NCBI GenBank assembly: GCA_031290885.1
Contig: JAISLQ010000012.1
Coordinates: forward strand, 1-60,442
Origin: Acidaminococcales bacterium
GTDB taxonomy: Bacteria > Bacillota > Negativicutes > Acidaminococcales > JAISLQ01
DNA: 60,442 nt
Reading direction: 5' to 3'
Part shown: positions 1-60,442 of the stretch, piece after piece
How the letters are laid out: every line of letters begins with the position of its first letter
Numbering within the stretch: the first letter of the stretch is position 1
Translations under genes and position numbers: made by a program
Notes under the pieces: model-generated
Seen by the model: only the letters and a program-made list of their open reading frames with translations
Databases searched by the model: none
What the model was told of the DNA's origin: nothing

Positions 1-226
1 GTTACCTGTCGTTCGTTTGCAAGCCGCCTGTAGAGCCGTCCGGCTGCTTTCAGGGGAGATGCGCCCCGCGCGAACAAACAAAATCAAAACACAGGAACGC
101 CCGTGTTTGCTGGCAAAAGGAAAAAACAGCAGGTAACATTTTCTACAATATGTTGCCTGCCGCCGCCCACCCGGGAAAACGCGCCGGACGGACGTTTTTG
201 TTTTGCCGCCATGTATTTACGCTATC

Positions 227-255
227 ATAATATATGAATTGCGCCGCGTTGTCAA
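227..255 (-). promoter_or_regulatory. sigma70/sigmaA-type promoter firing leftwards out of the window
   Basis: Minus strand TTGACA (255-250), 17 nt spacer, TATTAT (232-227). Confidence 0.6.
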
Positions 256-392
256 ATAAAAATTCCGCCCCGGCAAGGCCTTTTTATGCCGCCGTTTGCA
301 AGGACGGCGCTTTGGATGCAACCTGCCCGGAAACTGGCGCAGCAGTATGGCAAATTGGCCGCAAAGCAACCCGATTTAAGCTTAGAACGGTA

Positions 393-1382
393 TCAGGCAG
401 CGTTCAAAAGCTGCGCCAGCAGTTCTTGTTCCGTAAGTTCCGGCAGGACGGCGGCCAAGTCCATTTGCCGTATCTTTTCCCGCAGGGAAGCTTCTTCGAG
501 GGCCGCGCCGCGCAATTTGCGAAAAGCCCCCCTCACGTCGGATTGCGAGAAAAAGTCGCCGTATACGCTTATTTCTTCTATCCGCCCACCTTTTGCCAGC
601 AAAAAAAGCGCCAGTTCCCCCCAGGGATATTTTACCGTCCGTTCAATGTTAAAATCAGGCGACTGCCCGTAATTCCATTCCCAGCGGCTATATTTATCGT
701 CGCGCAGCTTTTGGATCGCCGCCTGCTCGCGCGCCGAAAATTCATAGGGCCGGCTGCCCGGCTGTTTAAGGAAATGTTTCTCCAGATCCTTGAGGAAAAC
801 TTCCACCGGCAAAGGCTGCCGCATGAAATCAACTATATTGCCGACCCGCTCCCTGATGGACGATACCCCCCGCGTGGCAAGTTTGTGTTCTTTCGCGCGC
901 AGGGCCTGCGCCAGCGTGTCGAGCTTCACGGCAAAAAGAAGTGTCCCGTGATGCAGCACCCGGTTGTCTTTTATCGTCTGGGCGCCGCCGGAGATTTTGC
1001 AGCCGCATGCCTCGATGTCGTTGCGGCCGTGATTTTCCGCCTTTATGCCGTAACCGGCCAAAAGCTCAATGACCGGTTCGGTAAAGTGGGCAAAATCAAT
1101 AATTTTGCCGCTTGTCGGCTGCGCGACGGTATAATTTACGTTGCCCAAATCGTGATAAACCGCGCCGCCGCCGGTAATTCTCCTTACAACCGCTATGCTT
1201 TTTTCCGCGACGAACTCCCGGTTTATTTCCGCCAGGGTGTTTTGAAACCGGCCGACGATTACCGCAGGGGAATTTTGCCACAACCGGATTACCGGCTGGG
1301 CGAACCGCCGCTCGGCCAGCAAAAATTCCTCGCTGGCCAAATTAAAATAAGGGTCTTGGCATTTGTCGAAAATTACTAACAA
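393..1382 (-). CDS. lplA: lipoate-protein ligase A
   Basis: N-terminal PYFNLASEE, VRRITGGGAVYHDLGN, KISGGAQ, HHGTLL motifs; TTG start with GAGGAGG RBS. Confidence 0.93.
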   Translation of the reverse strand: MLVIFDKCQDPYFNLASEEFLLAERRFAQPVIRLWQNSPAVIVGRFQNTLAEINREFVAEKSIAVVRRITGGGAVYHDLGNVNYTVAQPTSGKIIDFAHFTEPVIELLAGYGIKAENHGRNDIEACGCKISGGAQTIKDNRVLHHGTLLFAVKLDTLAQALRAKEHKLATRGVSSIRERVGNIVDFMRQPLPVEVFLKDLEKHFLKQPGSRPYEFSAREQAAIQKLRDDKYSRWEWNYGQSPDFNIERTVKYPWGELALFLLAKGGRIEEISVYGDFFSQSDVRGAFRKLRGAALEEASLREKIRQMDLAAVLPELTEQELLAQLLNAA

Positions 1383-1754
1383 TGTTCCCCCTCCTCATTT
1401 ATCGCCCGAACATGGCGCTTTGCGCCGCCCATACTGTTTCCCCGTTTAAAACCATGGCGCCTTTGCGTCCCAATTTGCCCACGCTGCCCTGCCCATCAAC
1501 GGCACGCGCCATAATGTCAAGGCCAAAGCCAGGGCAACCGAAAAGGGGGCAATATTACGCGAAAAACCATGTTTTTTTAGCGCGGCAGGAAAAGCGCGGC
1601 AAAAAACCGGCAAAGCGCCGAACGGCCGCGGCGTCCCCGGGGAAACAGCCGCGAAACGACGAACGCCGTTTGGCCGCAAGCGCAAACGGCCATGGCGCGG
1701 GGCGAAACGGACGGGGGCGGCAAACAAGCAAAACCATGGCACGCCGCTTGCCCG

Positions 1755-3134
1755 TCAAACGGTGAGTATCGCAAATGTTTCCGGATGCATGTTTTCCACC
1801 GCCTGCACTTTGATCTTCAGGCCGCGCGGCAGCCGTTGCAGCTCGCAATTGGTGAACCATTCGGCGACCAATGGGTGCGCTTGCAAAATCAGGGGGCGGG
1901 AACCGGTTGTGCCGGCCAATTTGCGCCGAACCGCTACCGCCACCGTTTCGGGCGATTTTACATAGCCGCTCCCGCCGCAGACCGGGCACTCGGCAAAAAG
2001 GGCGGCGGCGGTGTTCTGGCGGGATTTTTTCCTGGTCATCTCCACCAGCCCCAGCGCCGTTATGCCTAACACGCGCGGCTTCATGCGGTCGCCTGACAGA
2101 GCGTCGTTTAAGTTTTTCAATGTTTTGTCCCGGTTTCCCTCGTTTGCCATATCAATAAAATCAATGACAATTATGCCGCCGATGTCGCGCAGCCTGATTT
2201 GGCGGGCGATTTCCTTCCCCGCTTGCAGGTTGGTGAAAAAGGCCGTTTCTTCAAGGTTGGTTTCCCCTTTGTAGCTGCCGGTGTTCACGTCGATCACCGT
2301 CAGGGCCTCGGTGTAATCAAACACTAAGTAGCCGCCGCATCCTAAGCCGACCCGGCGCGCGTTGAGGCCGTCGATGGCCGCGTCCAGGCGGTAATGGCTG
2401 TAAATGGGCTCCGCCTGCCGATAGTTGACGATCCGCCCTTTATAGTCGGAATAGCTGAAAGACACCAGATCCGAGATGATTTGCCAAGTTTCTTTATCGT
2501 CCACCACAATTTCATCTATGCCGTCATTAAGATAGTCCCTTACCGCCCGCACGGGCAAATCGGCTTCCCGGTGCAGGAGCGCCGGCGACTTGGCCCTTTG
2601 CGATCGCGCCTCGATGGAATTCCACAATCCCTCCAGATAGCGGATATCTTTTTGGATCGCTTCCGCGTCGCGCCCGGCCGCCACCGTCCGCACGATCAGG
2701 CCGGCCTTTTTCGGCCGCCCCGCGACGGCTATCTCCCTAAGCCGCGCCCTTTCGGCGGGGTCGGCGATGTTTTTCGATATTCCCAGATAATTGGCGCCAG
2801 GCAAAAACACTACGTAGCGCCCGGCCAGCGCCGGCCTCGTTACCGCCCGCGGCCCTTTGGAGCCCATGGCGTCTTTGACAATCTGCACAATAATGCTTTG
2901 CCCTTCGCTCAAGTCCAATTTGTCGCCGTTATAAAAAAATACGTTGCGGCTGTACCCTATGTCAATAAAGGCCGCTTGTATGCCTTTCAGAATGTTTTTT
3001 ACCCGCCCTTTGAAAATATTGCCGACAATGCGCTGTTCATTGTTGCGTTCCAGTACATATTCCTGCAATATGCCGTCCGCGACGAGTGCCATGCTGACTT
3101 CTCCGGGCGTTACGCTGATCAGGATACGATTCAT
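1755..3134 (-). CDS. rng: Rne/Rng family ribonuclease (RNase G)
   Basis: S1 region GNIFKGRV..AAFIDIG, catalytic TVIDVNTG and IIVIDFIDM, C-terminal CPVCGGSG; start moved to MNRIL at 3134 (GGAGAAGG RBS). Confidence 0.93.
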   Translation of the reverse strand: MNRILISVTPGEVSMALVADGILQEYVLERNNEQRIVGNIFKGRVKNILKGIQAAFIDIGYSRNVFFYNGDKLDLSEGQSIIVQIVKDAMGSKGPRAVTRPALAGRYVVFLPGANYLGISKNIADPAERARLREIAVAGRPKKAGLIVRTVAAGRDAEAIQKDIRYLEGLWNSIEARSQRAKSPALLHREADLPVRAVRDYLNDGIDEIVVDDKETWQIISDLVSFSYSDYKGRIVNYRQAEPIYSHYRLDAAIDGLNARRVGLGCGGYLVFDYTEALTVIDVNTGSYKGETNLEETAFFTNLQAGKEIARQIRLRDIGGIIVIDFIDMANEGNRDKTLKNLNDALSGDRMKPRVLGITALGLVEMTRKKSRQNTAAALFAECPVCGGSGYVKSPETVAVAVRRKLAGTTGSRPLILQAHPLVAEWFTNCELQRLPRGLKIKVQAVENMHPETFAILTV

Positions 3135-3135
3135 T

Positions 3136-3819
3136 TCAACCTTCTCCAATCAAGGGTTTTCGGCCTTCTTTGTAAAGGCCGGTTCTGGTAATGCGCACCG
3201 CGAAAATGTCCAAGTTCAGTTGGAACCGGCTGTTTAAGGCATCAATGAGGTCGTTGGCCCTGAGCGACCCCGAAGCGGCAATCAGGCAGTCGAAACAAAG
3301 GCGCGTCCGGCCGGGCAAATTTTCACAAGCCACGGAAAGGGTATGTTTTTTCAGGTCAAGCCGGCGCGCCGGTTTGCCCGGGGCCGTTTTTTTGTCGTAG
3401 AAAAATTCCGCCGCCTCGTTGTACCCTGCCGCCGCGCTGTTTATCAATCCGGCCGGGGCGCCTTCCGGCATATCCGCCGCATAGGATGCCATAGACAAAA
3501 GGGCGGCCAGTTTTGGCGCTTTCTCCACGACGTCGGCGGCCAGCGCCCTGATCCCCTGCGGCAGCTTGGCGCTAAGCGCGGCGGCGGCCGCCGCCGCGTC
3601 TATCGGCGCGGCCAGTTCCAATTCCGCGTATTCGCATAGGCTCTCTATGCCCAGCCCGAGCGCCGACGCCAGCGACAATTTCATGTGCGGGTTGAAGCCT
3701 TCCGTCCACGCCGCCGGCAGCTTCGCCCGGCGCACGGCGCGCTCGAGCGTCCGCGTATATTCCAAATGCGATATGAACCGCAATCCGCCTTCTTTGGTGA
3801 TTTTCAGGCGCAGTTTCAT
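3136..3819 (-). CDS. radical SAM-linked protein (TIGR03936/DUF2344-like)
   Basis: LRFISHLE..RAVRRAKLP..TEGFNPH motif; ATG overlaps the stop of the upstream radical SAM gene. Confidence 0.85.
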   Translation of the reverse strand: MKLRLKITKEGGLRFISHLEYTRTLERAVRRAKLPAAWTEGFNPHMKLSLASALGLGIESLCEYAELELAAPIDAAAAAAALSAKLPQGIRALAADVVEKAPKLAALLSMASYAADMPEGAPAGLINSAAAGYNEAAEFFYDKKTAPGKPARRLDLKKHTLSVACENLPGRTRLCFDCLIAASGSLRANDLIDALNSRFQLNLDIFAVRITRTGLYKEGRKPLIGEG

Positions 3820-5654
3820 CGCGCCGCCATCGTTTTCCCAACGCCAAGGGCGGGGCAGACGCCGCAGCCGGCGCAGCCTTGGCGGCAGTCGGGGGTGGTT
3901 TCGCCTTTCAGCGCCTTTTTCCATTCCCTAAGCAAGTATTCCGGCGCGACCCCCGGGCGCACGTGATCCCATGGCAGCGGCTCGCCTTCGCCAAAGGCGC
4001 GGCGCCAAGGCGCTGCCGGGGCGTGTTCGGAAAGGGCGTCCCGCCACCGGCCGTAATCAAAGTGCTCAGACCAGCCGTCGAAGCGCGCGCCTTTTCGCCA
4101 GGCGGAGACAATAACCCTGCCCAGCCGCCGGTCGCCGCGCGCGAACAGGCCTTCGAGCGCGCCGGCTTGAGGGTCGTGGTATTGATAGGCAAGGGCGCGG
4201 CTGTTGCATAGCAAAGATTTCAGATAAAGCTGCTTTTCCTTCGTCCGTTCCACGCTGTCTTGCTCCGCCCACTGAAAGGGCGTCCAGGGCTTGGGGACAA
4301 AAGGCGAAACGCTCACCGTCGCTTTGACGTCCCGCCGCCCTGACCGGCGGCGCCCGGCGTCAATTACCTTAAAGGCCAGATCCGCTATGCCTTTAAGGTC
4401 GGCAAAGGTTTCCGTCGGCAGCCCGATCATAAAATATAGTTTGAGCGACGACCAGCCGGCGGCGAAAGCGGCGGAGGTCGCCGCCAGCACGTTTTCTTCG
4501 CTCACGCCTTTGTTTATGACGTCGCGCAGGCGCTGCGTGCCGGCTTCCGGCGCGAAGGTCAGCCCGCTTTTGCGTACCCCGCTCACTTTTTGGGCCACTT
4601 CAATCGAAAAACTGTCGAGCCGCAGGGAAGGAAGGGAAACGCTTACCCTTTCGCGCGCAAAATCAAGCGACAAATCGGCCAGCAATTCCGCCAGGCAGGA
4701 GTAGTCGGCCGTACTGAGCGAAATCAGCGAGATTTCGTTGTAGCCCGTACTGTCAACCAAGCCGCGCGCCAATCGTTTCAGCTGCGCCACGCTGCGCTCG
4801 CGCAAAGGCCGGTAAACCATGCCGGCGTGACAGAAGCGGCAGCCGCGCGTGCAGCCGCGAAACACTTCCAATGCTATGCGGTCGTGGATAATTTCGTTAA
4901 AAGGCACTACCGGTGCCGTAGGGTAGCCCGCCGCGTCAAGGTTTTTCACGGCGCGTTTTTTTATATAGGGGGGCGCGGCCGGATTTTGCGCGGTCAATTG
5001 CTTGAACCGCCCGTCGCCTGTATATTCGGCTTGGTAAAAACAGGGGACGTATATGCCGGGCAGACGGGCCAAGACTTCCAAAAATCCCCGCCGGCCGCCC
5101 GGCCGCCCGGCTTCTTTCCAGTCGCGGCAGGCGGCGGCGGTTTCGACGATCAATTCCTCGCCGTCGCCGACGATAAAAAAGTCAAAAAAATCCGCCAGCG
5201 GTTCGGGATTAAAGACGCACGGCCCGCCGCCGACCACAAAGGGCTCCTTTTCGCCGCGCGCCGCGGCCAGGACCGCGACTGCGCCCAAGTCGAGCATATT
5301 GACAATGTTGCTGTAGGTAAGTTCGTATTGCAGGGTAAACCCCACCAAGTCAAAAGCCGAAAGCTCCCGCCCCGTCTCCAGCGCGGCCAGCCGCCGCCCT
5401 TTGGAACGCATTAGGGCCTCCATGTCCGTCCAGGGCGCGTAAACGCGTTCCGCCTGTACAAACGGCAAGCCATTCAAGACGTGATAAAGTATTTTAAAGC
5501 CAGGGTAGCTCATGCCTACTTCATAAACATCAGGAAACGCCAGGGCGAAAGACACTTTTATCCCGTCCCGGCCTTTTATGATCGCGTTCAGTTCGCCGCC
5601 CGCATAGCGCCCCGGCTTTTCCACCCGCGCCAAAAGGTCTTCGTTGTTGATCAT
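3816..5654 (-). CDS. B12-binding radical SAM protein (TIGR03960-like)
   Basis: VEKPGRYAGGE, FPDVYEVGMS, CxxxCxxC (GCTRGCRFC), APEAGTQRLR, C-terminal TPDCRQGCAGCGVC. Confidence 0.9.
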   Translation of the reverse strand: MINNEDLLARVEKPGRYAGGELNAIIKGRDGIKVSFALAFPDVYEVGMSYPGFKILYHVLNGLPFVQAERVYAPWTDMEALMRSKGRRLAALETGRELSAFDLVGFTLQYELTYSNIVNMLDLGAVAVLAAARGEKEPFVVGGGPCVFNPEPLADFFDFFIVGDGEELIVETAAACRDWKEAGRPGGRRGFLEVLARLPGIYVPCFYQAEYTGDGRFKQLTAQNPAAPPYIKKRAVKNLDAAGYPTAPVVPFNEIIHDRIALEVFRGCTRGCRFCHAGMVYRPLRERSVAQLKRLARGLVDSTGYNEISLISLSTADYSCLAELLADLSLDFARERVSVSLPSLRLDSFSIEVAQKVSGVRKSGLTFAPEAGTQRLRDVINKGVSEENVLAATSAAFAAGWSSLKLYFMIGLPTETFADLKGIADLAFKVIDAGRRRSGRRDVKATVSVSPFVPKPWTPFQWAEQDSVERTKEKQLYLKSLLCNSRALAYQYHDPQAGALEGLFARGDRRLGRVIVSAWRKGARFDGWSEHFDYGRWRDALSEHAPAAPWRRAFGEGEPLPWDHVRPGVAPEYLLREWKKALKGETTPDCRQGCAGCGVCPALGVGKTMAAR

Positions 5655-5673
5655 TGCGCCTCCAAACATAATT

Positions 5674-6780
5674 TCAGAAAAGCAGCCCTCTGCGGCGCAT
5701 GTTTATATTGAGCAATATGCTTACGCACAGCATGTTGACCGTGAGCGAGCTGACGCCGTAGCTCATGAAAGGCAGCGGGATGCCGGTTACCGGCATTATC
5801 CCCACCGTCATGCCGATGTTTACCACTATGTGAAAGGCCAGCATGCTCACGATCCCCATGGCCAAAAGCGCCCCAAAGTCATCTTTGGCTTCCATGGCGA
5901 TCTTTATCCCCCGATAAAATATTACGCCGTAAAGCACGAGCACGACCATAACCCCGGCAAAGCCGAGTTCTTCGCCGATTACCGCGAAGATGAAATCCGT
6001 ATGGTTTTCCGGCAGAAAACTCAACTGGCTCTGCGTACCCGCGAACAGCCCCTTGCCGGTAAGCATGCCGGAACCGATGGCGATCTTGGACTGTATGACA
6101 TGATACCCTGAATTGTAAGGGTCCCTTTCCGGATTGAGAAAAACAAGTATGCGCTGTTTCTGGTAGTCTTTGAGCAGATGCCAGAAAACTGGCGTCAGCG
6201 CCAGCATGACGCCGGCAAGGTAACCATAAAAGCGCGCCGGCATGCCGGCTATGTAAAGCATAACGGCGGTAATGAAGAGAAACACCAGCGAAGTGCCAAG
6301 ATCCGGCTGCCTGAGCACGAGCAAAAAAGGCAGGAAAACGTAGCCGATCGCCGGCACCGCGTCCAACGCCCCGTCCAAATTTTCCTTGCAGCGGTTCAGG
6401 ATGCTGGCCAGGCCGACGATCGTGATTATTTTGGCAAATTCGCTCGGCTGCACGCTAAGCGGCCCTATCTGCAGCCAGCGCTGGGCCCCGAGGGCGGAAT
6501 GCCCGGCGAACAGGACCGCCAGCAGCATAAAAATATTGAATATATACAAAGGCACGCTCAAATGTTCAAGCTGTCCGTAGTCAAAGCGCAAAAAGAAAAA
6601 CGCCAGAGCCAAGTTCAACAAAAAAAATAAGGCCTGTTTTTGCACATATTCGTTTGCGCCAACGTGCAGGCTGTTAACATGCGTTGCGCTGGCAATCATG
6701 GCCACGCTTATCATATTGAGCGACACCACCGCGGCAATGAGGACAAAATCCAGATTGCGCAGCAACCTGTTGTCAGACAT
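5674..6780 (-). CDS. rodA: rod shape-determining protein RodA (SEDS)
   Basis: GAQRW, QPSEFAK, QPDLGT, PENHTDFIF, GIPLPFMSYG; multiple TM helices. Confidence 0.95.
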   Translation of the reverse strand: MSDNRLLRNLDFVLIAAVVSLNMISVAMIASATHVNSLHVGANEYVQKQALFFLLNLALAFFFLRFDYGQLEHLSVPLYIFNIFMLLAVLFAGHSALGAQRWLQIGPLSVQPSEFAKIITIVGLASILNRCKENLDGALDAVPAIGYVFLPFLLVLRQPDLGTSLVFLFITAVMLYIAGMPARFYGYLAGVMLALTPVFWHLLKDYQKQRILVFLNPERDPYNSGYHVIQSKIAIGSGMLTGKGLFAGTQSQLSFLPENHTDFIFAVIGEELGFAGVMVVLVLYGVIFYRGIKIAMEAKDDFGALLAMGIVSMLAFHIVVNIGMTVGIMPVTGIPLPFMSYGVSSLTVNMLCVSILLNINMRRRGLLF

Positions 6781-6786
6781 GGGCCG

Positions 6787-7101
6787 TTACACCAATCCGT
6801 TTTTGCTGTTGCCGTCAATTTGCAGCCTGGCCAAGTGCTTTATTTTCAGCACCGGGATATCGGCTACCAGCGACACTTTGTGTTCGCCGGCGTAAAGCTG
6901 TATTTGCACCTCGTCCTCGCCGATGTCCATGTACCTTGATACGGCGGCCACCACATCATAGCGCACCGCGCGCATAAATTGCGGCGATATGTCTACGCGG
7001 TCGCGCAAAAGCACTTGCCGCAGGCGCTCTTTGGCAATCAATTTTGATTTTTTCTTTTCCCGGGCGCTGATAACATTTTGAATGACTCTCAAAAGACCCA
7101 C
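6787..7101 (-). CDS. minE: cell division topological specificity factor MinE
   Basis: SKLIAKERLRQVLLRDR motif; directly after minD. Confidence 0.9.
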   Translation of the reverse strand: MGLLRVIQNVISAREKKKSKLIAKERLRQVLLRDRVDISPQFMRAVRYDVVAAVSRYMDIGEDEVQIQLYAGEHKVSLVADIPVLKIKHLARLQIDGNSKNGLV

Positions 7102-7116
7102 CCTCTTGCCCTCCTG

Positions 7117-7911
7117 TCAGGAAAACCCGAATAGCCTCTTGAGCCTGCCCAAAAAGGTCTCTTTGAACCTTATGTCCATCAAAGGCACTTCTTCGCCGGC
7201 AAGCCGGAGCGCAATGTTTTTGTACGCCCGGCCGGCTATCGACGACGGGTTGGCTACCGCCGGCTCTCCCCGGTTCGTGGACACCACTATATATTCGTCC
7301 TCGGGCACAATGCCAAGAAGGCTTATGGACAATATTTCGACAACATCCTCTATGTCCATCATGTCGCCTTTTTGGATCATCTGCGGCCTTATGCGGTTGA
7401 TCACCAAAAGCGGGCCGGCTTTGCCCATGTCTTCCAAAAGGCCGATTATGCGGTCGGCGTCGCGCACCGCCGATACTTCCGGCGTGGTTACGATTACGGA
7501 CCTGTCCGCGCCGGCGATCGCGTTTTTGAACCCTTGTTCTATGCCGGCCGGACAATCAACCACGACATAATCAAAATCAAGCATAAGTTCACGGCAAAGC
7601 ATTCCCATCTGGTCGGCGGTTACGGCGTTTTTGTCCTTGGTTTGGGCGGCGGGCAGAAGATGCAGTTTTTCAAACCTTTTGTCGCGGATGATCGCCATGT
7701 TCAAGTCGCAATTGCCTTCGACGACATCCACCAAGTCATAAACTATCCTGTTTTCCAGCCCCATCACTACGTCCAGGTTCCTGAGCCCGATGTCGGCATC
7801 GACCATGATCACCTTTTTGCCCAAAAGCGCGAACCCTGTGCCAATGTTTGCCGTCGTAGTAGTCTTGCCGACGCCGCCCTTGCCCGACGTAACGACTATT
7901 ACCTCTCCCAT
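7117..7911 (-). CDS. minD: septum site-determining ATPase MinD
   Basis: TSGKGGVGKTT deviant Walker A, DADIGLRNLD, C-terminal amphipathic RLKRLFGF. Confidence 0.97.
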   Translation of the reverse strand: MGEVIVVTSGKGGVGKTTTTANIGTGFALLGKKVIMVDADIGLRNLDVVMGLENRIVYDLVDVVEGNCDLNMAIIRDKRFEKLHLLPAAQTKDKNAVTADQMGMLCRELMLDFDYVVVDCPAGIEQGFKNAIAGADRSVIVTTPEVSAVRDADRIIGLLEDMGKAGPLLVINRIRPQMIQKGDMMDIEDVVEILSISLLGIVPEDEYIVVSTNRGEPAVANPSSIAGRAYKNIALRLAGEEVPLMDIRFKETFLGRLKRLFGFS

Positions 7912-8002
7912 GGGAAATCCTCCTCACCGACAAATCGTATATGTTGCAATTTGACCAAAGGCCCGCCGGCCGCGCGGCCTTGCCCGGGCGGCAAGTTTGC
8001 CC

Positions 8003-9175
8003 TCAGCGGCGAATGGTCCTTATTTCTATCTGATTGTTGTATATCCTGGCCACGCCGAAACCGACCGCCCCGGCCGGTTCGTCCGGCGCCCGGACTATAA
8101 GATCGGCGATGCGTATCTGCCCGCCGCTGAAACTGCCCGCCGCTATCGACGCCGAACGGTCCCCCCGGCAGCCTGCGTACAAAATCCCGCGCGTTACGCC
8201 CGCCACGATAATGTCGTTTTTCGCGAATATCCGCGCCGTAGGATTGATGTCGCCGAAAACTATGACCGACCCGTCATAACGTATTTCCTGCCCGCCGCGC
8301 ACCGTGCGGTAAATGGTCAGCGCCGGCCTGTCCGCGCTCTCGTAATTCACAATGTTGTCGTGCTGTCGCTCGGACAAAACAATGTCCCCGACCGGCTCTT
8401 CGTCGGGCTCTTCCGGCACGGCGGAAGCGGCGGCGGACGCCGTTTCCGCAGCCGGCGTTTGCCGCGCGGAGCCGTCTTCAAAAAGCATGCTTTTTGCCAT
8501 CATGTCTCCTTCGTCCGCATCCGCCCGCGCGCGATTGCCTTCGCCGGGAAGGGGCACGGCCTCCGCCGCTTGTCCTGCGGGCGCCCGGGGTCCCCCCGTT
8601 TCTTCTCCCGATGCGCCTTCGTCGTTTGCCGGCGGCTGTTCCGGCAATTCTACCCAGGCGCCCTGGTCTTTCCACAGCCATAATTCTTCCGCCGCGCACG
8701 GCCCGGCTCGCCCGTCGTCCGCCGGCGCCGCCGGCAGCCCATCCGTCCCGGATTCGCGCCCATCCTCCTGCGGCGGACAAGCCGGCTGTTCCGCTTCGTT
8801 ATCTTTGGCCATCATTTCCATTTCAAAAACCAAGGGGCTCAAAAAATATGCCATTTCGTTCACGTTGCATTCGGCGCGCCCGCCTTTTTCCTCGCCGCCT
8901 GTCTGCCCGGCGGGTTGGGCGCCGCGGGAAAAATCGGCGTCGTAAACGATTCCGTAACGGTCAAGCAGCTCGCAAAGCTGCCCTCCTTCGCCGCGCGTCA
9001 GGCAGCGCTCGCCTTTGTAGCGCACCAAGGGGGGCTCCGGCGTCTTTGTGAAAAATTCGCTTGAGGTTTTGAGCTTCTCTTCCAGCGCCAAAAGAATGTC
9101 GGAAAATGGCCTTTCTGAGTTTACCACCAGAAAAAGGCCGTCCCTGTCGCCTTTTAAAACCACCGTGTCCTTCAT
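8003..9175 (-). CDS. minC: septum site-determining protein MinC with a very long interdomain linker
   Basis: N-terminal VVLKGDRDGL; C-terminal beta-helix TVRGGQEIRYDGSVIVFGDINP..IRIAD; upstream of minD. Confidence 0.88.
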   Translation of the reverse strand: MKDTVVLKGDRDGLFLVVNSERPFSDILLALEEKLKTSSEFFTKTPEPPLVRYKGERCLTRGEGGQLCELLDRYGIVYDADFSRGAQPAGQTGGEEKGGRAECNVNEMAYFLSPLVFEMEMMAKDNEAEQPACPPQEDGRESGTDGLPAAPADDGRAGPCAAEELWLWKDQGAWVELPEQPPANDEGASGEETGGPRAPAGQAAEAVPLPGEGNRARADADEGDMMAKSMLFEDGSARQTPAAETASAAASAVPEEPDEEPVGDIVLSERQHDNIVNYESADRPALTIYRTVRGGQEIRYDGSVIVFGDINPTARIFAKNDIIVAGVTRGILYAGCRGDRSASIAAGSFSGGQIRIADLIVRAPDEPAGAVGFGVARIYNNQIEIRTIRR

Positions 9176-9299
9176 TTGCGTGTATCCGCCTTAATCAAAG
9201 TAAAAGACAACCAAACCGGCATTTCTTAGCATACATTGTTATCTTCGCCGCCCGGGCTTAAAATCCTGCCGCGCTATTTTCTTTTTGCCGGCCTTTGCC

Positions 9300-11084
9300 C
9301 TATTTGACGTTGAAATACTGCCCGAGAATATCTTTGGCGATGGGAATGGCGGCGGACGCGCCGTAGCCCCCCTGTTCCACCAGCACGGCGATGGCTATCT
9401 CCGGCTCGTCCGCCGGAGCGTAGGCGACAAACAAGCCGTGGTCGCGGCCGTGCGAGTTTTCCGAAGTGCCGGTCTTGCCGGCCATAGGTATGGGAAAATC
9501 AGCCAGCTGCCAAGCCGTGCCGCCTTCCTGCGCCACGGCGCGCAAAGCCTTTTTGATTATGCGGCCGGTTTCCGCCGATATGGGCAGCCGGCCTTTTTGT
9601 TCAGGCCCTATGCGTTCCACCAGTTCCCCTTTGTCAGATACGATCCGGCTGACCAAATAAGGCCGGTAAAGGATGCCGCCATTGGCGATGCCCGCTATGG
9701 AAACGGCCATCTGCAAAGGGGTGGCCAGCTGAAAGCCCTGCCCGATCCCCGCGTCAAAGGTTTCCGCCAAGTACCAATCTTCCTTGAGCGTCCGCTTTTT
9801 GTATTCCACGCTGGCCACGATGCCTTCCGCTTCGCCGAAAAGATCTATCCCCGTCCGCTGGCCGTAGCCAAACCCGCGCGCGAATTTTTCTATGTTGTTC
9901 GGCCCCAGCCGGTAGGCCATTTCGTAAAAGTATACATTGTCGGACTTTATCAGCGCTTCGTTAAAATCAATCCAGCCCAACGCGCCGCCGCCGTAGTTGC
10001 CCTTTTGCGGCACCGCCCTGTGATAGCCGGCGTCGAATATCTTCTCCTGCGGCGTTACCTTGCCCAGTTCCAAGGCCGCCGCGCCCGTTACCATCTTAAA
10101 GGTCGAGCCGGGCGGGTATTCGCCGCTGATCGCTTTGTTGTTCAAAGGGTTGTACGGGTTGCGGCTCAGCGCGTCCCAATCTTTTTGCGAAATGCCGGAG
10201 ACAAATAGGTTCGGGTCAAAAGCCGGCCGGCTGACCAAGGCCAGCACGGCGCCGTCGCGCGGGTCAAGCGCGACTACGGCGGCCGCAAAGGCGTTGGGGC
10301 TGCCGCCGTTTTTGCGCAGCCATGCCAAATGTTTGTCTAGGGCGCTCTCGGCCGCTTTCTGCACTTCGATGTCAATGGTCAGGTAAATGCTGTGCCCGGG
10401 CGACGGCTCGCGTTTGCCGATCTCTTGCACGACGCGCCCGGCCACGTCAACTTCCACCCTTTTCCCGCCGTCCTGCCCGCGCAGCGTGTTGTCGTAATAC
10501 TGTTCCAGCCCCATCTTGCCGATTATGCCGCCGGCCATGTATCCTTCGCCTTTGAGGCTTTTCAGTTCCGCTTCGCTGATCTCGCCCACATAACCTATGG
10601 CGTGGGCGGCCGTTTCGCCGAAAAGATAGGTGCGCAAAGGTTGCACAATGATCGCGGCCCCCGGCAGGACGGCGCGCTTTTCTTCTATCTGCGTCATCAT
10701 CTCCGGCGTGAGGTCGCTCTTTAGCAGCACCGGCTCAAAATTGTCCTTGTTTTTCTCGATTTTTTGCATGATCGCGCTATCCGGGACATGGATGATTTCG
10801 CTCAGGCGCTTGGCCACTTCCGGCGTAAAGCCGGTTTCCCTCGCGTTCACCACCAACGTAAAGCCCGGCCGGTTGTTCACCAGCGGCACGCCGTTGCGGT
10901 CATAGAACAGGCCGCGCGGCGCCATGATCGGCGTCAGCCTTGTCCGGTTGCCGTCGGACTGCCTTTTGTAATAATCGCCTTCATATAGTTGCAAATAGGC
11001 GACCCGGCAGGCCAGGACCAAAAAAAGCAGCGCCCCCAGCAAACTTATACATTCAAACCGATAGGCGTATTTTTTCGTAAGCAT
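9300..11084 (-). CDS. mrdA: penicillin-binding protein 2 (class B)
   Basis: APRGLFYDRNG, SxxK (GSTFK), SxN (SDN), KTG motifs. Confidence 0.95.
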   Translation of the reverse strand: MLTKKYAYRFECISLLGALLFLVLACRVAYLQLYEGDYYKRQSDGNRTRLTPIMAPRGLFYDRNGVPLVNNRPGFTLVVNARETGFTPEVAKRLSEIIHVPDSAIMQKIEKNKDNFEPVLLKSDLTPEMMTQIEEKRAVLPGAAIIVQPLRTYLFGETAAHAIGYVGEISEAELKSLKGEGYMAGGIIGKMGLEQYYDNTLRGQDGGKRVEVDVAGRVVQEIGKREPSPGHSIYLTIDIEVQKAAESALDKHLAWLRKNGGSPNAFAAAVVALDPRDGAVLALVSRPAFDPNLFVSGISQKDWDALSRNPYNPLNNKAISGEYPPGSTFKMVTGAAALELGKVTPQEKIFDAGYHRAVPQKGNYGGGALGWIDFNEALIKSDNVYFYEMAYRLGPNNIEKFARGFGYGQRTGIDLFGEAEGIVASVEYKKRTLKEDWYLAETFDAGIGQGFQLATPLQMAVSIAGIANGGILYRPYLVSRIVSDKGELVERIGPEQKGRLPISAETGRIIKKALRAVAQEGGTAWQLADFPIPMAGKTGTSENSHGRDHGLFVAYAPADEPEIAIAVLVEQGGYGASAAIPIAKDILGQYFNVK

Positions 11085-11096
11085 AAAACTACCCCG

Positions 11097-11585
11097 TCAT
11101 CTTTTCACAAGCCGCCTTATCCTACCAAACAAGAAAAACAAAGGCAGGGCCAGCAATATGTTGTACGCTATCCGCCCAAAGGCCGCCGACAGGAGCGCGG
11201 ACGTATCGGTCAGCCGGTAGCCGCACAGAAAAAGCGCCGCCGCCCACGCAGCTTCCCGCGCGACGTTAAAGCCGGCGCTCAAAAACAAGGGGAACAGGCA
11301 GTTGTCTTTAAAAACTTTTTTCTGCATTGCCCCGGAGCACAGGCCAACGAAAAACAGGAAAAAAATATTAAAGCCAAAAAAGCCTATGTTCAAAAGATCG
11401 CAAAACAAGCCGACAAAAAAACCTGCCGTCATCCCGGCCGTGCCCCCGGCGGCCGTTCCGGCGAAAATTGCAAAGGCCAGCGGGATGTCCGGCCTTATGC
11501 CATAAACAGACAAAAAATGCGAAAAGGTAGTTTGCAGGGCAACAACCGCTATTATGGCGGCAGGCCAGTTGAGCAGCAAATTCAC
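11097..11585 (-). CDS. mreD: rod shape-determining protein MreD
   Basis: Hydrophobic 162 aa, IRPDIPL and GLFCDLL motifs, between mreC and mrdA. Confidence 0.88.
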   Translation of the reverse strand: MNLLLNWPAAIIAVVALQTTFSHFLSVYGIRPDIPLAFAIFAGTAAGGTAGMTAGFFVGLFCDLLNIGFFGFNIFFLFFVGLCSGAMQKKVFKDNCLFPLFLSAGFNVAREAAWAAALFLCGYRLTDTSALLSAAFGRIAYNILLALPLFFLFGRIRRLVKR

Positions 11586-12457
11586 CGTTCGGCTACCGCC
11601 TTTTCCGGGGGGGCGCCGGTTTCCGCGTAATTGGGCGCGTTGACGATGACCATCACCTCTTCCAGCCGGGAAAAGTCCACCGTAGGCTCAATAACCGCAT
11701 ATTTAAGAAGCCCGCCCTCGGCGTTCACCACTTTCGCCACCACGCCGATGACAATCCCTTTAGGATAAATGCTGCCCAGCCCGGAGGTCAGTATGGTGTC
11801 GCCAACCACTATGTCGGCATCGCGCGCCAGGTTGAGGAGATTGGGGGCAAAAGGGGTGCTGGCGTTCCCGCTGACGATGCCGGACACCCTGGAAGCCGGC
11901 CGCTGCACAATGCCGCCGACCGCCGATTTGGGATGCAGCATGAGCTGCACGCGGGCGGAGGCGCGGTACACTTCCACTACGCTGCCCACCAGCCCGTTGG
12001 CCGTAACTACCGACATTTCCCGCTCAATGCCGTCTTTTTTGCCGCGTTCAATGATCAAGCTGCCTTCCAGCCCGCCCGGATTGAACCCTACCACTTTGGC
12101 CGGCAAAAGTATATGGCGGCGCTGGCTTTTCTTAAAGTTCAAAAGCTCGCGCAGCCGGCCGTTTTCCGCCCAAATTTCCGCCGCGTCCATATTGGCGCGC
12201 CGCAAATCCGCGATTTCCTTTTTCAGCGTTTCATTTTCTTCATATACGTACATGATCGAGCCGAGCATGCGCCCGGCTTGCCCCGCCGCGTTGCCGACGC
12301 TGCTGAGAACGGAATCGACCGGCGCCAGGACGTTCACCAGCAAAGACCGCAGCAAAGGGAAATGCACCATCCCGCCTGCCTCCGATACGGCCAGCGCCGC
12401 GACAAGCAAAAGCGCGGCCAGCAAAACTAAATTTTTTCGGCCACGAACTCTTCTCAT
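11582..12457 (-). CDS. mreC: rod shape-determining protein MreC
   Basis: N-terminal TM, coiled coil ENGRLRELL, GLVGSV, TSGLGSIYPKGI. Confidence 0.93.
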   Translation of the reverse strand: MRRVRGRKNLVLLAALLLVAALAVSEAGGMVHFPLLRSLLVNVLAPVDSVLSSVGNAAGQAGRMLGSIMYVYEENETLKKEIADLRRANMDAAEIWAENGRLRELLNFKKSQRRHILLPAKVVGFNPGGLEGSLIIERGKKDGIEREMSVVTANGLVGSVVEVYRASARVQLMLHPKSAVGGIVQRPASRVSGIVSGNASTPFAPNLLNLARDADIVVGDTILTSGLGSIYPKGIVIGVVAKVVNAEGGLLKYAVIEPTVDFSRLEEVMVIVNAPNYAETGAPPEKAVAER

Positions 12458-12496
12458 AATTTGCCGAAACCTCCATGGAAGCGTAGAAAAGGCCGC

Positions 12497-13528
12497 CTAA
12501 CTATGCCGCGACGCTATAAACCCTTTGCTGTAAACGTCAATGCGCTCAACCGCCTTGCCCGTGCCAAGGACCACGCAATCTAAAGCCTCCTCCGACAAGT
12601 AGACCGGCATGCCTGTTTCGTTGCTCAAAAGTTTGTCAAGTTTGCGCAGCATGGACGAGCCGCCGGTCATGACGATGCCCCTGTCCATTATGTCGGCCGC
12701 CAACTCCGGCGGGGTGCGTTCCAGGGTGTTTTTCACCGCTTCGATGATCCTGGACACAGGCTCGCTAAGCGCCTGCTGCACTTGCTTGGCGCTGACCACT
12801 ATCGTCCTGGGCAGGCCCTGCATCAAATCGAGGCCGCGTATTTCATAGTTTTCCTCCACGTCCGGCGCAATCGCCGACCCGATATTGATCTTGGCCTCCT
12901 CCGCAGTGCGCTCGCCGATCATGAGGTTGTTTGCCTTTTTGATATATTGCACGATCGCCTCGTCCATTTTATAGCCCCCGATCGGGATGGAATGGCTTGT
13001 CACTATGCCGCCGAGGGAAATGACCGCCACTTCCGTCGTGCCGCCGCCGATATCGACCACCATGCTGCCGGTCGGTTCCTGTACGGGCAGCCCGGCGCCA
13101 ATGGCCGCCGCCATTGGCTCCTCGATGAGATGCGCCTCGCGGGCGCCCGCTTGAATCGTCGCGTCGATGACCGCGCGCTTTTCCACTTCCGTCCCGCCCG
13201 ACGGGACGCCCACGACCACCCGCGGCCGAACAAGCCGGTTGCCCCCGTTGGCTTTTTTGATAAAGTATTTCAGCATGGAAGATGCCGTGTCAAAATCCGC
13301 GATCACGCCGTCTTTCATCGGCCTGCTCGCCACGATGTTGCCGGGCGTTTTGCCCAGCATCTTCTTGGCTTCCTCCCCTACCGCCAAAAGTTCGTTGCTG
13401 TCTTTTTGAATGGCGACGACTGACGGCTCGCGGATGATGATCCCCCGCCCTTTAAGATATACCAAGGTATTGGCCGTGCCAAGATCTATGCCTAAATCCT
13501 TGGAAAAAGAATTAAATATGCCAAACAT
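12497..13528 (-). CDS. mreB: actin-like MreB
   Basis: [35 protein letters not shown]. Confidence 0.97.
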
Positions 13529-13552
13529 GATGCCGGAGCCCCTTTCCCAATT

Positions 13553-14233
13553 TTAAATAAGCCCTTGCTCGCTGAAGCTGTAATATTTGCCTTCGCCGAT
13601 TATGATATGGTCGATGACCGCTATGCCCATTATGCCCCCCGCGCCAACGGCCCGGCGCGTCAGTTCTCTGTCCGCGCCGCTTGGCTTGGGGTTGCCCGAC
13701 GGATGGTTGTGCGCGACAATGACGGCGGCGGCGCGGTGCATGATGGCCGCCTGGAATATGTCGCGCGGCAGTACCACCGAGGAGAGCAAAGACCCTTGCG
13801 CGATTTTCTCAATGGCCAGCACTTGCCCTTTGGCCCCTAACATAAGCGCCAAAAATACTTCTTTTTCTTCATACCTGAGTTTAGGCGCCAAAAGCGCCAC
13901 CGCGTCCGCCGTGCCGCCGACCGACAGCCGTTCCTGCCCATCCCCGTGCGCCAGGCGCCTCCCCAGTTCCAGGGCCGCGACTACGGTGACCGCTTTGGCC
14001 GGCCCTATGCCTTTTTCCAAGGCCAATTCCGCCGGCTTCATCAGCTTCAGGCGCGCAAATTGTTCCGGGGTCGCGGCCAGCGCCCTGGCAATGTCGAGCG
14101 CGGACCTGTCCCGTCCGCCCGTGCGCAAAAGCACCGCCAAAAGTTCGGCGTTGGAGAGCGCGCCCACGCCTTTTGCCCATATCTTCTCCCGGGGGCGGTC
14201 ATCGGGCGGCAGTTTTTTTATACTCAAAAGCAA
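13553..14233 (-). CDS. radC: RadC/UPF0758 JAB-domain protein
   Basis: DRPREK, LSNAELLAVLL, AHNHPSGNPKPS.AD, DHIII. Confidence 0.95.
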   Translation of the reverse strand: MLLSIKKLPPDDRPREKIWAKGVGALSNAELLAVLLRTGGRDRSALDIARALAATPEQFARLKLMKPAELALEKGIGPAKAVTVVAALELGRRLAHGDGQERLSVGGTADAVALLAPKLRYEEKEVFLALMLGAKGQVLAIEKIAQGSLLSSVVLPRDIFQAAIMHRAAAVIVAHNHPSGNPKPSGADRELTRRAVGAGGIMGIAVIDHIIIGEGKYYSFSEQGLI

Positions 14234-14783
14234 TCCCAGCCTCTTTCAGCAAATTAAAAAGCCCCGCCAAAGGAAGCCCCACCACATTGAAATAGCATCC
14301 TTCCACACGGGTAACGAAAAGAGCGCCCATCCCCTGTATCGCGTAAGCCCCGGCTTTGTCCAAAGGTTCCCCCGTCGCCGCGTAAGCGTCTATTTCCTCG
14401 TCGGCAAGCTCGCGCATATAAACATCCGTTGTTTCCACAAATTCCCACGCCCTTTCTTGGACGCAAAGGCACACGCCGGTCAGGACCCGGTGCCGGCGGC
14501 CTGAAATCATTTTCAGCATGGCGGCCGCTTCCCGCTTCCCGCCCGGTTTGCCAAGGACGGCGCCGTCAAGCGTTACTACCGTGTCGGCGGCAAGCACGGG
14601 CGCGCCTTTTCCCAATTTGGCGCCGGCCGCCTTGCCGGCGGCGTTTTTTCGCACAAGTTCCTCCGGCGCGAACGCGCCCGGGGGAAATTCCGCGAAATCG
14701 CTCTCGGACACGGCAAAGTCCAGCCCTATCTGTTCAAGCAGCGCCTTGCGGCGCGGCGAGGCTGAAGCCAGGAAAATCTTCAT
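14199..14783 (-). CDS. maf: Maf nucleoside triphosphate pyrophosphatase
   Basis: LASASPRR, ADTVV, DKAGAYAIQG, NVVGLP. Confidence 0.95.
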   Translation of the reverse strand: MKIFLASASPRRKALLEQIGLDFAVSESDFAEFPPGAFAPEELVRKNAAGKAAGAKLGKGAPVLAADTVVTLDGAVLGKPGGKREAAAMLKMISGRRHRVLTGVCLCVQERAWEFVETTDVYMRELADEEIDAYAATGEPLDKAGAYAIQGMGALFVTRVEGCYFNVVGLPLAGLFNLLKEAGIAFEYKKTAAR

Positions 14784-14890
14784 GGGAATCACGCCCCGAA
14801 TAAAACTTGCCCTGAAGGAAACAACTAATTAATTATAGCAGATTTTGCGCCGGACGGGTGTTTTTTCGCGCCTGTTTTGGCAAATTTTCT

Positions 14891-14956
14891 TTTTGCGCCG
14901 CCCATCCGCCCGTTTGGCGGCGCAAAAAAGGGCCTCCCGCAGGAGGCCCTTTTTTT
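14891..14956. terminator. bidirectional intrinsic terminator plus an overlapping second hairpin
   Basis: AAAAAAGGGCCTCC-cgca-GGAGGCCCTTTTTT (14924-14956), overlapped by TTTTGCGCCGCC...GGCGGCGCAAAA; 20 nt after the biotin carrier stop. Confidence 0.85.
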
Positions 14957-14976
14957 ATGTCCCTTGCTTCTTGTCG

Positions 14977-15384
14977 TCAGCCCAATACAACCAATACGTC
15001 GCCGGACGCGACGCTCGCGCCCACCGTAGTGTTGACGGACGTTACAGTTCCTTCCGACGGCGAAGGGATGTCGTTTTGCATCTTCATCGATTCCATCACC
15101 AAAAGTACCTGCCCGCGGGTTATTTTGTCGCCAACCTTGACTTTGATCTCGAGTATTTTGCCGGGCATGGGAGCCTTGACAGTCGAGGCGCCAGCCGGAA
15201 CCGCCGCTTTGGGCGCTGCCGCAGCCGGAGCCGGAGCCGGAGCCGGAGCTGCCGCCGGAGCAGGAGCCGCGGCCGGAGCCGCCGCTTTGGGCGCTGCCGC
15301 TCTGGGGGCGGGCGCCGCCCCACCGATTTCATCCACGTCTACTTCATAGGACTGACCATTAACAGTTACGTTAAATTTTCTCAT
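14977..15384 (-). CDS. mmdC: biotin carboxyl carrier protein (decarboxylase gamma / 1.3S-like subunit)
   Basis: MRKFNVTVNG..YEV N-terminus, Ala/Pro linker, APMPGKI, ESMKMQN biotinylation motif. Confidence 0.92.
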   Translation of the reverse strand: MRKFNVTVNGQSYEVDVDEIGGAAPAPRAAAPKAAAPAAAPAPAAAPAPAPAPAAAAPKAAVPAGASTVKAPMPGKILEIKVKVGDKITRGQVLLVMESMKMQNDIPSPSEGTVTSVNTTVGASVASGDVLVVLG

Positions 15385-15427
15385 TAAGAGCTTGCCTCCT
15401 TAATATTTATCATTTTATGTGCTTTCC

Positions 15428-15670
15428 TTAAAACATCTGGTCGCGGGTGGTAACGGTCTCTATCCGAGCGTAATTCGTCCAGCCGGGGCTGCTTAAGCGG
15501 CCGATTATCGGCGAAATTTCTCCCCCGCCGTCATAGGCCGCTATGGCGGCCGCCACTACCGCGATTAAATCGCCGCCAACGGCTGGCGACAAAGGGGCGG
15601 CTGGCGCCGCAGAAGCCGGCGCCGCAGCCGGCCTTTGCTCTTCCGGTTTAGCTGTGCCTGAGAAACCCAT
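15428..15670 (-). CDS. small soluble delta/epsilon-like subunit (OadG-type C-terminal part, no TM helix)
   Basis: GAGGTG RBS; Ala/Pro linker, DLIAVVAAAIAAY, GWTNYARIE; between the carboxyltransferase and biotin carrier genes. Confidence 0.75.
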   Translation of the reverse strand: MGFSGTAKPEEQRPAAAPASAAPAAPLSPAVGGDLIAVVAAAIAAYDGGGEISPIIGRLSSPGWTNYARIETVTTRDQMF

Positions 15671-15709
15671 AAGTTCACCTCTCTGTTCGTAAATGTAATG
15701 CGCTTTGCT

Positions 15710-17236
15710 TTAAAGCGGAATGTTCCCGTGCCGTTTGGCCGGGCGGGATTCACGCTTGGATTCCAGCATGTGCAGGGCGTTGATGATAGCCGGGCGGCTG
15801 TCCTTCGGCTCAATGACCAAATCGACGAAGCCGCGTATGGCCGCTTGGTAGGGGGTGGCGAAGTTGACGACATATTCTTCGGTCTTGGCTTTCACGTCAG
15901 GGTCGTTCTTGAATATGATGTTGGCCGCGCCGGCCGGCCCCATAACCGCGATTTCCGCCGTCGGCCAGGCAATTACCTGGTCCGCGCCCAAATCCTGCGA
16001 ACACATGGCCAGGTAAGAACCGCCGTAGGCTTTTCTGGTAACCAGCGTAACTTTGGCCACGGTAGCTTCCGAATAAGCGTACAGCATCTTCGCGCCTTTG
16101 CGGATGATGCCGCCGTATTCTTGTTGGACGCCCGGCAAAAAGCCCGGCACGTCCACGAGGTTCAAAAGCGCGATGTTGAAAGCGTCGCAGAAACGGATGA
16201 AGCGCGAGGCCTTGTCGGCGGCGTTGTAATCAAGGCAGCCGGCCATGACTTTCGGCTGGTTGGCGATGATGCCAACGGTCTGCCCGTCCATGCGCGCGAA
16301 GCAAGTAATGATGTTTTGCGCGAAATATTGCTGCGATTCGTAGAATTCGCCGTTGTCCACTATGCTCTTGATCACGTCTTTCATGTCGTAGGCCATGTTG
16401 GAATTGTCCGGCAGCAAGGCATTGAGGGCGGGGTCGGTCCTCTGCGGGTCGTCGCCGGTCTCCACGATCGGCGCCGGCTCGAGGTTGTTGCTGGGCAAAA
16501 AGCTCAGAAGGTGCCTTATCTGTTTCAGGCAGTCCTCGTCGTTTTCCGCCGCGAAATGCGCGACGCCGGAGGTGCTGTTGTGCGTCATGGCGCCGCCCAG
16601 GGCTTCTTGCGTTACCACTTCGCCCGTTACGGATTTTACGACTTCCGGGCCGGTTATGAACATTTTGCTGGAGTTTTTGACCATATAGACAAAGTCGGTA
16701 AGGGCCGGCGAATATACCGCGCCGCCGGCGGATGGGCCCATAATGGCCGATATCTGCGGCACGACGCCGGAGGCGATGGTATTGGCAAAGAATATTTTGC
16801 CGTAACCGGCCAAGGCGTCCACCGCTTCTTGAATGCGCGCGCCGCCCGAGTCGTTGAGGCCGACTACCGGAGCGCCCATCTTGAGGGCGAGATTAAGCAC
16901 CTTGACGATTTTGGCCGCGTGCATTTCGCCCAGCGAGCCGCCTTCCACCGTAAAATCTTGGGCAAACACATAGACAAGCCGTCCGTCGATGGTGCCATAG
17001 CCCGTCGTTACGCCTTCGCCCGGCAGTTCTTTTTTCTCCTGGCCAAAATTCGTGCAGCGGTGGGCGACAAAACGATCCAGTTCCACGAAACTGCCCTGGT
17101 CCAAAAGTATGTCGATCCTTTCGCGCGCGGTAAGCTTACCGCTTTCGTGCTGTTTGTCGACGCGTTTCTGGCCGCCCGCGGCAAGTATTTTCGCCGCGCG
17201 CTTTTTTAAATCCTCAATCCTTGCTTGAGTTGACAA
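15710..17236 (-). CDS. mmdA: methylmalonyl-CoA decarboxylase alpha / acyl-CoA carboxyltransferase
   Basis: [32 protein letters not shown], terminal KRHGNIPL; TTG start after GGAGGTG. Confidence 0.93.
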
Positions 17237-17289
17237 ATCATTACACCTCCATATAGTTTTCGGCAACTGCTCTTGCTGCTGTCTCTTGC

Positions 17290-17754
17290 TTATTCAATGA
17301 GATCTTTGGTCACGGGGTCGAATTTATATTTGTGCGGTTTGCGCTCGCAAATCTCCACAAGTATGCCGGGGGTCGATTTCGGGTGCAGGAAAGCGATGGC
17401 GGAACCGGCCGCGCCGTAACGGGGCTTTTTGTCGATCAGGCGCACGCCTTTGGCTTCCAGATCGGCAAGCGCCGCGCCGATGTCGTCGACGCGGAGCGCG
17501 ACGTGCTGTATGGCGGTTTCGCCTTTGTCAGCCATAAATTTGCCGATCGGGCCGTCCGGCTCGGTTGATTCCAAAAATTCCAGCTCGCCGGCCGGGCCGA
17601 GCGGGAAAAAGCTGACTTTTACTTTCTGCGGGGCGACAATTTCGTCCTCCGGCAGCGGCTGTATGCCGAAAGTGTCCTGGTAAAGCTTCTTCGTGGCGTC
17701 AAGGTTTTTCACTCCGATGCCGATGTGGTCAATGCACAATACTTTAAAACTCAT
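17290..17754 (-). CDS. mce: methylmalonyl-CoA epimerase (VOC fold)
   Basis: [41 protein letters not shown]. Confidence 0.93.
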
Positions 17755-17811
17755 TGAACTTCCCCCTAATTTTTATTTGTTTGTCAATTATTATTTGTTT
17801 GACTTTGCCGT

Positions 17812-18747
17812 TTATTTAAGAATTTTGTCAAGTATATCGTCGGCGATGGAATAAGGGTCTATTTCCCGTTGCTGCAGGCGGACGATGGTCTTTTCAAAAT
17901 CACGCGTTTCCGTAACCGTCTTGTTGATGTGCCGCCTTATGCGCTCGGCGATCATGGCCAGAAGTTCCGTCTTTATGCTCTCCGCCCGGCGCGCCTTTAA
18001 CTCATTTGATTCTTTGAGATACTTGGCGTGCGCCTCTATGGAGTCAATGACCTCCAGCACGCCCTCGCTCTCGCTGGCGACGGTGCGGTTGATCGGAGGC
18101 CTCCAGCCTTTGCTGCCGCTAAGTTCCAGCATCATCTCAATCTCAATATGCAGTTTCTCCACGCCTTCGCGATCGGCCTTGTTGATGGTGAAAAGATCGC
18201 CTATCTCGAGAATGCCCGCTTTTATCGCCTGTATGTCGTCACCCAGGCCAGGGACAAGGACCACCATGGTCGTGTCGGCTGTTTTTACAATGTCGACTTC
18301 CGATTGCCCAACGCCAACCGTTTCGATTATGATAATGTCGCAGCCGAAAGCGTCCAAAACTTTCACGGCATCCGCCGTCTTTTGCGACAGGCCGCCGAGG
18401 CTGCCGCGGGTAGCCATGCTGCGGATAAATACGCCCTCGTCCATAGCTATGTCCATCATTCTGATGCGATCGCCCAAGATAGCGCCGCCAGAATACGGGC
18501 TTGTAGGATCAACCGCAATAATGCCTACCGATTTGCCGCGTTTGCGGTATTCTTTGGCCAGTTTATCTGTCAATGTGCTTTTCCCGGCGCCGGGCGGCCC
18601 GGTTATTCCGAGTATATATGCCCGGCCGGTATGCGGATAGAGGGCTTGCATTATACCCGTCGCTTCCGGATATTCATTTTCAACGGCGGTTATGCCTTTG
18701 GCCGCCGCCAATCGTGATCTACCCAGTACGCCTTTAACAATATCCAT
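17812..18747 (-). CDS. meaB: methylmalonyl-CoA mutase-associated GTPase MeaB
   Basis: GITGPPGAGKST, AVDPTSPYSGGAILGDRIRM, ETVGVGQSE, INKAD; start moved to MDIVK. Confidence 0.95.
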   Translation of the reverse strand: MDIVKGVLGRSRLAAAKGITAVENEYPEATGIMQALYPHTGRAYILGITGPPGAGKSTLTDKLAKEYRKRGKSVGIIAVDPTSPYSGGAILGDRIRMMDIAMDEGVFIRSMATRGSLGGLSQKTADAVKVLDAFGCDIIIIETVGVGQSEVDIVKTADTTMVVLVPGLGDDIQAIKAGILEIGDLFTINKADREGVEKLHIEIEMMLELSGSKGWRPPINRTVASESEGVLEVIDSIEAHAKYLKESNELKARRAESIKTELLAMIAERIRRHINKTVTETRDFEKTIVRLQQREIDPYSIADDILDKILK

Positions 18748-18967
18748 TAGGTACACCGCCTTGAAGAATGATGTCGGCCGTTCTGCCTGCCCGGCGGCCA
18801 AGCCCTGCCGGTTGTCCAGATATCTGTGCCCGCTGTTTTGACAAATGAAACCATTTGCCGCCAAGACGGCCATGGCGCCTTCTCCCCGGACTGCCTGACG
18901 CCTTTCGCGGCGCGCCGGCCTTGCGGCAGCCGGCGCAAGGCCGAGCTGCCGCAAACCTTTGCCGCCG

Positions 18968-19363
18968 TTATTTCACGTTGCCCTTGATAAATTCGATTAT
19001 CTTGCTGGTGGGCGTCCCGGGCGTATAGATGTCGGCAATGCCGGCCTCTTTGAGGCCGGGGATGTCCGCGTCGGGAATAACGCCGCCGCCGACGACCAGC
19101 ACGTCGTTTAGCCCTTTTGCTTTCAGCAGTTTGGTAACTTCCGGGAAAAGCGTGTTGTGCGCGCCGGACAAAAGGCTGAGCGCCACCACGTTGACGTCTT
19201 CTTGCAGGGCGGTTTCCACGATTTGTTCCGGGGTCAGGCGTATGCCTGTGTATATAACCTCAAAACCGGCGTCGCGCAGGGCGCGGGCAACCACTTTGGC
19301 GCCGCGGTCGTGCCCGTCAAGGCCCGGCTTCGCGACCAATACTCTAATCCTTTTCTCTGCCAT
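18968..19363 (-). CDS. methylmalonyl-CoA mutase, cobalamin-binding small subunit
   Basis: [12 protein letters not shown] (DxHxxG), [15 protein letters not shown]. Confidence 0.95.
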
Positions 19364-19395
19364 TATATAATTCCCTCCCTAAAATCTCTTCTCAA

Positions 19396-21045
19396 TTATA
19401 ATGTGCTGATGGCTTTGTATTCGCCGAACACCTTGCGCAGGCGTTTGCAAATTTCGCCTTCGGTGGCGTAGGCTTTAACTGCGGTAAGAATGAGCGGCAT
19501 AAGGTTTACTTTTTCATCCTTGGCGCCTTCTTCCAGCGCGTCAAGCGCCGCGTCTACGGCGGCATTGTCGCGTTTGGCCCTTAAAGCGGCCAAGCGCTTC
19601 TTCTGGCCTTCGCCCACGGAAGCGTCCACACGCAGAAGGTCTTTCGGAGGCACTTCTTTCTTGTCTACGTACTTGTTCACGCCGACGATGACGCGCTCGC
19701 CTTTTTCCACCTGCATCTGCCATTTGTAGGCGCTTTCCTGGATCTCCCGCTGTATATAGCCTTTTTCGATGGCGACCGGCGCGCCGCCGAGATCGTCAAT
19801 CTTTTTGATGTAGTCCCAGCACTCGGCCTCTATTTTGTCGGTCAGCGCTTCCACATAATAGGAGCCGCCCAACGGGTCGACTACGTCGGCCAGGCCGCTT
19901 TCTTCCGCGACTATCTGCTGGGTGCGCAGGGCGACGGTTACGGACGCTTCCGACGGAAGAGCCAGCGCCTCGTCCTTGGAGTTGGTGTGCAGGGACTGCG
20001 TCCCGCCCATTACGGCGGCGGCCGTCTGCAAAGCCACGCGGACGACGTTGTTGTCAGGCTGCTGGGCGGTCAGCATGGAACCGGCGGTCTGGGTATGTAC
20101 GCGCAGCATCTGGGATTTTGGCTTTTTCGCGCCGAAACGCTCTTTCATGAGTTTGGACCAGACGCGGCGGGAGGCGCGGAATTTGGCGACCTCTTCCAGC
20201 ACGTTGTTGTGGGCGTTCCAGAAAAAGGACAAACTGCCGGCAAAATCGTCTATGTCCATGCCGGCTTTCAACGCCGCCTCGACATAGGCTATGCCGTCGG
20301 CGATGGTGAAGGCGATTTCCTGGGCGGCCGTCGCGCCGGCTTCGCGGATGTGATAGCCGGAAATGGAAATGCTGTTCCATCTGGGCACGTTTTGCGAGCA
20401 ATACTCAAATATATTGGTGATGAGGCGCATGGAAGGGGCGGGCGGGAAAATATAAGTGCCGCGCGACGAATATTCCTTTAATATGTCGTTTTGGATGGTG
20501 CCGTTAAGCTGGCTGGCCGGCACGCCCTGTTTTTCGGCCACCGCGATGTACATGGCCAAAAGGATGGCCGCCGGGGCGTTGATGGTCATTGAAGTGGAAA
20601 CCTTGCCCAACGGGATTTGGTCAAACAGCACTTCCATGTCTTCCAGGGAGTCAATGGCGACGCCTACTTTGCCGACTTCGCCTTCGGCAATCGGATCGTC
20701 GGAATCATAGCCAATCTGCGTCGGCAGGTCGAAGGCGCAGGAAAGTCCCGAGCCGCCTCTTTCCAGCAGCAGGCGGTAACGTTTGTTGGATTCGGCGGCG
20801 GTCGCGAAACCGGCGTACATGCGCATGGTCCAGAAACGGCCGCGATACATGGTTGGCTGTACGCCGCGGGTGAACGGGTACGAGCCGGGGAACCCCAAGT
20901 TGGTTTCGTAATCGAAACCTTCGATGTCAAGCGGGGTATAAAGCCTGTTTACCTCCAGGTTGGTACGTTCGGGTGATTTTGCAAGCGTCTTTTCCACTGC
21001 GGCGTTGTACGCTTTCAACCCTTCCAGTATTTTTTCATTTGCCAT
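19396..21045 (-). CDS. methylmalonyl-CoA mutase, catalytic large subunit (split mutase)
   Basis: [57 protein letters not shown]. Confidence 0.95.
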
Positions 21046-21115
21046 TCTCTAATCCTCCTTATTATTTCTTCATACAGCCGAGATAACCCGGGTATGGAAT
21101 GACCGCCGTCCTTCG

Positions 21116-21152
21116 CCCCCGCGCGCAAGGCGGGCCGCCTTGAGCGCGGGGG
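21116..21152. repeat. GC-rich intergenic hairpin without a U-tract
   Basis: CCCCCGCGC-g-CAAGGCGG..CCGCCTTG-a-GCGCGGGGG between the CoA-transferase and mutase genes. Confidence 0.6.
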
Positions 21153-21167
21153 CGCGTCCGTATGGAC

Positions 21168-22685
21168 TTATTTTACTTTCATGCTGCCGGTTTCGGCAAA
21201 ACGGGTGTGAAACGACAGCGCTTCTCCCAAAAGGTGCGGCGTATGGACAGGGCCGAGCTTGTCGATAGCCCTTTTCACGTAATCCCTAAGCAGCGGCTGG
21301 TAGTCCGGGTGAGCGGTCTTTTCGATAATGACTTTGGCGCGTTCTTTCGGGGACAGCCCGCGGACGTCGGCAACGCCGCGCTCGGTAACGAACACGTCGA
21401 TGTCGTGTTCGGTGGAGTCGATGTGCGAGCACATGGGCACAATTGAGGAAATGTCGCCTTTTTTGGCCACGGAATTGGTGAAGAAGAAGGTCAGGTAGGC
21501 GTTCCTCGCAAAGTCGCCGGAACCGCCGATGCCGTTCATCATCTTGGTGCCGAGCGTATGCGTGGAGTTGACGTGCCCGTAGATGTCGTATTCTATGGCG
21601 GTGTTCATGGCGATAACGCCCAAGCGGCGGGCGATTTCAGGGCTGTTGGATATTTCCTGCGGACGCAGGATAAGCCGCGGGAGATATTTGCCGATGTTGG
21701 CGTAAAAGCGTTTCAGCGCGTCCGGCGACGGGCTGAGCGAAGTGCCGGAAGCCACCACCAATTTGCCGGCGTCGATAAGATCGAACATGCCGTCCTGGAC
21801 GACTTCGGTATAAACGGAGAGGTTCTCAAAGGGGGAGTCGACCAGGCCCGCGATAACGGCGTTGGCCACCGATCCCACGCCGGATTGCAACGGCAGGAGG
21901 TTTTTCGGCAAACGCCCCTGTTTGATCTCGTTCTGCAAAAATTCGATAAGATGCCCGCTCATGGCTTTGGCGTCGTCGTCAATCGCGGCCAGCGCGCGGG
22001 TGCCGTCAATGATGTCGCAGGGCACTATGGCGACTATCTTGCGCGGGTCGCAGGGAATGTAGGTAGTGCCGATGCGGTCGTCCGCCTTGGTGATAGGGAT
22101 GGGCTGGCGGTGGGGGGGATCGAGCGGGATATAAACGTCGTGCATTTTTTCCAGTTCTTCCGGCTGCGTAACGTTAATCTCCACTATGACCTGTTTGGCG
22201 CTTTGCACGAAAGAGGCGGAGTTGCCTTCCGAAGTGGTGCCGACGATGCAGCCGTCCTCCGTTATCTTGCAGGCCTCGATTATGGCCAGGTCGACGCCGC
22301 CGCCCAAAAAGCCGTAGCGGGACATCTGGGCGACATGGCTAAGATGCAGGTCGGTATAATTTACCTTGCCGGCGTTTATGGCGTTTCTTGTGTCGTTGTT
22401 GGTCTGATAGGGCAGCCGTTTGCCGAGGATGCCGGCTTTGGCCCAGGAACCGTCAAGTTCGGCGCCGACCGAGGCGCCCGTCCAAAGGTTGACTTTCAAA
22501 GGCGCTTGTCCTGCCTCGACTTTTTTCGCGAGCGCCAGCGGCACCGCTTTGGGGTAGCCGGCGGGAGTAAAGCCGCTGACGCCGATGTTCATGCCGTCCT
22601 TGATCAGATCGGCGGCGGCCTCGGCCGTGGTTACTTTTGCGAGCAGAGCCTTGTTTTTGATACGATCGCTGATTTCAATTCCCAT
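21168..22685 (-). CDS. scpC: acetyl-CoA hydrolase/transferase family protein, probable propionyl-CoA:succinate CoA-transferase
   Basis: SGFTPAGYPKAVP, TGASVG, LQSGVGSVANAV, MMNGIGGSGDFARNA, DVFVTERG; first gene of the mutase operon. Confidence 0.85.
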   Translation of the reverse strand: MGIEISDRIKNKALLAKVTTAEAAADLIKDGMNIGVSGFTPAGYPKAVPLALAKKVEAGQAPLKVNLWTGASVGAELDGSWAKAGILGKRLPYQTNNDTRNAINAGKVNYTDLHLSHVAQMSRYGFLGGGVDLAIIEACKITEDGCIVGTTSEGNSASFVQSAKQVIVEINVTQPEELEKMHDVYIPLDPPHRQPIPITKADDRIGTTYIPCDPRKIVAIVPCDIIDGTRALAAIDDDAKAMSGHLIEFLQNEIKQGRLPKNLLPLQSGVGSVANAVIAGLVDSPFENLSVYTEVVQDGMFDLIDAGKLVVASGTSLSPSPDALKRFYANIGKYLPRLILRPQEISNSPEIARRLGVIAMNTAIEYDIYGHVNSTHTLGTKMMNGIGGSGDFARNAYLTFFFTNSVAKKGDISSIVPMCSHIDSTEHDIDVFVTERGVADVRGLSPKERAKVIIEKTAHPDYQPLLRDYVKRAIDKLGPVHTPHLLGEALSFHTRFAETGSMKVK

Positions 22686-23033
22686 TCTTTTTCCTCCTTA
22701 AATTTTGCTAATCTATTTGGCGGCCTCGCTTAAAAGCCGCAAAAATCCGCCCGAGCCCTGCCACAATCGCAGCGGCGCAACAAAAAACAGTCACCTAGAT
22801 AATGAATACATTCAAAAAGCTCCATCACCAAGTGCCAGTTCACCAAATATCTGCCCTTTCGCCAAGGGCGGAAGCCGTAAACCGTTCCAACACATATTTC
22901 CCACCAAAGCATGCTTTTTAGGTCTATATGTATTTCTAAATGCATGGCGTATTTAATTGCGGCTAACAACCGGCTGCACCTGTCGACAATAATATTAACC
23001 CCTGCTTTTCGTCATGTAACGATATCTTACCCA

Positions 23034-23062
23034 ATGATATTAACTTCTGCGTTTTTTTACAA
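23034..23062 (-). promoter_or_regulatory. probable promoter of the succinate/propionate operon
   Basis: Minus strand TTGTAA (23062-23057), 17 nt, TATCAT (23039-23034). Confidence 0.55.
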
Positions 23063-23159
23063 ATTCCTGCCGCTTTCCATAATTTATTTATGTTCGCCCG
23101 GACAACAAACTGCCTGTTTTCATTGTACCAAAAAATCGGCCAAATGAACAGCAAAAAAT

Positions 23160-23723
23160 TTATTGCCCCCGCCCGCGCCAAACCGGCCCCCTGCCATCGG
23201 CAAATGCCCGCCGCGCCCCCTGTTTGCCTTGTCCGCCGCTTCCCGTCCCTTGAATTTGCCGCTTTTTATTCTGGACGGCTTCATGAACGGCCTCGTAATA
23301 GTTTGCAATAAAAACCAGCCAATTTTCAATGCGAGAGCCAGGAGGGACATCATCCCAAATTTCCCGGCTGCGGCCGGTATCGTCAATTGCTTTGCCTTCT
23401 GCGTCGCAAGTAATTACCTGCCAAAAAATATATTTCCTGTTTTCATGGTCATACCCGACATGAACCAAGAAACTATACGGCTCCTTGCGTTTGCCAACGC
23501 TTTGGGCGTCCGTTACTTTTTCTTTGCCGTATTGGCATTTAAGCCACGCTTTATAGACAGTCTTGTCAGAAGTTGTTTCTTTTTCTATTGTTGCGCGGTC
23601 AAGGTAGGTCGTTGCCGCGTCTCCTTCTTGCAAAAGCAGCCATCTTTCACTTGTTTTTTTTGCCGAGGCCGCGGGCGAAAAAGCCAAAAAACACAGCAAG
23701 AGCGCGCAAAGGATTTTTTTCAT
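23160..23723 (-). CDS. secreted hypothetical protein (possibly surface-adhesin-E-like fold)
   Basis: MKKILCALLLCFLAFSPAASA signal peptide; W.L....TTYLDRATI..YKAWLK pattern; start moved to MKK. Confidence 0.65.
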   Translation of the reverse strand: MKKILCALLLCFLAFSPAASAKKTSERWLLLQEGDAATTYLDRATIEKETTSDKTVYKAWLKCQYGKEKVTDAQSVGKRKEPYSFLVHVGYDHENRKYIFWQVITCDAEGKAIDDTGRSREIWDDVPPGSRIENWLVFIANYYEAVHEAVQNKKRQIQGTGSGGQGKQGARRAFADGRGPVWRGRGQ

Positions 23724-23819
23724 ATGCCGCACCGTTCTTTCCGGCATTGCCATGCATTGCATCGGCGTTTGCCTTTCGCGGGGCTTGAAGCCCGGCGCGC
23801 CATTTAAGCCGGCAACCGC

Positions 23820-23851
23820 CCGGCGCGCCCCGCTAAAGCGGGGCGCGCCGG
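23820..23851. repeat. perfect 14-bp GC hairpin right after the hydA stop
   Basis: CCGGCGCGCCCCGC-taaa-GCGGGGCGCGCCGG. Confidence 0.8.
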
Positions 23852-23857
23852 ACAATG

Positions 23858-25591
23858 CTAAATCCCTCTGTACTGGGGGTGGTAATGGGTATGCAAAAGT
23901 TTGTGCGCCTTCTCCCCTAACGGCTGCCCGAGCCATTCGGAGTAAAGGGTTTTGATGGCGGGATTTTCATGCGATTTTCTTATGGCGGATCGCTGGTCTA
24001 TTTCATAGATGGAGGCGTGCCTTTTCATGCGTATTTCGCCGTTTACCGGCACGGGCTGGCCGCCGCCGCTGATACAGCCGCCCGGGCAGGCCATGATCTC
24101 GATGAAATGATACGGCGCCTCTTGCGCCCTCACCCTTTCCATCATTTGCCGCGCCTGCCCCAGCGTGTTGGCCACCGCGACTTTTACTTTAACGCCCGCT
24201 ATGTCCACCGTGGCCTCTTTTAAGCCTTTCAGCCCGCGCACGTCGTCAAAGTCCAGATTTTTGAGTTCTTCCCCGGTCAAAAGCTCGTAGGCGGTCCTCA
24301 GCGCCGCTTCCATGACGCCGCCGGTAGCGCCGAAAATCGCGCCCGCGCCGCTGCCGATGTCCATCGGGGCGTCAAATTCTTCTTCCCCTATGCCCGCGAA
24401 GTCTATGCCGGCCTCTTTGATCATGCGGCCAAGCTCTCTTGTGGTAATCACTATGTCAACGTCCTGATAGCCGCTGGAGCGCATTTGCGGGCGCATGGCT
24501 TCGGCCTTTTTCGCCGTGCAGGGCATGGCGGACACCGATACTATGTTTTTGGGGTCTATGCCGCTTTTTTCGGCGTAGTAGGTTTTGACCACGGCGCCGA
24601 ACATCTGCTGCGGCGATTTGGCGGTGGAAAGATGCCCTAACAGGTCAGGATAAAAGATTTCGGCCAAATTTACCCAGCCGGGGCTGCAGGAGGTAACCAT
24701 CGGCAGTTTGCCGCCGTTTTTCAGCCGGTGGACAAATTCGTTGCCTTCTTCCATGATGGTAAGATCCGCGCTGAAATTGGTGTCAAACACTTTGTCAAAG
24801 CCCATGCGCCTTAACGCCGCCACCATCTTGCCCGTCACTATGGCGCCCGGGGCAAGCCCCTGCGTCTCGCCGAGCGCGACGCGGACGGACGGGGCGGTTT
24901 GGATTATGACATGTTTGGTTGGGTCGCTGATCGCTTTCCATACCGCCTCGGTATCGTCTTTTTCCGTGATGGCGGCGGTCGGGCAGACCACCGAGCACTG
25001 CCCGCAGTAAGTGCAGGCCGCCTCGTCCAGCCCCGCGTCAAAGGCGGGCGAGACGACGGTGTTGAACCCGCGGCGGGTAAAGCTGTAGACGTGGACGCCC
25101 TGCCGTTCGGAACATACCCTGACGCAGCGCCCGCATAAAATGCATTTTTCGTTGTCGCGCACCAACGATGGGTTGTTCGCGTCAAGCGGGAATTTTTTCT
25201 TTTCCCCGTCGAAGCGTATTTTCCTTAGGCCAAGTTCGGCCGCGACATTTTGCAGTTCACAGTTTTTGTTGCGTACGCAGGCAAGGCAATCGGACGGATG
25301 GTTGGCCAGCATCAGTTCAACTACCGAGCGCCGGGCGTGCCGCACCGCCTCCGTGTTGGTGCGCACGATCATGCCTTCGTTGACCGGATACGCGCAGGAG
25401 GCGACAAGCGTCCTCGCGCCCTCCACCTCCACCATGCATATGCGGCAGGCCCCTTCCGGGCGCAGTTCCGGATGATAGCACAAAGTCGGTATTTTTATGC
25501 CCGCTTTGTTGGCCGCGTTAAGGACGCTCGCGCTTTTATGCACGCTGACCTTCCTGCCGTCTATCGTAACATTTACCATATCCGTGTTCAT
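23858..25591 (-). CDS. hydA: [FeFe]-hydrogenase catalytic subunit, group A (HydA/HndD-like)
   Basis: H-cluster motifs TSCSPGW, MPCTAKKAE, EIMACPGGCISGGGQP; N-terminal 2Fe-2S and 4Fe-4S domains. Confidence 0.96.
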   Translation of the reverse strand: MNTDMVNVTIDGRKVSVHKSASVLNAANKAGIKIPTLCYHPELRPEGACRICMVEVEGARTLVASCAYPVNEGMIVRTNTEAVRHARRSVVELMLANHPSDCLACVRNKNCELQNVAAELGLRKIRFDGEKKKFPLDANNPSLVRDNEKCILCGRCVRVCSERQGVHVYSFTRRGFNTVVSPAFDAGLDEAACTYCGQCSVVCPTAAITEKDDTEAVWKAISDPTKHVIIQTAPSVRVALGETQGLAPGAIVTGKMVAALRRMGFDKVFDTNFSADLTIMEEGNEFVHRLKNGGKLPMVTSCSPGWVNLAEIFYPDLLGHLSTAKSPQQMFGAVVKTYYAEKSGIDPKNIVSVSAMPCTAKKAEAMRPQMRSSGYQDVDIVITTRELGRMIKEAGIDFAGIGEEEFDAPMDIGSGAGAIFGATGGVMEAALRTAYELLTGEELKNLDFDDVRGLKGLKEATVDIAGVKVKVAVANTLGQARQMMERVRAQEAPYHFIEIMACPGGCISGGGQPVPVNGEIRMKRHASIYEIDQRSAIRKSHENPAIKTLYSEWLGQPLGEKAHKLLHTHYHPQYRGI

Positions 25592-25600
25592 GGGGCGGGA

Positions 25601-27394
25601 TCACGCTCCTTTCCTGATAGCCTTGAACGGGCATTGGCTCTCGCAGGCGCCGCATTTGATGCAGACACTATGGTTTATGGTGTGCCGCTGCTTGATTTCG
25701 CCGGCGATGGCACCGACCGGGCAGGCTTTTTTGCACATGCCGCAGCCGCGGCAGCCGTCGGTTATCGTGTATCCCGTCAGGTTGGCGCAGGCCCCGGCCG
25801 GGCAGACATGGTCCTTTATGTGCGCTTCGTATTCATGCCGGAAATATTTGAGCGTGCTCAGCACTGGATTGGGCGCGGTCTGCCCCAGCCCGCAAAGGGC
25901 GGTCTGCTTTATGCCGCGGGCCAGATCCTCCAGCAGGGCTATGTCCCCGTCGCGGCCTTCGCCGTCCGTTATGCGGGTAAGTATTTCCAGCATCCTTTTG
26001 GTCCCCTCGCGGCAGGGCGTACATTTGCCGCAGGATTCGGACTGGGTAAAGGTAAGAAAAAACTTGGCGACGTCCACCATGCAAGTGGTCTCGTCCATGA
26101 CGACCAGGCCGCCCGAACCCATCATCGCCCCCGCCGCCGTCAGGGAATCGTAATCTATCGTAAGATCGAGCATCTCCTCCGGCAGGCAGCCGCCGGAGGG
26201 CCCGCCGATCTGCACCGCCTTGAATTTCTTGCCGCCGACTATGCCGCCGCCTATGTCGTAGATAATCTCGCGCATGGCAATGCCCATGGGCACTTCCGCC
26301 AGCCCGGTATTGTTTATCTTGCCGGTCAGGGCGAATATTTTGGTGCCTTTGGATTTCTCCGTGCCGATCTCGGCGTATTTTTCCCCGCCGTCCACAATGA
26401 TGGGCAGAATGTTCGCGAATGTCTCGACGTTGTTTATGTTGGTGGGCTTTCCCCACAGCCCCGACACGGCAGGAAAGGGCGGGCGCGGGCGCGGCATGCC
26501 GCGCTTTCCTTCAATGGACTGCAAAAGCGCCGTCTCCTCGCCGCAAACGAAAGCCCCGGCGCCTTCCTTTATGTGCAGGGAAAAGGCAAAGCCGCTCCCG
26601 AAAATGTCTTTGCCCAAAAAGCCCATTTCCTCGGCCTGGGCAATGGCCGTGCGCAACCGCTTGATCGCCAGCGGGTATTCGGCCCTGACATAAATATAGC
26701 CCTCGTCCGCGCCTATGGCGTACCCGCAGACGGCCATGCCCTCAATTATCCTGTGCGGGTCGCCTTCCAGTACGCTGCGGTCCATGAACGCGCCCGGATC
26801 GCCTTCGTCGGCGTTGCAAACGATGTATTTTTTCTCCCCCGGCGACTGCCGGGCAAACTGCCATTTCATGCCGGTAGGGAACCCGGCGCCGCCGCGCCCG
26901 CGCAAACCGGATTTTTTTACCTCTTCCACGACCGCCGCCGGCGTCATCAGGGTAAGCGCCTTGCCCAGCGCCTCATAGCCGCCCGCCGCTATGTACTCAT
27001 TGATGTCGTCGGGGTTGATGCGCCCGCAATTTTTCAATATGACGCGGCGCTGCTTTTTGTAAAAATTTATTTCGTCATAGCTTGGTATCCGTTCCTGGCT
27101 CAAAGGCTCGCGATAAAGCAGCCGTTCGACTATGCGCCCTTTGTAAAGGTGGTTTTCCACGATTTCCGGCACGTCCTCGGCTTTGACCGAAACATAAAAC
27201 ACCCCTTCGGGATAAATTATCACCAAAGGCCCCATTTCGCAAAACCCATGGCAGCCCGTCTGCACGACCCTCACCTCGCCGCCAAGGCCGCGCCTGGCTA
27301 TCTCGCCCTCAAGGTTCGCCTGCACCTGCCGCGAGCCTGACGACATGCAGCCAGTGCCCCCGCAGACAAGCACGTGCGATCTTATAAATTGCAT
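25601..27394 (-). CDS. hydB: NuoF-like FMN/NAD(P)H-binding subunit (HydB/HndC-like)
   Basis: SGLRGRGGAGFPTG, CNADEGDPGAFMDR, GAGAFVCGEETAL, ESCGKCTPCREG, C-terminal 2x4Fe-4S. Confidence 0.96.
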   Translation of the reverse strand: MQFIRSHVLVCGGTGCMSSGSRQVQANLEGEIARRGLGGEVRVVQTGCHGFCEMGPLVIIYPEGVFYVSVKAEDVPEIVENHLYKGRIVERLLYREPLSQERIPSYDEINFYKKQRRVILKNCGRINPDDINEYIAAGGYEALGKALTLMTPAAVVEEVKKSGLRGRGGAGFPTGMKWQFARQSPGEKKYIVCNADEGDPGAFMDRSVLEGDPHRIIEGMAVCGYAIGADEGYIYVRAEYPLAIKRLRTAIAQAEEMGFLGKDIFGSGFAFSLHIKEGAGAFVCGEETALLQSIEGKRGMPRPRPPFPAVSGLWGKPTNINNVETFANILPIIVDGGEKYAEIGTEKSKGTKIFALTGKINNTGLAEVPMGIAMREIIYDIGGGIVGGKKFKAVQIGGPSGGCLPEEMLDLTIDYDSLTAAGAMMGSGGLVVMDETTCMVDVAKFFLTFTQSESCGKCTPCREGTKRMLEILTRITDGEGRDGDIALLEDLARGIKQTALCGLGQTAPNPVLSTLKYFRHEYEAHIKDHVCPAGACANLTGYTITDGCRGCGMCKKACPVGAIAGEIKQRHTINHSVCIKCGACESQCPFKAIRKGA

Positions 27395-27419
27395 AAACGC
27401 TACCCCCCAACCTTTGCTG

Positions 27420-27782
27420 TCATACTGATTTGGCCACGACCAAATCTTTTACTATTTGCCCGTTGACCACGTGCTCGGCGACCAGTCTGCCCGCGTCGGA
27501 CGGCCGGACATTGCCGTAAGTTATGCGCGGCCCGCCCGGCGAAATGATGTCCACCAGCACTTCTTTGTCGCACATGCCTATGCAGCCGGTCTGCTGAAAT
27601 GCAACGCCGGCAACGCCCCTTTTTTTTACTTCGTCCATCAGCGCCGCCATTACTTCCCGCGCGCCGGCGGCGATCCCGCACGTACCCATGCCAACGATTA
27701 CCTTTATGCCGTCCGCCGCGCGCAATTTGGTGTCGGACTGCAATTTTTCCCTCAGTTTTTTCAACTCTTCCAGCGACTTCAT
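27420..27782 (-). CDS. thioredoxin-like 2Fe-2S subunit (HydD/HndB-like)
   Basis: VGMGTCGIAAGAR, QTGCIGMC, ITYGNV. Confidence 0.9.
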   Translation of the reverse strand: MKSLEELKKLREKLQSDTKLRAADGIKVIVGMGTCGIAAGAREVMAALMDEVKKRGVAGVAFQQTGCIGMCDKEVLVDIISPGGPRITYGNVRPSDAGRLVAEHVVNGQIVKDLVVAKSV

Positions 27783-27784
27783 CT

Positions 27785-28339
27785 TTATCCCTCCGTCTTG
27801 TCAAGGGCAAGCAGCCCTTCCCGCAAAAACCCGTCCAGCCATTCCATTACGGCGCTTTCGCCGAAATCAACTTCTCCCCCCAATATTTCCCTCATGGCCT
27901 TAGTGTCCAGCACAAAGGCGTTATGGCCCTTTCGGTGTTCATAGCGAAAAAATATCCCCTGGCATCCGGCCGCTATTATTTTGACCGTCGCCGCTATGTC
28001 GCCGAGCGGCGGCCGGTCGATGTGGCTCAGCCGGTAAACCGCCGTTATCTTCGTCCCTTCGCCGGGCCGGGAATCTATGTCCAGCCGCCCGCCCGCCCTT
28101 TTGGCCGTCATGTCCATGAGCGGCAGGCCCAGGCCGACCTTCCTGGACGTTCTGGTGGTGGCGAAAGGGTCTTTGGCGCAGGCGGCGAAATCAGGCGCCA
28201 TGCCTTTGCCGTCGTCGGAAACCTCAATGGACAATAAATCCTTTTCCCCGTCTTCCCCAATCAAAAGGGAAATGTTCTTGGCCCCCGCCGCCACGGCGTT
28301 TTGCACCAAGTCGAGTACGTGAAGCGACAAGTCGCGCAT
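27785..28339 (-). CDS. stand-alone HATPase_c (GHKL) protein
   Basis: DLVQNAVAAGA (N box), DDGKGM (G1), DPFATTR, GLGLPL (G2); no His-phosphoacceptor domain. Confidence 0.88.
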   Translation of the reverse strand: MRDLSLHVLDLVQNAVAAGAKNISLLIGEDGEKDLLSIEVSDDGKGMAPDFAACAKDPFATTRTSRKVGLGLPLMDMTAKRAGGRLDIDSRPGEGTKITAVYRLSHIDRPPLGDIAATVKIIAAGCQGIFFRYEHRKGHNAFVLDTKAMREILGGEVDFGESAVMEWLDGFLREGLLALDKTEG

Positions 28340-28340
28340 G

Positions 28341-28829
28341 TTATTTGTACCGGTCGAGTATCCACGGCAAAAGGTCGGTCGTCAGCCGGCCGTGAGTGTC
28401 GTCGTTGACCATAAGCACAGGCGCGAGCCCGCAGGCCCCTATGCAGGCGACCGTCTCCAGCGTGTAGCGAAGGTCGGCGGTGGTGTTCCCCGGTTTTATG
28501 CCGATTTTGTCCTCGATAAAGTTCAATATTTTCTTGCCGCCGCGCACATGGCAGGCCGTCCCCTGGCAAACCTTTATGATGTTGCGCCCGCGCGGTTTCA
28601 GGTGAAACTGCGAATAAAAGGTTACAATGCCGTATATCCTGCTGACAGGATTGCCCGTGGCCCTCGCTATCTCGCCAATTACTTCGCGCGATAGATAGCC
28701 GTACCGGTTTTGGGCTTCCTGCAAGATAGGGATCAACGTGCCTTGCTGTCCGCGGTATTTGTCAAAAATGTCCCGCAATTGCTCGGATATTTTGTCGTCG
28801 CCGCCATCGCGGCCGTTCCCCTGGCCCAT
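28341..28829 (-). CDS. hydC: NuoE-like 2Fe-2S subunit (HydC/HndA-like)
   Basis: LIPILQEAQ, TFYSQF, VCQGTACHVRG, CIGACGLAPV. Confidence 0.95.
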   Translation of the reverse strand: MGQGNGRDGGDDKISEQLRDIFDKYRGQQGTLIPILQEAQNRYGYLSREVIGEIARATGNPVSRIYGIVTFYSQFHLKPRGRNIIKVCQGTACHVRGGKKILNFIEDKIGIKPGNTTADLRYTLETVACIGACGLAPVLMVNDDTHGRLTTDLLPWILDRYK

Positions 28830-28864
28830 GTTTCTTCCCCCTTGTCTTTTTGCTGCTTCTATAT

Positions 28865-28870
28865 ATTATA
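28865..28870 (-). promoter_or_regulatory. possible internal -10 element ahead of the catalytic hydrogenase genes
   Basis: Minus-strand TATAAT in the AT-rich 60-bp gap between the PHP gene and hydC; no well-spaced -35. Confidence 0.35.
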
Positions 28871-28889
28871 ACGCATATGCCGCCGCCGC

Positions 28890-29645
28890 TCACAAAAATT
28901 TGCCCGCTTCGAGCGACCTGCCCCCGGCCGCCGCCAGCGCCAGCTTAAATTCGCCGATGACCGGCGCCTCCATGTATATATGGTTTTTCGGCCCTGACAG
29001 AAAGTCGTCCATAACGTGGGCGTCGGAATTAGTAACGCAAGGCAGGCCGCCGGCGAGCGGAGCATACTTTTGCTTCCGGCCCGCCCGCAACCCGGCGCCG
29101 GACAGTTCAACCGCCGCCAGGCCAAGATCGGCCGGGACAAAGCCAAAATAAGTCAGCAGGCTGTAGGACGGCCGGTCGATATGGGCCGCCACGCATACGC
29201 CGCCCAGCCGGCCAACGCCGGCGACGACCGCGCCGGCGGTCAGGTTGACGGCGGACAGCAGCATCCTTTCTTCTTCGCGGACAAATTCGTCGTTTTCATC
29301 CACCACAAACTGCCCGCCGAATTTTTCCGGACGGTTCTGCAACCCGTTCATGTTCTTGTCCAACAACTCTTGAAAAGCCAGCGTTTTTTTCAAACTGTCG
29401 AAAAGGGCGACTATATGGCCCCCTTCGCGCGTCTCCACCTCCATGCCCGGCCACACGGCGACGCCGTGTTCCTGCCCCAAGCGCACGGCGGGGAGGGCAT
29501 TGGCGCAAACATTGTGGTCAGTTATGGCAATAAGGTTCACGCCGTTTGCCGCCGCTTGCCGCACTATATGGCGCGGCGTCATTTCCACGGCGGCGCAGGG
29601 GGACAAAAGGGTGTGTATGTGCAGGTCGGCCACCCATTTAAACAT
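28890..29645 (-). CDS. PHP-domain protein (putative phosphatase)
   Basis: DLHIHTLLSPC, ITDHN, GMEV..REGGH, AHIDR, SDAH metal ligands. Confidence 0.9.
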   Translation of the reverse strand: MFKWVADLHIHTLLSPCAAVEMTPRHIVRQAAANGVNLIAITDHNVCANALPAVRLGQEHGVAVWPGMEVETREGGHIVALFDSLKKTLAFQELLDKNMNGLQNRPEKFGGQFVVDENDEFVREEERMLLSAVNLTAGAVVAGVGRLGGVCVAAHIDRPSYSLLTYFGFVPADLGLAAVELSGAGLRAGRKQKYAPLAGGLPCVTNSDAHVMDDFLSGPKNHIYMEAPVIGEFKLALAAAGGRSLEAGKFL

Positions 29646-29991
29646 TCCTGGCCGCGCCCCTTAGCCCTTCGGCGTAAAGCCTGCCCGCGACCTCAAACAC
29701 CGGCGCCGCCGTGGCCAAGATGGTAATGTCGTTCTCCCGGGCCTTTTTCAGCGTCTCTTCCTCTACGGCCGCCCCGCCGGCCACGATAACCGCGCCAAGC
29801 GACAAGAGCGAAGCTACGGCGGCGACGTTTTGATGCCCCTGCATCGTTATCCACACGGCGCCCGGCGACGCCTGCCCCATGACGTTGCTCAAAAGGTCGG
29901 ACACATAACAGTTGTCCGCCTCCCGCTCCAGTCCGCCGGCGTCGGTTTTTATCTCCAGCCCAAGTTTTTCGATCAATTCGCCGATTTTCAT
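29638..29991 (-). CDS. DRTGG-domain protein
   Basis: CYVSDLLSNVMG, AVWITMQGHQNVAAVASL; start moved to MKIGEL. Confidence 0.8.
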   Translation of the reverse strand: MKIGELIEKLGLEIKTDAGGLEREADNCYVSDLLSNVMGQASPGAVWITMQGHQNVAAVASLLSLGAVIVAGGAAVEEETLKKARENDITILATAAPVFEVAGRLYAEGLRGAARNV

Positions 29992-29998
29992 TTTTAAC

Positions 29999-31339
29999 CT
30001 ACTCCTCGGTTCCAGTCTCGCCACGCGCGTTTTTTGGCGGCTTGCTCATTTCTTCCTCCAGCGCGTTCACCACCTGGCGCAATTTGAACACGCAGTCGGT
30101 TTCGGCGGCCAGCCCTTGCACTATGTCCTCCGCCAGGCTGGCGCAGGTGGGCGAGCCGCAAGCGCCGCAGTCAATCCCCGGCAGCTCGGCCAGTATTTGC
30201 TTTATCTGCCCAACTTTTTTCATGGCGATGACTATGTTGTCGTCAAGTTTCATGATCGGCCGCGGCTGGATAGTTTTATGCCGAAAAGCAGAATTTCCCT
30301 GCGCGATTTCCCGGCCGCCCAATATGGTTTGCCGCCGCCCGGCCGGTTCACGGTCGCGCAGCCGCCGCACCCTTAGTTTCAGGTTTTTCTCGGCGACAAA
30401 CCTGTTCTCCGGCAAAAGCGCGCCGCCGATGCACCCGCCCGGGCAAGCCAGGCATTCCACATAATCCACGTCGTCCATTTTGTTCATCTCAATCTGCTCC
30501 AGGACGTCGGCGACTTCCTTCACGCCGTGGACAATCAGCGAATTTACCAAACCGGTCGCCCTGATCTCGCCCCCGGCGTAGCCCCAGCCTATGCCATAGG
30601 AACTGGCGCGGGCCTTTGCTATGTCGCTTTCCGATATGGCGCCGATGATTTTCTTCATTTCGCCGTAAAAAGAAGATATGCCGATTGCGCCGCTAAGGTC
30701 GGTCGCGGTAACGTCGACCGGCTGGCGGATGTTGGTGGCTTTCGCCGGGCAAGGGGTCAAAAACCAAACGCCGATCGTCTCCGCGGCCAGCCCGGTCGCG
30801 CGCGTAAATTCCCGGCGCGCTTCGGTCGCCGCCACCTCCACCGGCGGCAATATGGGTATGATGTGCCCGATGAGCGAAGGGAACCTCACTTGGATCAGCC
30901 GGATGATCGCCGGGCAGGCGGAAGAAATCATCGGGGTTTTCAAGCCGGCCCTTCTTTTCATATAAGACTCGATTTCAAGGGTAACGCATTCCGCCGCCAA
31001 GGCCACTTCGTAAACGGCGTCAAACCCCAGCCGGTGCAGCGCGGCGAATATCTTCTCGCGCGAAACCGCGGGCGCAAATTGCGAATAAAGGGCCGGCGCC
31101 GGCAGGGCGACGTTAAAATTGAACTTGCCGACGTCGGCAAGCGTATCCGTGTCCGCCCGCTTGGCGTGGTGGGGGCAGCGCCTGATACATTCCCCGCAGT
31201 CTATGCAGCGCGACTGAATGATCCGCGCCTTGCCGCCCCGGATGCGTATGGCTTCCGTCGGGCAAAACTTTATGCAGGTTACGCAGCCCCTGCATTGCTC
31301 TTTGTCAAATTTCACGGAATGGAAATAATTGTCTTGCAC
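29999..31339 (-). CDS. divergent [FeFe]-hydrogenase-like Fe-S protein (group D / sensory type)
   Basis: Two N-terminal CxxCxxCxxxCP; altered H-cluster motifs ISSACPA, TPCPAKA, ECLACPGGCIGG; C-terminal LPGIDCGACGSPTC FeS domain. Confidence 0.82.
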   Translation of the reverse strand: MQDNYFHSVKFDKEQCRGCVTCIKFCPTEAIRIRGGKARIIQSRCIDCGECIRRCPHHAKRADTDTLADVGKFNFNVALPAPALYSQFAPAVSREKIFAALHRLGFDAVYEVALAAECVTLEIESYMKRRAGLKTPMISSACPAIIRLIQVRFPSLIGHIIPILPPVEVAATEARREFTRATGLAAETIGVWFLTPCPAKATNIRQPVDVTATDLSGAIGISSFYGEMKKIIGAISESDIAKARASSYGIGWGYAGGEIRATGLVNSLIVHGVKEVADVLEQIEMNKMDDVDYVECLACPGGCIGGALLPENRFVAEKNLKLRVRRLRDREPAGRRQTILGGREIAQGNSAFRHKTIQPRPIMKLDDNIVIAMKKVGQIKQILAELPGIDCGACGSPTCASLAEDIVQGLAAETDCVFKLRQVVNALEEEMSKPPKNARGETGTEE

Positions 31340-31359
31340 CTCGGCCTCACCACACAGTT

Positions 31360-31794
31360 TCAGGCTTTTTTATGCGCGAAACGCATTGTTATCTTCGTGC
31401 CCGCGCCGGACTTTGACGCTATCTCAAAGCAATCGGAACAGCTTTTCATGTTGGGCAGCCCCATGCCCGCGCCGAACCCCAAGTCGCGCACATAATCCGG
31501 CGCGGTGGAATAACCCTCCTGCACCGCCAGCTCTATATCGGCGATCCCCGGCCCGGCATCTTCGAGGACAATGACGGTATATTCAGGATAAATGTGCGCC
31601 TTCGCCGTCCCGCCGTAAGAATGGATGATGACGTTCATTTCGCCTTCATAGGTCCCGATCGCCACGCGGCGCACAATGTCGGCGGACACCCCTATCTGCT
31701 GCAAGGTTTTCTTGATTTTGCTGGAAGCCTCGCCGGCGCGCTCAAAGTCGCCGGCCAAAAGTTCAAAGCTCAAATCCATAAAAGGCTCAGACAT
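31360..31794 (-). CDS. anti-sigma-factor-like Ser/Thr kinase (RsbT/RsbW-like)
   Basis: AIGTYEGEMNVIIHS, EDAGPGI, GYSTA, GFGAGMGLPNMK. Confidence 0.9.
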   Translation of the reverse strand: MSEPFMDLSFELLAGDFERAGEASSKIKKTLQQIGVSADIVRRVAIGTYEGEMNVIIHSYGGTAKAHIYPEYTVIVLEDAGPGIADIELAVQEGYSTAPDYVRDLGFGAGMGLPNMKSCSDCFEIASKSGAGTKITMRFAHKKA

Positions 31795-32164
31795 TTAAAA
31801 GCGCTCCCTCGGACCTCGAACAGCCGGGCAGCCCGTTTTGGTACAGGCGGCCGCAGGCCTCGTACATGGTGTGGTCGGTCAAAAGCACCGGTATGTTTTT
31901 TTCCGCGGCCGCCCTCAGCACGTCCTCCCGCGGTATCTTGCCGCGCACAAACACCACCCCGGTAAGATCGCTTATCTCCACCGTCCGTATCACCTGCAGG
32001 TTGGTCATGCCGGTCAAAAGCAGCGTATGCTCTTTGGTAAAGGCCAGAACGTCGCTCAAAAGATCCGCCCCGCAGGCGTTTTTTACTTCCACATCGTCAA
32101 GGATCTCCTCACAGCACAAAACCCGCGCGCCCAGAATTTTCCGCACCTCGCTCAGTTTAAGCAA
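31787..32164 (-). CDS. DRTGG-domain protein
   Basis: ACGADLLSDVLAF, LLLTGMTN, VVFVRGK, MYEACGRLY. Confidence 0.82.
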   Translation of the reverse strand: MLKLSEVRKILGARVLCCEEILDDVEVKNACGADLLSDVLAFTKEHTLLLTGMTNLQVIRTVEISDLTGVVFVRGKIPREDVLRAAAEKNIPVLLTDHTMYEACGRLYQNGLPGCSRSEGALLNV

Positions 32165-32170
32165 AATATG

Positions 32171-33400
32171 CTACCTCCCCCATCTTCTTTGTTCTATTAA
32201 AACCCCGCTTTGGCCGGCCTGCCGCCACAAGGCAAAAGATGCCGCGCTCAAAAGCCAAAAAAGCGAAGAAATTTCCCTGTTAAACAGCGTATGGTCGGCA
32301 AAGCCGCCGAGGAGCGTCGCAAAAAACATCGCGCAAAGGCCGAGCGCGCAAGCTTTTTCCCCGGCCGAAGCGGCCGTTTTCCAAACGCGCAGGGCCAGAT
32401 AAAAATGCCAAAACAGCAAGAGCAAAAAAACCGCCAGCCCCAAAAGGCCGATTTCCGCAGCTATGTGCAAATACATGTTGTGCGCGTGGTAGATGATGGT
32501 ATCGTGGTTTTTGATATAAAAATCGTATTTGGGATAAACAAATCTGTAAGCGCCCCAGCCGATGCCCGTAAAAGGATGGTCGCGAACCATGGCGGCCGTG
32601 CTTTCCCATAAAGCGAACCGCAGGAGCGAGGATGTGTCGGCGCCCTGAAAAGCGGAAACGAACCGCTCGGCAACCGCGTTAGGCAGGAAAACAAGCGGCG
32701 CGAGCGCCGCCGGCAAAACAATATAGAGCAACCTGCGCTCAAAGGCGGCCGCCGCAATCAGCATCGCCGCCGCGCTAAGCCAAGCCCCGCGGGAAAAGGT
32801 GAGGACGAGGCAAGCAAAACTCGTCAGCAGCACAAGCGCCGCTCCGGCCCTTGCGGGCAGCCGCGCGTCGGCGAAAACCCATCCTATGCACAAAGCCATT
32901 GCCGTAACGAGAAAAGACGCCAGGATATTGGGGTTGGCCAAGGTGGAAAACGCCCGCGCCCTGATGTCCGGGAAATAAGCCGCGTCCACCCATTCGGCGG
33001 CGGCGGCTCCGCCGCCGAAATATTGATATATTCCGTAAGAGGCCGTCAAAAAGGCCGCCGCCCCCAAGGCGAGAAACAGGCCGTAAAGCTCCCGGCGCGT
33101 CCTGACATAAGAAATGGCCAGCCAATAAATGAAAAAATACTGCGTGGCCAGTGCCTCAAAGTTGTACAAGCTCTCGGCGTAGCGGGGCGAATTGGGCAAG
33201 GAAGCGGCCGCTAGGGCGAAAAACAAAACCAACAGCCAAAACTGGCGGGGCACGGCCAGTTTGAGCCGGCCGGCGGCGACGCTGTCCGCCGCCGCAAAAA
33301 TGCCGGCGGCGGCCAAGGCGCGGACGGCCGCCCCCGGCAGAAGCGGCAAAAAAAACGCCGCCGCCGCAAGGCACAAGTATATGATCTTCCCCAGCAACAT
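32171..33400 (-). CDS. O-antigen ligase / IctB-like polytopic membrane protein
   Basis: RAFSTLANPNILASFL, LTFSRGAW, DHPFTGIG, HAHNMYL. Confidence 0.85.
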   Translation of the reverse strand: MLLGKIIYLCLAAAAFFLPLLPGAAVRALAAAGIFAAADSVAAGRLKLAVPRQFWLLVLFFALAAASLPNSPRYAESLYNFEALATQYFFIYWLAISYVRTRRELYGLFLALGAAAFLTASYGIYQYFGGGAAAAEWVDAAYFPDIRARAFSTLANPNILASFLVTAMALCIGWVFADARLPARAGAALVLLTSFACLVLTFSRGAWLSAAAMLIAAAAFERRLLYIVLPAALAPLVFLPNAVAERFVSAFQGADTSSLLRFALWESTAAMVRDHPFTGIGWGAYRFVYPKYDFYIKNHDTIIYHAHNMYLHIAAEIGLLGLAVFLLLLFWHFYLALRVWKTAASAGEKACALGLCAMFFATLLGGFADHTLFNREISSLFWLLSAASFALWRQAGQSGVLIEQRRWGR

Positions 33401-33453
33401 TCAATAATCCTGCCCGCAGCTTTCGCCTGCCAAAAATACGCCGCTTTTTAAGT

Positions 33454-33462
33454 ATTATACCA
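33454..33462 (-). promoter_or_regulatory. extended -10 promoter upstream of the O-antigen-ligase-like gene
   Basis: Minus strand TG-G-TATAAT, about 55 nt before the ATG. Confidence 0.55.
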
Positions 33463-33527
33463 CAAGGGCGGCAAATCAGCCCGCGAATCTTGTTCGCGTT
33501 TCAACCGGGGAACACGGGGCGCAATCG

Positions 33528-35225
33528 TCAAGCCATTTTAAATTTTTGCACGGCAACCCGCATTGCTTCGGCCAAATCCGCCAGTTGCCTGATGGTAGTG
33601 GAAATCTCCTCCATATTGGCCGATTGCTCTTCCGTGAGTGCGCTGATGTCGTTCGTGCCGCCGACGTTTTTGCCGGACAACTCCTTCAAAAGGTCTATTT
33701 CGCTTAACACGCGCTTGTTGTTTTCGGTCAATTGCCCCGCTTTTTGTTTGACTTGCGCTATTTCCTGTTTGAGTGTCCCGACTAACTTTGCTATATTGAC
33801 GAAACGATCCTTGGTGTTGGCGATCACGACGTTGCCTTTGGCTACCTCGTCGGAACCGCTTGCCATCGCGTTTATGGCGTTTTGCGTTTCGGCCTGGATT
33901 TGGTTGATAATGTCGGATGTTTCCTGCGTGGCGGACGACACCTGTTCGGCCAGTTTCCGCACTTCTTCGGCGACAACGGCGAACCCTCGCCCGTGCTCGC
34001 CCGCCCGCGCGGCCTCAATCGCCGCGTTGAGCGCCAAAAGATTGGTCTGGTTCGCGATGCTGCTGATGACGTTTATGATGTCGCCGACTTTTTTGGAACT
34101 GCCGTCAAGCACGCTGACGCGGTCCGAGGATTTTTCCATGGCCAGATTTATCTGCCGCATCTGCTTTTCCGCCTCATCCAGAGCCCCGCGCCCGGAAGCG
34201 GCCGCCTGATCGCTCTCTGTCGATATGTTTCCAATATTGTCTATGGTCGCCATTATCGAGGAAATAGCCGAATTCATATTCGTTGCCTCGGCCGTCGCTT
34301 GATCGTAAAGCGCGGCTTCTTTTGCTTGCATTTGCGCCATATTGTCCGCCAGGGACGCTATGTTGTGCGCGGACTCGGCCGCGTGCCCGGCATTGGCGTC
34401 CACTTCCCGGCAAGACTCGGCGAGGTTGCCCGCTAACTCCATGAAGTCGGTTATTGTCCCGCGCAGGTTTTTCACCATGTTTTCAAACGACCGGGCCAGA
34501 TCGCCCATTTCATCGTTTCCGGCATATTTTATCGTATAGCCGGTAAGGTCGTTGTGCGCTATGGTATCGGCGATGCTTACCGCCTGGCCGATAGGCCGCG
34601 TGAGCCTTTTTACAAAAACGGCGGTAATTATAAGGGCCAGCAGTATTACCAAAATCATGTCAAACATTATGTAATTAAGCGCCTGGTTGGTATTTTCATT
34701 GGCCTGGCGGGTACGCAGAGCCATGCGGTCAAGCAAAAACTGCGCGTAATCCTCGACCTGTTTTTCCGTCGCGGCGTACGCCGCGAGCATCTGCTGGCGC
34801 AACGCGGGCGGTATGCCCGCGCCGCTGCCGGCCGCCCGTATATATTCGCCATGCAGGCTGCGATAAGCCTTGAGCTGCTTTTCCAAGTCAATGCACATTT
34901 GCTTGCCTTCCGGCGTGATCAGCCGTTTGGACAAGGAAGCCATGAGTTTTTCGCTTTTTCCCACCGACTCTTCATAGGCTTTTATAAAATCAGGATTTTT
35001 ATACAAAGCGTACCTTGCCAGCAGCATGTCCTGCTCGCGCAACTCCTGCCGCAGGTCTTTGGACTCGAATACCAAAGGGGCGCTGCGGTTCACTACCCCG
35101 CTGAAAATGCTTATGGCCTTGTCGGCCGAATACGAGTAAGCGTTTATCAACGCGAAAGATATGGCTAAATAGCATAACAAGTTTGTCAGGATAATTTTTT
35201 TGTACAGGCTGAAATGAAATTTCAA
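33528..35225 (-). CDS. methyl-accepting chemotaxis protein (four-helix sensor, HAMP)
   Basis: Two TM helices, HAMP ([10 protein letters not shown]), signalling core [38 protein letters not shown]. Confidence 0.95.
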
Positions 35226-35558
35226 GATAAACCCTCCATAAATTAAATTAATTGCGACATATCAGCGCATCGATGCCCACAGTTAGCGCTGCCACGCTTT
35301 TCGGCGCGGCGAGGAAAATTTTGCTTAAAATTTTACGGGGGTTTTTCGGCTGCGCGGGGGGCCTTCCGGCAAGCGCTTGCGGACGCTGCCGCGAGAGATT
35401 CCCTCAAGGCGCAGCGCTATCGGCTTTTGCCGCCAAAGGCGCAAACGCGCCGCCGGCGCCCTCGCAAGAGCCGGAAATTTGCCGCCCGCCCTCGAGGGCG
35501 GGCTTTCCCAATCAGGGATTAATGGTCCATGTTCGCCGAAATAAGGACGGCTCGGCGC

Positions 35559-36428
35559 TCAATCGTCCGCCGCGTACCCGAGCGCCTCGCCCGTCGCCGC
35601 GTCAATCAAGACGTCATATTCCAAACCTTCGTATTGGACTTCGACTTTGTAAACCAGCCGCCTCGCATAGAGCTCAAGCTCCATCTTTTTCACGTAACCG
35701 CCGCCGATCCGGGCAACGGCGATTTCCGCCGCTTTCTCATAGTTTATGATGGTGATTTTCCCCGCTTTTTCATGGGCCGCGTCCGTGCCCGGCACTCCTT
35801 TTTCGTACCGCGGCGGCCCCTGCCCGCTCGTGCGGCCGGGCCAAAAGCCGGCTACATCTCCGGTCACGGCGTTCACGCACACTTCATATTCAACGCCGCC
35901 GCGCCTTATTTCTATCTCGTAAACCAAAAGGCCGCGCTCATAATCAAGTTCAATCTCTTCAACGGCGCCGCCGCCCGTCTTGTCCAGCGCTATTTCCCGC
36001 GCTTTTTCATAAGAAACCTTCGCTTCGGACAGGTAACTGGCCTGCGCCCGCGCGGCCGCGTCCGCCGCCGTTTCCCCCCGCGGAGCGCTCAACGGCGCCG
36101 CCGCGCCGTAGCCATAATAAACGCGCGCCTCTTCCCCGTCAAGCTCCCTGGCATATTCGCGCCCGATTTCCTTTCCGTCGGCGGCGTCAAAATACGCAAC
36201 CACTTTTTTCCCGCCGGCCACCATGTCGGCTTTGTAAGCAAGCTTGCCGCCGCGCAGGGTTAGCTCCAACTCCAGCAACGCATCGCAGTTTTTTTCAATG
36301 CCGGCCGCCATAGCCGCAAACCCGACAGTCGGCGGCGCCGGCTTGGCGGCAGTTGCCGGCCCCGCAGCCGCCAAGCCGGGCAAAAACGCCAGCAAGCAAA
36401 TGCCGGCGGCGGCAATTTTCTTTTTCAC
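35559..36428 (-). CDS. secreted protein with three PepSY domains
   Basis: Signal peptide; repeats such as VSYEKAREIAL..VYEIEI..VNAVTG and INYEKAAEIAV..VYKVEV..IDAATG. Confidence 0.85.
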   Translation of the reverse strand: MKKKIAAAGICLLAFLPGLAAAGPATAAKPAPPTVGFAAMAAGIEKNCDALLELELTLRGGKLAYKADMVAGGKKVVAYFDAADGKEIGREYARELDGEEARVYYGYGAAAPLSAPRGETAADAAARAQASYLSEAKVSYEKAREIALDKTGGGAVEEIELDYERGLLVYEIEIRRGGVEYEVCVNAVTGDVAGFWPGRTSGQGPPRYEKGVPGTDAAHEKAGKITIINYEKAAEIAVARIGGGYVKKMELELYARRLVYKVEVQYEGLEYDVLIDAATGEALGYAADD

Positions 36429-36730
36429 GGCAAATCACTCCTTTGTTATGAACGCTCCCATTATTGACATATAATATTTCGCGGCAACCTTCCTTTGCCT
36501 TGCAAAAGGCCCCGCAAAGCGGCAAACACTTTGCATCCGTTAAAACTGCGGCGGCCGGCCGGGTTTGCTGAACGGCCGCTGCGCGAAACTTTCGGGGGGG
36601 GCGAAACCGCCCTCCGGTCAACGCGAACCCGCTCCAAAACTAAGGGGCCGCCCCGGGTTTGGGGAAAATCATGGCTTCAGGCGGCGCTTTTTCCATGCGC
36701 GCGGCATAAGTTCGGCATGAAAATAAACTC

Positions 36731-36776
36731 TTGCCAAACAGCCCTTGCGGGTGTACAATATAGTCAAAAGGTCAAA
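36731..36776 (+). promoter_or_regulatory. near-consensus promoter with tandem RGTCAAA heptads
   Basis: TTGCCA (36731) - 17 nt - TACAAT (36754); AGTCAAA (36762) and GGTCAAA (36770). Confidence 0.55.
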
Positions 36777-36797
36777 AAGGCAAAAGAGCAAAACACG

Positions 36798-37862
36798 TTA
36801 CCGCAGAAACACGGCGTAAACATTCAGCAAGGCGATCAAAGACAGCAAGGCGACGGCGGCCATTTCCAGGAACTCCGAGCGGCGGGTCAGCGCTTCCTCG
36901 TTGAGCATGTTATAAGTGCGCTGAATGACGGAGATGTTGGAATCAATGCTCTGGCGCCAGGAGTCGGCGCGCAGGAGCCGTATGTAAAGGGAATAGACGC
37001 GCGCGTAAAAAACGTCTTCGGTAACGCGCAGGGAATTGTTGATGCGGTCGGTGAGGCCGGCCACATCCGCCACCAATTCCATCAGCCGGCTGCGGATGCG
37101 CCGGTAGTTGCGCAGGCGCTGCCGATCCGGTATGGACGTCATTTTTTCCAATTCCGTATACATTGTGCCTATTTCTTTTTCCAGCAAGTCGTCATAATAG
37201 CGCAGTTCCAGAAATTGCGCGTTGGCGAACTCCAAGAGGTCGGGTATGTCCATGCTGCCCGAAGGGTCGCAAACCAAAGCCGCGTCCCACGTGAAATAGG
37301 CGACGTCCTCGGCGTAAGACAGGCAGTTGGCGAGCGTCTCCTCCCTTGTCTGCTTGCTGGCGGGCACCCGGTCTTTCAAAAGCAGTTGCACTATGTCCCA
37401 GTCTTTCCTGCACTCGTACAAGTAATAAACGACGAGGTCTTCCTCAAACTCCGGCTCGCGCGGCTTGATGAGCGCGTGCGCGATGGTGTCGGCGACCGAT
37501 TTGGCCAATTCGTGTATTTTGTCCTCGGGGATGTTTTCGCTGGCGATCGCCAAATCCAGAAAATCGTCGTATGTCGCCTCTCCCGGCAGATCGACGCGGA
37601 CGATTATGCTGATGACGCCGATGTCGTATATGCGGGCGCGTATCTCCGCCAAGCGAGGCCTCCCGCCGAGCATGATCTCGTGCGAACCCAGTTCCACGGA
37701 AACCGGCGGGTCTTTGAAGGCGATGGCCTTGGGGGAAACCCTTTCCAGCCGCAGCCGGGAAGCGATCTTGTTCCGGGCGGCCCACAGGGCCTGGACATGA
37801 TCAAGGTCTATTTCGTCGGCTATGTCAAAAAGCCGGTAAATGATGACGCTGCTGCTATGCAT
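36798..37862 (-). CDS. conserved hypothetical protein, Rmd1/YagE (DUF155)-like, with a C-terminal TM helix
   Basis: YRLFDIADEIDL, YDIGVISI, LELRYYD, EFLEMAAVALL; host-like codon usage. Confidence 0.6.
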   Translation of the reverse strand: MHSSSVIIYRLFDIADEIDLDHVQALWAARNKIASRLRLERVSPKAIAFKDPPVSVELGSHEIMLGGRPRLAEIRARIYDIGVISIIVRVDLPGEATYDDFLDLAIASENIPEDKIHELAKSVADTIAHALIKPREPEFEEDLVVYYLYECRKDWDIVQLLLKDRVPASKQTREETLANCLSYAEDVAYFTWDAALVCDPSGSMDIPDLLEFANAQFLELRYYDDLLEKEIGTMYTELEKMTSIPDRQRLRNYRRIRSRLMELVADVAGLTDRINNSLRVTEDVFYARVYSLYIRLLRADSWRQSIDSNISVIQRTYNMLNEEALTRRSEFLEMAAVALLSLIALLNVYAVFLR

Positions 37863-37960
37863 GGCGTAAACGGCCTCCGCAAATTGTCATATAGGAACAA
37901 TTCTACAGGCAAATGAAAAACCCTGCGGGGCGAAAAAATATTCGACAAGGGGATGCTTGA

Positions 37961-40558
37961 ATGATGAACCCGGAAAAATATAGTGAAAACACGAACAAAA
38001 TAATGGAATTGGCGCAAAAGCGCGCCCTGCTCAACTATCACCAAGAATTTACCGGCGCGCATATTTTGGCCGCGCTGGCGGAAGCCGACGGTTTTTTGGG
38101 CTGGCTGCTGCAAGAGCTCAAAATGGACAAAGCCGCCTGCCAAAAAGAGGCGGACGGACTGCTTGAGCGGCTGCCGCGGGTCAGGGGCGCCGAGGGCGCT
38201 TTGCGCATGAATACGGCGGTCAGCCGCGTGATGATGCTGGCCGGGGATTTCGCCGAAAAAAGCCGCTCCGCCCTTATCGAACCCTGCCATATACTCTGGG
38301 CGCTGGCCGGCGACGGCGAAACGGACGTAGTGGAGCTTTGCCGCCGTTATGGCTTGACCAGAAAGAACATCGAGAAATTCATGGCCGCCTACTCGGCGCA
38401 AACGGGCGCGGACGACTCATCCCGGCAGACGCTGGAAAAATACGGGCAAAACCTCAGCGCGAAAGCGCGGGAGGGGAAACTCGACCCGGTTATCGGCCGG
38501 GACGAGGAAATCCGCCGCGTGATTGAGATACTTTCGCGCCGCAAAAAAAACAACCCGGTGCTCATCGGCGAGCCGGGCGTCGGCAAAACGGCCATCGCCG
38601 AAGGCCTGGCCCGCCGCATCGCGGCCGGCGACGTGCCGGAGACACTGAAAGGCAAGACTTTGTACGCCCTGGATCTGGCGGCGCTGGTCGCCGGGGCCAA
38701 ATTCCGCGGCGAATTTGAAGAACGGCTCAAAGCCGTCTTGAAAATAGTAGCGGACGCGCAAGGCGAAATCATCATGTTCATCGACGAAGTGCATACGGTC
38801 GTGGGCGCGGGCGCGGCCGAAGGCGCCATGGACGCGGGCAACATCTTAAAGCCCATGCTGGCGCGCGGGGAATTAAAATGCATAGGAGCCACAACGCTCA
38901 ACGAATACCGAAAGTACATAGAAAAGGACGCCGCGCTGGAAAGGCGCTTCCAGCCGGTCATGGTGCGCGAGCCGGACGTGGAGGACACCATATCCATACT
39001 GCGCGGCCTGAAGGAGCGCTACGAAGTGCACCACGGCGTCAGAATCAAAGACGCCGCGTTGGTCGCGGCGGCGACGCTTTCCAATCGTTACATAGCCGAC
39101 AGGTTTTTGCCGGACAAAGCGATTGACCTGGTAGACGAGGCGGCGGCCCGCTTGCGGACGGAAATCGACTCTTTGCCCGCCGCCCTTGACGAAACCCGGC
39201 GGCGCATATTGCAGCTGGAAATCGAGGACCAGGCCCTGAGCAAGGAGAGCGACGACGCCTCCGTCGAGCGCCGGCAAAAACTCCAGGAAGAACTGAAAAC
39301 TATCAGGAGCCAGTCGGTCGCGCTCGGCGAGCGCTGGCAGGCGCAGAAAAAAGGCATCTTGCGCGTGCGCGAGCTAAAGCGCGAAATAGAAGAAATGAAA
39401 AACCAGATCGAGGCGGGGGAACGGGGTTTCGGCCTTGACCTTGCGAAATTGGCCGAACTTAAACACGGCCGGCTGCCGGCCCTTAAAAAAGAGCTGGCGG
39501 ACGCGGAGGCGAACATGGCGGCGGGCGACGGCGCGCCGCTGCTCAAAGAGGAAGTGGACGAGGACGACATCGCCCAAGTTATCCACAACTGGACAGGCAT
39601 ACCGGCGCAGAGAATGTTAAAAGGCGACAAGGAAAAACTGTTGAAGTTGGAAAGCGCGCTGCACGAGAGGGTAGTCGGCCAAGACGAGGCCGTGAGCGCG
39701 GTCAGCGAAGCGGTAATGCGCGCCCGGGCCGGCATCAAGGACCCGACGAAGCCCATAGGCTCTTTTATCTTTCTCGGGCCTACCGGCGTCGGCAAAACAG
39801 AATTGGCCAAGGCCCTGGCCGAAATATTGTTTGATGACGAACGCAGCATGATCCGCATCGACATGAGCGAATACATGGAAAAGCACTCGGTCGCCAGGCT
39901 GATCGGCGCCCCGCCCGGTTACGTAGGCTACGACGAGGGCGGGCAGCTTACCGAAGCGGTGCGCCGCCGGCCTTATACGGTGCTTTTGCTGGACGAAATA
40001 GAAAAAGCGCACCCGGACGTATTCAACGTACTGCTGCAAGTGCTTGACGATGGGCGGCTGACCGATGGCAAAGGCAGGATGGTGGACTTTAAAAACACGG
40101 TCGTAATTATGACCAGCAACATCGGCTCGGAGGAAATACTCAAAGACAAAGGCAGTACCGGCAAAGAGAAATTGCTGGCGCGGCTGGGCGCTTTTTTCCG
40201 GCCGGAATTCATCAACCGGGTCGACGACATAATCGTATTCAATCCGTTAAGCGCCGGAGAGGTGCGGCAAATCGCCGGGCTTATACTGAAAAATCTGTCC
40301 GCGCGGCTGGAAAGGCAGTTGGAAATTCATCTGTCCTGGGATGAGGCGGCGACGGAATATCTGGCCAAAAGCGGCTTTGATCCAATATACGGGGCTCGCC
40401 CCCTGAAACGGGCGGTTACCCGGAGCGTGGAAACCGCCTTGAGCAAAAAAATAGTCGCGGGCGAGATAAAAGAAAAAGACGCCGTCAAACTAAGCGCGGA
40501 CGACGGCGGCATAGTGCTTCTGCAGACGGCTTCGGAAGGATCTTCCCCCGCTAATTGA
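37961..40558 (+). CDS. clpB: ATP-dependent disaggregase ClpB
   Basis: Two AAA+ modules (GEPGVGKT; GPTGVGKT), [13 protein letters not shown], coiled-coil middle domain, [11 protein letters not shown]. Confidence 0.96.
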
Positions 40559-41011
40559 ACGCTGCTTGCCGACTATCATTTGTGAAAGCCAATTGACCGA
40601 ACATATGCAAAATGCGCAATGTTTGGCCGCTGTTGCAATGGAGCGGGCAAAAGGCCGGTTTCATGAATTTTTTCGGCAGGGCATGCGCGATCGCATCCAT
40701 CTCCACGCGCAAACGGGCAATCCGACATAAAAAGCTCAAATCAAGCCGGCCATCGCCCGGAAACCGCAAAGCCTGTTCACAATTTCCCCGCAAAGAGGCA
40801 TGGAGCGCGTTAATTATGATTTCATCGCGCGCCCCGCCGCGAAAAAACTTAAATTGGGCTCGGGACAAAACCGAATGGCGCAAGGAACCTGCCCCTTTCA
40901 GCGCGGACGCCGCCGGGGTCCTCAAAGGTTCGCCGCTATTGAAGGTTCTCTATGGCCTTATTAAAAAGCCTGATATAATAATAGGCAAAAAATGAAGAAA
41001 GGGCTGTCCGC

Positions 41012-42112
41012 ATGAAAAAGATAAACGTCGGCATATTGTTCGGGGGCAAATCGGCCGAGCATGAAGTCTCGCTGCAATCGGCCAAAAACATCGTAGAGGC
41101 GATCGACCGGGACCGATACGACATCACGCTTATCGGCATTGACAAAGACGGGGGTTGGCACTACCTGGCCGACGCGGTCCGCTTTCTGCTAAATAGCGGC
41201 GATCCCGAACATATAGCCCTGCAGCCGAGCGGCAAATATCTGGCGGTCAATCCTGCGGGGCAGGGGGAGAAGTTTTTTTGCGTCGCCGACTACAGCCCCC
41301 AAAATAATATAGACGTTATTTTTCCCGTGTTGCACGGCTCTTTCGGCGAGGACGGGACGGTGCAGGGGCTTTTGAAGCTGGCCGGCATCCCTTTTGTCGG
41401 CGCGGGGGTGCTGGGTTCGGCCGTCGGCATGGACAAAGACGTAATGAAGCGCCTCTGGCGGGACGCCGGCTTGCCGCTGGCCCGTTTTCTGGTTTTTCAC
41501 AAAAGGCAGGAAAATGAACTCGATTTTGCGCAGATTTCCCGCTTCCTGGGTTCGCCTGTCTTCGTCAAGCCGGCGAACGCCGGTTCGTCGGTCGGCATCG
41601 GCAAGGCGGCGTCCGCCGCCGCGTTCGCCGCCGCGGCAAGCGAGGCTTTTGCCTTCGACAACAAAATCATCGTCGAAGAAGCCATACAGGGCGCGCGGGA
41701 ACTGGAGTGCGCCGTCTTGGGAAACGAAGAGCCGATCGCTTCCGGCATCGGCGAAATATTGCTGCACGCCGATTTTTATTCTTACAGGGCAAAATATTTG
41801 GATAAAAACGGCGCGGAGGTGAAAGTGCCGGCCGACCTCCCCCCCGCCGTCGCGGAACAGGCGCGGGACCTGGCGCTGCAAGCTTTCCGGGTGGTTTGCT
41901 GCGAAGGCATGGCGCGGGTGGACTTTTTCCTGACCAAAGAAAACAAGATTTTGCTCAACGAGATCAACACCATCCCCGGCTTTACCAACATCAGCATGTA
42001 TCCGCGCCTGTGGCGGGAACAGGGCCTTGCCTACGGCGAACTGATCCACCGGCTCATTCAGTTGGCGCTAGAACGGCATGCGCGGGAATCCCGCCTGAAA
42101 ACGTCTTTTTGA
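41012..42112 (+). CDS. ddl: D-alanine--D-alanine ligase
   Basis: GGKSAEHEVSL, FPVLHGSFGEDG, VKPANAGSSVG, EINTIPGFT. Confidence 0.96.
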   Translation: MKKINVGILFGGKSAEHEVSLQSAKNIVEAIDRDRYDITLIGIDKDGGWHYLADAVRFLLNSGDPEHIALQPSGKYLAVNPAGQGEKFFCVADYSPQNNIDVIFPVLHGSFGEDGTVQGLLKLAGIPFVGAGVLGSAVGMDKDVMKRLWRDAGLPLARFLVFHKRQENELDFAQISRFLGSPVFVKPANAGSSVGIGKAASAAAFAAAASEAFAFDNKIIVEEAIQGARELECAVLGNEEPIASGIGEILLHADFYSYRAKYLDKNGAEVKVPADLPPAVAEQARDLALQAFRVVCCEGMARVDFFLTKENKILLNEINTIPGFTNISMYPRLWREQGLAYGELIHRLIQLALERHARESRLKTSF

Positions 42113-42240
42113 AAAAAAGCGCTTCCTGCGGACGATTTCGGAAAACTACTGCTAAATGGGCGCGCTTCGTCTCTCTCGGCCTATATGGGCCGCCGTAACG
42201 CTATGCAAAATCCTTGCGCTTCAAAACTTGATGGGTTCAT

Positions 42241-42292
42241 AAATACAGCGAGCGCCGCAAGGGAGATCTCCCTTGCGGCGCTCGCTGTATTT
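42241..42292. repeat. perfect 52-bp palindrome with no loop
   Basis: AAATACAGCGAGCGCCGCAAGGGAGA|TCTCCCTTGCGGCGCTCGCTGTATTT. Confidence 0.95.
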
Positions 42293-42525
42293 TTCATATT
42301 CATGAACGCAGGAGAGAACGGCTTGCCCCATAACCACTTTGGCGTTTCCGGCAATATAAACGCGCCCCGCTTGATCAGGCGGCTTGTTTTTATATTCCCC
42401 AAGGGCACTGCCGCCGCAATGCAAAAGCGCCTGCCGGCGTACGGTTTTAAAGCTTTGCCGATTTTCCCCCGCGCTTTCCGCCCGAAAACAATCCTTGTCG
42501 GAATGTGCAAATCAAAATTGAGCAG
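42293..42525 (-). pseudogene. 5' relic of an iron-containing (butanol/YqhD-type) alcohol dehydrogenase
   Basis: LLNFDLHIPTRIVFG..IGKALKPYAG, then after a frameshift ALLHCGGSA; resembles the family N-terminus NF....PT.I.FG....VLL.YGGGS. Confidence 0.65.
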
Positions 42526-42553
42526 GTTTTGTTCATCTTTGGCAAAACATCGG

Positions 42554-43288
42554 TCAATAAAATACCCGTTCCAAGTACAAGCCTTGCGGCGGGGCGGTTT
42601 TTCCCGCCTGCCGCCGGTCGCGGGCGGCCAGGGCGCCGGCAAACTCCTCCACGCTTTTTTGCCCTCTCCCCACTTCGGCCAAGGCGCCGACAATGTTGCG
42701 CACCATGCGGTAAAGAAAGCCGTCGCCGCTTATGGCAAAGACGAGCAAACCTTCCCGGCGCTCCCATGCGGCGCCGTATATTGTGCGCAGCGGGCTGGCG
42801 GGATTTGCGCCGGCGGCGCGGAAACTGGAAAAGTCATGTTGCCCGATCAGGCATTCGGCCGCGCGGTTCATTTTTTCGCTGTCTAATTTCTCGCCCAAAA
42901 GCCAGGCGTAATTTGCCAGGAACGGGTCAGGGATGCCTTTCTCCGCTATTTTGTAAATGTATCGCTTGCCTTTGGCGCTGCGGCGGGCATGAAAGCCCTC
43001 CCCGACCTCCGCCGCCCCTATGACCGCAACTTGCGCCGGCAGCACGGAGCGGGCGGCCGGCAGAATGTTTCCCGTAGGGATGCGGCCTTCGGTCGAACAG
43101 GATACCACCTGCCCCAGCGCGTGCACTCCGGCGTCCGTGCGCCCCGCCGCATTGAAAGTTACCGGCTGGCCGAAGATGAGCGCGAGGCTCTCTTCCAATA
43201 CGGCCTGGACCGTCGGTTGATTTTTCTGGCGCTGAAAGCCATGATAGCCCGTGCCATCGTAGGCGATGGTGAGTTTCAGCCTGCGCAT
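42554..43288 (-). CDS. truA: tRNA pseudouridine(38-40) synthase
   Basis: AYDGTGYHGFQRQ, AGRTDAGVHA, HDFSSF, FLYRMVRNIVG. Confidence 0.96.
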   Translation of the reverse strand: MRRLKLTIAYDGTGYHGFQRQKNQPTVQAVLEESLALIFGQPVTFNAAGRTDAGVHALGQVVSCSTEGRIPTGNILPAARSVLPAQVAVIGAAEVGEGFHARRSAKGKRYIYKIAEKGIPDPFLANYAWLLGEKLDSEKMNRAAECLIGQHDFSSFRAAGANPASPLRTIYGAAWERREGLLVFAISGDGFLYRMVRNIVGALAEVGRGQKSVEEFAGALAARDRRQAGKTAPPQGLYLERVFY

Positions 43289-44089
43289 TTATCCGTACCA
43301 TCTGGCAAAGGCCAGGACAACTGCCAAAAACCCGACGAGGGCGGCGGCTAAAGCGTCGCTTTTTTCCAAAGCCAGCTCATGCATCCGGGTGCGCCCTTCG
43401 CCGCCGTGATAACAGCGCGCTTCCATCGCCGTGGCCAGTTCGTCCGCCCGGCGGAAGGCGCTCAAAAAAAGCGGCACGATCAACGTCAGCATGTTTTTGG
43501 CCTTGCGCGTCAAACCGCCGCTTTTGAAATCAGCCCCGCGCGCGCTTTGCGCCATCATGATCCTTTCCGTTTCCTGCAAGAGCGTTGGAATGAAACGCAA
43601 GGCTATGGTCATCATCATGGCCAATTCGTGCGCCGGCACGCCGATCCTGCGGAAAGGGCGCAACAGCCTTTCCAGGCCGTCGGTCAGTTCGAGGGGGGAG
43701 GTGGTCATGGTCATGAGCGAAGAAAACAAGATTAAAAATACCAGCCGAAGGCCCATTAAAATTCCCTGCGCCAAACCGGCTTTGGTTATTTTGAATATAA
43801 ACAGGCTAAAAAGGGCATCCCCTTGCCCGCTGAAAACGTGTACCAAAAATGTGATCAGGATTATCGGCCAGAGCGGTTTGACCGAGCGCAAAAGCCGGAC
43901 AAAGCTTAGCCGCCCCAAAGCAGCAACAAAGACAAAAAAGGCGGCCAGCAGGCCGTAAGCCAAAAAATCCGCCGCCGCAAAAGTTGCCGCGACGACAACG
44001 ATGGTCAGTACGATCTTGGTGCGCGGGTCCAATTTGTGCACAGGCGTGTCGCCGGGAAAGTATTGGCCAATGGTTACGTTACCGAGCAT
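43289..44089 (-). CDS. ecfT: ECF transporter transmembrane component
   Basis: HKLDPRTK, ALRFIPTL, AQSARG, AMEARCY; start moved to MLGNVT. Confidence 0.94.
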   Translation of the reverse strand: MLGNVTIGQYFPGDTPVHKLDPRTKIVLTIVVVAATFAAADFLAYGLLAAFFVFVAALGRLSFVRLLRSVKPLWPIILITFLVHVFSGQGDALFSLFIFKITKAGLAQGILMGLRLVFLILFSSLMTMTTSPLELTDGLERLLRPFRRIGVPAHELAMMMTIALRFIPTLLQETERIMMAQSARGADFKSGGLTRKAKNMLTLIVPLFLSAFRRADELATAMEARCYHGGEGRTRMHELALEKSDALAAALVGFLAVVLAFARWYG

Positions 44090-44954
44090 CGCCGCGCCCC
44101 TTTCCCGGCAGGGCCGCCAAAATCTCCGCCACCAAGCTGCCCGCGTCCAGGCAATCGCTGCCGATGCCAAACCCGCGCGCCCGCAGGCAGTCGGCCAGGG
44201 AAACTATAGCCGGCGCGGTTACGCCGGCGGCCAAAATTTCGCCCCTTTGCTCGCGGAATATCCGCCCCGGCTGACCATCGATGACTATCCTGCCGCCGGA
44301 CATGACCAAAAGGCGCCCGGCCAGTTCAACGGCTTCCTCCATGCTGTGCGTGATCATGATCACCGCCATGGCGCTTTTTTGGTGAAGAGTTTTCAACTCC
44401 TCGTAGAACAGGCCGCGCGCCAAAGGATCAAAACCGGCCGTCGGCTCGTCCAAGATAAGATAGTCCGGGCGCATGGCAATCACGCCGGCGATCGCCGCCT
44501 TGCGCATCTGCCCGCCGGAAAGTTGAAAAGGCGAGCGGGCCCCGAATTCTTCTATCGGCATTTGCGCAAAATCCAAAGCCATAGCCACCCGCTCCCTGAC
44601 CTCTGTTTCCGCAAGGCCGAGGTTGCGCGGGCCGAAAGCCACGTCGTCAAATACCGTTTCCGCGAACAATTGGTGTTCGGGGTATTGAAACACCAGCCCG
44701 GCTTTGCGCCGCGCCATCAGGGCTTCCTTGCCTTTGGCGCACGGATCCTTCCCGTCGATCAGCACCTTGCCGGCAAGCGGCGGCAAAAGTCCGGCCATGT
44801 GTTGGGCCAGCGTTGATTTGCCGGAACCAGAATGTCCGATAAGCGCGACAAATTCGCCTTTTTGAATTTTCAGGCTGACATTGTCTACCGCCTGCCTTTC
44901 ATAAGGCGTGCCTTTCATGTATATGTAAGAAACATTCTCCAAACTCAACGGCAT
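44079..44954 (-). CDS. ecfA2: ECF transporter ATPase A2
   Basis: GHSGSGKST, FQYPEHQLF, LSGGQMRK, LDEPTAG. Confidence 0.94.
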   Translation of the reverse strand: MPLSLENVSYIYMKGTPYERQAVDNVSLKIQKGEFVALIGHSGSGKSTLAQHMAGLLPPLAGKVLIDGKDPCAKGKEALMARRKAGLVFQYPEHQLFAETVFDDVAFGPRNLGLAETEVRERVAMALDFAQMPIEEFGARSPFQLSGGQMRKAAIAGVIAMRPDYLILDEPTAGFDPLARGLFYEELKTLHQKSAMAVIMITHSMEEAVELAGRLLVMSGGRIVIDGQPGRIFREQRGEILAAGVTAPAIVSLADCLRARGFGIGSDCLDAGSLVAEILAALPGKGRGDAR

Positions 44955-45778
44955 AGAGCCTCCGCCAATTCTTCTTCGGTAACCACGGGTGGCAAAAGTA
45001 CGCCCTTTTTTCTCAGCCGCCAAGCTATTTCGGCGGGCAGCGGAACGCCAAGCCCCATTGTTTTGAGCTTTTCCGCCTGGCAAAACACCTCTTTGGGCCG
45101 GCCTTCCAGCGCCGCGCGCCCGCCGTCCATGACGATTATCCGGTCGGCCATGGCCGCCTCCTGCATGAAGTGCGTAATATAGACAATAGTTATGCCTTTT
45201 TGCCGGTTAAGTTCCAGCACGGCGGACAATACTTCCCGGCGCCCCAAAGGGTCAAGCATGGCGGTCGGCTCGTCCAGCACCATGCAGGATGGCTGAAGGG
45301 CCAGCACGCCGGCTATGGCCACCCGCTGTTTCTGTCCGCCGGAAAGCATGTGCGGCGCTTGCCGGCGGTAACCTTCCATGCCCACTGCCGCCAAGGCGAA
45401 GCGCACGCGCTCGCGGATCAGTTCCGGCGGCATCCCGATGTTTTCCGGTCCGAAAGCCACATCTTCCTCCACTATGGCCGCCACTATCTGGTTGTCCGGA
45501 TTTTGGAAAACCATGCCGACGTTCTGCCTTATCAGCAGGGCATTTTGGCTGTCCGCGCAATCGTAGCCGCACACTGCGCACTTGCCGGACTGGGGAAGAA
45601 TGAGCGCATTGAAATGTTTGGCCAGCGTGGATTTGCCCGAGCCGTTCACGCCGACGACCGCAACGAACTCGCCGCGCGCTATTTTGAGCGATACGCCGCT
45701 TAAAGCGTCAATTTGGACGCCGCCGGCCGTTTTATAGCTATAGGCTAAATTTTCCGCAACGATGATGTAATCGCGCAT
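44945..45778 (-). CDS. ecfA1: ECF transporter ATPase A1
   Basis: GVNGSGKST, FQNPDNQ, LSGGQKQR, LDEPTAMLDP. Confidence 0.94.
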   Translation of the reverse strand: MRDYIIVAENLAYSYKTAGGVQIDALSGVSLKIARGEFVAVVGVNGSGKSTLAKHFNALILPQSGKCAVCGYDCADSQNALLIRQNVGMVFQNPDNQIVAAIVEEDVAFGPENIGMPPELIRERVRFALAAVGMEGYRRQAPHMLSGGQKQRVAIAGVLALQPSCMVLDEPTAMLDPLGRREVLSAVLELNRQKGITIVYITHFMQEAAMADRIIVMDGGRAALEGRPKEVFCQAEKLKTMGLGVPLPAEIAWRLRKKGVLLPPVVTEEELAEALCR

Positions 45779-46202
45779 GCCCCGTCCTCCCGCGCAAAAT
45801 TCCCCGCCGCCCGCCGCGGGGCAAACCGTTTGATAGAAACAATTGTATATTTAAATAGCGCAAACGTCAAGATAACTGCAATTTGCCGCGCGCCTGGGCC
45901 GTTCGAGACGTTTTGGCATGGCGCCGGCATCGTGGCGCAATTTCCCATCATTGCAAAATTATTTAACATTAAGCATTATTTTTGCATCTAACGGCGCGGC
46001 CTTATTGACTGTTTTATTATAATATAATAAAATGGAGACAGTTAGTTGTCGCGCATTTTTAAGAGTCGCGCCCTGTTTGTCTCGCGGCAGGCCGATACGT
46101 CCGCCGGCAATCTCCCGCCGGCGGCAATTCGCGCCTTGTTCGGCGGGCAGTTTTTCTTTTCTGTTTTTGTTTTGGCTGATTAATTATAAAGTTGGTCTTT
46201 CC

Positions 46203-47000
46203 ATGCGCAAAGATAAAACCGCAAAAGATAGTAAATTGGTCATACTCTACCACCGTTCGTACCGCAAACTGCCCGGTTCGACCAAAATCTTTCTTTTGCA
46301 TTTTGCTCTTTTGGCTTTGCCCCTTTCTCTCTCTTCATTGTTTTTTTACCCCGAGATCACCGAGAAGATCTGCGTCATTGCCAAAAACGTCCTTGACCCT
46401 TATTATTACGCCGATTCGGTCAGCGTCCTGTCGCGAAAGTACATTGAAGGAATCGGCCCTCTTTTTTACGTCCAGGTGCCGGCGAGCTATCCATCCTATC
46501 TCTTTTCGCTCGGCAACGCGGTGGTTACCCTGTTTCTTCTGGCGGTACTGCCCAACATCGAAAAATTCAAGCCTTTTCTCATTTTCAGCCTTATCCTTTG
46601 CACGGTGCACATCGTATCGTCGTTGTACTTTCTTTTGTTCCCCGCTTATTTCCCTTATACCGGCGGCGATTATTCCCAGCTTTATATGCTGCAGGAAATC
46701 AGCATTTGGATTTTTATGCCCGTTATTATGGGGCTGGCCGTTTTGCCGATGCCTGTCAGCATTTTCCTCAAAGCCCTGGTAATGGTTTTTATTTATTTAT
46801 ATTCCCTTCTGTTCGGTCTGGTGCGCTATATTGTCTTTCTCATGATCGTTTCCAAAATATCCATGATTTACATGGCGCTTTTGTTTTTCGCGTTAGGGCC
46901 GCTCATCGACTTTATTTACGCGGTCGGCATTTACACGCTGTTTGTCAATAGAATCGCCAAAAATTTAGCGGAGGACTTTTCCTTGTGGAGATGGCAATAG
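46203..47000 (+). CDS. orphan polytopic membrane protein, first gene of the putative EPS operon
   Basis: About 6-7 hydrophobic segments; stop overlaps the GT2 start; start moved to MRKDK. Confidence 0.75.
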   Translation: MRKDKTAKDSKLVILYHRSYRKLPGSTKIFLLHFALLALPLSLSSLFFYPEITEKICVIAKNVLDPYYYADSVSVLSRKYIEGIGPLFYVQVPASYPSYLFSLGNAVVTLFLLAVLPNIEKFKPFLIFSLILCTVHIVSSLYFLLFPAYFPYTGGDYSQLYMLQEISIWIFMPVIMGLAVLPMPVSIFLKALVMVFIYLYSLLFGLVRYIVFLMIVSKISMIYMALLFFALGPLIDFIYAVGIYTLFVNRIAKNLAEDFSLWRWQ

Positions 47001-48265
47001 TATTAATGAAATGCTATATGCTGTTTACTGTGGCAGTGCTGGCGATATACACGGCTAGGCACTTTGTTTTCACGATCAACAGGCTTTTCGGCAAACAACG
47101 CATTTATTACCACGACATTATCGATTCCGACCTGCGCACGGTTACCGTCCTCATTCCTATGCACAACGAGGAAGCGGTCTGCCGCGATGTATTGGAGCGC
47201 ATGCTGCTCGTCGATTATGATTTTGCGAAGTTTGAAGTCATACCGATAAACGATTTTTCCGAGGACAAAACCAAAGAGATCCTGGAAGAATACGCCGCGC
47301 AATATCCCGACATCATCAAGCCGCTGCACCGCTACGAAGGCGAACGGGGCAAGCCGGCCGCCTTGAACGAGGCGCTGCAGGTGGCGCGGGGCGACATTAT
47401 TATCATTTTCGACGCCGACTATCTGCCGCCGCGCGGGATCATCAAAAATATCGCCGTATGTTTCAACGACCCGGAGGTCGGGGCGGTCATGGGCCGCGTC
47501 ATTCCTGTAAATACCCGGGTCAACCTCTTGACGCAGCTTTTGGATCTTGAGCGCTCCGGCGGCTACCAAGTGGACCAGCAGGCGCGCTGGAACATGCGCT
47601 TGGTGCCGCAGTACGGCGGGACGGTGGGAGGCTTTTTGCGGCAGGTGGTGATTGATCTTGGCTCTTTTAACGTCAAGATGCTGGCCGAGGACACCGAGCT
47701 GACCTTTCGGCTGACCCTGAATGGCTGGAAGGTAGCTTACGCCAACCGCGCCGAGTGTTATGAGGAAGCGCCCGAATCGTGGGCGGTGCGCGCCCGGCAA
47801 ATAAGGCGCTGGTCGCGCGGGCACAACGACGTCATGTTTAAGTACCTCTTGCCGATATTGCGTTCGGACTATATTCGCAGCAGGGAAAAAATAGATGCCC
47901 TGCTCCTGGCGGGCGTTTATGTCGTGCCTTTCATCCTGCTCTCGTGCATGGCCGTTTCCATGGTGCTGTTTTTTCTCGGCGAGATGGAAATCTTCGCCGG
48001 CGTCTTCTTTTTGGTCTTCATAGGCGTTTACAATACTTTCGGCAATTTCGCGCCCTTTTATCAGGTGGGCACGGGCTGCCTGCTCGACGGGATGAAACAG
48101 CGCACGCTGCTCATACCTTTTCTGCTTTTTAATTTTTATTTTTATATGTGGTACACCTCGCGCGGTTTTGCCGACGCCCTTTTGGACAGGATTACCCTGC
48201 GCCGGACGACTTGGCAGAAAACGGCGCGCTTTCGCGCCAAAACTGAGGGGCAAAAATCTTCATGA
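46991..48265 (+). CDS. processive family-2 glycosyltransferase (PgaC/IcaA/CesA-like synthase)
   Basis: PMHNEE, INDFSED, GKPAALN, FDADY (DxD), AEDTE (TED-like), RQIRRW (QxxRW); 1 N-terminal and several C-terminal TM helices; no PilZ domain. Confidence 0.92.
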   Translation: MAIVLMKCYMLFTVAVLAIYTARHFVFTINRLFGKQRIYYHDIIDSDLRTVTVLIPMHNEEAVCRDVLERMLLVDYDFAKFEVIPINDFSEDKTKEILEEYAAQYPDIIKPLHRYEGERGKPAALNEALQVARGDIIIIFDADYLPPRGIIKNIAVCFNDPEVGAVMGRVIPVNTRVNLLTQLLDLERSGGYQVDQQARWNMRLVPQYGGTVGGFLRQVVIDLGSFNVKMLAEDTELTFRLTLNGWKVAYANRAECYEEAPESWAVRARQIRRWSRGHNDVMFKYLLPILRSDYIRSREKIDALLLAGVYVVPFILLSCMAVSMVLFFLGEMEIFAGVFFLVFIGVYNTFGNFAPFYQVGTGCLLDGMKQRTLLIPFLLFNFYFYMWYTSRGFADALLDRITLRRTTWQKTARFRAKTEGQKSS

Positions 48266-49293
48266 TTGTGTTTTTTTGCATACTTTTCCTGGCATTCTCC
48301 TTCGTCTGGCCGTTTATCGGCGGCTGGCGCGAAATGCACGTGAGAAATGACGCCATACCGCTTTTCATCAACATGGATTACCTGAAGGATCCGCGCTATT
48401 TCGCCATATCTTTCCGGCGGTTCTTTAAAAATTTCCTCAACGACGAAGATTTGCGGGCCGGCATGTATGAATTGAAGTTTTCCAAACCGGAGAAGGTATG
48501 CGTGCTGGAAAATACTGTCATATCGCCGGAGCGGACGCTGGATGTCATTGCCTACGCGCGGCGCGACCTTGTAACGGAAAGAGGCGTGGCCTTTGAGAAG
48601 GAAGTCTATGTTCGCGGCAATGCCGCCATCGGCCCAAACAACGACCTGCGCGCTTTGGTTTGCGACGGCGACGTCTCTTTGGCGGGAAACACCGTTTTGC
48701 GCCGCTGGCTGGACGCCGAAGGCAACATCAGGGCCGGCGGGGGCTGCAATCTGGGCGTGAGCCTGACCAGCGGCAAAAAATGCCTGATAGCCGCCGGCTG
48801 TGTGTTCCGCCGCCTTTACGGCGCGCCCGTCCAAACGGGGACGAGCCGGAAAAAAAACTTTGCGCTCACGGCGGCCATCCGGGATGAGGACGAGCGGGTG
48901 TTTCCCCCGCCCCCCCTCGATGCCAAGGAGCGGCAGGTGGGGGAAATCTGGCCTTATACCAACACCCACTACAGCGTAATTACCCCCAATAGTCTTTGCG
49001 TCGGCTCCAATAGCCGTATCCTTGGGCATATCAAAACTTACGGCAACCTCAATATTGACGACAATGTGCTGATTACCGGCAATGTTTTCGCCGAAGGCGA
49101 TATTGCCATAGGCGTTTTTTGCAAAATATTGGGCGACATATTCGCCCAAGGCAGCGTCAGCATAGGCGAAGGATCGCAGGTGGGGCGTCCGGGAAAGGTC
49201 AAGTCGGTCGTCGGCAACCAAGCGGTGTTTTTGTCTTCAGGCGCCGTCGTTTATGGCTATGTTACCACGGAAGGCGATGGGCGCGCCTTATGA
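48262..49293 (+). CDS. membrane-anchored beta-helix protein (bactofilin / polymer-forming-like repeats)
   Basis: N-terminal TM, then GNAAIG, GDVSL, GNIRAG, GHIKTYGNLNI, GNVFAEGDIAIG, GDIFAQGSVSIG repeats; ATGA-coupled on both sides. Confidence 0.65.
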   Translation: MIVFFCILFLAFSFVWPFIGGWREMHVRNDAIPLFINMDYLKDPRYFAISFRRFFKNFLNDEDLRAGMYELKFSKPEKVCVLENTVISPERTLDVIAYARRDLVTERGVAFEKEVYVRGNAAIGPNNDLRALVCDGDVSLAGNTVLRRWLDAEGNIRAGGGCNLGVSLTSGKKCLIAAGCVFRRLYGAPVQTGTSRKKNFALTAAIRDEDERVFPPPPLDAKERQVGEIWPYTNTHYSVITPNSLCVGSNSRILGHIKTYGNLNIDDNVLITGNVFAEGDIAIGVFCKILGDIFAQGSVSIGEGSQVGRPGKVKSVVGNQAVFLSSGAVVYGYVTTEGDGRAL

Positions 49294-51374
49294 CCAAACT
49301 TTTGAGCGCCCTGCTTTTGGCATCCATTGTAGCGCTTCTGGCGTACGCCGTCCCCAACTACTATAAGCTGAAAGATATCGCCGCCGACAATTCGTTGCGC
49401 GCGCTCGTTGTTTACAACGAGGAGAGCCTGGAAAAAGACGGGTATATCTTAAAGGCATACCAAAGCGTGCTGGCGGAGGAAGGCGTTCCGCATAAAGCTA
49501 TCGAGGTATTTGATTTGCTCAACATGGAGCCGGGCAACATGGCCGCCGTCGTGCCGGCGCTGATCTTCCCGGACGGCATCATGCAGGTTGTGCCTTCGGA
49601 ATTTATCGAGTGGATAAAAACATACATGAACGAAGGCGGCAACGTGGCCGTAATCTATGATGCCGGCACCAAGCACGGCCGGGGATTTTTTGAAAAAAAG
49701 GCTGTTTTCGCGGATATTACCGGCTTAAACTACATTCTGACCGATAAATTGGAGTACGATTTGTTGGAAAAAGGACAGATTGTCTTTACATCGGCCGAAC
49801 GGCGCGACGCTTTTCAGATCCCTTTGGGGAAAACTTTGGGAGGGCGGGTTCTCAGCAGTTATTTTTTCGGCGCTTTGGAGTATCCTGTCTATATGAACGA
49901 AAGGACGCGCCAAATACCGGACAAAGACATTTACGCCGAGGCTTTTATTACCGGGACCGAACAAAAAATACCGGCGATCGTCCTTGCCGGCTACGGCAAG
50001 GGGCAAGTCCTGTACGTCAACCTGCCGCTTGGCCAGGCAAAGGCGAGAGGGGACGACCTGCCGCTCAGGGCCTCCCTGCGCGCCTTCTTGTTTGACGCCG
50101 TGGGCATGCCGCACATCATGAACGTGGAAGGCGGCAAGGGGACGCTCTTGATCAACTGGCACGTGGATTCCCGGCAGGAAATATACAACCTGCCCAAACT
50201 TTTCGACACGCCGATTTTCGCCAAGGAACTCCAAGCCACCTACCATATAACCGCCGGCGATTTTTTGAACTGGGAAGGGGACGATGGCGGCTTCTTCGTC
50301 CGGGAAAGGGGGCGCGCCCTGACGGAAGAGATGGCGGAGCGGGGAGAAGTCGGCTCGCACGGCGGCTGGGCGCACAATTGGTTTTCTTTGCTCCTGATGG
50401 ACGGCCGATTGAGCAAAGACGCTATAAAGAAACATATCAAGGACAACAACGACGACATTGAGGCGGTTACCGGGCAAAAGGTTACTTCCTATTCCGCGCC
50501 CAACGGCGTGCATCCGCAGCCGCTTTTGACCAACATAATAAAAGACTTGGGCATCATTGCCTACTACTACACGGGCGACACGGGCAGCGCCCCGCACCGG
50601 GCCTTTTTCGGCGATGAGATGATCAGCCCGCGCGTGGTCGCCTTCCCCATAATGCCTTTCGGCCGGGCGGCGTCTTTATGGGAAATGTATGATAAATACG
50701 AACTGCCTTTTGAGGAAATAAATTATTTTTACCACAATCTCCTCGACTATTTGGAAAAAAACAAGAGCGCGCGCCTTATTTACTCGCATCCGGTCGACAT
50801 AGTGGATGAATATATCCAGTTAATGTCGGATTTTTCCCAGGATGCCATTGACCGCGCGGCCGCAGGCAGGCTCAGGCTTTCCGGCATGAGCGAATACAGC
50901 CGCTTCTTCTTGCGCATGCTCAACACCGAATATAGTTTTGCCATTGAAGGCCCGGCGTTGAAAATCTCCCTGGCCAATCCCGAAAGCCTGCGAGGGATAA
51001 CCTTTGCCGTCCCCAAAAACAAATACAGCTATAGTTACCCGAAGCAGCGGCCAAATGTTTCCCTCCCCCGCCAACAAAGGCCGAGGCCGGGAAGTTCCTG
51101 GAGCTACCAGTGGCGCGGCCGCCACTATTATCGCTTAGGGCCTGACGGCAAGCCGCTTGTCGAAGCGTACGGCCAAGAAGAAGGGCCGGACGGGGAAAGC
51201 TTTGCGGAAACGGCAACCGATCCCGCGCCAAGGCTGGAAGAATCCGCGGCGCAGGACGGGGAAGGCGCAGCGCGGGCAGAACCCGGCGTATCGGTCGCCG
51301 AAGACGAAAAATACTACTATATAACTATAAACGACGACAGCAAGGAGAAGCTTTTCGCGATGGCAGCAAAATGA
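49290..51374 (+). CDS. polysaccharide deacetylase, PelA/Agd3-like architecture, copy 1 (catalytic motifs intact)
   Basis: N-terminal signal/TM, alpha/beta domain, then WHVDS, GSHGGWAH, YSAPNG, LIYSHP (NodB-like motifs); start moved to MTKLL. Confidence 0.8.
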   Translation: MTKLLSALLLASIVALLAYAVPNYYKLKDIAADNSLRALVVYNEESLEKDGYILKAYQSVLAEEGVPHKAIEVFDLLNMEPGNMAAVVPALIFPDGIMQVVPSEFIEWIKTYMNEGGNVAVIYDAGTKHGRGFFEKKAVFADITGLNYILTDKLEYDLLEKGQIVFTSAERRDAFQIPLGKTLGGRVLSSYFFGALEYPVYMNERTRQIPDKDIYAEAFITGTEQKIPAIVLAGYGKGQVLYVNLPLGQAKARGDDLPLRASLRAFLFDAVGMPHIMNVEGGKGTLLINWHVDSRQEIYNLPKLFDTPIFAKELQATYHITAGDFLNWEGDDGGFFVRERGRALTEEMAERGEVGSHGGWAHNWFSLLLMDGRLSKDAIKKHIKDNNDDIEAVTGQKVTSYSAPNGVHPQPLLTNIIKDLGIIAYYYTGDTGSAPHRAFFGDEMISPRVVAFPIMPFGRAASLWEMYDKYELPFEEINYFYHNLLDYLEKNKSARLIYSHPVDIVDEYIQLMSDFSQDAIDRAAAGRLRLSGMSEYSRFFLRMLNTEYSFAIEGPALKISLANPESLRGITFAVPKNKYSYSYPKQRPNVSLPRQQRPRPGSSWSYQWRGRHYYRLGPDGKPLVEAYGQEEGPDGESFAETATDPAPRLEESAAQDGEGAARAEPGVSVAEDEKYYYITINDDSKEKLFAMAAK

Positions 51375-52324
51375 ACGTCACGGCTTGTTTTCGGCAAAAT
51401 AAAAACGCGGCCAAAGGCCGGATCCTTCTGGCGCTGCTGCTGGCGGCTATTTTGTTCCCTTTCCCGGCGGCGGCCGAAGGGGCGGACGACAGGCACCCCG
51501 CCATAACGCTGATGGGCTATTATGACAAGGAATGGCCGCGCATGGACTTCTTTGAGCCGCACGCGGTATCCCTCCTCGCCCTCAATGAATTGGAAAACGG
51601 CCGCCATTTCAAAGAAGTAAAGGTTTTCCTCAAATGGTATTTTTCCCACCTCAATTATCCCGACAAACACGGCTTTACCGGCACGATTTATGATTATGAG
51701 TTCAAATGGGGGAAGGAACAGGCCACCAGAAAATACTCGTCCATAAACGCTTACGCCGGGCGGTTTCTCTATCTTCTGGCCCGATACGCCGAAATTACCG
51801 GCGACAAGGCTTTTATCGCCAAAAACATCAAAAAAATCAATGACATTGCTTATACAATAGTCGTCCTGATTGACAAAGACGGCCTGACGCGCAGCCTGCC
51901 CACCATTGACCTGAAAAGGCTCACGGACAACTGCGAAGCCTACGGAGGCCTTAAAGCCTACGGGCGCCTGCTCCTTTACGCGAAAGCCAAAACCCCGCCT
52001 TTTTTGCCAATCGTATTGGAAGGCCTGGCGGCCGCCATAGCGGCCCTTTATGACCCGAAAGAAAATACTTTCGCCCAAAGCGTGCTGGACGGGCGGACGA
52101 AGGCGGCGCCCTGGGCGGACTGCCCGGGCGCGTTCGCGCAGCTTTATGCCGTCTTTTACGGCCTGCTGGACGGCGATCCGGAACTGGCGGAAGAATTTTG
52201 GTATAATTTCAATCTGGCCCACGCCGAAAGCATGGGCCGCGCCGCCCTGCCGGAAAAGCTGTTCTACCTTCTTACGGAAAAAAAGGCGGGCGTACGTTAT
52301 ATTGAACACGCTATTTTAAAATAA
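51371..52324 (+). CDS. secreted (alpha/alpha)6-barrel glycoside-hydrolase-like protein, copy 1 (acidic residues substituted)
   Basis: Signal peptide; WYFSHLNYPD, FLYLLARYAEITGD, DNCEAYGG; clear paralog of 55966-56871. Confidence 0.6.
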   Translation: MNVTACFRQNKNAAKGRILLALLLAAILFPFPAAAEGADDRHPAITLMGYYDKEWPRMDFFEPHAVSLLALNELENGRHFKEVKVFLKWYFSHLNYPDKHGFTGTIYDYEFKWGKEQATRKYSSINAYAGRFLYLLARYAEITGDKAFIAKNIKKINDIAYTIVVLIDKDGLTRSLPTIDLKRLTDNCEAYGGLKAYGRLLLYAKAKTPPFLPIVLEGLAAAIAALYDPKENTFAQSVLDGRTKAAPWADCPGAFAQLYAVFYGLLDGDPELAEEFWYNFNLAHAESMGRAALPEKLFYLLTEKKAGVRYIEHAILK

Positions 52325-52367
52325 TCTTTCATGGGGTATAATAGAAAGCTGGAAAGGATGATGCGCC

Positions 52368-54125
52368 ATGTTCAAGAAGATTCTGCCGGCAGCCCTTTTG
52401 TCCGCCTTGCCTGCCCTCTCCGCCGTCTACGCCGCTACGGCGATTGATGCGCCGATAGCCGCGCGCGACACGGCGGAGGCGATAAGGGAGGAAGCGAAAA
52501 GCCTTCTGGCAACGGAAAAATATGACCACGAGCTTAGAAATTCCATAAAAGAGATGGATCGGCAGATCCGCGATTTAAAGGGGCGTTTGCCGGCTGCCCG
52601 CGCCAACCTTGACGCCGCAAGCGGCACTATGTCGTCGGTCAGTTTGGGCAGAGAAGAAATTGAGCGGGAACTGGCAGACGCGCAGCGGCGTTTCGACGAG
52701 GCGAGGGCGGAAACTGACGCCTGGCAAGCCAGCCTGGTCGAGGCAGAGGAGCGGGTGTCCGATGCCCGGTCTCATTTGGAGTCCATGCGGGATTTTGGGC
52801 GCAGGTCCCGGCGGCCGGAGGACGATTATAAAGTTTCTAAGGCGGAAGAAAGAATGCAAGCCGCCGAAGAAAACCGCGATGCAATCGCCATGGAGCACGC
52901 CCACGCCGAAATCCGCATGGCGGAAGCGCAGGCAGACTTGGAAAAATATGCGGACATGCGCGACAAATTAAACGATGCGGGCCCTCTTTACGAAGACGCG
53001 CGGATCGTTCTCGCCGATCTGGAAAGGGACATAGAACTTCTCGAGAACGAACGGGCGGCGGCCGCCGCCCGTCTGGATGAAGCGCGCCGCCCGGCTAAAA
53101 TCGGCGACCGCCGCTGGCAATATGCCATGGCCGACATGGAATATTACAGCTGGAAGGATTCCCGGCAGCACAAAGGGCGCCAGCTCTATCTGCCGGTGCA
53201 GTACGGCTACGTTGACGGCGCTCTCAGTTACGGCGTCAGCGGCGGCTATATAAGCTCCGACAGCAACCTGCCAAATGGCAAGGTATCTACCTTAGATGAC
53301 GTTACGCTTTCTTTCGCCTACGAAAAAATATATAAAAATTTTGAGGCCGTTTATACCCTGGCGGTAAACACGCCTACGGGAAAAAGGACTTTGTACGGCT
53401 CCAACGCGGTCATGCCCGAAGATCTTGTGCGCAAGCCGCGTTTCGGCGAAGGCTGGAACTTCACCCCCGGCGTGTTGCTCAGCTGGCGCGTCAAACCGGA
53501 AGACACTTGGAGCTTAGGGCTTAATTATTCCATCAACGGCAGGTACCGCTACGACAGCAGCATCCCGGGCGGCTATACCCATCCGGCCAACGGCCTCGGC
53601 GTCATGGGCCGCTACAAGCACGCCGGGGCAACCGACCAGTTTGTCGGCGAACTTTATTTCACAGGCTACACCCATGCGAAAGACAACGGGGTAAAATACC
53701 GTTCGGGCAGCCAGATCGAGCCGCATTTGCTTTACAACCGCGTGCTGGACGGCAAAAACGACCTCATGTTTTATTACTGGTTCTCGCGAAGCGGCGCGCC
53801 CAGTTCCCGCGACCCCGGTTTTGTTCCGGGCCGTGCTTCCAACGCGCATTTTTTCGGTACCATGTGGAGCAGGAAACTCAACGCCAAAAGCACTTTGCAT
53901 ATCACCGCCGACTACATGAAACGCACGGGCATCCCGTACGATCCGCTTACTAATTACTCCGCCCTGCCCGACCACAACAAATTTACCTACGGCGTAAAAT
54001 ACGACTACCGCCTGAATTCCGACAGCAAAATATCCCTGCACCTGCAACGCTTTAACCTGCGCGACAGCGGCGGCAACAAATACAGAGGGAACAATGTCTA
54101 TGTGTTTTACAGCGTGTATTGGTAA
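52368..54125 (+). CDS. outer-membrane beta-barrel with a long N-terminal coiled coil
   Basis: Signal peptide; about 240 aa Ala/Glu/Arg helical segment; alternating aromatic beta-strand pattern; ends VYVFYSVYW (beta-signal). Confidence 0.75.
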   Translation: MFKKILPAALLSALPALSAVYAATAIDAPIAARDTAEAIREEAKSLLATEKYDHELRNSIKEMDRQIRDLKGRLPAARANLDAASGTMSSVSLGREEIERELADAQRRFDEARAETDAWQASLVEAEERVSDARSHLESMRDFGRRSRRPEDDYKVSKAEERMQAAEENRDAIAMEHAHAEIRMAEAQADLEKYADMRDKLNDAGPLYEDARIVLADLERDIELLENERAAAAARLDEARRPAKIGDRRWQYAMADMEYYSWKDSRQHKGRQLYLPVQYGYVDGALSYGVSGGYISSDSNLPNGKVSTLDDVTLSFAYEKIYKNFEAVYTLAVNTPTGKRTLYGSNAVMPEDLVRKPRFGEGWNFTPGVLLSWRVKPEDTWSLGLNYSINGRYRYDSSIPGGYTHPANGLGVMGRYKHAGATDQFVGELYFTGYTHAKDNGVKYRSGSQIEPHLLYNRVLDGKNDLMFYYWFSRSGAPSSRDPGFVPGRASNAHFFGTMWSRKLNAKSTLHITADYMKRTGIPYDPLTNYSALPDHNKFTYGVKYDYRLNSDSKISLHLQRFNLRDSGGNKYRGNNVYVFYSVYW

Positions 54126-54149
54126 CGAAACCATCGCCGCTATGCGCCG

Positions 54150-56003
54150 ATGAAGAAACTGCTCGTTTTTCCCTGCTTGCTCCTATTGGCGGCCGCCGCT
54201 TACTTCGGGCCGGTTGCCTACACCAGATGGCTGTGGTCGCAAGACAGGGAAATGTCCGCCTTTCTTTTGTACAACCCCAAAGATCTGGAAGCGGCCGCCT
54301 ACATCGCCGAAGCTTACACGAGCGTGCTTGAAGAGGAAGGGGTTGCCCTGCGCAAAATCGAAGCGGGCGAAATAGTGCGCCTTGACGCCTCCAAGCTCGC
54401 CGGCCGCATACCGGCGCTCATTCTGCCCGATGGCATTCTGCAGGCGACGCCCGGCGGTTTTGCCGCCTGGGTGGACGAATATTTGGCCGCCGGCGGCAAT
54501 GTCGCCGTAGTATACGACGTGGGGACGAAGAATTCACGGGGCAGGTTTCGGGAACGCGCGGAACTGGCTGACATTGCCGGGCTCAATTACATCATGCCCA
54601 GTATAAAGGGCAGGCATCCTTATGTGTCCGCCAAAATACAATTTGCCGCCAAAGCCGATTGGGATTTTTTCCAATGCACTCCCGGCCGGGACATGCTGGA
54701 CTTTACTTTGAACGGCCTAAACGGGGATGCAGCCAAATACAGCGTAGCTTACAACAAAATCATCAGGGAATCCGTCAGGGGGGACATCCGCGCCTGGGCG
54801 GTTACGGACGCGGGGGAGAAATTGCCCGTCCTTGTCCTTTCCGACTATAAAAAAGGCAAGGTGCTTTACGTCAACCTGCCGCTCGGCCATTTGAAAGCTA
54901 CCTCCGACGACATGACCATCCGCTCGGTCATGCGAGCCTTCCTTTTCGACGTCGCCTTCATGCCGCGCCTAATCAATGTTGAGGACGGCATCGGCGGCTT
55001 GGTGCTCAATTTGCATTTTTCCCTGCGCATGGATGATGAAGATCTGCAAGCGCACATAGAACGCGGCTTTTTAAACGACAAGGTCCCTGTTTCCATTCAC
55101 ATCGCCGCTGCGGACTATCTGGAGGCGCCGGGCGATGGTTTGGGCTTTGACGCGGCCGGGCATGGGCGGGAACAGGTCAGGATATTGTCAGGCTATGGCA
55201 GAATAGGGTCTTTGGGCGGCATGGCCAACAACTGGTTTGCCGCCAAAGTGGAAAGCGCCGCGTTCGGCGCGCTGGAAATAAAAGAAAACATAGCCGCCAA
55301 CAATAAGATATTGGAGGAGATAACCGGCTATAAAATTACGGAGTATTCCGCGCCGGCCGGAGTGCACCCGCAGCCGGCCATGACCAGGGCGCTGGAGGAG
55401 TTGGGCATGACCGGTTATTCATACGCCTATGAGCTTTCCGCCGCGCCCAACCGCACTTTCGTCAACCGGCGCCGCATCAGCGGCAAGGCAATCGCCTTTC
55501 CGCAGTTAAGTTACCACCGTTACCGTTCTTTGTGGGAACTTTATTTTGTGAGCGGAAGCAACAACGACTATTTTGAAGAACCGCTCAACCGTTGGCTGCA
55601 AGATGAACTATTGCCCTATCTTGCGCGCCACAAGACGGTCAGGACCCTGGTGATACGAGAACACAACATGTTCGCTTTCCCCACGGCGCTGAAAAACCTC
55701 ATGGAATCTCTGGCGGGCGAGCCGGGCGCGGAAAAAGTGGCGGCGCTGACCATGAGCGGGTACGCCGATTTTTTGCTGCGCTTTTTAAAGACGGAATACA
55801 CCTTTACCCAAAACACGGAAGGGCTGGCGCTTGACTTGAAAAATCCGGAGGCGCTGCGGGGGATCGTGCTCGCCCTGCCCAAAGCCAAATACGGCAAGCC
55901 GCCAGGCGACGGCCTTGCCGTTTCCGAAGACGAAAAATGTTATTATGTAAAGGTGGAAAACCCTGATGCAAAAGAAAAAATTATTAATATCCCTTTTAGT
56001 TAG
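54150..56003 (+). CDS. polysaccharide deacetylase paralog, copy 2 (metal ligands lost)
   Basis: Colinear with 49290-51374 (KGKVLYVNLPLG, YSAPAGVHPQP) but LHFS, GSLGGMAN and VIRE at the motif positions. Confidence 0.75.
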   Translation: MKKLLVFPCLLLLAAAAYFGPVAYTRWLWSQDREMSAFLLYNPKDLEAAAYIAEAYTSVLEEEGVALRKIEAGEIVRLDASKLAGRIPALILPDGILQATPGGFAAWVDEYLAAGGNVAVVYDVGTKNSRGRFRERAELADIAGLNYIMPSIKGRHPYVSAKIQFAAKADWDFFQCTPGRDMLDFTLNGLNGDAAKYSVAYNKIIRESVRGDIRAWAVTDAGEKLPVLVLSDYKKGKVLYVNLPLGHLKATSDDMTIRSVMRAFLFDVAFMPRLINVEDGIGGLVLNLHFSLRMDDEDLQAHIERGFLNDKVPVSIHIAAADYLEAPGDGLGFDAAGHGREQVRILSGYGRIGSLGGMANNWFAAKVESAAFGALEIKENIAANNKILEEITGYKITEYSAPAGVHPQPAMTRALEELGMTGYSYAYELSAAPNRTFVNRRRISGKAIAFPQLSYHRYRSLWELYFVSGSNNDYFEEPLNRWLQDELLPYLARHKTVRTLVIREHNMFAFPTALKNLMESLAGEPGAEKVAALTMSGYADFLLRFLKTEYTFTQNTEGLALDLKNPEALRGIVLALPKAKYGKPPGDGLAVSEDEKCYYVKVENPDAKEKIINIPFS

Positions 56004-56871
56004 CCTGGCCGCTTTTGGCCGACTGTCCGCCGCCGCCCACCCAGCTGACGACGTCATTGGCTCTTACGCCGGCGAGCTCTCTTACGCCGGCCAAATCGAG
56101 CCTTACATAACCGGCCTTTTTGCCCTCAGCGCGTTGGAACATGGACGCGACGCGGACAAGGTGCGGGCTTTCATCGAATGGTATTTCGCTAACCTCAACT
56201 ATCCCGACCGCTACAACATCAACGCCACCATCTATGTTTATGAAAGGGACGGGGAAGATCTCTCCCCAAGTTACGCCTATGATTCCATTGACGGCTATTC
56301 CGGCCTTTTCCTTCACCTTCTGCTGCGGTATGCAAAAGCTACGGGCGATCTGTCCATAGTGTCCGATAATTGGCAAAAAGTGGAAGACACGGCCTATACC
56401 ATTGCGCTTTTGCAGGAAGGGGACGGCCTGACCATCGCGCTCATCACGACCAACCAGAAATATCTTATGGACAATTGCGAGGCTTACGGCGGCATATCGG
56501 CCTATATAGAGCTTCGCAAGCTGATGGGCCTGCCGCCGAGCCCTTCCTACGAAAACATCCGCGCCGGCATCAAGCGCGGCATAATGAAACGGATGTACCG
56601 GAAAAAAGATCGGATTTTTGTCCACACGATTGAGAACGACATTGTCGAGGATGCCGATTGGAACACTTATTACCCGGACGCTTATGCGCAGCTTTTCCCG
56701 ATCTATTACGACCTGCTTGAGGACAACCCGGATTTAGCCAAACAGCTTTGGCGCTATTTTTCCGAAAAGCACGCCGCCAACGAAAATTCTTTCCCGGTCG
56801 AACAGCGCGCCATGTTTCAGTTGACCAGAAACAAGGCGCGGGCGAAATATCCGGACCTGTTCCCTAAATAG
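55966..56871 (+). CDS. secreted (alpha/alpha)6-barrel glycoside-hydrolase-like protein, copy 2 (acidic motifs intact)
   Basis: Signal peptide; WYFANLNYPD, YDSIDGY, YLMDNCEAY, YYPDAYAQLF. Confidence 0.65.
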   Translation: MQKKKLLISLLVSLAAFGRLSAAAHPADDVIGSYAGELSYAGQIEPYITGLFALSALEHGRDADKVRAFIEWYFANLNYPDRYNINATIYVYERDGEDLSPSYAYDSIDGYSGLFLHLLLRYAKATGDLSIVSDNWQKVEDTAYTIALLQEGDGLTIALITTNQKYLMDNCEAYGGISAYIELRKLMGLPPSPSYENIRAGIKRGIMKRMYRKKDRIFVHTIENDIVEDADWNTYYPDAYAQLFPIYYDLLEDNPDLAKQLWRYFSEKHAANENSFPVEQRAMFQLTRNKARAKYPDLFPK

Positions 56872-57072
56872 GATCCGTCAACGCTATCCGAAACATTCAG
56901 ATTTCGAGCGAATTTTTCGTCAGGCGCGGCGCAAAACGCAGGCGAATCCCTATGTTAAGCGCGGCTTTAGCGCAAAGCGCGGCGGGAAACTATCCAAAAG
57001 ATGGGCGTTGGACGGCAGTGTTTACGGCCTAACCCGGCATCTATGCCAAACCAATAAAAAGAGGTGCTTTTT

Positions 57073-58230
57073 TTGCCCAAAATCAAACTGGCGGCTATTT
57101 TCGGCACAAGGCCGGAAGCGATCAAAATGGCGCCCGTAGTGCTGGCAATGAAAAAATATCCGGAATACATCGATCCTTTTGTCATTGTAACCGCCCAGCA
57201 CCGGGAAATGCTTGACCATGTACTGGATCTTTTTCAAATAAGGCCCGATTTTGACCTCAATATCATGACCCAGCGCCAAACGCTTTTTGAAATAAGTATC
57301 CGTGCCCTGCAAGGGCTTGGTGAGGCCCTGGGGGAAATAAAGCCTGACCTGGCGCTTGTGCACGGCGACACGACTACCACCTTTATCGGCGCGCTGGCCG
57401 CTTTTTACCGGCAGATAGAAGTTGGCCACGTGGAAGCGGGGCTGCGTACCGGGAACAAATACTCGCCTTTCCCGGAAGAAATTAACCGCCACCTGACCGG
57501 GAGCTTGGCCGATCTGCATTTTGCCCCCACCAGCGCGGCCCGCGAAAACCTCCTGAAAGAAAACATAGCGGCCGGCAATATTTTTATCACCGGCAATACG
57601 GTAATTGACGCCTTGAAAGCCACCGTGCGCGACGATTATGAGTTTGAGCACCCGGCGCTGCGCGAGTGCGTCACGAAAAAAGCGCGGATCGTCCTCGTTA
57701 CCGCCCACCGCCGCGAAAACCTGGGCGAACCATTGCTCGCCATCTACCGGGCATTGGCCAAAATCGTGGACGGGCATCCCGACATTGAAGTAATTTTTCC
57801 CCTGCATAAAAACCCCGCGGTCCGGGAACCGGCGCAGGCTATCCTGGGCGCGAAAAAGCGCGTACATCTTATCGAGCCTTTGGATTACGGGCCTTTTGTC
57901 AACCTTATGTACAGATCTTATATGCTTTTGAGCGATTCCGGCGGCGTGCAGGAAGAAGCGCCGGCCCTCGGCAAGCCGGTATTGGTTTTGCGCGGCAACA
58001 CCGAGCGGCCGGAAGCGCTCCGGGCCGGCACGGTCAAGCTGGCCGGTACGCATACCGACACTATTTGCCGCCTTGCCCATGAACTGCTGGCCGACCCAAG
58101 CGCCTACAAAGAAATGGCGGAAGCCGTCAACCCTTACGGCGACGGGCTGGCGGCGGAAAGAATTGTCCGCACGATTTTGTTCCGCCGCGCCATCCTGCCG
58201 CAGCCCCCGGAATACTTTCGCGATCATTGA
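57073..58230 (+). CDS. wecB: UDP-N-acetylglucosamine 2-epimerase (non-hydrolysing)
   Basis: FGTRPEAIKMAP, TAQHREML, VHGDTTT, HVEAGLRT, SDSGGVQEEAP, NPYGDG. Confidence 0.96.
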   Translation: MPKIKLAAIFGTRPEAIKMAPVVLAMKKYPEYIDPFVIVTAQHREMLDHVLDLFQIRPDFDLNIMTQRQTLFEISIRALQGLGEALGEIKPDLALVHGDTTTTFIGALAAFYRQIEVGHVEAGLRTGNKYSPFPEEINRHLTGSLADLHFAPTSAARENLLKENIAAGNIFITGNTVIDALKATVRDDYEFEHPALRECVTKKARIVLVTAHRRENLGEPLLAIYRALAKIVDGHPDIEVIFPLHKNPAVREPAQAILGAKKRVHLIEPLDYGPFVNLMYRSYMLLSDSGGVQEEAPALGKPVLVLRGNTERPEALRAGTVKLAGTHTDTICRLAHELLADPSAYKEMAEAVNPYGDGLAAERIVRTILFRRAILPQPPEYFRDH

Positions 58231-58333
58231 ACCTGGCTTCAGCCGACGCGGGACTTGCCTTCCCGCATTGTCAGGGGCAGGAAGCGGCATTGCGGCGGGA
58301 AACGGGAAACCCCTGCTTGGGCAGAGCCCGCTT

Positions 58334-58828
58334 TCATTTTGCGATATAGGCGGCGCCCATAAAGACAACCCCGGCAGCCCAGGCGTTTCTTTGCCACTTA
58401 GCCGCCCGCAGGCGGCTTTTCATTTCTCTCTCGTACGCTTTCAAGGATTGATTGGCACTCTCGATTGAGGACAAGGCACTTTTCAAGCTCTCCTTCAAGC
58501 TCTGTATCTGCGCTTTCGATTGCTCGAGTTCGATCAAGGCCGCCTGCAACTCGGCTTTGAGCGCGGCCAATTCCGTCCTCTGCTCTCCCAGCAAGTTCAA
58601 GGCTTTTAAGAGCGCCGCCTCCTGCCGCGTCAAGTTCTGCTCTAACCGCGCCAGCTCCGTTTCGGTTATCCGGTACTGGCGTTCGGCTGCAAATCCAGTA
58701 AGCGGCCAGCAAAACAAAAGCAAAAAAAGCGGCAATAATACAACATGTTTTTTTGCCCAAATCGAGCAGCAGGCTCCGAACATTGGCGAAGAAACCACGC
58801 GTCCGCGTGGATGCTTGTAACGCGTCAA
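58334..58828 (-). CDS. phage coiled-coil envelope protein (spanin-like, frame B)
   Basis: KKHVVLLPLFLLLFCWPLTGFA signal-like segment, long heptad coiled coil, hydrophobic C-terminus RNAWAAGVVFMGAAYIAK; AAGGAG 10 nt before the TTG. Confidence 0.7.
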   Translation of the reverse strand: MTRYKHPRGRVVSSPMFGACCSIWAKKHVVLLPLFLLLFCWPLTGFAAERQYRITETELARLEQNLTRQEAALLKALNLLGEQRTELAALKAELQAALIELEQSKAQIQSLKESLKSALSSIESANQSLKAYEREMKSRLRAAKWQRNAWAAGVVFMGAAYIAK

Positions 58829-58874
58829 TGGTTCTCATCTCCTTTGCGGCAAATTTTTTGCCGTTTTTGTCCAT
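58398..58874 (-). CDS. phage type II membrane protein (i-spanin-like, frame A), overlapping the previous gene
   Basis: GKK followed by TM CCIIAAFFAFVLLAAYWIC, helical periplasmic domain with ECLVLNRECQSIL. Confidence 0.6.
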   Translation of the reverse strand: MDKNGKKFAAKEMRTIDALQASTRTRGFFANVRSLLLDLGKKTCCIIAAFFAFVLLAAYWICSRTPVPDNRNGAGAVRAELDAAGGGALKSLELAGRAEDGIGRAQSRVAGGLDRTRAIESADTELEGELEKCLVLNRECQSILESVRERNEKPPAGG

Positions 58875-59008
58875 AGGTTGAGCACGGACATGTTCCGCAC
58901 TTTGCGCGCCGCCCCTGCCCGGGGCATTTCATTTTTGTTGTTTTCGCTTCAGCTCAATAGTTAACGGGGCGATTTCCCGGACAGCGGCGCGCTTTTATAC
59001 CTGATTAT

Positions 59009-59539
59009 TTATATGCCGCCCTTTCCGTACCAATTGGCCTTTCCCCGCAAAACCTCTCCCCCGCCCCTCACTATCCCGTCAAAGTCCCTCAGCTTCCACA
59101 GGTCCCAACGCTCAAAGGTGGCGGCCGGCCCGTAGCCGTCAAGGTCGGCAGCCTCGGCGTGGGTCATAAAATATTCCGGCGTTATAGGCGCGTTCAGGCC
59201 CCGCGCCAGCGCGGCCATGGCTTTCGCCGCCGTTTCTATCTGCGCGGCGGTCGGCGGGAAATTGCCGGTAGGCAGGCCGTCCTTGCCCACTCCGGCGTTC
59301 AGGGCGCAGCAGAGGGCTATCCCCACCGCCCCGGAATTGCGCCGCCAAGTGTGTCCGCGATGCAGGCTCAAATCTTCGGAAGGGGCAAATATCCTGCCCC
59401 CGCCATCGATGTTCAGGTGGTAGTCATCGAAAAACTGATCGTAGCGCCCTGCCGTCCAATGCAAATATATGCGCGGTTTCAGGCCGGCCTTGGCATCCCG
59501 CGCCATCTGTTCAAGTTTAGGCATGGTTATTTCAATCAC
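59009..59539 (-). CDS. endolysin, N-acetylmuramoyl-L-alanine amidase (Amidase_2-like), catalytic domain only
   Basis: IYLHWTAG, YHLNIDG, HTWRRNSGAVGIALC, MTHAEAA, ERWDL. Confidence 0.88.
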   Translation of the reverse strand: MIEITMPKLEQMARDAKAGLKPRIYLHWTAGRYDQFFDDYHLNIDGGGRIFAPSEDLSLHRGHTWRRNSGAVGIALCCALNAGVGKDGLPTGNFPPTAAQIETAAKAMAALARGLNAPITPEYFMTHAEAADLDGYGPAATFERWDLWKLRDFDGIVRGGGEVLRGKANWYGKGGI

Positions 59540-60008
59540 TTGCCCCGCCCCCCGTCCTTTGCTCTTTTATATGGCGTATCCGGCGCTGGATGAACTCCGG
59601 GATATACTGCCCGTAGCCCAGTTTGTCGACATTTTCCAAAATGGAAATGGCTTCGTTGGCGGAATAGGCGCAGATGGCCATGCTGCGCAGAACGTGCGTG
59701 CCCATGCCGCAGTCTACAAGGTTGCAGAAAGACACTACCCCCAAGATGGCCGCTTTGTGGCCAATGCCGCGCCTCCCCGCGCCGGAGTTGAGTTCCCCCG
59801 CTTTCCCGGCGGCGGCGATGCCGGTGATATAGTCGAGTGTCATTAGTATGGCAAGGGCGTGCAGGGCGTTGTCGAGTCCGCCGAACAGGAAGCTCAAAGC
59901 CGCCCCAACGGACGCGCCAATTCCCATTGCCGCCTGTTCCGGGCGGCTTTGCGGCAGGAGCGTTCCTGCCGCTCCTTTAAGCGTCGTGAAAAATTCTTGC
60001 AGCGTCAT
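59532..60008 (-). CDS. phage holin (holin_4 / toxin-secretion holin family)
   Basis: LMTLDYITG, LNS..GRRGI.HK, NEAISILEN; overlaps the amidase start. Confidence 0.9.
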   Translation of the reverse strand: MTLQEFFTTLKGAAGTLLPQSRPEQAAMGIGASVGAALSFLFGGLDNALHALAILMTLDYITGIAAAGKAGELNSGAGRRGIGHKAAILGVVSFCNLVDCGMGTHVLRSMAICAYSANEAISILENVDKLGYGQYIPEFIQRRIRHIKEQRTGGGASD

Positions 60009-60080
60009 TTTGTTTTCAGTCCTTTCGTGCGTTGTTGTTTCCGGGCATGAAAAAACCCCATGCTTTGGGCAAGGGGCTTG

Positions 60081-60089
60081 TGGTATAAT
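60081..60089 (+). promoter_or_regulatory. extended -10 promoter for the type I toxin mRNA
   Basis: TG-G-TATAAT. Confidence 0.7.
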
Positions 60090-60189
60090 GCTTTTAAGGC
60101 GTTGCGATAACGGTAGGCGGTCAATCCTGCCCCGGAAACGGGGTGATTGACCCGTCCTCGAATGGGCGAGCTTGCCTCGCCGGAGAGGG

Positions 60190-60258
60190 GTGGACTATTA
60201 CAAGCTGGTGTTTCTGCTGGTCTTGCTTTTAGCCGTGATAGTTGCTGTAAAAAAGTAA
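60190..60258 (+). CDS. 22-aa hydrophobic type I toxin peptide MDYYKLVFLLVLLLAVIVAVKK
   Basis: GGAGAGG RBS, GTG start, one TM helix with terminal KK; below the ORF-track cut-off. Confidence 0.75.
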   Translation: MDYYKLVFLLVLLLAVIVAVKK

Positions 60259-60295
60259 CTAACCGCCATTCCCTCACAAGGTAGCGGTTAGTTAC
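60249..60295 (-). terminator. intrinsic terminator of the antisense RNA
   Basis: Minus strand GTAACTAACCGC...GCGGTTAGTTAC followed by TTTTTT. Confidence 0.8.
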
Positions 60296-60341
60296 TAACC
60301 AAAACTGTACGGGGCGGCCGCTTATCGGCAACGCCTTTTCT
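60249..60341 (-). ncRNA. putative antisense antitoxin RNA (about 90 nt)
   Basis: Bounded by a consensus promoter and an intrinsic terminator; overlaps the toxin stop codon and 3' UTR. Confidence 0.7.
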
Positions 60342-60347
60342 ATGCCC

Positions 60348-60376
60348 ATTGTACCCTGTTTTTTAAGGGCTGTCAA
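60348..60376 (-). promoter_or_regulatory. consensus promoter for the antitoxin RNA
   Basis: TTGACA (60376-60371) - 17 nt - TACAAT (60353-60348). Confidence 0.85.
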
Positions 60377-60442
60377 CTGCCCGGCCGTTTTGCCCGCCGG
60401 CAAGCTACGCCGGCTGTTCCCCCGCATTGTTGCCTTCCGCCG

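Follow-up and report, generated by a model that had tools for sequence, protein, structure and literature searches.

Enzymes that modify the polymer in the periplasm of the Pel, PNAG and alginate systems also form part of the export apparatus itself, and this dual role makes their two functions hard to disentangle by genetics. PelA, PgaB, AlgG and AlgL are single proteins that combine catalytic and structural roles. Operons for synthase-dependent exopolysaccharides usually carry a glycosidase gene next to that for the deacetylase. Dead paralogues of carbohydrate-active enzymes are also known, such as the chi-lectins (YKL-40), BA0330/BA0331 of Bacillus anthracis and the SwsB pseudo-deacetylases of B. 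subtilis, in which the fold has been kept and the catalytic residues replaced in favour of a binding or structural role. PelA of the Pseudomonas Pel system consists of a CE21 deacetylase and a GH166 hydrolase (PDB 9cgy), and mutating its Asp and His residues equivalent to those of the deacetylase D1 described below abolishes activity (PMC12022489). The endo-alpha-1,4-mannosidase MmpH of Mycolicibacterium hassiacum (PDB 7qsj) requires a DxxD pair (D47, D50) together with E262 (PMC9883506).

The window, a stretch of 60,442 nucleotides, comes from an uncultured diderm Firmicute, an Acidaminococcales bacterium, and contains what appears to be part of a synthase-dependent exopolysaccharide operon, the half devoted to periplasmic modification and export, with all genes on the forward strand. 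The cassette begins with a small polytopic membrane protein (46203..47000, start taken at MRKDK) that has no match in Pfam or NCBIfam, and an orthologue of which precedes the glycosyltransferase in nearly all of 80 related loci. The glycosyltransferase itself (46985..48265) is a processive-type GT2 resembling PgaC/IcaA and the putative polymer synthase (Pfam Glyco_tranf_2_3, 6e-33). Overlapping each of its neighbours by 4 bp is a gene for a beta-helix protein (48262..49293), bactofilin- or left-handed-beta-helix-like as judged from weak Bactofilin (0.0022) and hexapeptide-transferase matches, which is kept between GT2 and the deacetylase gene in all related loci. Two modules follow, each made of a membrane-anchored deacetylase-like protein (D) and a small exported six-hairpin-like protein (H): D1 (49290..51374) with H1 (51371..52324), and D2 (54150..56003) with H2 (55966..56871). 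Between the modules lies an outer-membrane protein, the porin (52368..54125), with a signal peptide, a coiled coil of about 220 residues and a beta-barrel-like C-terminal half ending in an aromatic residue; its profile matches are of the coiled-coil type only. The gene for the UDP-GlcNAc 2-epimerase WecB (57064..58230; Pfam Epimerase_2, 6.7e-114) adjoins the cassette, as it does in roughly half of the related loci.

D1 resembles PelA minus its hydrolase domain. The predicted model of D1 (AF2, pLDDT 85.6) comprises a TM helix, a GATase1/GH42M-like domain, a CE4-like barrel and a beta-sandwich, and PelA, which the earlier note had named among the structures for comparison, is its best Foldseek match (9cgy, E 7e-10, 12% identity, 610 columns), followed by ArnD, HP0310, other CE4 enzymes and the GH42 middle domain. 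Both are presumably periplasmic modifiers of a synthase-made amino-sugar polymer, and both share the order of an accessory alpha/beta domain, a CE4-like barrel and a beta-rich C-terminal domain, the His two residues before the MT1 Asp, the two MT2 His and the MT5 His. The likeness is one of fold, because PDB sequence and profile searches found no match between PelA and the D family. Three of the four PelA domains have a counterpart in D1, which is without the N-terminal GH166 TIM-barrel, and the hydrolase partner here is a separate six-hairpin protein. Coupling of the two functions is nevertheless common to both systems, since one related locus (L028) encodes a natural D-H fusion, mirroring bifunctional PelA, and H lies directly 3' of D in most related loci, which together argue for a functional coupling of D and H. 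MT1 reads H-x-D-x-D in PelA and H-x-D, with one Asp, in D; MT2 of D has the spacing H-x4-H, like PgaB and unlike PelA; D, unlike PelA, carries an N-terminal TM helix as its membrane anchor; and the synthase is a GT2 instead of the GT4 PelF. The PNAG system shares with the locus a PgaC/IcaA-type GT2, a CE4-type deacetylase with H-x4-H, the pairing of deacetylase and glycosidase, and export through an outer-membrane barrel. It differs in that the GT2 reaches 129.3 bits against the 422.3 required by the PgaC/IcaA equivalog (TIGR03937), the hydrolase is six-hairpin instead of a GH153 (beta/alpha) barrel, the porin carries a coiled coil in place of TPRs, and the wecB gene that often accompanies the cassette points to ManNAc in place of GlcNAc. 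The polymer is probably partly de-N-acetylated and ManNAc-containing.

The earlier note, made from the letters of the window, had proposed a duplicated deacetylase and hydrolase module with reciprocal loss of catalytic residues. Paralogy of both pairs is borne out by alignment (D1 and D2, 37% identity over 554 aa, E 5e-117; H1 and H2, 36% over 298 aa, E 1e-61), and the quoted motifs lie where the note had placed them (D1 W290 at 50157 and G355 at 50352; D2 L288 at 55011 and G353 at 55206; H2 Y105 at 56278; H1 Y122 at 51734). We scored invariance of the D family over about 118 homologues in a multiple alignment and over 76 single-copy genomic loci. Eleven residues are 97–100% conserved among the 118 homologues, namely W290, H291, D293, H357, W360, H362, Y426, D430, Y498, S499 and H500, and D2 departs from all of them except H291. 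Hardly any variation is seen, across homologues and single-copy loci alike, at H291, D293, H357, H362, D430 and H500. D1 has all six (H291/D293 in WHVDS, 50157-50171; H357/H362, 50358-50375; D430, 50577; H500, 50787); H291 is the only one left in D2, where the others are replaced by S291 (55020), L355 (55212), N360 (55227), E428 (55431) and R503 (55656). The Asp-His-His metal triad and the MT5 His (D293, H357, H362, H500) are hence intact in D1 and read S, L, N and R in D2, so that the loss of the Asp and both His falls on family-invariant positions. In the D1 model, H291/D293, H357, Y426 and H500 are predicted at the C-terminal ends of strands 284-292, 353-357, 424-427 and 494-499, which matches the CE4 motifs MT1, MT2, MT4 and MT5; judged from secondary-structure positions, the substituted residues of both families would lie where the active sites of these folds are found.

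The same contrast appears at larger scale. Among the 104 columns at least 95% conserved in D, D2 differs at 27 and D1 at 4. Pfam PF01522 (Polysacc_deac_1) recognises D1 at 34.2 bits, above the cut-off of 23.1, and 28 of 30 D homologues, whereas D2 has no Pfam match at E <= 0.01. From 1.84 billion cluster representatives, 148 sequences were taken to represent the D family as a whole; nearly all have H-D-H-H-x-H, and about three show complete D2-like ligand loss, with alternative ligand sets (H-C-H/Q-H and H-E-D-H) also found. The family has neither the canonical CE4 MT1 'TFDD' with its adjacent catalytic-base Asp nor the MT3 Arg; its consensus is N-W-H-[VI]-D-S with a single Asp. The catalytic-base role may be filled by H291 or another residue, by analogy with PelA H526, which has been proposed as a catalytic-base substitute (PMC12022489). 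The losses in D2 are focused, not global: mean identity of the CE4 domain to the family is 40% for D2 and 44% for D1, and 90 of 139 conserved columns are retained in all four D2 orthologues, with 19 columns changed in all four, including D293, H357, H362, Y426 and Y498/S499. A lineage-specific insert of about 80 residues in the C-terminal beta-sandwich of D1 (585-663; 51042..51278), predicted to be disordered (pLDDT <50), is missing from homologues of about 612 aa and present in L001.

The H copies show the reverse. Y47, D106, D109, Y166, Y236 and D238 are 99–100% conserved in 113 H homologues. H2 retains all six (D106/D109, 56281-56292; Y166 with D169, N170 and E172, 56461-56481; Y236/D238, 56671-56679); H1 retains none and carries at these positions H64, S123 and N126 (51737-51748), R183 (51917), a gap and G253. 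The D-N-x-E motif is retained in both H1 (D186, N187, E189; D-N-C-E) and H2 (D169, N170, E172). The model of H2 (AF2, pLDDT 94.2, about 11 helices) has a predicted six-hairpin (alpha/alpha)n barrel fold nearest to MmpH, with the invariant residues predicted at the N-terminal ends of alternate helices. H2 would share with MmpH its small size, the architecture of an (alpha/alpha)6 endo-glycosidase, an essential DxxD pair and a motif of the ExxE/DxxE type; by this analogy the pair is D106-x-x-D109 in H2 and has become S-x-x-N in H1. The two proteins share only 14% identity at TM about 0.55, and MmpH works in the cytoplasm, on methylmannose polysaccharide.

The catalytic residues of H are therefore candidates, drawn from invariance and from the DxxD analogy. 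The H family might instead comprise polysaccharide lyases, polymer-level epimerases or purely structural periplasmic proteins, which we regard as unlikely. It has no Pfam, NCBIfam or PDB sequence match; Foldseek matches H2 at probability 1.0 to MmpH, GH78, GH76, GH100 invertase and the AGE family (TM 0.45-0.59), and in its scores AGE-type epimerases and linalool dehydratase stand about level with glycosidases, at a TM of about 0.45-0.57; and (alpha/alpha)n barrels also house lyases, such as AlgL (PL5). Five invariant carboxylates (D106, D109, D169, E172 and D238) with the MmpH-like pair among them, faint matches to an MGH1-like GH domain in 6 of 35 members, the usual neighbourhood of glycosidase and deacetylase genes, and the D-H fusion with its parallels in PelA and PgaB all argue for a hydrolase. 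Were H not a hydrolase, the loss of hydrolase residues in H1 would be mis-described and the loss of invariant residues would stand. Of the pseudo-hydrolase put forward in the earlier note, the loss of invariant residues thus holds firmly and the hydrolase label remains tied to invariance and to MmpH. Its division into a module with an intact deacetylase and a degenerate hydrolase-like protein and a module with the converse agrees with the alignments and withstands the refutation that the note had proposed, since single-copy homologues do not vary at the substituted positions and the models put these where active sites would be expected.

The order D1-H1-porin-D2-H2 is common to four independent assemblies, and the reciprocal pattern is repeated in the three others (L001/L005, L002/L003 and L004). 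The D1 and D2 clades each have 100% SH-aLRT support and the H1 and H2 clades 97–99%, with congruent internal topologies; the D-H pair was thus duplicated once in a history common to the four assemblies. D2 appears to have been inactivated in their common ancestor. Decay of H1 was stepwise, with different substitutions in each lineage and only two at invariant sites in each of L002 and L004, so it was not a single ancestral event. Reciprocity counts as one evolutionary event, with a chance of about 50% once one D and one H had been lost. Measured against a same-genus genome (dS 0.57-0.65 for the four genes), dN/dS is 0.23 for D1, 0.265 for D2, 0.187 for H1 and 0.15 for H2, which shows purifying selection on all four, including the degenerate copies. 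Divergence among orthologues is equal for D2 and D1 (51% versus 51%). In the dual-module assemblies, each of the four D2 and four H1 orthologues has an intact, full-length frame with its signal or anchor sequence, as the earlier note had remarked for the copies in the window, and translation of the genes is coupled; another four close H1 homologues (315-318 aa) are likewise of full length. The post-duplication stems are longer for the degenerate copies (D2 0.40 versus D1 0.17; H1, in the lineage of this locus and L001, 0.73 versus H2 0.36).

D2 and H1 might still be enzymes with another chemistry or specificity, which we consider rather improbable. H1 could act on deacetylated polymer via D186/E189, and D2 could be a metal-independent esterase or transferase. 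Purifying selection on both copies would fit such a change, as would the substitutions H357L, P178T, G194D, L196A, T320A and L496T, identical in the four D2 orthologues and suggestive of a new constraint, the D-N-C-E motif and Q257 kept by H1, and the tolerance of the wider D family for alternative ligand sets. The retained D186/N187/E189 and the two substitutions in L002 and L004 leave room for residual or altered activity of H1. However, the former catalytic positions of D2 are hydrophobic or variable among orthologues (S/F/Y/Y, V/M/A/F, R/N/N/H) with no new conserved polar constellation, which argues against a new active site, and H1 orthologues lose different invariant residues by lineage, implying relaxed, not redirected, catalytic constraint. 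Slow decay of D2 and H1 as functionless pseudogenes, which the lost active-site residues and faster stems might suggest, is very improbable given intact frames, kept export sequences, translational coupling and dN/dS values (0.19-0.27) that resemble those of the active paralogues and contradict decay.

D2 and H1 thus have the look of non-catalytic pseudoenzymes that were retained, not of genes in decay. Taken operationally as loss of conserved catalytic residues under continued purifying selection, the term describes both proteins; as a reading of the sequences, a reciprocal pseudoenzyme has good support in the case of D2 and is probable in that of H1. We put at about 0.7 the probability that the region is the modification and export half of an exopolysaccharide operon with a duplicated D-H pair in which D2 and H1 are non-catalytic and probably bind or scaffold the polymer. 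The ancestral D-H pair was duplicated once, into D1-H1-porin-D2-H2; D2 then lost its metal ligands and the MT5 His ahead of the divergence of the four known lineages, and H1 lost invariant carboxylates and tyrosines later, by different substitutions in each. D1 would then de-N-acetylate the polymer and H2, most likely its endo-glycosidase, would cleave it, whereas D2 and H1 would keep their folds and most groove residues as probable polymer-binding or scaffolding subunits of a trans-envelope machine, possibly in concert with the active paralogues or with the porin, which is encoded between the two. More doubtful is the stronger proposal that they are obligate non-catalytic subunits pairing with the active paralogues or docking onto the coiled-coil porin. 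Porin homologues occur, among the 80 related loci, only in dual-module loci and in the Phascolarctobacterium-type loci L050/L051, and the latter have the porin without any pseudoenzyme, so it does not generally need dead adaptors.

Such an arrangement would be a natural split of catalytic and structural roles that are combined in single proteins elsewhere, one paralogue keeping the chemistry and the other only the fold. The known dead paralogues differ in that here two enzyme families of one operon are affected, each in the other copy of a duplicated pair of genes, and both lie inside a secretion operon beside active paralogues. If confirmed, it would represent reciprocal subfunctionalisation of a two-gene module, and the paralogue pairs would offer ready-made separation-of-function alleles for the non-catalytic role. 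Among synthase-dependent exopolysaccharide systems it would also be the first natural case of scaffold or chaperone and catalytic roles on separate paralogous genes, in a machine built from enzyme/pseudoenzyme pairs within a previously undescribed, phylum-spanning cassette.

Two protein families are defined by this work, with no named Pfam or NCBIfam match beyond the weak CE4 one of D: a PelA-like deacetylase with the signature H-x-D / H-x4-H / H and a small six-hairpin protein without a Pfam model. Our analysis found no matching named family for the surrounding cassette, and in the literature searched we did not find the cassette or its D and H families described. Its order is membrane protein, GT2, beta-helix protein and D, often with H and wecB, and it spans at least 13 named phyla, with Phascolarctobacterium faecium DSM 14760, Sporomusa malonica DSM 5090, S. 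aerivorans DSM 13326 and Hydrogenobacter sp. RSW1 among its cultured carriers.

The two-gene D-H module of the window, encoding a deacetylase-family protein (D) and a glycosidase-like protein (H), is duplicated; opposite copies have been stripped of invariant residues, and both are under maintaining selection. The modules lie within nine co-directional genes on the + strand (46203-58230, ORF calls), which we regard as one operon because several junctions overlap, by 4 bp at the beta-helix gene/D1 and D1/H1 junctions and by 38 bp between D2 and H2. The operon encodes a small, polytopic membrane protein (46203-47000), a synthase-type GT2 glycosyltransferase (46985-48265; Pfam 6e-33; PgaC/IcaA-like, 129 bits against a cut-off of 422), a bactofilin/hexapeptide-like beta-helix protein (48262-49293), D1 (49290-51374, 694 aa), H1 (51371-52324, 317 aa), an outer-membrane protein with a coiled coil and a barrel, here called the porin (52368-54125), D2 (54150-56003, 617 aa), H2 (55966-56871, 301 aa), and the UDP-GlcNAc 2-epimerase WecB (57064-58230). 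The upstream neighbours are unrelated, comprising ECF transporter genes and truA on the other strand, and clpB and ddl. A search for public sequencing runs covering this region came back empty. A search of the genome recovered these two D copies only. On another contig of the same genome, a short open frame (G000:C48:3646-3996, locus L092) matches Glyco_hydro_114 (PF03537), the Pfam family queried for the hydrolase domain of PelA, with 45.5 bits.

D1 and D2 share 37% identity over 554 aligned residues (E 5e-117), and H1 and H2 36% over 298 (E 1e-61). The earlier note had proposed a reciprocal loss of catalytic residues, and every motif coordinate it quoted agrees with the ORFs of the window. 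Eleven residues (W290, H291, D293, H357, W360, H362, Y426, D430, Y498, S499, and H500, in D1 numbering) are 97-100% conserved among 118 aligned D homologues; the full set is kept in D1, and H291 alone in D2. Among 113 H homologues, Y47, D106, D109, Y166, Y236, and D238 (H2 numbering) are 99-100% conserved; all six are kept in H2 and replaced in H1 by H, S, N, R, a deletion, and G, respectively, and D169, N170, and E172 are retained in both. The replaced residues are invariant, not variable, in these presumably active homologues, and the alignments bear out the proposed pairing of an intact deacetylase with a degenerate hydrolase-like protein in module 1 (D1 and H1) and the reverse in module 2 (D2 and H2). 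HMMER, run exhaustively over 1.84 billion cluster representatives with D2 as the query, gave only 252 relatives; an H-D-H-H-x-H signature is almost universal among the 148 retrieved, about three of which, including the D2 of the metagenomic contig L004, show the wholesale loss seen in D2. We infer, with a probability of about 0.7, that D1 is a working de-N-acetylase and H2 a working glycosidase, D2 and H1 being non-catalytic. In distant D subfamilies (P0274, P0277, P0293, P0313, P0338, and others), the D293/H357 pair is replaced by Cys/His, Cys/Gln, or Glu/Asp (H-C-H-H, H-C-Q-H, H-E-D-H) and D430 by Asn, His, or Ser, which may represent alternative metal sites or alignment shifts.

The D1-H1-porin-D2-H2 layout occurs in the window, a same-genus MAG (L001/L005), and two metagenomic contigs (L002/L003 and L004). 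In the maximum-likelihood trees, D1 and D2 (four sequences each) split into two clades, both with full support and of the same internal topology, and both nested among single-copy sequences from Sporomusaceae, Veillonellaceae, and Nitrospirota. The clades of H1 and H2, sister to each other, show the same pattern; such congruence indicates that the D-H pair was duplicated once. H357L is common to all four D2 proteins, none of which keeps D293, H362, Y426, or Y498; inactivation of D2 thus predates the split of the four lineages. H1 decayed later than D2, and did so independently in the different lineages. Its invariant-site losses are D106N and D169N in L002 and D109G and Y166K in L004; all members of the window's lineage have lost D106, D109, and Y166, and only some have lost Y47 and Y236/D238. 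Half of the conserved site is kept in H1, which may still bind or have residual activity, above all in L002 and L004. The reciprocity is a single event, the prior odds of which were roughly even. Other duplications in this family are independent of that in the window, and pseudoenzyme paralogues seem recurrent in this system: an uncultured Clostridia locus (L039:7855-13521) carries a degenerate H followed by D, D, and H with both D intact, a Cloacimonadales locus (L073:3-4034) an intact D-H pair preceded by a degenerate D, and L043 a degenerate H fragment upstream of D-H.

H2 matched nothing in Pfam, in NCBIfam, or among PDB sequences, and the full H alignment gave nothing significant in sequence/profile searches of the PDB. 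The AF2 model of H2 is all-alpha (pLDDT 94.2), and its nearest folds by Foldseek are six-hairpin enzymes, namely MmpH endo-alpha-1,4-mannosidase, GH78, GH76, GH100, and AGE-type epimerases. Residue placement in H2, as in D1, was judged from strand and helix positions in the models; in H2, every invariant residue is placed at the N-terminus of one of a set of alternating helices (46, 108, 167, 235), as is usual for the active site of six-hairpin enzymes. At the motif level, H2 (D106-S-I-D109, S-S-I-N in H1) resembles MmpH, the activity of which needs a DxxD pair and a Glu (PMC9883506). The H family might instead not be a hydrolase, as the structural scores of H2 are similar for lyase and epimerase folds; a glycosidase is still our preferred reading. 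Identity with the Listeria Pss system, in which PssZ is a GH126 member, was considered and rejected because GH126 structures were absent from the top 50 Foldseek matches to H2. In L042:10895-12826, a 644-aa frame holds two tandem H domains, the first canonical and the second with D106E and N170D.

D1 clears the Pfam Polysacc_deac_1 threshold, and half of its relatives also match the GH42 middle domain. From N- to C-terminus, its AF2 model (pLDDT 85.6) consists of a TM helix, a GATase1/GH42M-like domain (residues ~35-270), a CE4-like barrel (~280-545), and a beta-sandwich with a disordered lineage-specific insert. The top PDB structural match by Foldseek was Pseudomonas thermotolerans PelA (610 columns, E 7e-10), followed by ArnD, HP0310, and further proteins of the CE4 type, and the N-terminal domain matched GH42/GH164 enzymes; PDB sequence/profile searches with D1, the full D alignment, and the CE4-domain-only alignment gave nothing significant. 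We considered that D might be B. subtilis YdaL (DUF2194, PF09960), and rejected it, PF09960 being absent from the family's Pfam matches. In the D1 model, successive barrel strands bear the invariant residues at their C-terminal ends, with H291/D293 after strand 284-292, H357 ending strand 353-357, H362 beginning the next helix, D430 after strand 424-427, and H500 after strand 494-499, which are the positions of CE4 motifs MT1, MT2, MT4, and MT5. In PelA, changing the corresponding Asp/His to Ala abolishes esterase activity (PMC12022489). The D family is non-canonical in that its MT1 is H-x-D, not D-D or H-x-D-x-D, and its spacing is H-x4-H. The D1 insert (585-663, window 51042-51278), ~80 residues rich in Pro/Arg/Gln/Glu and predicted to be disordered, interrupts the C-terminal beta-sandwich and is confined to the window's close relatives (~700-aa proteins versus ~612 aa elsewhere). 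An N-domain beta-hairpin of D1 (178-199, window 49821-49886) contains the family-invariant P178, K181, Y191, G194, and L196; in its D2 counterpart (177-198), several invariants are replaced by identical residues (T, D, A) in four of four orthologues, which suggests that in D1 this hairpin works together with the active site, and that the two were remodelled jointly in D2. A 283-aa frame in a same-family genome (G002:C31:65834-66637, L089) matches D in its GATase1-like N-terminal domain and nowhere else (E 1.6e-38); it represents either a domain encoded on its own or a gene that has been truncated.

Against the same-genus genome, Nei-Gojobori dN/dS was 0.23 for D1, 0.27 for D2, 0.19 for H1, and 0.15 for H2, with 0.10 for GT2, at an unsaturated dS of 0.40-0.65; the degenerate copies, for which the earlier note had suggested this comparison, are therefore under purifying selection. 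D2 is as similar among orthologues as D1, its CE4 domain has a mean identity to the family of 40% versus 44% for D1, and 90 of the 139 conserved columns are kept in all four D2 copies. The losses in D2 are therefore concentrated in the active site and the N-domain hairpin 178-199. A new active site in D2 is argued against by the variation of the onetime catalytic positions among its orthologues, which favours simple catalytic loss in a protein retained for some other purpose. Pseudogene decay of D2 and H1 was rejected on the dN/dS values and intact orthologues, and an assembly or sequencing artefact because independent assemblies show the same pattern.

The non-catalytic D2 and H1 might bind polymer or scaffold a periplasmic complex, perhaps with the active paralogues or the porin, a role that we propose tentatively, as somewhat less likely than not. 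GH42 enzymes trimerise through the domain that is GH42M-like in D, which makes pairing of paralogues plausible. The Phascolarctobacterium porin occurs without pseudoenzymes. That D and H are coupled, physically or functionally, is supported by their fusion in a Candidatus Ratteibacteria MAG (L028:9929-12649), where a single 907-aa frame joins a complete D (22-639) to a complete H (638-906), analogous to the bifunctional PelA and PgaB. The linkage of WecB to the cassette suggests a ManNAc-containing polymer.

Paralogues that are pseudoenzymes, and EPS modification enzymes with dual roles, are already known concepts; new are the reciprocal arrangement inside one duplicated module and its conservation, as well as the D and H families in a widespread cassette, with no named-family match here beyond the weak CE4 match of D. 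Literature searches found no description of either family, nor, in searches for the cassette and for pseudo-deacetylases, of the cassette or system. A pattern scan with one genome per species gave 80 loci from many phyla, in which profile searches of six-frame ORFs defined a conserved cassette of membrane protein, GT2, beta-helix protein, and D. H directly follows D in most loci, WecB is adjacent in roughly half, and in nearly all of them D and H are each present as one intact copy. Homologues of the porin are restricted to dual-module loci and the Phascolarctobacterium-type loci L050 and L051. The gene order of the cassette (window 46203-51374; L005-L084) is conserved across at least 13 named phyla, including Nitrospirota, Bacillota, Aquificota, Elusimicrobiota, Campylobacterota, Acidobacteriota, Actinomycetota, and Myxococcota, and cultured strains with it include Phascolarctobacterium faecium DSM 14760 (L051), Sporomusa malonica DSM 5090 (L058), S. 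aerivorans DSM 13326 (L015), and Hydrogenobacter sp. RSW1 (L040).

What the first reader, a model, noticed from the sequence alone, without database searches (positions are those of the whole stretch)
58334..58874. Dual-coding spanin-like gene pair: about 430 bp read in two frames
Seen: 58398-58874 and 58334-58828 overlap across 58398-58828 on the same strand, and both look like real proteins. The same DNA (about 58680-58750) encodes a hydrophobic segment in both frames (CCIIAAFFAFVLLAAYWIC and VVLLPLFLLLFCWPLTGFA). Frame A is a type II membrane protein with two periplasmic Cys. Frame B has a signal-like N-terminus, a long coiled coil and a hydrophobic C-terminus, but no canonical lipobox. Established: embedded or overlapping Rz/Rz1 spanins follow holin-endolysin in proteobacterial phages, where the o-spanin is a lipoprotein. 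Inference: a non-lipoprotein two-component outer-membrane disruption system for diderm-Firmicute phages.
Basis: partly seen in the sequence, partly recalled or inferred. Interest (0 to 1): 0.75.

Follow-up and report, generated by a model that had tools for sequence, protein, structure and literature searches.

The report
Dual-frame spanin-like phage lysis genes
A 431-base stretch at the end of a prophage's lysis genes, in a Firmicute that has an outer membrane, is read in two frames to make two different membrane-anchored helical proteins; both are conserved in related prophages, and the pair is the best candidate for how these phages break an outer membrane without the usual lipoprotein.

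Summary
Two ORFs on the minus strand share 431 nt: A (58398-58874) and B (58334-58828, frame +1 relative to A). They lie downstream of a holin and an Amidase_2 endolysin, at the host junction of a prophage.

Both frames are real genes:
- Frame A has no stop in any of 31 representatives under 75% identical in B. The other four alternative frames are open in 0 to 4 of 31.
- The chance of an open A frame, given the B protein, is 6e-5 to 3e-2 per locus.
- Between clades, A is about as conserved as B (mean z 3.5 against a B-only null).
- In most clades one Shine-Dalgarno serves two start codons 2-7 nt apart.

A has an N-terminal membrane helix followed by one 79-residue helix. Its lipobox cysteine is not conserved. 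B has a cleavable-looking signal peptide, then one 108-residue helix ending in a short (about 15 aa) hydrophobic anchor.

The family occurs in 99 of 401 genomes of the host's class. Outside the class it occurs in 1 of about 388, and that genome also has LpxC. It follows endolysins of five unrelated families. The host has LpxC and lacks LolA.

The best reading is a lipoprotein-free, spanin-like outer-membrane disruption pair. That function is inferred, not shown. I found no paper on it; earlier notes of this scan describe the same family.

The parts
59532..60008 (-). Holin (158 aa)
   Evidence: PF05105 Phage_holin_4_1, E 4e-29; phrog_199 holin
59009..59539 (-). Endolysin, N-acetylmuramoyl-L-alanine amidase (176 aa); its start overlaps the holin's 3' end
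   Evidence: PF01510 Amidase_2, E 7e-8; phrog_5867 endolysin, E 1.5e-29
59004..59033 (-). Sigma-70-like promoter match (TTGGTA-18-AATAAT) inside the endolysin's 3' end. It could drive A/B. Weak evidence.
   Evidence: 1 site found against 0.3 expected
58839..58844 (-). Shine-Dalgarno AAGGAG, 10 nt upstream of B's TTG. It abuts the A-frame ATG at 58838.
   Evidence: Read from the sequence. The homologous position holds an SD in L001, L002, L089, L102 and L096.
58398..58874 (-). The likely start is ATG 58838 (146 aa) or ATT 58829. It encodes an N-in/C-out single-pass membrane protein with one long periplasmic helix.
   Evidence: The frame is open in all homologous loci. It is under purifying selection. 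AF2 gives pLDDT 88, a TM helix and a 79-residue helix. 116 unnamed clusters of homologues are called as genes elsewhere.
58686..58748 (-). A transmembrane segment TCCIIAAFFAFVLLAAYWICS (21 aa). The same DNA encodes B's signal-peptide h-region.
   Evidence: family median 21 aa. The lipobox Cys is not conserved in the family.
58632..58676 (-). A motif 1, VPDNRNGAGAVRAEL (membrane-proximal). It overlaps B motif 1.
   Evidence: Alignments A3 and A4
58422..58460 (-). A motif 2, ECQSILESVRERN (distal end of A, with the conserved Cys). This is the most conserved part of A.
   Evidence: I143, R148 and R150 are nearly invariant. C[QREK].I[LI] is present in 23 of 31. Entropy of B3 (=A1) is 0.2-0.55 here.
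58334..58828 (-). Gene B (164 aa, TTG start): signal peptide, long coiled-coil helix, basic cluster, short C-terminal hydrophobic anchor
   Evidence: Homologues P0001-P0003. At least 624 50%-identity clusters at E<=1e-10. AF2 gives pLDDT 86 with a single helix over residues 56-163.
58688..58744 (-). B signal-peptide h-region VVLLPLFLLLFCWPLTGFA, with an AxA-type site (GFA|AE)
   Evidence: Small residues at -3/-1 in the B N-termini read by eye (not tabulated). The F/L/C/W/S-rich composition is as expected opposite a TM segment in frame A.
58631..58684 (-). B motif 1, ERQYRITETELARLEQNL (predicted mature N-terminus). This is the most conserved part of B.
   Evidence: Y52, I54, E58, L59 and L62 are invariant or nearly so
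58385..58420 (-). B basic cluster plus QRN (KSRLRAAKWQRN), directly before the anchor
   Evidence: Q, R and N conserved
58340..58384 (-). B C-terminal hydrophobic anchor AWAAGVVFMGAAYIA (15 aa), followed by a terminal K. This part of B is not overlapped by A.
   Evidence: family median 15 aa, range 11-16. B3 entropy is 1.71 here against 1.38 in the overlap.
58755..58823 (-). Insertion of about 69 nt (23 codons, approximate limits) specific to the window, relative to L001 and L002. It lengthens A's cytoplasmic tail and B's n-region and keeps both frames open.
   Evidence: Alignments A2 and A3

Best explanation
The stretch 58334-58874 (minus strand) holds two real genes that share 431 nt in two reading frames. 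They are the last genes of a prophage lysis cassette (holin, amidase endolysin, A/B) in an LPS-bearing Firmicute of the class Negativicutes.

Shown:
- Both frames are under purifying selection across a large prophage family.
- In most clades one ribosome-binding site serves two start codons 2-7 nt apart, so both proteins would be made together.
- The same DNA encodes both membrane-targeting segments and two heptad patterns that are in register.

Predicted:
- A is an N-in/C-out membrane protein with a 21-aa TM segment and then one helix of about 12 nm.
- B is exported with a cleavable signal peptide. It is one helix of about 13-16 nm that ends in a basic cluster and a short (about 15 aa) hydrophobic anchor.

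Inferred:
- After the holin and endolysin have removed the peptidoglycan, A and B act together as a spanin equivalent that disrupts or fuses the outer membrane.
- They do so without an outer-membrane lipoprotein, in hosts that lack the Lol pathway.
- Each protein's most conserved motif lies at the end farthest from its own anchor. Those ends are therefore the likely working or contact sites.

My confidence is about 0.95 that the dual coding is real and about 0.55-0.6 that the function is outer-membrane disruption.
For: Dual coding:
- Frame A is open in all 61 loci from metagenomes and genomes and in about 28 more divergent genome loci.
- In 31 representatives, frame A has zero stops in 31/31, against 0-4 of 31 for the other alternative frames.
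- P(open A | B protein) is 6e-5 to 3e-2 per locus, and T-ending codons are depleted (6-15% against 14-31% in the locus).
- A identity between clades is about equal to B identity. For L002 against L003 it is 33/94 in A and 31/94 in B, with a null of 15.5 +/- 2.9. Mean z is 3.5 over 40 pairs.
- Entropy at B's third codon position is 1.38 in the overlap and 1.71 in the B-only tail.
- In the Dialister clade, differences per site at B1/B2/B3 are .045/.085/.123 in the overlap and .172/.186/.358 in the tail.
- A decayed second copy in L002 has both frames broken.
- One SD serves paired starts.
- A homologues are called as genes in 116 clusters.

Lysis role:
- The pair lies downstream of the holin and endolysin in the window.
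- The upstream ORF is a peptidoglycan hydrolase in 20 of 30 representatives: GH25 in 8, Amidase_2 in 5, Amidase_3 in 4, M15 in 2 and Rv2525c-like in 1. The gap to B's start is at most 20 nt in 18 of 30.

Link to the outer membrane:
- 99 of 401 genomes of the class carry the family, in 39 of 110 genera and often in 2-4 copies.
- Outside the class, in the same phylum, there was one real hit among about 388 genomes. That genome has LpxC.
- The host genome has LpxC and LspA but no LolA.
- Negativicutes lack LolA and LolB (PMC5007114).

Topology and shape: AF2 models; a conserved distal Cys in A in 23 of 31; weak hits of both proteins to Rz-like spanin PHROGs.
Against: - There is no experiment and no transcript or proteome data for this locus. 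No sequencing run could be found.
- The PHROG matches to Rz-like families are weak (E 1e-3 to 3e-4). They are of the kind any TM-plus-coiled-coil protein gives.
- There is no Pfam family for either protein.
- By ordinary sorting rules both proteins would end up in the inner membrane, so no outer-membrane anchor has been identified.
- B's basic cluster lies on the periplasmic side of its anchor, which goes against the positive-inside rule.
- In the window's own clade the pair is not coupled to the endolysin. In L001 and L002, 1.4-3.4 kb of unrelated genes lie in between.
- A has no canonical start in L001 and L096.
- One locus (L005) lies in a MAG without LpxC.
- The contig ends at 60442, so it is unknown whether the prophage is complete.
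Confidence: 0.58

Rival explanations
1. The pair is real and dual-coded, but its job is not outer-membrane disruption. It could regulate the holin or lysis timing (like an antiholin or XhlA-type accessory). Or it could be a prophage 'moron' acting at the membrane, for example in superinfection exclusion.
For: Both proteins look inner-membrane anchored. In the window's clade the pair is detached from the endolysin by inserted genes and sits at the prophage-host junction, where morons accumulate. A promoter-like site lies just upstream. There is no significant homology to spanins.
Against: Holin regulators and exclusion proteins would not be expected to be confined to hosts with an outer membrane. 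Yet the family is found in 99 of 401 genomes of the class and in 1 of about 388 elsewhere, and that one has LpxC. In most clades the pair is tightly coupled to the endolysin's stop codon, whichever of five endolysin families is present. No other spanin candidate lies in the window between the endolysin and the host gene.
Confidence: 0.22
2. Only B is a gene. Frame A is open because a GC-rich coiled-coil gene has few stops in its alternative frames.
For: The window is about 57% GC. An antisense ORF of 122 aa also overlaps. A search with A as a single protein found nothing. A's heptad pattern is partly a by-product of B's Leu codons.
Against: Frame A is open in 31 of 31 diverse representatives, including loci with 41-50% GC. 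The other alternative frames are open in 0-4 of 31. P is 6e-5 to 3e-2 per locus. A is conserved about as strongly as B. Some A positions are conserved where B's own first and second codon positions vary (columns 197-206). A has its own TM segment, motifs and well-spaced SD and ATG.
Confidence: 0.03
3. There is one protein, not two. A sequencing error or a programmed +1 frameshift at the T7 run (58722-58728) would join A's N-terminus to B's C-terminus.
For: A run of seven T lies in the shared hydrophobic segment. One low-coverage contig (L059) does show an A-to-B fusion.
Against: Both full-length frames, each with its own start and its own stop, are kept in more than 85 independent assemblies. 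The T run is not conserved among them. B's start has a good SD, and its N-terminus is conserved as MTR[KY].
Confidence: 0.02
4. In this particular genome the cassette is a leftover of a defective prophage and the pair is no longer used, whatever the family does elsewhere.
For: The contig ends 434 nt upstream of the holin. A decayed copy of the pair sits at exactly this position, next to the epimerase gene, in the related MAG (L002:3840-4280). The window's copy carries a 69-nt insertion and has an unclear A start.
Against: The holin, the endolysin, A and B are all intact, and every family motif is kept. Within the window's clade the sites that differ show the pattern expected of two constrained frames.
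Confidence: 0.15

Closest known systems
Lambda Rz/Rz1, two-component spanin with embedded genes (Kongari et al. 2018, PMC6139136)
   Same: It is the last element of a holin-endolysin cassette in a host with an outer membrane. It consists of two envelope proteins encoded by overlapping genes in different frames. One partner (A) has the i-spanin layout, with an N-terminal TM segment and a helical periplasmic domain. Periplasmic Cys are frequent. Gene callers routinely miss one of the two genes.
   Different: There is no outer-membrane lipoprotein. B has a signal peptidase I-type signal, and the lipobox Cys of A is not conserved. The overlap covers nearly the whole of both genes (about 110-145 codons), not a 60-codon insert. 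The two starts are adjacent and share one SD. The second partner is a 125-165 aa coiled coil with a C-terminal anchor, not a short Pro-rich lipoprotein. There is no significant sequence similarity.
P2 LysB/LysC, two-component spanin with overlapped genes
   Same: Same-strand overlap of two lysis-cassette membrane proteins in different frames.
   Different: In P2 only the 3' end of lysB overlaps the 5' end of lysC, and LysC is a lipoprotein. Here the two genes are almost co-extensive and neither product is a consistent lipoprotein.
T1 gp11, unimolecular spanin
   Same: B has the same end-to-end layout: an N-terminal secretion signal and a C-terminal hydrophobic anchor.
   Different: gp11 needs a lipobox to attach to the outer membrane, its periplasmic part is predicted to be mostly beta, and it acts alone. 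B has no lipobox, is a single long alpha helix, and always comes with A.
PBSX XhlA (PF10779), a lysis-cassette accessory protein of Bacillus prophages
   Same: A small coiled-coil protein with a C-terminal membrane anchor, encoded in a Firmicute prophage lysis cassette.
   Different: There is no Pfam match. XhlA has no signal peptide, no overlapping partner, and occurs in hosts without an outer membrane.

Membership tests
Two-component spanin (Rz/Rz1 type) | Encoded in or next to the holin-endolysin lysis cassette | tested here: met
   The window order is holin, amidase, A/B. The upstream ORF is a peptidoglycan hydrolase in 20 of 30 representatives.
Two-component spanin (Rz/Rz1 type) | The host has an outer membrane | tested here: met
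   LpxC is present in the host genome, in G224, in G350 and in the Dialister genome. The family is confined to the class, in 99 of 401 genomes. One exception is unresolved: L005.
Two-component spanin (Rz/Rz1 type) | i-spanin: an N-terminal TM segment (N-in/C-out) and a helical, coiled-coil periplasmic domain | tested here: met
   A has a 21-aa TM segment followed by one 79-residue helix at pLDDT above 90. It has a heptad pattern.
Two-component spanin (Rz/Rz1 type) | o-spanin: an outer-membrane lipoprotein with a lipobox and an acylated Cys | tested here: not met
   B has AxA or CSA-type signal peptidase I sites and no lipobox. A's lipobox-like Cys is present in some clades (VAGC, LAGGC) but replaced by F, G or W, or absent, in others, including the window's clade. 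The host lacks LolA.
Two-component spanin (Rz/Rz1 type) | Sequence homology to a described spanin family | tested here: inconclusive
   There are only weak PHROG hits: phrog_214, 89, 739 and 8821, with E 3e-4 to 8e-2. There is no Pfam hit and no hit in 50,697 phage records.
Two-component spanin (Rz/Rz1 type) | Required for disruption of the outer membrane at lysis | not testable with these tools
   This needs genetics in an inducible lysogen.
Unimolecular spanin (T1 gp11 type) | An N-terminal lipoprotein signal and a C-terminal TM segment in one protein, acting alone | tested here: not met
   B has a signal and a C-terminal anchor but no lipobox. The anchor is only about 15 aa, and B is always co-encoded with A.
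Overlapping (dual-coding) genes | Both frames are kept open and both are under purifying selection in relatives | tested here: met
   A decayed copy serves as a natural control.
XhlA (PF10779) | Match to the family model | tested here: not met
   No match for the window's B or for 31 family members.

The most novel reading that the evidence does not exclude
Prophages of Negativicutes, which have an outer membrane but no Lol pathway, would use a third kind of spanin that needs no lipoprotein. Two unrelated single-helix proteins are translated from the same codons in two frames, from one ribosome-binding site. Their heptads are in register on the DNA (r = 0.45 at lag 0).

One geometry is a parallel pairing. 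It would put A's TM segment and B's short, basic-flanked C-terminal anchor at opposite ends, giving a bridge from inner to outer membrane in the manner of SNAREs. The other is an antiparallel pairing. It would bring the two most conserved motifs together at a tip facing the outer membrane, in the manner of a viral fusion protein.

A may have arisen by overprinting, because reading a leucine zipper one base earlier (A's frame relative to B) automatically gives another amphipathic helix.
Probability: 0.45. Interest if true: 0.85.

Novelty: new variant of a known kind. Interest (0 to 1): 0.7.

Why it matters
How phages escape from Firmicutes that have an outer membrane is not described. I found no paper that links spanins with Negativicutes, Veillonella or their lysis cassettes. 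The standard spanin search requires an outer-membrane lipoprotein signal (PMC6139136), and these hosts have no known means of sorting such a protein (PMC5007114).

If the pair does this job, three things follow:
- It defines a lipoprotein-independent way of breaching an outer membrane.
- It gives a handle on the envelope biology of Negativicutes such as Veillonella, Dialister and Acidaminococcales, which are common in the gut and mouth.
- It is one of the most extensive cases known to me of two conserved proteins encoded by the same bacterial-virus DNA. The overlap is about 110-145 codons, with shared targeting signals and shared heptad positions.

There is also a practical point. Gene callers report only one of the two genes, sometimes A and sometimes B, so one of the two is missing at every locus whose gene calls I inspected.

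Tried and rejected
1. A search with A as a single protein found no homologue. This reflects gene calling, not absence: a profile of A found 116 clusters.
2. A frameshift or sequencing error at the T7 run is rejected, because both full frames are conserved everywhere.
3. A as the lipoprotein o-spanin looked attractive at first, with lipoboxes in L003, L005, L009-L012 and Dialister. It is rejected as a family feature, because the Cys is lost in whole subclades (C to W in L020-24) and is absent in the window's clade and many genome loci.
4. B's N-terminal hydrophobic segment as a mere by-product of A's TM segment, with B being a cytoplasmic tail-anchored protein, is judged unlikely. In many loci B opens with Met and K/R directly after a stop codon, and the sites are AxA-type. 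It is not excluded.
5. A and B as diverged paralogues: hhalign probability is 14%.
6. Three B proteins searched by tblastn against isolated phage genomes gave no match.
7. No public sequencing run could be listed for the stretch.
8. Fold searches were not run, because single long helices give meaningless matches.
9. I looked for a 'separated' gene arrangement. None was seen in the loci inspected, but this was not surveyed systematically.

Full report
**What is there.**
- A is 58398-58874 (158 aa from ATG).
- B is 58334-58828 (164 aa from TTG).
- B is in frame +1 relative to A, and they share 431 nt.

Read along the minus strand, the upstream genes are a holin (59532-60008, PF05105, E 4e-29) and an Amidase_2 endolysin (59009-59539). 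Downstream, about 100 nt after B's stop, the host UDP-GlcNAc 2-epimerase gene ends on the other strand (57064-58230). The pair is therefore the last thing in a prophage lysis cassette, at the prophage-host junction. The contig ends at 60442, so the rest of the prophage cannot be seen. The window is about 57% GC, so open alternative frames are not rare, and the overlap needed a real test.

**Relatives.** B found three proteins. A as a single protein found none. In the three contigs encoding the B homologues, the frame one base upstream of B is also open. In the distant L003 (35% identity in B) it encodes a similar protein.

Pattern scans gave 5 genome loci, 1 viral locus and 52 metagenome loci. 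Whole-genome searches gave about 28 more divergent loci. Organism names on the records are an Acidaminococcales MAG and Dialister. The MAG shares the window's host flank: the epimerase gene is 88.6% identical.

**Is frame A more than chance?**
- *Openness.* Stop to stop, frame A is open over 110-145 codons in every locus. In 31 representatives under 75% identical in B it has no stop in 31/31. The other sense frame and the three antisense frames are open in 0, 0, 1 and 4 of 31, with mean stop counts of 11.4, 8.6, 2.7 and 2.3.
- *Expected openness.* An exact calculation over synonymous codons gives P(A open | B protein, locus codon usage) = 1.5e-3 for the window and 6e-5 to 3e-2 for the others. 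Even with the gene's own skewed usage, P is 1-8e-2 per locus.
- *Codon bias.* T-ending codons, the only ones that can create a stop in frame A, are depleted to 6-15% against 14-31% in the loci.
- *Conservation between clades.* A-frame identity is about as high as B identity. For L002 against L003 it is 33/94 in A and 31/94 in B. If only B were constrained, 15.5 +/- 2.9 would be expected. Over 40 pairs from different clades the mean z is 3.5.
- *Entropy by codon position.* Entropy at B's third position, which is A's first, is 1.38 bits in the overlap and 1.71 in the 21 codons of B that A does not cover. In A's C-terminal motif several such positions are nearly fixed (0.2-0.55 bits) while B's own first and second positions vary.
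- *Within the Dialister clade.* Differences per site at B1/B2/B3 are .045/.085/.123 in the overlap and .172/.186/.358 in the tail.
- *A natural control.* The related MAG has a second, decayed copy exactly where the window's copy sits. It has a frameshift and a nonsense codon, so without selection both frames break.

I conclude that the dual coding is real.

**Starts.** In most clades the two start codons lie 2-7 nt apart behind one Shine-Dalgarno. For example, GGAGG is followed after 7 nt by A's ATG and after 11 nt by B's ATG in L025, L029, L055, L058, L084 and L087. AGGAGG is followed after 4 nt by B's ATG and after 6 nt by A's GTG in L079 and L094. In Dialister, A has GGAG-7-ATG inside the endolysin's 3' end, and B's ATG overlaps the endolysin's stop codon.

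The window belongs to a subfamily with L001, L002, L089, L102 and L096. It has a conserved A-TTG-A: B starts at TTG, 9-10 nt after the SD, and an A-frame ATT overlaps it. L001 and L096 have no canonical A start at all, and L096 has an A-frame stop four codons upstream. Initiation at AUU or AUC is therefore inferred there.

In the window an A-frame ATG at 58838 directly abuts the SD (58839-58844). The ATG at 58874 has no SD. So A probably starts at 58838 or 58829, not at 58874.

**The proteins.**
- *A.* It has a short basic N-terminus and a 21-aa TM segment (family median 21). A loop follows with [VI][PS]D.G..A..VR.EL, then one long helix (79 residues, pLDDT above 90) ending in [ED]CQ.IL..[VI]R.RG. 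The Cys in that motif is present in 23 of 31.
- *A is not a consistent lipoprotein.* A lipobox-like Cys at the end of the TM segment occurs in some clades (VAGC, VLSSC, LAGGC). In others it is replaced by F, G or W, or is absent. The window has YWIC. As a family, A is a type II membrane protein.
- *B.* In many loci it begins with Met and K/R directly after a stop codon. It has an h-region rich in F, L, C and W, and a site with small residues at -3 and -1 (GFA|AE in the window). The most conserved motif, E.TYQITE.EL..LE.NL, lies at the predicted mature N-terminus. Next comes a single uninterrupted helix (residues 56-163, pLDDT 96-98) with a second motif AN.SL..YE.E.K, a basic cluster, QRN, a hydrophobic stretch of only 11-16 residues (median 15), and a terminal K.
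- *No family assignment.* Neither protein matches a Pfam family, and the two are not related to each other.

**How one DNA encodes both.** A residue is hydrophobic in A when its codon has T at position 2. That base is position 1 of B's codon, which limits B to F, L, S, Y, C or W. This is exactly the odd composition of B's signal peptide.

In the helices, B's Leu is TTR in 60% of cases. At B-Leu codons A has I, L, V, F or A in 89% of cases. The two hydrophobicity profiles correlate at lag 0 (r = 0.45) and at +/-7 codons (about 0.3), so the two heptad patterns are in register on the DNA. This also suggests how one frame could have arisen by overprinting the other. That last point is inference.

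**Function.**
- *Link to lysis.* In 20 of 30 representatives the ORF just upstream is a peptidoglycan hydrolase, drawn from five unrelated families. In 18 of 30 the gap to B's start is at most 20 nt.
- *Link to the outer membrane.* The B profile matches 99 of 401 genomes sampled from the host's class (39 of 110 genera), often in 2-4 copies. Among about 388 genomes from the rest of the phylum there was one real match, G350. G350 has LpxC, and its locus also has the A frame.
- *The host.* The window's genome has LpxC and LspA but no LolA. This agrees with the published absence of LolA and LolB in Negativicutes (PMC5007114).
- *Similarity to spanins.* Both proteins give weak hits to Rz-like spanin PHROGs. 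I treat these as a resemblance in layout, not as homology.
- *No alternative candidate.* No other candidate spanin lies between the endolysin and the host gene.

Together this makes a spanin-equivalent role the best explanation, but every functional step is inferred.

The main difficulty is that no outer-membrane anchor is evident. Two geometries fit the data. An antiparallel pair, with both proteins in the inner membrane, would bring A's C-terminal motif and B's N-terminal motif together at a distal tip. A parallel pair would put the two anchors at opposite ends, with B's short, basic-flanked anchor in the outer membrane.

**Caveats specific to the window.**
- The pair is about 180 nt from the endolysin (134 nt if A starts at 58874).
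- In the closest relatives, unrelated genes lie between the endolysin and the pair.
- The window's copy has a 69-nt in-frame insertion.
- A decayed copy occupies the same site in a related genome.
- All family motifs and both frames are intact here.

**Comparison with what is known.** The closest systems are the embedded (lambda Rz/Rz1) and overlapped (P2 LysB/LysC) two-component spanins and the unimolecular spanin T1 gp11 (PMC6139136). The pair shares their place in the cassette, the gene overlap and the i-spanin layout of A. It fails the defining lipoprotein feature, so I do not file it as a member.

I found no paper describing it and no homologue in 50,697 isolated-phage records. The B family has at least 624 50%-identity clusters at E<=1e-10, and the A family has 116 unnamed clusters.

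Earlier notes of this scan describe the same family in Veillonella, Phascolarctobacterium and Dialister prophages and read it the same way. I consulted them only after forming my own reading, and they are not independent evidence.

Noticed in passing
L002:3840-4280 (Acidaminococcales MAG JAISPA010000172.1): A second, decayed copy of the A/B pair lies directly next to the host epimerase gene, in the same position as the window's intact copy. It has a frameshift that joins the N-terminal half of B to the C-terminal half of A, and a stop codon in B's anchor. It is 77.7% identical to window 58325-58722. This suggests repeated prophage integration at this site.
   Followed up: partly
window 58452-58820 (+): A 122-aa antisense ORF overlaps both genes and is also open in L002. 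Across 31 relatives the antisense frames carry stops (open in 0, 1 and 4 of 31), so it looks like a by-product of composition.
   Followed up: yes
L059, L052, L056: L059 (coverage about 2x) has a frameshift that fuses A's N-terminus to B's C-terminus. In L052 and L056, B is truncated and A is extended. These are assembly errors or decaying copies. I excluded them from the statistics.
   Followed up: no
window 60324-60442 and L001:1-119: The last 119 bases of the contig are 100% identical to the start of a JGI metagenome contig (3300042652) that carries a related holin-amidase-A/B prophage end. That contig might help extend the truncated prophage.
   Followed up: no
L005 (MAG labelled Ruminococcus sp., JAJQGO010000045.1): One intact A/B locus lies in a genome bin without LpxC. 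The surrounding 8 kb is phage-like (LPD38, a VgrG3-like lysozyme, DUF7841) and has no host marker. It may be a mis-binned phage contig or a true exception to the outer-membrane host rule.
   Followed up: partly
L020-L024, L026, L038 (Dialister-like subclade): A single base change turns A's lipobox Cys into Trp (TGC to TGG). The same change alters B's signal-peptidase -1 residue from Ala to Gly. One mutation is therefore tolerated in both proteins, which argues against obligatory acylation of A.
   Followed up: partly
window 60005-60442 (-): A 140-aa ORF upstream of the holin runs to the contig end. I did not assign it a function. Another first-reader note proposes a type I toxin-antitoxin locus in 60081-60376.
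   Followed up: no

Follow-up and report, generated by a model that had tools for sequence, protein, structure and literature searches.

In a window of 60,442 nt, which comprises an entire contig of an Acidaminococcales genome (assembly of 2.13 Mb in 85 contigs), we annotated, in an interval where gene callers had placed nothing, a toxin ORF, an antisense RNA and two promoters. Together they read as a type I toxin-antitoxin module organised in the manner of bsrG/SR4 from Bacillus subtilis, an interpretation to which we assign a probability of about 0.72. A preliminary description of this DNA had proposed a type I toxin-antitoxin locus, and at the level of sequence the proposal holds: related loci retain a short ORF with a coding signature, a covarying fold that hides the Shine-Dalgarno (SD) sequence, and a convergent promoter with its terminator. 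Systems of this kind and their probable mechanism are familiar, and the finding would not surprise a specialist; we read the module as a real, undescribed Negativicutes branch of that kind. We found no description of type I systems in Negativicutes or Veillonella in the literature searched, and neither the T1TAdb paper nor Fozo et al. 2010 mentions these groups.

On the plus strand, an extended -10 element (TGgTATAAT, 60081-60089, with no clear -35) precedes the predicted toxin mRNA, and TGnTATAAT or a close variant occupies the equivalent place in most of 41 relatives. The mRNA was delimited by the match to a covariance model of the family, R1 (60094..60345, model positions 1-222; 104.8 bits, E 8e-24 per genome, full model covered). 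The 247-nt plus-strand RNA folded with a minimum free energy (MFE) of -108.8 kcal/mol (z -5.6), beating 200 of 200 shuffles. Its ends are joined by a closing helix, P1, identified in an inverted-repeat search and in the folds. The 5' strand of P1 spans 60096..60122 (AAGGCGTTGC, a GATAA bulge, then CGGTAGGCGG and onward), and its 3' strand spans 60312..60337. TTTTCT comes next and probably terminates the toxin transcript; on the minus strand the DNA of the 3' strand encodes the 5' hairpin of the antitoxin. Positions 60096-60105 are exactly complementary to 60328-60337, and bulged pairing continues to about 60122/60312. Next in the leader is SL1 (60119..60152, seen as an inverted repeat and in the MFE fold), the hairpin that hides the ribosome-binding site, with a core of CCCCG-GAAA-CGGGG (60130-60143) lying within the arms GGTCAATC/GATTGACC (60119-60126/60145-60152). 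The CCCC/GGGG of SL1 is kept in all relatives; SL1 is the ancestral hairpin, extended in the window copy by GGTCAATC/GATTGACC.

Alignment with the paralogs revealed a leader insertion of about 36 extra nucleotides peculiar to the window copy (60153..60189). It brings a new SD, GGAGAGGGG, which pairs with CCTC at 60156-60159 in the MFE fold, and a hairpin (GGCGAG/CTCGCC, 60165-60170/60176-60181) sits just upstream of GGAGAGGGG and the GTG start. The toxin ORF, taken from the list of open reading frames, runs from this GTG at 60190 through 22 codons to a TAA stop (60190..60258, plus strand) and reads (V/M)DYYKLVFLLVLLLAVIVAVKK; its product, VDYYKLVFLLVLLLAVIVAVKK, is nested in a 28-aa ORF with a TTG start. 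The peptide is predicted to be of the short hydrophobic membrane-spanning type, forming a single hydrophobic helix and ending in KK, and it matched no Pfam or NCBIfam family.

On the minus strand, a promoter with the elements TTGACA-17-TACAAT runs from 60376 to 60348 and matches the consensus at 11 of 12 positions; one such site was found against 0.2 expected. A stem-loop at the toxin stop codon (60254..60296) is used twice, as SL3 of the plus-strand RNA and as the predicted terminator of the antitoxin. Its arms are perfect over 13 bp (60254-60266/60284-60296), and the minus-strand U run that comes next is encoded opposite the toxin KK codons (60249-60254). A terminator-scanning program missed this inverted repeat because the loop is 17 nt. 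From the promoter and terminator signals we predict an antitoxin RNA of about 94 nt (60248..60341, minus strand), fully complementary to the toxin 3' UTR and last codons, with a folding energy of -37.4 kcal/mol (z -3.9, beating 200 of 200 shuffles). As far as gene signals go, an antisense gene complementary to the toxin mRNA is therefore present.

The preliminary description had listed the extended -10, the leader hairpin, the GGCGAG/CTCGCC repeat next to the ribosome-binding site, the 5'-3' fold-back and a 22-codon transmembrane peptide on the plus strand, together with the TTGACA-17-TACAAT promoter, a 12-bp terminator with a U-tract and an RNA of about 90 nt over the toxin 3' end on the minus strand. 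Read directly in the sequence, all of these features were present where it had placed them, the stem proving to be 13 bp long and the RNA, as predicted, about 94 nt; the peptide is further backed by a family-wide coding signature (see below).

Genes annotated as a Phage_holin_4_1 holin and an Amidase_2 endolysin adjoin the module, which is sited directly upstream of the holin gene (start codon at 60008) and is prophage cargo between the contig end and that gene.

A blast search of the same genome identified a second full copy, on contig C36, whose parts follow in the same order and which has a 22-codon ORF (MDTILAIVLVIVATGYILAIKK). It is flanked by the genes of a DUF1492 phage regulator and a large terminase, close to a phage integrase gene, in another prophage of the genome. 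An orphan antisense half was also observed on contig C21 (37540-37700), between purE and a small mobile-looking island. Only the last codons (..AIKK*), the stem-loop, the 3' box and the antisense promoter are found there; the promoter is intact (TTTACA-17-TATAAT with TG) and the toxin leader and start are missing, so that this locus may be a lone antitoxin RNA gene. In a genome of the same genus (G002, an Acidaminococcales MAG), the copy at about 1557-1670 of contig C80 encodes MSCDKLAFLLILLLLLIVAIKK, which aligns with the window peptide codon for codon and thereby supports the GTG start of the window ORF. In this copy the TAA stop is replaced by CAA, a loss that lengthens the ORF from 22 to 37 codons through the stem-loop; C-A mismatches in the plus-strand stem become G-U pairs when the minus strand is considered. 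Either the copy is decaying or it is a variant with an extended C-terminus.

With its GTG start and 36-nt leader insertion the window copy is atypical and may be attenuated. Its GTG follows GGAG by only 4 nt, and its translation may be weak. We therefore weighed the possibility that it is an attenuated or decaying family member in which the antisense RNA is intact and the toxin is poorly or not translated, leaving the locus at most a source of antisense RNA. The close spacing of GGAG and GTG, the insertion and the extra leader hairpins would fit such a state, as would an R1 score below those of the 30 best full-length copies and the decay seen elsewhere in the family, where C21 retains only the antisense half and the G002 copy has lost its stop codon. 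Against this, the window ORF is intact and its product lines up, residue by residue, with the 22 residues of the G002 peptide, and other clades with leader insertions keep intact ORFs. Moreover, the insertion recreates an SD-hiding pairing (CCTC with GAGG), which suggests continued selection on translational control. We consider attenuation unlikely, although it has to be reckoned with, and retain the reading of the window copy as a toxin-antitoxin module.

The distribution of the family was measured in 401 Negativicutes genomes from 110 genera. Using the C36 locus as a blastn query gave partial matches in many families, and the inspected matches shared the same layout with one exception (L030). 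The covariance model R1, built from ten relatives, matched 191 of the 401 genomes and 61 of the 110 genera at E ≤ 1e-3, many of the positive genomes having at least five matches each. About half of the Negativicutes genomes sampled contain, in multiple copies, a bsrG-like type I module that had not been annotated, and R1 can be used together with the peptide consensus given below to annotate such loci. The 30 best copies scored 145-206 bits, and the 104.8 bits of the window copy fell below most full-length copies. In IMG/VR, the family motif was found in 36 viral contigs, every one of which (36/36) contained a full-length R1 match. A consensus-like locus gave no blastn match in collections of sequenced phages and plasmids. 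Exact-pattern scans of viral and genome collections for the 5' box (TAAT..GGCGTTGCGATAACGG) returned only chance matches and the same-genus MAG; the box covaries and is consequently not conserved in sequence. Tandem copies also occur, including those at G655:C7:73483-77736 and in L057, L061, L065 and L073, and the arrays reach five modules in 4.3 kb, resembling the ldr, ibs and aapA type I loci.

The neighbours of the ten top-scoring genomic copies were mostly housekeeping genes (CbiQ, FAA hydrolase, dicarboxylate symporter, LDH, RpoD and Amt), and a few belonged to mobile elements (a serine recombinase, an IS3 transposase, a YhgA-like putative transposase and a Zeta toxin). Members of the family thus reside in chromosomes as well as on phages, and the family is not prophage-specific. 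Since most copies elsewhere lie between such ordinary chromosomal genes, a role of the module in prophage stabilisation or defence is something that we infer only tentatively.

These surroundings also bear on the idea that the peptide is an antisense-controlled small membrane protein that does not poison its own cell and acts instead in lysis timing as a holin accessory, or as a ComI-like modulator of membrane stress or competence. The position of the window module directly upstream of a Phage_holin_4_1 gene would be in keeping with this idea, and related peptides carry the name "holin-like toxin" in Pfam and weakly match the NCBIfam ComI family. However, holin adjacency is not consistent across the family: among the 36 viral contigs, a holin homolog was present in the fetched DNA of four and stood directly beside the module in none, and on these counts we rejected a specific link of the family with holin genes. 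Most copies, moreover, sit between housekeeping genes such as those for CbiQ, LDH, RpoD and Amt, and type I toxin loci typically show multiple copies and tandem arrays of this sort. A non-poisoning role thus appears improbable.

Support for the predicted RNA fold came from the family as a whole. MFE folds of the plus-strand RNAs (about 215-228 nt) share the same parts, namely P1, SL1, the ORF, SL3 and a U-run. P1 pairs the first with the last 25-30 nt or so, has a GAUAA-type bulge and is directly followed by the U-run; in SL1, CCCC pairs with the GGGG of the Shine-Dalgarno; SL3 begins at the stop codon. RNAalifold recovered P1, SL1 and SL3. Across 43 model-aligned loci, 96.6% of cells were paired and compensatory double changes occurred in 20 of 33 pairs (120 cells), counts taken on an alignment fitted to the model, which favours structure, although the margin is large. 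For P1 alone, the same number of relatives gave compensatory changes in 14 of 24 pairs, with about 96% of cells paired. None of 500 shuffles reached any of the pairing measures, and slid partners paired in only 37-54% of cells. The 5' and 3' boxes can be wholly different between clades and are complementary nonetheless, as in GGCGTTGC/GCAACGCC, GGTGCTAC/GTAGCACC and GAAACGTCC/GGACGTTTC. In addition, P1 is rich in G(5')-U(3') wobbles, and 34 transition mismatches were wobble-compatible versus 12 that were not, a bias indicating that the helix belongs to the plus-strand RNA. P1 accordingly does not look like a mere by-product of two similar transcript starts. Nor does the window arrangement look like chance, given that it recurs with compensatory changes in hundreds of loci.

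The short ORF bears the marks of a coding sequence. An ATG ORF begins shortly after the GGGG(G) run, mostly 7-8 nt downstream, in 34 of 41 loci; 31 of these ORFs have 20-24 codons and 25 have exactly 22. Among 23 distinct 22-codon ORFs, entropy by codon position was 1.00/0.52/1.51, so that third positions are about three times as variable as second positions, and on this pattern we take the family ORF to be coding. The peptide consensus is M[TE]LYDFLxLVFLVTICIVA[IL]KA (consensus form MTLYDFLTLVFLVTICIVAIKA), and several peptide types, including KK-ending, ATGY-containing and KA-ending ones, occur on one scaffold. Large insertions in the SL1 loop or the P1 bulge were seen in L106-L110 (GTDB family f2, genus g5) and in L112 (G001:C86), loci that carry different peptides on the same scaffold (MDILEVIALLSLCIACIKLGMEINKNAKK; MIEIIIVLTLILSIIVAIKK). 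The RNA frame appears in this way to tolerate both inserts and peptide replacement. That the element works purely as RNA, as a convergent terminator, insulator or antisense pair with an incidental ORF, would suit its very strong RNA structure, a scaffold better conserved than the peptide and the sharing of that scaffold by several peptide types, but is very improbable in view of the conserved ORF position, length (20-24 codons in most copies), ATG spacing after the SD and hydrophobicity, and of third codon positions about threefold more variable than second ones.

The antisense gene recurs with the ORF. Just past the toxin 3' end, about 33 of 41 loci have a promoter that agrees with the consensus at 10-12 of 12 positions, in most cases across a 17-nt spacer. 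After the core stem, the family averages 6.6 T per 12 nt on the minus strand versus 5.0 on the plus strand, tails being counted from the core stem because the A-run and U-run pair together in RNAfold. In KK-type copies, the antitoxin U-tract is encoded by the lysine codons.

We compared this organisation with characterised systems. According to the published account of bsrG/SR4 (PMC3834814), bsrG mRNA is closed by a P1 helix of nt 1-35 with 232-262, its SD lies in a 4-bp stem of SL1 and its stop codon in the 5' part of SL3, while the SR4 terminator loop makes first contact with loop 3 of bsrG; SR4 promotes decay that depends on RNase III and also makes the SD helix tighter. The architecture of bsrG was recovered in the family: a long P1 closes the mRNA, the SD is in SL1, and the stop codon is at the 5' base of SL3. 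The correspondence with bsrG/SR4 extends to convergent genes with a 3' overlap and to an antitoxin that lies on the toxin 3' end, with a terminator complementary to SL3 and a U-tract opposite C-terminal lysine codons. At the sequence level, bsrG of SPbeta reads CCCCU-AUGAAA-GGGGUG-GGAAA-AUG ACU GUU UAC GAA (MTVYE...) and ends in ...QKKK-UAG, and the Negativicutes family reads CCCCU-GAAA-GGGGGUG-UUGCCU-AUG ACA CUU UAC GAU (MTLYD...). Both thus have a near-identical CCCCU..GAAAGGGGUG motif, 5-6 nt and then AUG, and an N-terminus of the form MT(V/L)Y(E/D)xL is common to BsrG and the main Negativicutes subfamily. The window copy also shares with bsrG/SR4 its location on a prophage.

The differences are equally clear. 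The family peptide has 22 aa and is not recognised by Pfam Hol_Tox, compared with 38 aa in BsrG, and the antitoxin is about 90 nt with its promoter abutting the toxin 3' end, compared with 183 nt for SR4. The family also lacks the separate toxin terminator of bsrG, SL4; instead, a U-run directly after P1 is followed by the antisense -10, and SL4-like hairpins were found only in relatives outside the Negativicutes. The family host, unlike that of bsrG/SR4, is a diderm Firmicute. In such outer-membrane bacteria, 22-residue peptides that are among the shortest of the superfamily may be convenient for asking how small a toxic helix can be.

Searches with curated models gave signals below threshold. 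A scan of the window against Rfam returned nothing significant. No sequence reached the gathering score of the bsrG model RF01412 (55 bits), and the window copy had no match to it at E ≤ 10; its C36 paralog, however, scored 20.4 bits, the best in the whole genome, and relatives scored 16.9-23.4 bits. In 20 other Negativicutes genomes, seven of seven sub-threshold RF01412 matches fell on R1 loci and on the correct strand. Likewise, Pfam Hol_Tox (PF16935) matched neither the window peptide nor the family consensus at E ≤ 10, compared with 1.8e-8 for BsrG itself, and a profile-profile comparison of the family peptides with a Hol_Tox-like set gave a probability of 66% (E 5.5e-5). In the other direction, R1 did not match SPbeta bsrG, and the link therefore rests on the sub-threshold RF01412 matches, on intermediate Hol_Tox loci and on the shared architecture. 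The intermediate loci, L094-L101, belong to other Firmicutes and were reached by R1 at E 1e-5 to 1e-7. They have the same scaffold as the Negativicutes family, including the leader motif GGGCGGTC. They differ in carrying an extra terminator hairpin like SL4 of bsrG and peptides of 25-28 aa that match PF16935, five of seven tested exceeding the Pfam cut-off. By sequence and predicted fold, these loci seem to bridge the Negativicutes clade and bsrG, and homology of the family to bsrG is probable. We conclude that the family is best seen as a distant, shortened branch of the bsrG / Hol_Tox superfamily. Since both curated thresholds were missed and SL4 is absent, we call it bsrG/SR4-like in its working and not a curated member.

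The preliminary description had likened the locus to TxpA/RatA. TxpA has 59 aa and RatA about 220 nt, and in the skin element of B. subtilis txpA is paired with a convergent, 3'-overlapping antisense RNA, as predicted here, and subject to RNase III-dependent decay; both modules also sit on a mobile element. Neither a TxpA-like peptide (about 59 aa) nor a RatA RNA was, however, found: the window peptide has 22 aa and no family match, and RatA gave no match in the Rfam scan of the window at E ≤ 10. The detailed fold match makes SPbeta bsrG/SR4, instead, the closest characterised system. The accompanying suggestion that the peptide family may be new stood in part, in that no Pfam or NCBIfam family matched; its scaffold, in contrast, is related to that of bsrG / Hol_Tox. 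The hok/Sok and aapA1/IsoA1 systems (Proteobacteria, Helicobacter) are alike in that a 5'-3' fold-back keeps the full-length toxin mRNA inert. Unlike in the family, their antisense RNAs target the 5' region or the ORF and 3' processing is needed for activation, and they have no sequence relation to it.

How the bsrG/SR4-like module would work can be outlined as follows. Transcription from the extended -10 would produce a plus-strand mRNA of about 245 nt whose first 27 nt or so pair with the last 27 or so to form P1, with the U-run next. P1 would enclose the SD-burying hairpin, the 22-codon ORF for a hydrophobic peptide ending in KK, and SL3 starting from the stop codon. The minus-strand promoter, immediately past the mRNA 3' end, would drive an RNA of about 94 nt ending at the complement of SL3, and by analogy with bsrG/SR4 (PMC3834814) this RNA would be made in excess from the stronger promoter. 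The loop of its terminator could then contact the SL3 loop and zip along the 3' UTR, and RNase III, again as in bsrG/SR4, would cut the resulting duplex; an RNase III gene is present in the genome of the window. The leader, too, may be remodelled when the antisense RNA pairs with the 3' strand of P1. The closed, SD-masked mRNA would otherwise be stable and poorly translated. If antisense synthesis stopped, for instance because the element was lost or the cell was stressed, translation of the stable closed mRNA would follow, and the peptide would insert into the cytoplasmic membrane and harm the cell.

A bolder extension, which we regard as speculative and unlikely to hold in full, is that the Negativicutes clade represents a reduced, mobile form of the bsrG design, with a single DNA segment performing three tasks on a peptide-swapping cassette. 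In the plus-strand transcript, the 3' strand of P1 would be both the lock of the fold-back and the only terminator of the toxin; transcribed on the minus strand, the same DNA would give the antitoxin 5' hairpin, copying the sequence of the toxin 5' end. The antitoxin and the mRNA 5' end would thus compete for the 3' strand of P1, and binding of the antitoxin would both tag the RNA for RNase III and release the 5' strand for re-pairing within the leader. As a cassette, the scaffold would swap unrelated minimal peptides of 20-24 aa (KK, KA and ATGY types) across this diderm class.

Two further features of the locus were noted. A terminator-like hairpin on the minus strand (AAGCCCCUUGCCCAAAGCAUGGGGUUUUUU, 60046-60079; -14 kcal/mol, no better than shuffles) lies between the toxin promoter and the holin start codon at 60008, and minus-strand transcripts that passed the antitoxin terminator would meet it ahead of the holin gene. 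A 140-codon open frame on the minus strand (60005-60427) spans the whole module. We took it as spurious in view of its overlap with both RNA genes; most probably it is an artefact of GC-rich sequence, one that automatic annotation could mistake for a gene.
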